Positions 1 through 17,427 of a stretch of DNA of 17,427 nt are shown piece after piece. The notes under the pieces were generated by a model. It was not told the origin of the DNA. It worked only from the letters and a program-made list of their open reading frames with translations, and did not search any database. The stretch is from NCBI RefSeq assembly GCF_003334305.1, contig NZ_QOWS01000040.1; one strand, written 5' to 3'. The position numbers and the translations under genes are program-made. How positions within the stretch are numbered: the stretch's first letter is position 1; every line of letters starts with the position of its first letter. The DNA comes from Escherichia coli (lineage in GTDB: Bacteria > Pseudomonadota > Gammaproteobacteria > Enterobacterales > Enterobacteriaceae).

Positions 1-11824: not shown

Positions 11825-13294
11825 ATGCATATCGATTCGACTGAAAAAAATAATAAACAAAAGTTGGGCTTGCTTGCGCTAACATCCATTGTCGTGAGCT
11901 CGATGATCGGCAGCGGCGTTGACGGACTCCCCCAGAATATGGCGGAGAATTCTGCCGTGGGCCCGGTGGCGATAGCATGGATAGTCTGTGGTATCGGCAT
12001 GTTTTTCATCTCCAGAACTTTTATCGTGCTGTCAAACATTAGACCTGATCTCCAGTCAGGAGTTTATATGTATGCCCGGGAAGGGTTCGGCCGATTTACG
12101 GCATTTAACGTCGCCTGGGGCTACTGGCTGATGACTATATTCAGCAACGTCGCCTTTGCCATTATGGTGATGGATACGCTGAATTATTTCTTACCAGGTG
12201 ATTTCAAGGGAGGGAACAATATTCCTTCCGTTATCGGTGCCTCTTTGCTGATATGGGGATTCAACTTTTTAGTCCTCTCCGGTACCCGCATTGCCGGGTC
12301 GATTAACATCGTCGGCACGCTGGCCAAACTGATCCCGCTGGTGGCCTTTATTATTATTCTCATGCTGTTTATGAAGTACACCACGTTCGCAGATAACGTC
12401 TGGGGGCACAGCGCGAGTAAGGCCAGTCAGGACCTAGGCTCTATTTTCTCACAGGTAACTTCACCGCTTAGCGTGGCACTCTGGAGCTTCATCGGCGTTG
12501 AGGGGGCTGTCGCTCTTTCCGGTCGGGCCAAAAATAAACGCGACGTGGGTAAAGCCACATTAATTGGCTTCGTTGTATCACTGATTATCTGTCTGCTGGT
12601 CTCCATCCTACCGTTTGGCGTGCTGACTCAACATGAGCTCAGCGCAATTCCAACCCCATCCACCGCCGGTATTCTGAAGATTGTTGTCGGTGAATGGGGG
12701 AAGATTATGATTATCTTGGGGGTGCTGATTTCGGTGCTTACCAGCTGGCTGGCGTGGACCATCATCTGCGCCGAACTGCCTATGGTGGCCGCGCAGAACG
12801 GCACATTCCCGAAACCGTTCAGCAAAAAAAATGTGAAGGGTTCGGCCTCGGTTTCGCTTTATATAAGCAGTGCGTTTATGCAAATCGTCGTACTTCTGGT
12901 CTACTTTTCTAACGATGCCTGGCTTGCAATGCTGGCTATCTCTACCCTGACCGTTTTACCTGCGTATTTAATGACCACGGCATACCTGTTTAAACTATGT
13001 ATTAGCGGCGAGTATGCCAGCTATACCACGAATCACAGCCGCAGCGCCGCGCTGGTCAGCAGTATTATCGGCTTTGTATTCTGCCTGTTTATGTTCTACG
13101 CCAGTGAAATCAAATATCTGGCGATGGTTCCGGTGCTGCTTACGCTGGGCGTGCCCCTGTTTATCTGGGCAAGAAAAAAAGACGATCGCGCAGATAAAAT
13201 ATTTACGCTACGCGAACTGGCATTTTTTATTTTACTGCTGGTCCTCGACATCATTGTTTTTATTCTACTGCATTATAAAACGATACATTTTTAG
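11825..13294 (+). CDS. APC-superfamily basic amino acid/amine antiporter, ArcD/YdgI-like (paralog 1)
   Basis: The 489-aa protein is hydrophobic throughout. The N-terminal KLGLLALTSIVVSSMIGSGV.GLPQN motif, ..REGFG.F..FN.AWGYWL.. and ..GVEGA..LSGRAKN..DVGKAT.. parallel my recollection of E. coli YdgI/ArcD rather than AdiC/CadB/PotE. A weak SD (AAGAG) lies 7 nt upstream. Confidence 0.85.
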   Translation: MHIDSTEKNNKQKLGLLALTSIVVSSMIGSGVDGLPQNMAENSAVGPVAIAWIVCGIGMFFISRTFIVLSNIRPDLQSGVYMYAREGFGRFTAFNVAWGYWLMTIFSNVAFAIMVMDTLNYFLPGDFKGGNNIPSVIGASLLIWGFNFLVLSGTRIAGSINIVGTLAKLIPLVAFIIILMLFMKYTTFADNVWGHSASKASQDLGSIFSQVTSPLSVALWSFIGVEGAVALSGRAKNKRDVGKATLIGFVVSLIICLLVSILPFGVLTQHELSAIPTPSTAGILKIVVGEWGKIMIILGVLISVLTSWLAWTIICAELPMVAAQNGTFPKPFSKKNVKGSASVSLYISSAFMQIVVLLVYFSNDAWLAMLAISTLTVLPAYLMTTAYLFKLCISGEYASYTTNHSRSAALVSSIIGFVFCLFMFYASEIKYLAMVPVLLTLGVPLFIWARKKDDRADKIFTLRELAFFILLLVLDIIVFILLHYKTIHF

Positions 13295-13398
13295 TCCAGA
13301 TTAATTCACAGCAAGTTAAGGTGACGATAATGTCTGTTTCTTGGGCATGACATCCTCACAGTTAAATACTATCTGAACAGTAACAGTGGAGACACCTA

Positions 13399-15768
13399 AT
13401 GAAATTTAACCACAATCTTTTATTTATTTCCTCACAATATCTTGATGGCGACAACCCTTCGCAGCAGGTACTGGAAGAGCTTCAAACCGAACTCGCGGAA
13501 CGCGGTTTTAAAATTCATATCACGCACCAGATCTCTGATGGATTAAAAATCATCGAAAAAAGCCCCCAATACAGCGGGATTGGTTTTTACTGGGAGCCAG
13601 ACAATCCGACCTTTGCAGAAGAGCTACAGCACTTTATCAGCATATTCCGCAAAAGAAATGCCACGACGCCGCTGATAATTTTCTCAGAACAGAATATTAC
13701 CGATCGTATCCCACTCGACGTCTTAAAAGAGGTCAGCGAATATGTTTATCTGTTCTCTGAATCCGCAGCCTTCACTGCCAATCGACTGTACTCCTTAGTC
13801 CACCGCTATGCGGATAAGCTTCTTCCTCCCTACTTTAAAACCCTTAAGGACTTTACCGAGGACGGTGACTATTACTGGGACTGCCCGGGGCATATGGGGG
13901 GAATGGCCTATCTGAAACATCCTGTTGGCATTGAGTTCATTAACTTCTTTGGCGAAAACATGATGCGCGCTGATATTGGCGTGGCTACCGCGGAGATGGG
14001 GGATTATCTGATCCACGCCGGACCGCCTAAAAAATCGGAAGAAATTGCGGCCCGACTGTTTGGCTCTGATTGGACCTTCTACGGTGTTTCCGGCTCATCG
14101 GGGTCGAACCGTATTGTGGCCCAGGCTGCGGTTGGCGCAGATGAAATTGCCATTATTGACCGAAATTGCCACAAGTCACTTAATCATGGCCTGACCTTGT
14201 CTCAGGCAAGGCCGGTTTACCTGAAACCTACCCGCAACGCGTGGGGGCTGATTGGGCCTATCCCGACCGGACGCCTGAAGAAGGCCAGTATTGATGCGCT
14301 GGTGGCAAACAGCCGACTAGCATCTGGTGCGGTCAGCCAGTCCCCGTCCTACGCCGTGGTAACCAACTGCACCTATGATGGCTTCTGTTATAACGTGAAC
14401 GATGTAGTCAGACACCTGGGTGAAAGCGCACCGCGCATCCATTTTGATGAAGCATGGTATGCCTATGCGCGTTTCCATCCGCTATACCAGAGTCGCTATG
14501 CAATGGACGCGGAGGAAACGCCAAATCGTCCAACCCTATTCGCCGTACAGTCCACCCATAAAATGCTGCCCTCACTCTCCATGGCCTCAATGATTCATGT
14601 GAAGAAAAGCGATCGCGCGCCGCTTAATTTCGATGACTTTAACGATGCCTTTATGATGCACGGCACGACCTCACCCTACTACCCGATCATTGCATCAATT
14701 GATGTGGCAGTAAGCATGATGGAGGGTGAATCCGGTTATTCGCTTGTGCAGGAGTCAATTGAAGAAGCGATTGCCTTCCGTAAAGCCGTGGTCAGCGTCA
14801 AGCGCCAGCTCCAGGAGCAGGAAGGTGGTGACGCCTGGTTCTTCGATGTGCTTCAGCCAACCGAAGTGCAGGACAGCGATTCTGGGCAGCGATACAGTTT
14901 TGAAGAGGCACCCGTATCGCTGCTGAGCCACAGCGCCGACTGCTGGTCGCTGCGCTCCGGTGAGCGCTGGCACGGTTTTGCCGATGATGATCTGGTCGAA
15001 ACCAACAGTATGCTCGATCCAGTAAAAGTGACCCTGACTTGTCCAGGGATCGGCCCGAAGGGAGAATACCAGAAAAACGGTATTCCGGGATATTTGCTGA
15101 CCCGTTTTCTCGATGACCGTCGCATTGAAATTGCCCGTACTGGTGACTACACCGTGCTGATCCTGTTCTCCGTCGGCATCACCAAAGGCAAATGGGGAAC
15201 TCTGATTGAAAGCCTGCTGGCCTTTAAAAAGCATTACGACAATGACGATCTGGCCACAGATGCTATCCCGTCGCTGAAAGCGCATTCTCCACACTACGAC
15301 ACGCTAACCCTCAAGGAGCTATGTCAGATAATGCATGAAAAAATGGATGAGCTGGAGCTGATGTCGCATATCAACGACGCGGTAAACACCGATCCGGAAC
15401 CAGTTATGACCCCGGCAGAAGCCTATCAGAAAGTCGTACGCTACAAAACCGAGCATATCCGGCTGGATGATTTTAGCGGCAGAATTGCCGCCAGCATGCT
15501 CGTCCCATATCCCCCAGGCATTCCTGTACTGATGCCGGGCGAACGGATGCCGCAAGGTAACAAGGGCATTATTGGCTATCTGCGCGCCCTGCAGGAATTC
15601 GATAAGCAATTCCCAGGTTTTGAACATGAGATCCAGGGCGTTAACGTCGATGAAAACGGGGACTTCTGGGTCAGAGCGATTGTGGAAGAAGAACGCGATG
15701 GGCAGTCGCTACCCGGCCACATAACCTTTAAACGCCAGGTCTCTGGTATTAAAAAGGGCCGCCAGTAG
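13399..15768 (+). CDS. Fold-I PLP-dependent Orn/Lys/Arg decarboxylase with N-terminal wing domain (AdiA/CadA-like), substrate unknown
   Basis: The 789-aa ORF has a GGAG SD 7 nt upstream. It shares motifs with biodegradative decarboxylases: PGHMGG, DRNCHKS, VVTNCTYDG, HFDEAWYAYARF, the PLP-lysine motif STHK (K388, nt 14560-14562), TTSP.Y and YPPGIPVLMPGE..FPGFEHE. The first 130 aa or so resemble the CheY-like wing domain. Confidence 0.9.
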   Translation: MKFNHNLLFISSQYLDGDNPSQQVLEELQTELAERGFKIHITHQISDGLKIIEKSPQYSGIGFYWEPDNPTFAEELQHFISIFRKRNATTPLIIFSEQNITDRIPLDVLKEVSEYVYLFSESAAFTANRLYSLVHRYADKLLPPYFKTLKDFTEDGDYYWDCPGHMGGMAYLKHPVGIEFINFFGENMMRADIGVATAEMGDYLIHAGPPKKSEEIAARLFGSDWTFYGVSGSSGSNRIVAQAAVGADEIAIIDRNCHKSLNHGLTLSQARPVYLKPTRNAWGLIGPIPTGRLKKASIDALVANSRLASGAVSQSPSYAVVTNCTYDGFCYNVNDVVRHLGESAPRIHFDEAWYAYARFHPLYQSRYAMDAEETPNRPTLFAVQSTHKMLPSLSMASMIHVKKSDRAPLNFDDFNDAFMMHGTTSPYYPIIASIDVAVSMMEGESGYSLVQESIEEAIAFRKAVVSVKRQLQEQEGGDAWFFDVLQPTEVQDSDSGQRYSFEEAPVSLLSHSADCWSLRSGERWHGFADDDLVETNSMLDPVKVTLTCPGIGPKGEYQKNGIPGYLLTRFLDDRRIEIARTGDYTVLILFSVGITKGKWGTLIESLLAFKKHYDNDDLATDAIPSLKAHSPHYDTLTLKELCQIMHEKMDELELMSHINDAVNTDPEPVMTPAEAYQKVVRYKTEHIRLDDFSGRIAASMLVPYPPGIPVLMPGERMPQGNKGIIGYLRALQEFDKQFPGFEHEIQGVNVDENGDFWVRAIVEEERDGQSLPGHITFKRQVSGIKKGRQ

Positions 15769-15786
15769 GCGGGGGAAAGAACAATA

Positions 15787-15812
15787 CCGTCGGATCGCCT
15801 GCAATCCGACGG
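15787..15812 (+). other. Intercistronic stem-loop between the decarboxylase and transporter 2
   Basis: CCGTCGGAT-cgcctgca-ATCCGACGG forms a perfect 9-bp stem starting 19 nt after the decarboxylase stop. No T-run follows it, so it is more likely an mRNA processing/stability or partial-attenuation element than a full terminator. Confidence 0.4.
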
Positions 15813-15842
15813 CAATATTATAGAATAGCTGAGGGAAACGTT

Positions 15843-17342
15843 ATGGCAGAGCAATCTTCAGATGTAAAAAATAGTGACAATAGCGCCGGAGGACATAAGC
15901 TGGGGCTTATATCCCTCATCGCTATTGTCGTTAGCTCCATGCTGGGAGGCGGCGTTTTCAGTCTGCCGCAAAACACGGCGGCCTCTTCTGCACTAGGGCC
16001 AGTAATCATTGCATGGATTATTGCCGGGATCGGTATTTATTTTATCGCAAACTCCTTTCGCGTACTATCAGATCTGCGCCCGGACCTTCAGGCTGGAGTG
16101 TATATGTATGCCCAGGAAGGTTTTGGTTCCTTTATTGGCTTTAACGTCGCCTGGGGCTACTGGCTGATGACCGCATTTGGCAACGTTGCCTTTGCGGTAA
16201 TTTTAATGGATGCTTTTAATCAGTTTATGCCGGGGGTTTTTACGGATGGTAATAATCTGAACTCCATTATCTGCGGCTCAGTGCTGATCTGGGGCTATAA
16301 TTTTCTTGTTCTGTCCGGGACGAAAGTGGCCGGATTTGTTAACACCTTGGGAACCATCGCCAAGCTCGTCCCTCTGATCCTATTCGTATTACTGCTGGGT
16401 GTGCTGATCGATTATTCGGACCTGTTTAAAAATTTTTGGGGAGAATCACCCGCGATCCTCAGTGGCAACGGAAATGACGCCGCACCAGTATCGCTGCTGT
16501 CTCAGATTCTGGCACCGATGACCGTAACGCTCTGGGCCTTTATTGGCGTCGAGGGAGCGGTTGTTCTATCCGGACGTGCCAAAAATAAACAGGACGTAGG
16601 GAAAGCCACACTGATCGGCTTTCTGCTGGCGCTAATTATTTATATGTTAATGTCCATTCTGCCGTTCGGTGTAATGCCTCAGGCAGAACTAGCGCAGGTC
16701 AGTAACCCCTCTACCGCAGGCGTGCTCGCCCACGTTGTCGGTCAGTGGGGCGACTGGCTGATGAGCGCGGGGCTGATTATTTCTGTTCTGGCCGGCTGGC
16801 TTGCCTGGACCATGCTATGCGCTGAAATACCGATGGTAGCAGGACAGAAAGGCGCTTTCCCGCGCGCGTTTGCCCGAACGAACAGTAAACAGGCGGCCAA
16901 TGTGTCACTGTGGGTTAGTAGCTTTGTGATGCAGGCGGCCATGTTACTTGTTTATTTTTCAAATAATGCTTGGACCACCATGTATAATATCAGTGCGCTG
17001 ATGGTTGTTCCGGCCTATATTACCACCACGCTGTATCTGACCAGTATTTGCAGAAACGGAAAATATGATCAGTATGCAAAAAAAGGCCGCAGGCTGGCTT
17101 TGTCCAGCGGTGTTTTAGGCTCGCTATTCTGTCTGTTTATTCTTTACGCCAGCCAGATTGAGTATGTTGCATTAATTCCTATCCTGTTGACCTGTGGTCT
17201 GCCGGTCTTTATCTGGTCAAGAAAAGAAAAAAATGATGGTCAGCCGATATTTACCAAAAAAGAGCTGATTTATCTGATTATGCTGTTGCTGTGCGATATT
17301 ATCGTCGTTGCCCTGTTTATTGGTGGATATTTAAAGGTATAA
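15843..17342 (+). CDS. APC-superfamily basic amino acid/amine antiporter, ArcD/YdgI-like (paralog 2)
   Basis: The 499-aa ORF has a GAGGG SD 7 nt upstream. It aligns end-to-end with paralog 1, with well over half of positions identical by eye. It carries the canonical TM1 motif SSMLGGGVFSLPQN. Confidence 0.88.
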   Translation: MAEQSSDVKNSDNSAGGHKLGLISLIAIVVSSMLGGGVFSLPQNTAASSALGPVIIAWIIAGIGIYFIANSFRVLSDLRPDLQAGVYMYAQEGFGSFIGFNVAWGYWLMTAFGNVAFAVILMDAFNQFMPGVFTDGNNLNSIICGSVLIWGYNFLVLSGTKVAGFVNTLGTIAKLVPLILFVLLLGVLIDYSDLFKNFWGESPAILSGNGNDAAPVSLLSQILAPMTVTLWAFIGVEGAVVLSGRAKNKQDVGKATLIGFLLALIIYMLMSILPFGVMPQAELAQVSNPSTAGVLAHVVGQWGDWLMSAGLIISVLAGWLAWTMLCAEIPMVAGQKGAFPRAFARTNSKQAANVSLWVSSFVMQAAMLLVYFSNNAWTTMYNISALMVVPAYITTTLYLTSICRNGKYDQYAKKGRRLALSSGVLGSLFCLFILYASQIEYVALIPILLTCGLPVFIWSRKEKNDGQPIFTKKELIYLIMLLLCDIIVVALFIGGYLKV

Positions 17343-17372
17343 GTCCGAGTTAAATCTTTACTGGGCTAGCAA

Positions 17373-17400
17373 TGCCGCCTTTTAAACAAGAAGGGCGGCA
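17373..17400 (+). terminator. Candidate hairpin downstream of transporter 2
   Basis: TGCCGCC-(14 nt)-GGCGGCA forms a 7-bp GC-rich stem about 30 nt after the stop. The loop is long and no clear T-run follows, so terminator function is uncertain. Confidence 0.3.
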
Positions 17401-17427
17401 ATCTTACTGAAATTAGTATGCTGCAAA

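Follow-up and report, generated by a model that had tools for sequence, protein, structure and literature searches.

A mobile transporter-decarboxylase-transporter cassette in Escherichia coli, probably a self-contained amino-acid decarboxylation and antiport module

A cassette of three genes, T1-D-T2, was analysed in a window of Escherichia coli DNA (the whole stretch under study, 17,427 nt). It encodes a wing-domain decarboxylase, D, placed between two paralogous antiporters, and is a mobile, horizontally spread three-gene module. Its sequence suggests a self-contained module for amino-acid decarboxylation and antiport, comparable in general type to adiA-adiC, cadBA, speF-potE and gadBC, a reading to which we assign a probability of about 70%. 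Such a module would probably exchange an amino acid for its amine and thereby consume acid. Pairs of an amino-acid decarboxylase and its antiporter provide enteric bacteria with their main inducible defence against acid, and they are the chief bacterial source of biogenic amines in gut, urine and spoiling food. The present one is frequent in E. coli and is also found in Morganellaceae, Bordetella and Acinetobacter; its annotation is generic, and no study of it was found.

The cassette and its surroundings in E. coli

The three ORFs, coding for proteins of 489 (T1), 789 (D) and 499 aa (T2), are co-directional and separated by 104 and 74 bp (Table 1). An SD-like motif lies 5' of each start (AAGAG for T1, GGAG for D, GAGGGA for T2), so that the compact layout with individual SDs described by the first-pass annotation agrees with both the ORF list and the motifs. 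RefSeq annotations of strain CFT073 and of other E. coli strains agree on these three genes and their frames, and are generic only. Among 5,426 complete E. coli genomes, 495 carry the cassette (about 9%, roughly one in 11), CFT073 being one of them, and these carriers span unrelated lineages and hosts. It is intact, with at least 99% identity, in 493 of the 495, which points to recent spread and not to selection. A full-text literature search, using protein accessions, CFT073/selC, antiporter/decarboxylase, Proteus/Providencia and structural terms, returned no description of the cassette.

Table 1. Features of the cassette and its flanks, in window positions
Feature	Position	Strand	Evidence
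Divergent IS1-family element, frameshifted transposase, left cassette boundary	10866..11629	-	RefSeq annotation at the equivalent place
AT-rich upstream region, 195 bp, weak SD AAGAG	11630..11824	+	
T1, APA-family antiporter, ArcD/YdgI branch, 'accessory' type	11825..13294	+	ORF, profile and identity comparison
T1-D spacer, 104 bp, with SD of D (GGAG) and 6-codon mini-ORF (MSVSWA)	13295..13398	+	
D, wing-domain fold-I PLP decarboxylase	13399..15768	+	Pfam, alignment, AlphaFold model
Hairpin D-T2, GC-rich, 13-bp stem	15785..15814	+	
T2, APA-family antiporter, ArcD/YdgI branch, 'core' type	15843..17342	+	ORF, profile and identity comparison
Hairpin 3' of T2, TGCCGCC...GGCGGCA, without U-tract	17373..17400	+	

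The GC content of the cassette is 48.7%, versus 58.0% for fecIRABCDE, and it is indeed AT-richer than the fec DNA, as had been proposed. The fec island adjoins it, and IS3 fragments and a truncated alcohol-dehydrogenase gene are found in its surroundings. On the left, the IS1-family element has terminal inverted repeats, GGTAGTGCATCC... and ...GAGGCATCACC, that were read from the sequence; on the right, an IS1 begins at 17428, one base beyond the window end. In strain 2021CK-01784, fec and the cassette together lie between inverted copies of IS1 that share 98.4% identity. An IS1 composite transposon was nevertheless rejected: the outer 9-mers differ in that strain, so there is no 9-bp target-site duplication, and the element directly 5' of T1 is another, more distant representative of the IS1 family, which gave no blastn match at E<=1e-10 with the IS1 copies flanking the region. 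Thus the earlier view of an IS-bounded, mobilisable cassette stands for the boundaries, which are IS elements on both sides, and has no support from a target-site duplication for mobilisation as one transposing unit.

The GC content is 0.40 across 11501-12000. The best sigma-70-like site there is TATACA-16-TATAAT (11681-11708, 10/12 matches), and the total of promoter-like sites was not above that of shuffles. No alignment was obtained between the region 5' of T1 and the upstream regions of other species. The hairpin between D and T2 keeps its position, not its sequence, in 12 of 12 species examined, and Rfam gave no family above threshold for it. A leader peptide or riboswitch was tried and rejected, since the small ORFs of the T1-D spacer, MSVSWA included, are not conserved between species and Rfam yielded one sub-threshold match.

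Subfamily and substrate pocket of the decarboxylase

D contains the Pfam domains OKR_DC_1_N (the wing, 7e-16), OKR_DC_1 (6e-145) and OKR_DC_1_C (3e-46), all exceeding gathering scores. LdcI served as reference for the catalytic residues (H245, D330, W333, S364, H366, the PLP-lysine K367 and T398-S400), and every catalytic or PLP position is kept in D (H258, D350, W353, S385, H387, the PLP-lysine K388 and T423-T424-S425), as in every aligned clade member. The AlphaFold model (pLDDT 84.6) gave TM-scores of 0.79-0.90 to AdiA and LdcI, relatives that have been solved as decamers; target-normalised Foldseek values were 0.88-0.90 to AdiA, the nearest solved structure, whose catalytic residues are identical, and 0.86-0.88 to lysine decarboxylases. 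The residues kept mark D as a wing-domain PLP decarboxylase with an intact catalytic apparatus.

Identity of D was 38.8% to AdiA, 36.1% to CadA and 31.6% to SpeF, and every NCBIfam equivalog cut-off was missed: 739.9 bits with the AdiA model NF011603 (cut-off 1167), 621 and 560 with the lysine decarboxylase models (968 and 1056), 429 with the ornithine decarboxylase model NF010092 (794) and 425 with that of SpeF, TIGR04301 (1310). D is therefore not a near-identical orthologue of the characterised AdiA, CadA or SpeF, in line with the first-pass annotation. It forms a clade with proteins of Acidobacteria and methanogens, and the identity between this clade and AdiA (39%) is comparable to that between AdiA and CadA (35%). 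By these comparisons, D belongs to a separate subfamily without a characterised member. The Acidobacteria and methanogen members, about 50% identical to D, are without transporter neighbours; the neighbours that recur around them (GH20, MFS, SIS, M20 peptidase, group II decarboxylase) are uninformative on the substrate.

Four positions form the pocket for the lysine ε-ammonium group in LdcI (T149, S181, S183 and E526), as defined from one LdcI-inhibitor structure (PMC12091041). Their signature is T-S-S-E in LdcI, LdcC and LdcA, A-G-E-T in three AdiA and C-C-A-E in SpeF. In D all four differ from LdcI (C162, G194, A196 and A579), the omega-ammonium-binding Glu (E526 in LdcI) being replaced by Ala, and this C-G-A-A pocket was found in 109 of 116 D-clade homologues. 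Relative to the three solved AdiA (E. coli numbering A159, G191, E193 and T571, residues with a putative role in arginine binding by homology to the LdcI pocket), the Glu is absent: position 193 is Glu in the E. coli, Salmonella and P. stuartii AdiA and Ala in the D clade. Two of the four positions, C162 and A196, agree with SpeF, but not the conserved Glu of that enzyme. An invariant Glu, E577, lies two residues ahead of A579 and might substitute for the missing acidic residue. It sits in a coil, and the pLDDT of the monomer model is below 50 in the active-site loops, which are thus unreliable, so that the orientation of E577 cannot be read from the model.

The substrate of D is probably a cationic amino acid, and the pocket shows no signature of an arginine, lysine or ornithine enzyme. 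This departure from all three known specificities strengthens the idea of an undescribed system, put forward earlier and consistent with the outcome of the literature search. We rate as rather unlikely the alternative that the cassette duplicates the function of AdiA/AdiC in arginine-to-agmatine acid resistance, its two arginine/agmatine antiporters being redundant and its gene order the only novelty. AdiA is the top sequence and structure match (740 bits with NF011603, PDB E=1e-190, Foldseek TM 0.85-0.90), several databases automatically name D homologues 'arginine decarboxylase', ArcD-branch transporters handle arginine, and position 580 of D is an Arg, like R572 of AdiA, versus Lys in CadA and SpeF. 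However, the 39% identity to AdiA barely exceeds the 36% to CadA, the 740 bits stay far below the cut-off of 1167, the Glu at AdiA position 193 is replaced, and K-12 E. coli already possesses adiA-adiY-adiC. Moeller arginine, lysine and ornithine tests are reportedly negative for Providencia rustigianii and the Proteus vulgaris group, both of which have the module on the chromosome, and we count this against arginine as well.

Two antiporters and the conservation of the module

T1 and T2 are 55% identical over 483 aa, and both match the Pfam family AA_permease_2 (1e-45 and 3e-47, respectively). The sole NCBIfam cut-off they reached was that of the APA subfamily TIGR00905 (488 and 493 bits, cut-off 409). 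With the ArcD model TIGR03810 they scored 442 and 450 bits, below the equivalog cut-off of 591, and they were likewise below the equivalogs for AdiC (146-155, cut-off 574), CadB (112-113, cut-off 585) and PotE (102-112, cut-off 409). Identity was 37-38% to YdgI, versus 29-31% to AdiC and 22-26% to CadB and PotE. The two earlier assignments, paralogy of the transporters and membership of the ArcD/YdgI branch, not that of AdiC, CadB or PotE, were both borne out. The arginine-ornithine exchangers ArcD and YdgI are thus the nearest branch, but the neighbour in the cassette is a decarboxylase and not a set of arginine deiminase genes: none of these (arc) is annotated beside the cassette in two E. 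coli records, nor among the genes called in three loci that have Pfam tables, and no arc-type gene recurs across the other T1/D/T2 loci compared. Duplicated ArcD exchangers of diverged specificity are known from Lactococcus (ArcD1/ArcD2).

The first transmembrane motif reads S-M-I-G-S-G-V-D in T1 and S-M-L-G-G-G-V-F/Y in T2. Its Asp is invariant in T1; the corresponding residue is aromatic (Phe/Tyr) in YdgI, T2 and AdiC. The equivalents of AdiC Y93, N101, W202, E208, W293 and Y365 are kept in both transporters. T1 orthologues (59-76% identity) are located upstream of D in 14 other loci, T2 orthologues (72-83%) downstream of it, and those D loci that have a single transporter carry the T2 type. 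On this evidence from sequence, T1 is an anciently diverged paralogue of T2.

Klebsiella sp., Citrobacter sp., Providencia, Serratia, Proteus, five Bordetella, Alcaligenes, Candidimonas and Commensalibacter share the T1-D-T2 arrangement, each with a distinct orthologue of T1 and of T2, which places it in Enterobacterales, Alcaligenaceae and Commensalibacter. The module is also present in Hafnia and Acinetobacter, and D-T-T or D-T variants exist in other genomes. Overall, its genes are adjacent and co-conserved in more than 15 species, and the conservation of the transporter-decarboxylase-transporter order, an expectation of the initial reading, extends over several families and two proteobacterial classes. 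The flanking genes otherwise vary among loci, which indicates that the unit moves as a module.

Providencia and three Bordetella have a FomA-family porin gene immediately 3' of T2; in Acinetobacter such a gene is positioned between T2 and a T1 in inverted orientation. On the Providencia plasmid pVCSW10.1, a T1-type transporter and the same FomA-like porin stand beside a complete cadB-ldc pair. No porin remnant was detected in E. coli by tblastn. An AraC-family gene is found upstream of the module in Proteus, with a counterpart only in Alcaligenes (37%), and this restriction led us to reject it as the linked regulator of the module. Since it has no linked regulator or porin, and an IS is located 195 bp upstream of T1, the E. 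coli copy may be poorly expressed or silenced.

Taken further, these features could mean that E. coli carries the cassette as an inactive passenger, a remnant between IS elements near the fec island, severed from its native promoter, regulator and porin. The IS elements on both sides, the IS3 fragments and truncated alcohol-dehydrogenase gene nearby and the very AT-rich upstream region fit this picture, as does the lack of a regulator and a porin, when relatives have the porin and Proteus and Alcaligenes the upstream AraC-family gene. It is nonetheless improbable, given that the three ORFs are full-length, annotated intact in every record listed and kept in 495 genomes, that the cassette still has its SD motifs, the 10/12 promoter-like site and, at its conserved position, the D-T2 hairpin, and that a linked regulator is also missing from most other species.

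Several known systems resemble the module in part. The adiA-adiY-adiC system of E. coli and Salmonella likewise relies on an APA-family exchanger and a fold-I PLP decarboxylase with a wing domain (~750-790 aa), but it has one AdiC and an AraC-type regulator, whereas the E. coli cassette has two ArcD-branch antiporters around D and no such regulator. The cadBA (LdcI-CadB) and speF-potE systems have in common with it the enzyme family and the logic of precursor/product exchange, at the low identities given above. Chlamydia aaxABC consists of a porin, an arginine decarboxylase and an antiporter, AaxB being a small pyruvoyl enzyme. Both there and in the relatives bearing the FomA porin, a channel in the outer membrane thus goes together with a decarboxylase and an exchanger in the inner membrane; however, the AaxA porin is unrelated to the FomA-like one, and the E. 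coli cassette is without a porin gene.

The Morganella cluster hdcT1-hdc-hdcT2-hisRS (PMC12072131) has the identical co-directional layout of two paralogous antiporters around a decarboxylase, and HdcT1 and HdcT2 are 54% identical, close to the value for T1 and T2. In contrast, its 378-aa Hdc is a group II decarboxylase unrelated to D, and HdcT1 and HdcT2 fall within the AdiC branch (39-42% identity to AdiC, 25-28% to T1/T2). As the transporter branches differ, a common origin was rejected, and the layout arose independently; T1/T2-type transporters were also missing from hdc loci of plasmids from Klebsiella and E. coli. The parallel with this cluster drawn by the first-pass annotation consequently holds for the layout and not for transporter kinship.

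Proposed function and significance

In the decarboxylation/antiport module that we favour, T2, the constant partner of D, would take the amino-acid substrate in and the amine product out. D would strip the alpha-carboxylate, with one cytoplasmic proton used per turnover, and the net outcome would be alkalinisation and a membrane potential. Gene order and motif differences suggest that T1 probably performs a second, non-redundant exchange (another charge form, another pH range, or product export). In several other bacteria, the FomA-like porin would allow substrate and product to pass the outer membrane. From these features we infer the direction of exchange and a possible role in acid resistance.

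The module might instead be devoted to polyamine or amine production (signalling, biofilm, nutrition), its transporters serving uptake and export and not pH homeostasis. LdcA, LdcC and SpeC have metabolic, not acid-stress, roles (PMC6257575), Jessop et al. propose a possibly biosynthetic Adc in P. stuartii (PMC8983666), and no acid-sensing regulator is linked to the module. Yet the survey in PMC6257575 describes no linked antiporter for metabolic paralogues such as ldcC, whereas odcI and ldcI, which are inducible, pair with potE and cadB. Two tightly linked exchangers, with a porin in some species, suit catabolic precursor/product exchange, and the pI of D is acidic (5.37), like that of AdiA (5.12). 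Amine production as the primary role therefore has a small probability.

Published phylogenies (PMC6257575, PMC8983666) pooled the Adc group and pointed to 'hidden paralogy' as a possibility and to the lack of a conserved context; one paralogue group is now set apart from it by a strictly conserved context and a distinct substrate pocket. A 2026 study showed another member of the Pfam family of D to be a glutamate decarboxylase (PMC13506015), which makes unexpected specificities in the D family realistic. It is possible, and we propose it only tentatively, that D has a new specificity (not arginine, lysine or ornithine), that T1-D-T2, with the porin in some species, is an unrecognised amine-forming, proton-consuming system, and that its antiporters are distinct and non-redundant. 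If so, a two-exchanger design would have evolved independently of the Morganella histamine cluster, and such a system would be present in uropathogen CFT073, Proteus, Providencia, Hafnia, Serratia, Bordetella and Acinetobacter. The cassette is a tractable system in which to ask why certain decarboxylases retain a pair of diverged exchangers, and the same can be asked of the histamine cluster.

The T1-D-T2 cassette in Escherichia coli

The transporter-decarboxylase-transporter cassette of this window is a real finding. Two antiporter-like genes, T1 and T2, flank the decarboxylase gene D; all three are co-directional, with gaps of 104 and 74 bp, and an SD-like motif lies 5' of each start. T1 and T2 are paralogues sharing 55% identity across 483 residues, and D matches all three Pfam domains that characterise wing-domain Orn/Lys/Arg decarboxylases. 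RefSeq labels them generically, as "basic amino acid/polyamine antiporter" and "Orn/Lys/Arg decarboxylase". The GC content of the cassette is 48.7%, versus 58.0% for the fec operon, and IS1-family elements bound it on both sides. The first-pass annotation, which had proposed an undescribed amino-acid decarboxylation system from the sequence, was right on gene order, spacing, ribosome-binding sites, paralogy, composition and IS boundary, as in all details that could be checked, and its interpretation is supported.

Features of the window (plain positions) and of comparison loci (L-prefixed)
Feature	Position	Strand	Remarks
T1	11825-13294	+	489 aa (ORF calling)
D	13399-15768	+	789 aa (ORF calling)
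T2	15843-17342	+	499 aa (ORF calling)
fecIRABCDE ferric-citrate operon	235-7780		complete
fecE-to-cassette interval	8319-10291		remnants only: short NAD(P)-binding-domain ORF, frameshifted IS3-family transposase, truncated alcohol-dehydrogenase gene
Block common to CFT073 and 2021CK-01784	9583 to about 18197
Divergent IS1-family element	ends ~11629		frameshifted transposase; 195 bp before T1 start
Best promoter-like site	11681-11708		TATACA-16-TATAAT
Mini-ORF MSVSWA	13330-13350		T1-D spacer; six codons, SD AAGGTG
Hairpin	15785-15814		between D and T2; 13-bp stem
Right-hand IS1	starts one base beyond window end
IS1F, strain 2021CK-01784	L002:7230-8000		upstream copy
Defence genes, CFT073 selC island	L001:2599-9622		few kb upstream of cassette
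FomA-like porin genes	L005:10085-11137, L008:10100-11122, L085:12992-14017, L086:13603-14628
Providencia plasmid segments compared	L087:6001-12302, L086:8001-14628		L087, P. rettgeri pVCSW10.1
Plasmid group II histidine decarboxylase genes	L094:5001-6143, L095:5001-6143
Antiporter and PSDC-protein pairs	L089:1795-4657, L093:6989-9789		Photobacterium damselae plasmid; Enterobacter cancerogenus plasmid pUPC1
Archaeal D homologues	L020:2753-8427, L021		Methanosarcina and relatives

The whole window is 100% identical to E. coli chromosomes, for example those of strains A7 and 2021CK-01784. Using a cassette coverage of at least 80% as presence criterion, 495 of 5,426 complete E. coli genomes carried the cassette, in essentially all cases on the chromosome, and its identity was at least 99% in 493 of these 495. 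CFT073 is a carrier, with the cassette in its selC island. The block that it has in common with 2021CK-01784 consists of an IS3 fragment, the truncated alcohol-dehydrogenase gene, an IS1-like element, T1-D-T2 and IS1. In 2021CK-01784, fec and the cassette are bracketed by two inverted IS1 copies, 98.4% identical (IS1F upstream and the IS1 after T2), which delimit an 18-kb segment without target-site duplication. Because the outer 9-mers of the two copies differ, leaving no 9-bp target-site match, there is no evidence that fec and the cassette transposed as one unit. The annotated defence genes of the CFT073 island encode a KAP P-loop NTPase, QatC and QatD (Qat anti-phage system), together with a pair made up of a SLATT-domain protein and one with a nucleotide-binding domain.

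Promoter-like sites in the cassette region were not more numerous than in shuffled sequences. Inspection of the D-T2 spacers of the window and of loci L003-L006, L008, L010, L012, L078, L083, L084 and L086 revealed a GC-rich hairpin at the same position in 12 of 12 species, with unrelated sequences; as judged from these spacers, it is kept by position and structure only. We therefore propose a partial terminator or a 3'-stabilising element, which would set the D:T2 ratio. Searches for an Rfam family, a conserved leader ORF or a conserved regulator gave none. The mini-ORF of the T1-D spacer is probably due to chance, since other species do not have it.

An uncharacterised decarboxylase subfamily

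By sequence, the family nearest to D is AdiA (PDB match to Providencia stuartii Adc, E=1e-190), but its score against the NCBIfam model NF011603, 740 bits, is far under the equivalog cut-off of 1167 bits. Its identity is 38.8% with AdiA of E. coli, 36.1% with CadA and 31.6% with SpeF. In an identity matrix and a neighbour-joining tree, it clusters with proteins of about 790 aa from many Proteobacteria (60-87% identical), and the next to join this group is a clade from Acidobacteria, Verrucomicrobia and methanogens (52-55%). Taken together, they are about 39% identical to AdiA, a distance comparable to that between AdiA and CadA (35%). The archaeal homologues of Methanosarcina and relatives, 52% identical to D, are preceded on the same strand by genes for an M20-family peptidase and a group II PLP decarboxylase, an unexplained arrangement of two different decarboxylases in succession.

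The AlphaFold model of D (pLDDT 84.6) gave TM-scores of 0.79-0.90 against AdiA and LdcI. In the alignment to known enzymes, D retains every PLP and catalytic residue, and it should therefore be active. Cryo-EM of Hafnia alvei LdcI with a lysine analogue defined the ε-ammonium pocket as T149, S181, S183 and E526 (PMC12091041), and signatures were read from the residues aligned to these four positions. Lysine enzymes (LdcI, the Providencia plasmid LdcC-like protein, E. coli LdcC (5fkz) and Pseudomonas aeruginosa LdcA) have T-S-S-E, the arginine enzymes AdiA of E. coli, Salmonella and P. stuartii A-G-E-T, and SpeF C-C-A-E. The D clade has C-G-A-A (C162, G194, A196 and A579 in D) in 109 of 116 full-length homologues and C-G-S-A in four, and a "far" clade A-G-S-A in four. 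Both acidic positions of the known enzymes are thus alanine in D. An invariant glutamate, E577, lies two residues ahead of A579 and might take the place of the missing acid. In the monomer model, which cannot be relied on in the active-site loops (pLDDT below 50 at 155-167 and 190-207), E577 lies in a coil.

On this alignment, the specificity of AdiA, LdcI or SpeF cannot be transferred to D, and a substrate differing from those of the Arg, Lys and Orn enzymes is a realistic possibility. A glutamate decarboxylase was recently demonstrated within the same Pfam family, most sequence clusters of which are unannotated (PMC13506015).

Two antiporter types and their conservation

The only model whose cut-off was passed by the transporters is that of the APA subfamily (T1 488 and T2 493 bits, cut-off 409); both scored below the equivalog cut-offs of the ArcD, AdiC, CadB, PotE and histidine-histamine models. 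Their identity is 37-38% to E. coli YdgI and 22-31% to AdiC, CadB and PotE, which bears out their earlier placement in the ArcD/YdgI branch. Both retain the equivalents of AdiC Y93, N101, W202, E208, W293 and Y365. T1 orthologues have an invariant TM1 motif S-M-I-G-S-G-V-D and Ser at AdiC position 100, T2 orthologues S-M-L-G-G-G-V-F/Y and Gly at that position. These separate orthologue sets, each with its own motif, indicate that T1 and T2 diverged anciently, were conserved separately and do not stem from a recent duplication.

A survey of loci covered GTDB species representatives together with other assemblies. A T1 orthologue (59-76%) precedes D and a T2 orthologue (72-83%) follows it, giving the order T1-D-T2, in Klebsiella sp., Citrobacter sp., Providencia rustigianii, Serratia, Proteus, five Bordetella species, Alcaligenes, Candidimonas and Commensalibacter, as well as on a Providencia rettgeri plasmid. 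Variants were D-T-T (one alphaproteobacterial MAG, Ignatzschineria), D-T (a second alphaproteobacterial MAG, Lentisphaeria, Crenobacter, a Salmonella IncFIB plasmid) and D-T2-porin-T1 (Acinetobacter). Since single-transporter loci carry the T2 type, the core would seem to be D-T2, with T1 as an accessory. The remaining flanking genes vary between loci, and no T1- or T2-like transporters were present in the neighbourhoods examined around homologues of the clade at about 50% identity.

Directly after T2, Providencia (chromosome and plasmid), three Bordetella species and Acinetobacter have a gene for a FomA-family porin-like outer-membrane protein of about 345 aa (NCBIfam NF049910, up to 405 bits; no Pfam match), which plasmid records call "hypothetical". 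No trace of it was found in E. coli, where IS1 starts 85 bp past T2. On a related Providencia plasmid, the porin gene and a T1-type transporter (58% protein identity, same TM1 Asp) frame cadB-ldc in place of D-T2. The presence of the T1 type alongside a complete decarboxylase/antiporter pair argues against T1 duplicating the main exchanger, and for another role. The two plasmids, T1-D-T2-porin and T1'-cadB-ldc-porin, belong to one replicon cluster; their porin genes are 90% identical in DNA and the T1 region just 68%. It looks as if the decarboxylase/antiporter core had been exchanged within a T1 and porin frame.

Relation to known systems

The layout is known from Morganella, where hdcT1-hdc-hdcT2-hisRS is confirmed (PMC12072131); loci of this type were also recovered from metagenomes (HDC 98% identical). 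Both systems share the transporter-decarboxylase-transporter order and paralogues at about 55% identity (HdcT1 and HdcT2, 54%). However, HdcT1 and HdcT2 are 39-42% identical to AdiC and only 25-28% to T1 and T2, and the decarboxylase folds are unrelated. These differences in branch and fold indicate that the layout evolved at least twice, which suggests that two exchangers are kept for a functional reason.

Two further arrangements were observed on plasmids. Group II histidine decarboxylase genes, whose products are 76-79% identical to Morganella HDC, lie on IncF and IncI conjugative plasmids of Klebsiella pneumoniae and E. coli, with no adjoining transporter in the (incomplete) plasmid gene tables. 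Elsewhere, an ArcD-branch antiporter (44-46% to T1) is directly followed by a 427-452 aa PSDC + PS_Dcarbxylase protein with a GGST motif, pyruvoyl-type and phosphatidylserine-decarboxylase-like by its domains and motif. The two genes seem to form a further amino-acid decarboxylase/antiporter pair, also undescribed; on pUPC1 they adjoin evgA, a YfdX-family gene and an EmrA/EmrK-family efflux pair.

An "Adc" group has been described as patchy, horizontally transferred, with "possibly hidden paralogy" and a non-conserved context (Carriel et al. 2018, PMC6257575; Jessop et al. 2022, PMC8983666). The D clade fits such a hidden paralogue, whereas its own context is strictly conserved. Full-text literature searches found no functional study of the cassette. 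Its mechanism is very probably of the familiar type, in which substrate/amine exchange would be combined with proton-consuming decarboxylation. The novelty lies in an enzyme subfamily that is uncharacterised and has a distinct pocket, in a pair of specialised ArcD-branch antiporters that is conserved and to which a dedicated porin may be added, and in a distribution that is wide, takes in uropathogenic E. coli and had gone unnoticed.

Follow-up and report, generated by a model that had tools for sequence, protein, structure and literature searches.

A conserved aspartate in TM1b and the loss of a TM7 tyrosine set apart one of the two antiporter homologues of a bacterial decarboxylase cassette

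The first of two antiporter homologues encoded around an amino-acid decarboxylase in Escherichia coli, here called paralog 1, carries an aspartate (Asp33) in the first turn of TM1b and a cysteine (Cys256) in TM7, at positions where its canonical partner, paralog 2, has a phenylalanine and a tyrosine. The initial annotation proposed specialisation of the two transporters instead of redundancy, and this is well supported, because the clade of paralog 1 (D clade, D-type) is monophyletic and its members occur together with transporters of the paralog-2 type (F clade, F-type) around a decarboxylase in many genera, because cassettes with an F-type transporter only are seen while those with a D-type only are not, and because several binding-site positions have changed together. 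Paralog 1 probably does a different job from paralog 2 and perhaps handles the amine product. The reading that we favour, with a probability of roughly 40%, is that paralog 1 is an accessory transporter whose carboxylate subsite has been rebuilt to favour the amine, and that paralog 2 is the exchanger.

In textbooks, the decarboxylase/antiporter pairs AdiAC, CadBA, GadBC and AaxBC stand for the "virtual proton pumps" of enteric bacteria, in which one exchanger is thought to be sufficient. What is new here is a widespread and conserved second transporter with an apparently specific reconstruction of the alpha-carboxylate subsite. If the Asp/Cys pair makes the transporter select the amine instead of the amino acid or couples it to an ion, it would provide a two-residue handle on alpha-carboxylate recognition, which would bear on APC/SLC7-fold transporters, on LAT1 and on other SLC7 drug targets, and it would point to a step of amine export and acid adaptation in bacteria that has gone unrecognised.

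The cassette, its distribution and its relatives

The window, i.e. the whole 17,427-nt stretch of E. coli DNA that was analysed, contains the cassette with the following features:

11825-13294 (+), paralog 1, a D-type basic amino acid/polyamine antiporter homologue of 489 aa (TIGR00905, APC fold)
13399-15768 (+), Orn/Lys/Arg-type PLP decarboxylase of 789 aa (NF011603 score, PDB matches)
15785-15814 (strand "."), hairpin (13-bp stem) within the 74 nt that separate decarboxylase and paralog 2, perhaps an mRNA structure
15843-17342 (+), paralog 2, the canonical F-type antiporter of 499 aa

In this window the neighbours of the antiporter genes are the Orn/Lys/Arg decarboxylase and IS elements, and the cassette is at least 99% identical across hundreds of E. 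coli genomes. By sequence, the decarboxylase is nearest to the biodegradative arginine decarboxylase AdiA, whose model NF011603 gives the top score (739.9 bits) and whose entries 7P9B and 2VYC are the top PDB matches, yet it stays under the equivalog cut-off of 1167. A literature search on the cassette (CFT073, the RefSeq protein accessions, Proteus, Bordetella) yielded nothing specific and no experimental data.

About 9% of complete E. coli genomes, that of the uropathogen CFT073 among them, encode a transporter of the paralog-1 type, and further examples come from Proteus, Providencia, Hafnia, Serratia, Bordetella, Achromobacter, Acinetobacter and Wohlfahrtiimonas. Synteny of the whole three-gene cassette extends to Citrobacter, Klebsiella, Proteus, Serratia, Bordetella, Alcaligenes, Commensalibacter and other genera. 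With few exceptions, a D-type gene is linked to both a decarboxylase and a canonical antiporter, in an order that varies (D-decarboxylase-F, decarboxylase-F-D, F-D after a PSD-like decarboxylase, or D divergent from decarboxylase-F). Pairs of decarboxylase and F-type gene exist without a D-type gene (L008, L009 and L014), and no decarboxylase cassette with a D-type as its sole antiporter was seen among the loci examined. As in the known systems of the AdiAC, CadBA, SpeF-PotE and AaxBC type, an antiporter gene is adjacent to, and conserved with, an amino-acid decarboxylase; the rule of one antiporter per decarboxylase, however, is broken by two antiporter genes per cassette, the extra one of which is always D-type.

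Both paralogs, which are 55% identical in a pairwise comparison, score above the TIGR00905 cut-off of 409 (paralog 1 with 488.3 bits, paralog 2 with 493 bits). The AF2 model of paralog 1 (pLDDT 85) shows the APC fold with a non-helical G-S-G segment (29-31), and its top PDB matches are AdiC entries, among them 5J4N with a TM-score of 0.90 at 26% identity. AdiC, the arginine/agmatine antiporter of E. coli (APC superfamily, APA family; PDB 3L1L, 5J4N, 7O82), has the same fold and the same TM1 G-S-G and is likewise encoded beside an AdiA-type decarboxylase, but it is the sole antiporter of its system, whereas paralog 1 has paralog 2 as a partner, and Phe29 and Tyr239 of AdiC correspond to Asp33 and Cys256 of paralog 1. 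The gate and binding residues Y100, N108, W220, E226, W308 and Y381 of paralog 1, equal to AdiC Tyr93, Asn101, Trp202, Glu208, Trp293 and Tyr365, are invariant or nearly so in both clades, and the equivalents of AdiC Ile205 and Ser357 are kept as well. With Asp33 and Cys256, paralog 1 departs from the carboxylate recognition set, which consists of an aromatic or hydrophobic residue at +2 after the G-x-G and of the TM7 tyrosine and is represented by Phe and Tyr in paralog 2, YdgI and AdiC; since this set is a conserved feature and not a formal definition, paralog 1 remains a variant of the APA family.

The closest named subfamily is that of the ArcD/YdgI arginine:ornithine antiporters (TIGR03810). 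YdgI and paralog 1 share the motif SSM[IL]G.G[VI]..LPQNMA, but the residue opposite Asp33 is Phe in YdgI and in the ArcD-like representatives. Identity with ArcD sensu stricto or with AdiC is ruled out by the curated cut-offs and the genomic context: paralogs 1 and 2 reach 442.2 and 449.8 bits against the ArcD equivalog TIGR03810 (cut-off 591), paralog 1 reaches 146 bits against the AdiC equivalog NF007929 (cut-off 574), and the arginine deiminase genes arcABC are absent from the context of paralog 1, other genera showing the same decarboxylase cassette. The AaxC-type antiporters of AaxABC-like loci (porin, pyruvoyl arginine decarboxylase, antiporter) are about 50% identical to the D+F clade and have Phe/Tyr at the Asp33 position and Tyr/Phe on TM7. 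They lie beside a decarboxylase like paralog 1, a context from which they are likely to be precursor/product exchangers, but there is one antiporter per locus.

Asp33, Cys256 and other residues changed in the D clade

The positions that distinguish the two paralogs are the following:

11897-11938 (+), TM1 motif S25-N38 of paralog 1, SSMIGSGVDGLPQN
11921-11923 (+), codon GAC of Asp33, which defines the D clade and lies in the first turn of TM1b (sequence, AdiC alignment, model, tally)
12143-12145 (+), Ser107 in TM3, between Thr104 and Asn108 (AdiC Cys97 and Asn101)
12578-12592 (+), Ser252-Cys256 in TM7 (TCA...TGT; codons, AdiC alignment, clade counts)
12740-12748 (+), Thr306-Ser307-Trp308 in TM8, with Trp308 corresponding to AdiC Trp293
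15957-15959 (+), Phe39 (TTC) of paralog 2
16641-16643 (+), TM7 Tyr267 of paralog 2

The codons at 11897-11938 on the plus strand (AGC TCG ATG ATC GGC AGC GGC GTT GAC GGA CTC CCC CAG AAT) translate to S25-SMIGSGVDGLPQ-N38 of the 489-aa ORF at 11825-13294. The equivalent segment of paralog 2 is SSMLGGGVFSLPQN at 15933-15974, and that of YdgI from E. coli K-12 is SSMLGAGVFSLPQNMA, with Phe-Ser at the position of Asp33. The initial annotation had read Asp33 in paralog 1 against Phe-Ser in paralog 2, which is borne out by the codons GAC and TTC listed above, and had correctly given Phe-Ser for YdgI. Its view of the Asp as a real and unusual residue holds, but not its placement within the substrate-contacting, unwound G-S-G, as Asp33 sits two residues later. 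In the AlphaFold model of paralog 1, G29-S30-G31 is unwound between the preceding helix (16-28) and the TM1b helix (32-40), of which Asp33 occupies position N2, and in the alignment to AdiC it stands opposite Phe29.

Among the matches, all 110 members of the paralog-1 clade have Asp33, down to about 52-57% identity, a distribution that is far beyond chance. None of the 108 paralog-2 homologues has Asp at this position and all of them have Phe/Tyr; the 115 ArcD-like family representatives, clustered at 50% identity, have Phe/Tyr in 113 cases, an ambiguous Ser in one and Asp in one, the latter being the D clade's own representative; and the transporters outside the D clade in 81 genome loci have Phe/Tyr throughout (85/85, Asp 0). 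The question whether Asp is frequent among characterised arginine/ornithine exchangers, on which the initial annotation had made its idea depend, can therefore be answered in the negative, Asp being absent from AdiC, YdgI, the ArcD-like representatives and the AaxC-like relatives. A residue common in the family is thus ruled out, position 33 never being Asp outside the D clade, and so is a strain mutation or sequencing error, given the hundreds of E. coli genomes and the orthologues at 52-57% identity. The more distant CadB has Ala, so that the apparent family rule outside the D clade is hydrophobic rather than strictly aromatic, i.e. usually aromatic and never acidic. The TM1 motif as a whole is near-invariant in the 110 clade members, with variation at position 34 (G/S/A) and position 30 (S/G/A).

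In a neighbour-joining tree the D clade is monophyletic (bootstrap 100/100) and sister to the F clade of paralog 2 (93/100), the sister relationship itself being recovered in 99/100 replicates; the next outgroup are the AaxC-like antiporters linked to pyruvoyl arginine decarboxylase.

A partner change, overlooked by the initial annotation, is found in TM7, where Cys256 of the D clade stands in place of the tyrosine of the family (AdiC Tyr239, BasC Tyr236, paralog 2 Tyr267). Cys256 is present in 109 of 110 D-clade members, versus Tyr in 106 of 108 F-clade members, and Ser252 of the D clade replaces an Ala. The same TM7 site exists in BasC and the human LATs, with Tyr236 of BasC where paralog 1 has a natural Cys. 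This tyrosine lies at the Na1-equivalent site, close enough for hydrogen bonds to the substrate carboxylate and to the first Gly of the G-x-G; it touches the alpha-carboxylate and tunes the asymmetry of substrate affinity, Y236F being the sole mutant studied (PMC6472337). With the exception of GadC, every APC-family member of solved structure has a conserved TM7 Tyr in contact with the alpha-carboxylate, and carboxylate binding is also favoured by the helix dipole of TM1b (PMC8399266).

The reported substrate contacts of AdiC are Asn22, Ile23, Ser26, Gly27, Trp202 and Ile205, with Phe29 absent (PMC4970712), and neither Phe29 nor Tyr239 is mentioned in the AdiC papers searched. In BasC, Phe24 and Lys25 face the external gate (PMC6472337). 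As these correspond to positions 34 and 35 of paralog 1, a helical wheel would put position 33 on the back face of TM1b, toward TM7/TM2 and not the pathway, and Asp33 may thus be buried near the Na1-like cavity, perhaps without direct ligand contact.

Further changes accompany these residues. Ser107 is an apparent binding-pocket substitution at a position that is Gly in the F clade and in AdiC, and positions 306-307 are Ala-Gly in the F clade. The basal D-clade members P0088, P0098 and P0104 have D33, S252 and C256 but keep Gly at 30, 107 and 307, suggesting that this triad was the primary change. A D-type transporter beside a true cadB-cadA, known from a single metagenomic contig, also keeps D33, S252 and C256 and has other residues at positions 104 and 111 of the side-chain pocket (AdiC Cys97 and Met104), a sequence pattern that would fit the triad addressing the head-group end of the ligand; no further D-cadB-cadA loci were found in JGI metagenomes.

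Possible roles of paralog 1

According to the reading favoured here, paralog 1 would go back to a single duplication of the canonical precursor/product antiporter, of the paralog-2 type, in the cassette. At the base of the D clade the TM1b aromatic would have changed to Asp33, the TM7 Tyr to Cys256 and the residue one turn away to Ser252, all together and around the alpha-carboxylate/Na1-equivalent subsite; pocket-lining Gly/Ala residues would have become Ser/Thr later, at 30, 107, 306 and 307, and the remaining APC transport machinery, including the G-x-G loop, would have stayed intact. Asp33, in the first turn of TM1b, might cancel the positive helix-dipole potential that draws the alpha-carboxylate of the substrate, and with Cys256 the Tyr hydroxyl contacting this carboxylate would be lost. 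Because the protein itself would supply, in cis, the negative charge normally brought by the amino-acid substrate, the amino acid would be disfavoured and a carboxylate-free, doubly charged amine favoured, namely the decarboxylase product of the agmatine or cadaverine type; alternatively, the fixed negative charge might favour a coupling cation. Paralog 2 would perform the 1:1 exchange of precursor and product, and paralog 1 would move the amine without an amino-acid counter-substrate, as a product valve.

The same trick is known from the monoamine transporters of the NSS family, in which an Asp of TM1 (DAT Asp79, SERT Asp98; Gly24 in the amino-acid transporter LeuT) replaces the carboxylate missing from the amine substrates. 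Like paralog 1, they have the LeuT fold and a protein carboxylate beside the unwound TM1 and the Na1 site, but they belong to another family, are Na+-coupled and carry the Asp on the first loop Gly, four residues ahead of the Asp33 position, so that the analogy is one of mechanism only. Such an Asp is not required for amine transport, since AdiC moves agmatine without it (PMC8399266). Against an amine exporter it can also be said that a product-only exporter has no obvious stoichiometric need beside a 1:1 exchanger.

More generally, it is a tentative and rather doubtful suggestion that the D-type clade represents a natural conversion, within the APC family, from amino-acid/amine exchange to a carrier that is amine-specific or cation-coupled, with Asp33 and the loss of the Na1-site tyrosine to Cys256 making up for the alpha-carboxylate of the substrate. 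If true, evolution would have arrived independently at a counterpart of the TM1 Asp found in eukaryotic monoamine transporters, the carrier would reorient without an amino-acid counter-substrate and thereby allow uniport or H+-coupled amine flux, and the D-type transporters would add a third, hitherto unrecognised component to the decarboxylase-based acid or energy systems of bacteria.

The same residues can also be read as a cation site, although we regard this as unlikely. Asp33, Ser252 and Cys256 would then form a new H+ or Na+ site at the Na1-equivalent position and turn the obligate exchanger into an ion-coupled symporter or an amine/H+ antiporter, for example for net uptake of the precursor amino acid, like LysP beside CadBA. 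Ser252 is one turn from Cys256 on the same face, Asp33 adjoins what we take, from the AdiC alignment and the textbook LeuT site, to be the equivalent of the LeuT Na1 ligand Asn27, an Asp together with Ser/Cys is a typical composition of cation sites, and membrane-embedded carboxylates are the usual elements of H+ coupling. The helical wheel, which turns Asp33 toward TM7 and not the pathway, agrees with this, as does the presence of a small Cys instead of the TM7 Tyr, which occupies the Na1-equivalent position (PMC6472337). The three side chains would, however, have to converge, and there is just one acidic ligand among them; proton import would oppose an acid-resistance cassette, and the H+-coupled APC transporters ApcT and LysP use other residues and retain the TM1b aromatic.

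Asp33 might instead act as a pH switch, the transporter being canonical when Asp33 is protonated at low pH and closed or altered in affinity when it is deprotonated near neutral, so that the two paralogs would cover different pH windows with the same substrate pair. The pKa of a carboxylate buried in the bundle by the substrate site would be shifted, decarboxylase/antiporter systems such as those of GadC and AdiC are pH-gated, and both paralogs are retained together in many genera. Gating in AdiC and GadC nevertheless uses other elements (Glu208, the C-plug), Glu226 is kept in paralog 1, and neither the loss of the TM7 Tyr nor the later Gly-to-Ser changes in the pocket would be explained by such a switch, which makes it quite improbable.

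Least probable of all is a non-transporting paralog 1, be it a sensor (transceptor) that signals the presence of substrate or product to a regulator, for which LysP as a co-sensor is a precedent, or a slowly decaying duplicate with Asp33 as a tolerated helix cap: two family-wide conserved residues near the substrate site are indeed lost, and paralog 1 orthologues are less conserved than those of paralog 2 in 20/20 genomes (median 65% vs 78% identity, the latter being 72-86% identical across genera), but full-length ORFs are kept across Enterobacterales, Burkholderiales, Acinetobacter, Ignatzschineria and Wohlfahrtiimonas, Asp33 is invariant while positions 34 and 30 vary, no regulator gene is consistently adjacent to the D-type gene in the loci examined, and the conservation of all gating residues and of the binding residues argues against a decaying gene.

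The only clade-specific basic change is Arg/Lys64 in TM2, which is missing in about 10-15% of the D clade, the F clade having Arg67. A salt bridge from this residue to Asp33 was considered and not adopted, as it lies near the cytoplasmic end of TM2 and is probably too distant. At position 34, next to that of Asp33, an Asp occurs in about 10% of the family representatives (11/115).

The decarboxylase cassette and its surroundings

The cassette consists of two antiporter homologues, paralog 1 (D-type) and paralog 2 (F-type), and a decarboxylase gene placed between them.

Features of the E. coli window
235-7780: fecIRABCDE ferric-citrate operon
about 8.3-11.3 kb: IS fragments
11825-13294, + strand: paralog 1, antiporter homologue, 489 aa
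13399-15768, + strand: Orn/Lys/Arg-type PLP decarboxylase, 789 aa
15843-17342, + strand: paralog 2, antiporter homologue, 499 aa

The spacers measure 104 nt (paralog 1/decarboxylase) and 74 nt (decarboxylase/paralog 2), a promoter-like site is found 5' of paralog 1 and no strong + strand terminator was found between the cassette genes. The shorter spacer contains a perfect hairpin with a 13-bp stem (15785-15814; TACCGTCGGATCG...CAATCCGACGGCA), which may act as an mRNA stabiliser or attenuator.

With at least 80% query coverage the cassette is matched in 495 of 5,426 complete E. coli genomes, among them CFT073 (L001; L-numbers denote the genome loci compared), where it has a different neighbourhood in the selC island. 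In the window it adjoins fecIRABCDE, the two being set apart by IS3/IS1 debris and by a truncated gene for alcohol dehydrogenase, and in CFT073 the same IS-flanked cassette adjoins a Qat anti-phage system; evidently it travels as a module with IS elements at its borders. The cassette has about 45-54% G+C, less than the 52-62% of the fec genes. In addition, a truncated 371-aa form of paralog 2 (protein cluster P0194; 100% identical over 74% of the length) occurs in 168 E. coli sequences, so that some strains may keep the remaining cassette with a disrupted F-type gene.

Asp33 and the residues that changed with it

Positions 11897-11938 translate to SSMIGSGVDGLPQN, in which Asp33 is encoded by GAC at 11921-11923, while the corresponding segments read SSMLGGGVFSLPQN in paralog 2, which is 55% identical to paralog 1, and SSMLGAGVFSLPQNMA in YdgI of K-12. 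The contrast recorded in the initial annotation is correct as written, but its placement of the Asp inside the glycine motif needs correction. Asp33 pairs with AdiC Phe29 in a HMMER alignment, two residues past G25-S26-G27 of AdiC. An AlphaFold2 model on 143 homologues (pLDDT 85, pTM 0.85), which superimposes on outward-open AdiC 5J4N with a TM-score of 0.90, has a helix at 16-28 (TM1a), an unwound G29-S30-G31 and a second helix at 32-40 (TM1b). The alignment and these helix limits therefore place Asp33, as modelled, in the first turn of TM1b, beside the substrate-contacting loop and outside the loop proper. Contacts of AdiC to the substrate backbone are made by Asn22, Ile23, Ser26, Gly27, Trp202 and Ile205 (PMC4970712), and Phe29 is not mentioned in the AdiC literature examined.

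Residues at position 33
Best 120 homologues of paralog 1: Asp in 110; Phe/Tyr in the remaining 10, which are paralog-2-like
108 paralog 2 homologues covering the region: Phe/Tyr in 108/108
115 family representatives covering TM1: Phe/Tyr in 113, Asp in 1, an ambiguous Ser in 1
Transporters in 81 genome loci: Asp confined to the 16 D-type members of the cassette; Phe/Tyr in 85/85 others
CadB (more distant): Ala

The rule at this position is a hydrophobic, nearly always aromatic and never an acidic residue. The sole Asp among the family representatives, which were taken from 50% identity clusters of 1.84 billion proteins, belongs to the representative of the paralog 1 clade itself. A frequent Asp among arginine/ornithine exchangers, which would have spoken against the initial annotation, is not seen in this tally. 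Our analysis confirmed Asp33, more strongly than had been known, as a replacement that defines the clade, at a site conserved to ~99% and within a TM1 motif that is almost invariant among D-type proteins. This replacement is coupled to the loss of the carboxylate-contacting tyrosine of TM7.

Comparison of 83 D-type with 60 F-type sequences yielded a short list of fully discriminating positions, of which the most telling is 256 in TM7: Cys in 109/110 D-type proteins, Tyr in 106/108 F-type proteins and in 72/105 family representatives. Cys256 aligns with AdiC Tyr239, the equivalent of BasC Tyr236, whose hydroxyl lies at hydrogen-bond distance to the substrate alpha-carboxylate, the first Gly of the TM1 loop and TM6a, and whose mutation Y236F alters the cytoplasmic apparent affinity (PMC6472337). 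A TM7 Tyr touches the alpha-carboxylate in all solved APC-family members but GadC, and the helix dipole of TM1b favours carboxylate binding with its positive end (PMC8399266). One turn away and on the same face as Cys256, the D clade has Ser252 in place of Ala. Most D-type proteins further show Ser/Thr instead of the Gly/Ala of the F-type at positions 30 (AdiC Ser26), 107 (AdiC Gly100, beside Asn101), 306 and 307 (both beside AdiC Trp293). The basal D-subclade has D33, S252 and C256 and still carries Gly at 30, 107 and 307; this triad was therefore the founding change of the D clade. Gate and core binding residues are all kept (Y100, N108, W220, I223, E226, W308, S373, Y381). E. coli paralog 1 shows a lineage-specific reversal of charge in the EL4 loop, which follows TM7: it has Lys293 (12701-12703), where 102/110 members of the D clade have Glu.

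Possible roles of Asp33

The functional consequence of Asp33 is put forward here as a sharply testable hypothesis. In APC-family transporters the backbone amides of the G-x-G loop are one element of alpha-carboxylate recognition, and a carboxylate at helix position N2 classically neutralises the dipole and can cap free amides. Monoamine transporters carry an Asp in TM1 at a site where LeuT has Gly. The two other elements of alpha-carboxylate recognition are the helix dipole of TM1b and the hydroxyl of the TM7 Tyr (PMC8399266, PMC6472337). Paralog 1, with the loop kept, the Asp at the predicted N2 of TM1b and the TM7 Tyr gone, would supply in cis the negative charge usually brought by the substrate, and this charge would repel the carboxylate of the amino acid, while the second positive charge of the amine left by decarboxylation would be attracted to it. 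Paralog 2 would then be a 1:1 precursor/product exchanger and paralog 1 would handle the amine without need for the amino acid, a reading to which we assign a probability of about 0.4 and whose best-known analogue is the TM1 Asp of the monoamine transporters.

The main rival, which we regard as rather unlikely, is that Asp33, Ser252 and Cys256 together make up a new site for a cation (H+ or Na+) where the Tyr has vacated a cavity, with changed coupling; the hydroxyl of BasC Tyr236 occupies the place of Na1 in Na+-coupled LeuT-fold transporters (PMC6472337). Since BasC Phe24 and Lys25 (positions 34 and 35 of paralog 1) face the external gate (PMC6472337), position 33 falls, by helical-wheel reasoning, on the TM7-facing back of TM1b, a placement compatible with a carboxylate acting in cis as well as with a cation site; Asp33 may lack direct ligand contact. 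A role of Asp33 as a pH switch is improbable and a loss of transport or a sensor function of paralog 1 still more so, both being less consistent with the data.

Origin and genomic company of the D-type genes

The APA subfamily model TIGR00905 accepts both paralogs, the ArcD, AdiC, CadB, PotE and histidine/histamine equivalogs accept neither, and there is no arc operon near the cassette. A neighbour-joining tree of 50 sequences (100 bootstraps) recovered the D-type (100/100) and the paralog 2 type (93/100) as monophyletic sister groups (99/100). The next outgroup comprises antiporters that have an OprB-type porin and a pyruvoyl arginine decarboxylase as neighbours, as in the chlamydial AaxABC arginine/agmatine system, and a further relative adjoins a pyruvoyl histidine decarboxylase. 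The D-type therefore has a single origin, the duplication of a decarboxylase-linked exchanger, with Asp as the derived state. Tyr occurs at position 33 in many F-type and outgroup proteins, and Tyr to Asp (TAY to GAY, 11921-11923) and Tyr to Cys (TAT to TGT, 12590-12592) each require one base change, so that the founding D33/C256 pair could have arisen from a Tyr/Tyr ancestor by two point mutations. D-type orthologues are less conserved than F-type ones in 20/20 genomes, with median identities to the E. coli proteins of 65% (D-type), 78% (F-type) and 72% (decarboxylase).

The decarboxylase most resembles AdiA (with 7P9B and 2VYC as its best PDB matches) and was rejected as an AdiA equivalog at 740 bits against a cut-off of 1167. 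Because of the AdiA similarity and the AaxC-like outgroup, arginine is our best guess for its substrate. A literature search of incomplete coverage found no publication on the cassette or on a subclass with Asp in TM1b.

Arrangements of D-type (D), F-type (F) and decarboxylase (dc) genes
D-dc-F: Citrobacter, Klebsiella, Proteus, Serratia, Bordetella, Candidimonas, Alcaligenes, Commensalibacter
dc-F-D: L082, L091
D divergent or convergent to dc-F: Acinetobacter L086, L089
F-D 3' of a PSD-like pyruvoyl decarboxylase that replaces the PLP enzyme: Wohlfahrtiimonas L007, L015
D immediately 5' of genuine cadB-cadA, each scoring above its NCBIfam cut-off: L088 398-5387 (Logan contig SRR31477552_15850, a single contig)
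dc and F without D: L008, L009, L014
D with no decarboxylase in view: L090, one short 6-kb contig

Such a distribution marks the D-type as an accessory that joined a canonical decarboxylase/exchanger pair, and not as a redundant copy. The earlier proposal of two specialised rather than redundant transporters is well supported. The cadBA-linked D-type protein, of which no second case was found in a JGI metagenome scan, keeps the triad and differs at 104 and 111 (AdiC Cys97 and Met104, side-chain contacts), suggesting that the triad serves the head-group end of the ligand.

In the Acinetobacter chromosome CP127915.1 the D-type gene is separated from the decarboxylase/F-type operon by a gene for a FomA-family porin-like outer-membrane protein (L086 8542-9567), which recalls AaxA, the porin of Aax systems. 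The PSD-like pyruvoyl decarboxylase of Wohlfahrtiimonas (453 aa, PF02666 and PF12588; L007 4897-6258, L015 4971-6329), directly 5' of the F-type and D-type genes, falls far short of the equivalog cut-offs for phosphatidylserine decarboxylase, and a homologue with 29% identity lies beside the F-type antiporter in Ruegeria (L035 9610-10725), which suggests that PSD/PsiD-like amino-acid decarboxylases with partner antiporters form a class of their own, as yet uncharacterised. AaxABC-like loci (OprB-family porin, pyruvoyl arginine decarboxylase and ArcD-family antiporter; L023 6191-9452, L027 7320-10862, L030 6106-9449), whose antiporters are the nearest outgroup of the cassette transporters, were found in MAGs of gut Alphaproteobacteria, Verrucomicrobia/Opitutales and Elusimicrobia. 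Finally, in an Acidocella MAG (L034 7866-10363) an ArcD-family antiporter, 47% identical to paralog 1 and with Phe at position 33, adjoins a pyruvoyl histidine decarboxylase (PF02329) and is by its context likely a histidine/histamine exchanger.

Follow-up and report, generated by a model that had tools for sequence, protein, structure and literature searches.

A 17,427-nucleotide stretch of E. coli DNA, referred to here as the window, carries a gene for a wing-domain amino-acid decarboxylase between two antiporter genes. With a probability of roughly 0.7 we consider the three genes to be a mobile, proton-consuming cassette built around a sister lineage of AdiA, with a conserved tail on the enzyme that would be functional. 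The antiporters would import an amino acid in exchange for its amine, the decarboxylation would use up one cytoplasmic proton, and this consumption would give acid protection, proton-motive force or both. We infer this mechanism of uptake and decarboxylation by analogy with AdiA/AdiC, CadA/CadB, SpeF/PotE, hdcT1-hdc-hdcT2 and AaxABC.

The decarboxylase gene (13399-15768, + strand) encodes 789 amino acids from an ATG start, with a GGAG ribosome-binding site 5' of the ATG. Pfam matches on the + strand cover the N-terminal wing domain (nt 13465-13809; OKR_DC_1_N, 58.9 bits against a gathering score of 29.3), the PLP major domain (nt 13825-15189; OKR_DC_1, 483.6 bits against 27) and the C-terminal domain (nt 15265-15654; OKR_DC_1_C, 157.4 bits against 24.2), and from the E-value of 6e-145 for OKR_DC_1 the family match is not due to chance. 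In the alignment all PLP and catalytic residues are present. The PLP Schiff-base lysine of the S-T-H-K motif is Lys388 (14560-14562, + strand), corresponding to K367 of LdcI and K386 of AdiA; H258, D350, W353, S385 and H387 correspond to H245, D330, W333, S364 and H366 of LdcI, which covers the stacking His and the Asp that contacts the pyridine N, and the T-T-S loop of the partner subunit (T423-T424-S425) to T398-T399-S400. The AlphaFold2 monomer model has a mean pLDDT of 84.4, with values below 50 in the active-site loops, and its best Foldseek matches are the AdiA structures 7p9b and 2vyc (E=1.7e-73 against 7p9b; TM 0.68-0.73). The enzyme is predicted to be a catalytically intact, PLP-dependent wing-domain amino-acid decarboxylase of the AdiA/LdcI type, presumably assembling into a decamer (a pentamer of dimers) as that type does.

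Within the family the decarboxylase reaches the curated cut-off of no NCBIfam equivalog. Its highest score is on the AdiA model (NF011603, 739.9 bits against a cut-off of 1167); scores and cut-offs are 560 and 1056 for LdcI (NF011929), 621 and 968 for LdcC (NF011928), 425 and 1310 for SpeF (TIGR04301) and 429 and 794 for SpeC (NF010092). Identity is 39% to AdiA, 38% to LdcC, 37% to CadA, 32% to SpeC and 30% to SpeF, the value for AdiA being similar to that between AdiA and CadA (35.5%). A neighbour-joining tree, which held five reference sequences only and left out LdcA, places the decarboxylase in a superclade with 100% bootstrap apart from AdiA, and AdiA is its sister at 79%. In a search of solved-structure sequences LdcA scored 583 bits and AdiA 626-639, and LdcA is excluded as the closest relative only because of this lower score. 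Together the comparisons support a subfamily that is distinct from AdiA and the lysine decarboxylases and sister to AdiA; the proposal of the earlier note that the lineage differs from both AdiA and CadA is thereby borne out, by the equivalog scores and by the separate group with 100% bootstrap. Relatives about 50% identical occur in Acidobacteriaceae, Methanosarcina and Methanothrix, and the AdiA-sister branch is widespread and unstudied. Carriel et al. (2018) found the Adc group to be patchy, with possible hidden paralogy. Our literature search found no paper on WP_000671170, and none on an E. coli Orn/Lys/Arg decarboxylase with an antiporter or on a pheU island carrying both. The database names of the protein are automatic and many sources use 'arginine decarboxylase', a label that may spread an error, since the protein stays below the curated threshold and the pocket residues of AdiA are absent.

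Compared with K-12 AdiA, CadA, LdcC, SpeF and SpeC, the protein has the mixture of signature strings that had been listed in the earlier note. Among these references VVTNCTYDG, HFDEAWY and FPGFEHE are found in AdiA only, PGHMGG and PTRNA only in CadA and LdcC, and WFFDV only in CadA. In one segment that had been attributed to CadA, the LCQ.MH part was wrongly placed: it resembles SpeF and SpeC (RQLCQEMH), and CadA has ELAQNIH. The motif GDYLIHAG (residues 201-208, 13999-14022, + strand), in which Ile205 is the codon ATC at nt 14011-14013, indeed stands where AdiA, CadA and LdcC all have GSLLDH(T/S)G. That a conserved Asp is altered is true of the Arg/Lys-type half of the family, where almost every 50%-cluster representative has D or E at the position equivalent to 205. 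It is not true of the ornithine decarboxylases (ODCs): E. coli SpeF and SpeC and the Lactobacillus 30a ODC have GDLLIHEG and the L. rhamnosus ODC has GDMLTHGG, so Ile or Thr is normal at this position in well-characterised members. The change had been called unremarkable should it prove common in such members, and its occurrence in the ODCs takes back part of the claim. Within the clade of the decarboxylase itself the position is I, V, E, T or M, and the residues named as holding the substrate's distal ammonium in the structure of H. alvei LdcI with an inhibitor do not include this Asp (PMC12091041). The replacement of Asp by Ile at 205 is less striking than first claimed, and the distal substrate pocket is more telling. 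We also considered, and rejected, the idea that losing Asp205 is tied to acquiring the tail described below. The counts correlate perfectly, the 57 sequences with Asp being without the tail motif and 136 of the 141 others having it, yet the Asp group is a single monophyletic clade, so the counts reflect roughly a single evolutionary event and are no proof of such a tie.

The epsilon-ammonium pocket of LdcI consists of T149, S181, S183 and E526 (PMC12091041), and these four positions, taken from one LdcI-inhibitor structure and transferred by alignment, define the pocket that was compared in 206 clade sequences and 25 family-wide representatives. In the active-site loop (13882-13986, + strand) the decarboxylase has C162 (13882-13884), G194 (13978-13980) and A196 (13984-13986) for T149, S181 and S183, and Ala579 (15133-15135, + strand) takes the place of Glu526 in LdcI, Glu532 in SpeF and Thr571 in AdiA. 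The pocket types are TSS..E in the lysine decarboxylases, AGE..T in AdiA, CCA..E in the ODCs and CGA..A or AGS..A in the superclade of the decarboxylase, whose pocket is without both carboxylates that the other types have there. AdiA-type A159, G191, E193, D202 and T571 correspond to C162, G194, A196, I205 and A579, with the Gly alone in common, and P0262, a true representative of the AdiA type with 64% identity to AdiA, retains AGE..D..T. With the ODCs the protein shares the motif GDxL(I/T)H (here GDYLIH) and two of the four pocket positions, the Glu being absent. Leu203 is also replaced, by Tyr or Trp in the decarboxylase clade, and the acidic E199 and D202 are conserved near the pocket and could supply charge. 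As predicted by alignment, the pocket of C162, G194, A196 and A579 together with I205 matches none of the Lys, Arg and Orn types. A basic amino acid is the probable substrate, but homology does not tell which one. Regulation by ppGpp as in LdcI was considered and rejected: at the positions that we take to line the ppGpp pocket of LdcI (R97, R206, K417, R558, L564, R565, N568 and R585, letters that match CadA) the decarboxylase has K, R, E, K, D, L, D and T, and the pocket is not conserved.

Both flanking genes encode basic amino acid/polyamine antiporters of the APA family (TIGR00905, cut-off 409). The upstream paralogue, anti1 (11825-13294, + strand, 489 aa), scores 488 bits and the downstream one, anti2 (15843-17342, + strand, 499 aa), 493 bits, and the two are 55% identical. 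Neither reaches an NCBIfam equivalog (ArcD, HdcP, AdiC, CadB or PotE). For anti1 the scores and cut-offs are 442 and 591 for ArcD, 438 and 725 for HdcP type 2 and 146 and 574 for AdiC, and anti2 has 155 bits on the AdiC model, so there is no adjacent antiporter of the AdiC type. The antiporters gave no clue to the substrate, their source names being generic and the HdcP type 2 scores (415-438 bits) equal to those for ArcD. The AdiC residues Y93, N101, W202, E208 and W293 are kept in both, but these binding residues are generic and occur in PotE as well; N101 and W293, which we take from AdiC structures to bind the guanidinium group, are not Arg-specific because they are also present in PotE. 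Orthologues of anti2 track the decarboxylase clade.

The three genes would form one transcription unit, and the antiporters would stem from an ancient duplication. No + strand terminator was found between anti1, the decarboxylase gene and anti2; the hairpin with a 13-bp stem (15785-15814) that lies in the 74 nt separating the decarboxylase gene from anti2 has no T-run after it on the + strand. A possible cassette promoter is the sigma-70-like match TATACA-16-TATAAT (11681-11708, + strand, 10 of 12 matches), which sits in a stretch of 27% GC between an IS1-family remnant and anti1 and is weak evidence, since a count over the region showed such sites to be no commoner than in shuffles. A leader peptide or riboswitch was considered and dropped: an Rfam search upstream of the cassette gave no match at the gathering threshold, and six enterobacterial loci have AT-rich upstream regions that do not align with one another. 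In E. coli this upstream region is cut by the IS1-family remnant, and expression there is uncertain for that reason.

The decarboxylase gene is present in 506-509 of 5426 complete E. coli genomes (about 9%) and is at least 99% identical in 493 records; the ExPEC strain APEC O1 is among the carriers of the cassette. The order anti1-decarboxylase-anti2 is kept in Klebsiella, Citrobacter, Providencia, Serratia, Bordetella, Alcaligenes, Candidimonas and Commensalibacter, five further lineages have the decarboxylase gene followed by one anti2 gene or two, and anti1 is syntenic in 12 loci from other genera. The decarboxylase gene has at least one of these antiporter genes as its neighbour in two plasmid loci and in 17 of the loci taken from other genera; the 18th of the latter (L017) is a 3.1-kb contig. 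Cassettes of Providencia and Bordetella have an added FomA-type outer-membrane porin (NF049910, 341-405 bits against a cut-off of 125), which is absent from the E. coli cassette. Beyond the antiporters and the porin no neighbour is conserved in the compared loci that could hint at the substrate, and there is no hisRS. The relatives in Acidobacteriaceae, Methanosarcina and Methanothrix have no antiporter and lie among unrelated genes. These encode peptidases (M20 and C69), a group II decarboxylase, glycosyltransferases, a class V aminotransferase and an MFS transporter.

Horizontal transfer has spread the cassette, which E. coli shares with Proteus, Providencia, Hafnia, Serratia, Bordetella, Alcaligenes and insect-gut bacteria. 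Plasmid copies were detected in Providencia and Salmonella by a protein-level search; a DNA-level plasmid search found none. In E. coli the cassette lies within tRNA-Phe and fec islands, bounded by IS elements and with pseudogenes around it. Its left boundary is a frameshifted IS1-family transposase remnant (10879-11572, - strand), located from the RefSeq annotation of identical DNA in the loci L001 and L088 (the L001 coordinate minus 6301 is the window coordinate), and in the same annotation a second IS1-family element begins about 60 nt past the right end of the window. We considered and rejected an IS1 composite transposon; the two flanking elements, both annotated as 'IS1 family', share no significant DNA similarity, and the cassette is for this reason called IS-bounded only.

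Past the end of AdiA the protein continues with an extension of residues 761-789 (15679-15765, + strand), whose terminus IKKGRQ is encoded at nt 15748-15765. The ORF translation contains the charged stretch that had been pointed out here, EEERDGQSLPGHITFKRQVSGIKKGRQ (residues 763-789, nt 15685-15765, + strand). After PGFxx(E/D) there are 45 residues, compared with 18 in AdiA, 23 in CadA, 21 in LdcC and 22 in SpeC, as expected for the longer tail that had been claimed; SpeF, which had been given 18-25, has 35. The terminus reads [IV]KKGR[QHM] in 126 of 132 clade members, with K785 kept in 122 of these 126, K786 in 117, G787 in 121 and R788 in 125, and the motif is also found in the archaeal relatives (Methanosarcina and Methanothrix). 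Judged from these alignments, the tail is a hallmark of the decarboxylase clade. AlphaFold2 models residues 761-780 at a pLDDT of 80-88 and places a strand at 777-779; the pLDDT of the final 8 residues is 35. The tail emerges from the same peripheral C-terminal beta-sheet that in LdcI binds RavA (PMC4832331). We suggest that the KKGRQ-ended extension would be a functional element of the decarboxylase itself, most likely a regulatory one that may dock in the acidic substrate channel or on an inter-subunit surface.

Several other explanations have to be weighed. The enzyme could be a second biodegradative arginine decarboxylase, its Arg:agmatine exchange redundant with AdiA/AdiC and its Ile205 and tail neutral, which we find doubtful though not far-fetched. 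NCBIfam, the search of solved-structure sequences and Foldseek all give AdiA as the top match, AdiA is the sister at 79% bootstrap, and the name 'arginine decarboxylase' is in many sources; yet the score on the AdiA equivalog is 740 bits against a cut-off of 1167, and E193, D202 and T571 of AdiA have become A196, I205 and A579 where P0262 keeps AGE..D..T. The antiporters keep the presumed guanidinium-binding N101 and W293, but so does PotE, and they reach 146-155 bits against 574 for AdiC. A porin, an ArcD-like antiporter and an arginine decarboxylase are joined in Chlamydia AaxABC (PMC2720952), which fits such a reading, and the conservation of the tail motif is too strong for neutrality. Quite unlikely, in our view, is an ornithine decarboxylase that arose inside the Arg/Lys branch and works with ArcD-type Orn:putrescine exchangers. 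Identity to the ODCs is only 30-32%, the Glu common to ODCs and lysine decarboxylases (SpeF E532, LdcI E526) is Ala579 across the superclade, and Glu is also tolerated at position 205, even though C162 and A196 are the C and A of an ODC-like substrate-proximal loop, GDxL(I/T)H is the ODC motif of SpeF, SpeC, 1ord and 9lkg, LCQ.MH is ODC-like and the antiporters score on the arginine-ornithine antiporter model about as well as on any other. As a further lead against ornithine, phenotype tables give the cassette carriers Proteus vulgaris, Providencia and Bordetella as ornithine-decarboxylase negative.

A specificity outside Arg, Lys and Orn, be it for histidine with the enzyme as a non-homologous replacement of Hdc in a cassette like hdcT1-hdc-hdcT2, for citrulline or for another amino acid, is rather doubtful as well. 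Rv2531c, which is a glutamate decarboxylase, sets a precedent for hidden specificities in this Pfam family, and in the sequence-similarity network of IPR000310 most clusters have no annotation (PMC13506015). The pocket matches no known type and is without their carboxylates, and Leu203 is Tyr or Trp, but this argument is one from absent residues: we see no positive feature for histidine or another substrate, and E199 and D202 still lie near the pocket. The Morganella hdc cluster has an equal layout, its two antiporters are members of the transporter family of anti1 and anti2, and HdcP type 2 scores (415-438 bits) as well as ArcD does; against this, the antiporters stay under the cut-off of the histidine-histamine model and neither hisRS nor any other substrate-revealing neighbour is conserved. 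We regard as unlikely the bolder form, in which a fourth or fifth specificity class of wing-domain decarboxylases (e.g. for histidine) would be combined with a pseudo-substrate-like KKGRQ tail that plugs the acidic channel at neutral pH, similar to GadB and independently evolved. If true, about 9% of E. coli, APEC O1 included, would have an unrecognised amine-producing and acid-resistance system. Very unlikely is a decaying or silent remnant carried in E. coli as passive cargo between IS elements; the IS elements on both sides, the truncated native upstream region, the missing porin and the surrounding pseudogenes would agree with it, but the three ORFs are all intact and at least 99% identical in 493 records, the catalytic residues are intact, and a promoter-like site and the GGAG ribosome-binding site are present.

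We favour a mobile, proton-consuming cassette around an AdiA-sister decarboxylase. For acid resistance that depends on amino acids, E. coli serves as the reference organism; its four canonical systems are Gad, Adi, Cad and SpeF/PotE, and the cassette would add a further, strain-variable system in roughly 1 of 11 complete E. coli genomes. The identity of the substrate would reveal the biogenic amine made by these gut, urinary and food-spoilage bacteria, and the KKGRQ terminus would offer a handle on the regulation of this enzyme class.

Among known systems AdiA/AdiC of E. coli, Salmonella and Providencia (PDB 2vyc, 5xx1 and 7p9b) is alike in three-domain architecture, predicted fold and PLP residues; AdiA is the closest sequence relative, and the decarboxylase is likewise paired with an exchanger of the APC superfamily. 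Unlike AdiA itself, the enzyme is only 39% identical and below the equivalog cut-off, has A, I and A for E193, D202 and T571 and carries a 29-residue C-terminal extension ending in KKGRQ, and the cassette, which lacks a regulator of the AdiY type, has a flanking pair of ArcD/HdcP-branch antiporters in place of a single AdiC. SpeF, SpeC and the Lactobacillus ODCs (PDB 1ord and 9lkg) have GDxL(I/T)H and LCQ.MH in common with the decarboxylase and agree with it at two of the four pocket positions (Cys and Ala), and SpeF has a longer tail too (35 residues, ending in LLKGEKL), but they are 30-32% identical, their E532 is Ala in the decarboxylase, and they belong to the other half of the family tree. 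GadB is an acid-resistance PLP decarboxylase with a C-terminal plug, and resembles the present enzyme in having a C-terminal tail through which pH could control access to the active site, the insertion of KKGRQ being hypothetical; it is of a different fold group. LdcA of Pseudomonas aeruginosa (Carriel et al. 2018) is also a separate wing-domain subfamily of the Lys/Arg half recognised by phylogeny, though at 583 bits against 626-639 for AdiA, and it is described as tied to polyamine metabolism and not to an antiporter cassette. For the layout there are two precedents. The Morganella cluster hdcT1-hdc-hdcT2-hisRS (PMC12072131) has the same arrangement of antiporter, decarboxylase and antiporter, and its two exchangers are paralogues from the transporter family found here, but its decarboxylase is a group II enzyme of an unrelated PLP family and hisRS follows. 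Chlamydia AaxABC (PMC2720952), like the Providencia and Bordetella cassettes, brings together in a single module a porin of the outer membrane, a decarboxylase and an exchanger resembling ArcD, whereas AaxB is a pyruvoyl enzyme, the porin is of another family and there is one antiporter only.

The 789-aa ORF at 13399-15768 on the + strand carries the three Pfam domains of wing-domain Orn/Lys/Arg decarboxylases, and none of the NCBIfam equivalogs is reached at its curated cut-off (AdiA 740 bits against a cut-off of 1167, LdcC 621 against 968, CadA 560 against 1056 and SpeF 425 against 1310). It shares 39% identity with AdiA, 37-38% with the Ldcs and 30-32% with the ODCs; for scale, AdiA and CadA are 35.5% identical. 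In a bootstrapped NJ tree the protein groups with about 120 database homologues at 100% support, a group that takes in roughly 50% identical relatives from Acidobacteriaceae, Methanosarcina and Methanothrix. AdiA is the sister of this group with 79% support in the same tree, from which LdcA was left out; LdcA gives 583 bits against the protein, lower than the 626-639 of AdiA. The low equivalog scores and the fully supported group bear out the separate lineage that the earlier note had inferred. Of the four proteobacterial groups distinguished by Carriel et al. 2018, Adc was described as patchy and as moulded by horizontal transfer and by 'possibly hidden paralogy' (PMC6257575). The clade fits this description but is not singled out there; a literature search for it found no paper, and the protein names of its members in the source records are automatic. 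Among the more distant loci, tandem paralogous wing-domain decarboxylase genes were seen in three Methanothrix/Methanosaeta MAGs (L082, L084 and L085), one copy 38-39% and the other 47-49% identical to our protein. The Methanosarcina relative (L023, L024) has a group II PLP decarboxylase on one side and a class V aminotransferase on the other, with an M20 peptidase adjoining.

Further, the protein and clade members were aligned with adiA, cadA, ldcC, speF and speC of E. coli K-12. All strings read in the earlier note are present at the coordinates given there, the codon at 14011-14013 is ATC (Ile205) and the tail lies at 15685-15765. Among the K-12 references VVTNCTYDG, HFDEAWY and FPGFEHE occur only in AdiA, and PGHMGG, PTRNA and WFFDV only in the Ldcs, in agreement with the earlier note. 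The LCQ.MH segment had been assigned to CadA but is the SpeF/SpeC state, and SpeF has 35 residues after the PGF motif instead of the 18-25 stated in the note. The reported motif change is real in that GDYLIHAG replaces the GSLLDH(T/S)G of AdiA, CadA and LdcC, but it is the ODC form of the motif: SpeF, SpeC and the solved Lactobacillus 30a ODC read GDLLIHEG, and L. rhamnosus ODC reads GDMLTHGG. Hence the Asp-to-Ile change breaks no universally conserved motif. The earlier note overrated it and gave too little weight to the gene cassette, the pocket positions and the KKGRQ terminus.

The PLP-binding and catalytic residues all align (K388, H258, D350, W353, S385, H387 and T423-T424-S425). In Hafnia alvei LdcI, whose structure with a bound lysine analogue was described from cryo-EM in 2025, the distal ammonium pocket consists of T149, S181, S183 and E526 (PMC12091041). 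Mapped by alignment from this one structure, the four positions read T, S, S, E in LdcI/LdcC, A, G, E, T in AdiA, C, C, A, E in SpeF/SpeC, and C162, G194, A196, A579 in the clade, which thus lacks both the carboxylate common to Ldcs and ODCs and the loop carboxylate of AdiA. Across 25 family-wide 50%-cluster representatives the Ldc, AdiA and ODC signatures recur, and Ala579 is found only in the superclade (the clade with its acidobacterial and archaeal relatives) and in P0256, a representative 42% identical to our protein and of unresolved position. The conserved E199 and D202 share a loop with the mapped positions, and the pocket loops are of low confidence in the AlphaFold2 monomer model. 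Leu203 is changed to Tyr in the clade and to Trp in distant relatives. Position 205 varies among the 132 sequences (of 206 aligned) that have the C162/G194 signature of the clade; counted by signature class it is roughly I in 90, V in 19, E in 18, T in 5 and M in 1. A hydrophobic residue here is unusual for the Arg/Lys half of the family, which otherwise nearly always has D or E, but residue 205 is not the best clade marker. At residues 110, 219, 442, 611, 617, 618, 621 and 637, which we take to correspond to the ppGpp pocket of LdcI, the protein has K, R, E, K, D, L, D and T, so inhibition by ppGpp as in LdcI and LdcC is unlikely.

A length of at least 780 aa is found in 126 of the 132 clade members, nearly all of these ending in [IV]KKGR[QHM] (K785 in 122 of the 126, K786 in 117, G787 in 121 and R788 in 125), and F777, P772 and H774 are likewise frequent. 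The motif is carried by archaeal relatives (RSFKKGRS, RSMKKGRS) and, as RKRGRM, by one acidobacterial MAG; it is missing in the Acidobacteriaceae group and in a few tail-less members (Photobacterium, Shewanella, an Enterobacter plasmid). In the superclade alignment, all 57 sequences that have Asp at the residue-205 position lack the motif, and 136 of 141 with another residue carry it. As the sequences with Asp form a single monophyletic clade of acidobacteria, this exclusion weighs about one event. Basic tails with a hydrophobic-K-G-R/E pattern were also seen in distant branches (VLKGRTK and TRKRART in the representatives P0270 and P0259, LLKGEKL in SpeF), hinting at an older, recurrent C-terminal element. 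AlphaFold2 gives residues 761-780 a pLDDT of 80-88 with a short strand at 777-779, and the last eight residues are disordered (pLDDT 35). The extension exits the C-terminal beta-sheet at the decamer periphery; in LdcI this sheet is the RavA-binding element (PMC4832331), and the C-terminal domain also makes up part of the substrate entry channel lined by acidic residues (PMC4832331; PMC8983666). As the motif is kept in archaeal relatives without an adjacent antiporter, we infer that it would act within the enzyme, in gating, autoinhibition or assembly, rather than in docking a transporter.

The gene lies between two APA-family antiporter genes on the + strand, at 11825-13294 and 15843-17342. 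Both products pass the APA-family model, reach no equivalog and keep the AdiC residues Y93, N101, W202, E208 and W293; they are 55% identical and form two orthologous series, so the duplication is an old one. No + strand terminator was found between the three genes, and a promoter-like site lies in an AT-rich stretch upstream of them. A hairpin with a 13-bp stem at 15785-15814, between the decarboxylase gene and the second antiporter gene, is not followed by a T-run on the coding strand and is thus no terminator of the classical kind; it may serve in RNA stability or processing.

The complete ferric-citrate uptake operon fecIRABCDE occupies 235-7780, every gene above its NCBIfam cut-off. Here a mechanical ORF of 488 aa at 5546-7012, opening with TTG, extends fecD too far at its start: the FecD model covers residues 171-488 of it, and in RefSeq fecD begins at about 6056 and overlaps the last part of fecC. 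Degraded mobile DNA follows at 7781-11631, with IS remnants and a pseudogene fragment; going by how RefSeq annotates the identical DNA of another E. coli locus (L001), it holds a small hypothetical ORF on the - strand (8338-8595), frameshifted IS3-family (about 8678-9844) and IS1-family (10879-11572) transposases and an alcohol dehydrogenase gene fragment (about 9917-10261). The GC content is 58% in the operon versus 48-51% in the cassette, and roughly 4 kb of IS debris lies between them, so the two were acquired separately. Among 5426 complete E. coli genomes 506-509 carry the cassette, almost always on the chromosome and at 99% identity or more. It adjoins fec in strain UMB200201_11, and in APEC O1 lies in a tRNA-Phe island from which fec is absent; the same IS1-family elements, mutually dissimilar, flank it in both. 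Its neighbours in APEC O1 (NC_008563.1:4750622-4770991) also include qatC and qatD of a Qat anti-phage system, an integrase and a gene with a SLATT domain. Plasmid-borne copies occur as well, in Providencia rettgeri on a plasmid of 171 kb and in Salmonella on a conjugative IncFIB plasmid.

The antiporter-decarboxylase-antiporter arrangement is shared by Klebsiella, Citrobacter, Providencia, Serratia, four Bordetella species, Alcaligenes, Candidimonas and Commensalibacter; Alphaproteobacteria MAGs, Lentisphaeria, Crenobacter and Ignatzschineria have decarboxylase-antiporter(-antiporter). Directly 3' of the second antiporter gene, three Bordetella species and Providencia, the latter on both chromosome and plasmid, have a gene for a FomA-family porin-like outer-membrane protein (L008:12085-13137, L011:12100-13122, L014, L016 and L086:11047-12093). 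In the P. rettgeri plasmid record it bears the name 'hypothetical protein'; B. holmesii keeps a remnant (L020:12127-12318), and in E. coli an IS1-family element lies on that side.

The evidence best supports a mobile module for amino-acid/amine exchange that would consume protons and is built around an uncharacterised AdiA-sister subfamily. By our rough weighting, arginine is a tentative candidate substrate, from the closest relative and the AaxABC analogy. Slightly more doubtful is a specificity beyond Arg, Lys and Orn, to which the pocket signature, the Hdc-like layout and the precedent of Rv2531c, a glutamate decarboxylase of the same Pfam family (PMC13506015), point. Ornithine, suggested by the ODC-like loop, would be unlikely, and lysine or other substrates take the remaining weight. 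In layout the cassette resembles hdcT1-hdc-hdcT2 of Morganella (PMC12072131), and its porin-bearing version resembles the likewise porin-bearing AaxABC of Chlamydia (PMC2720952).
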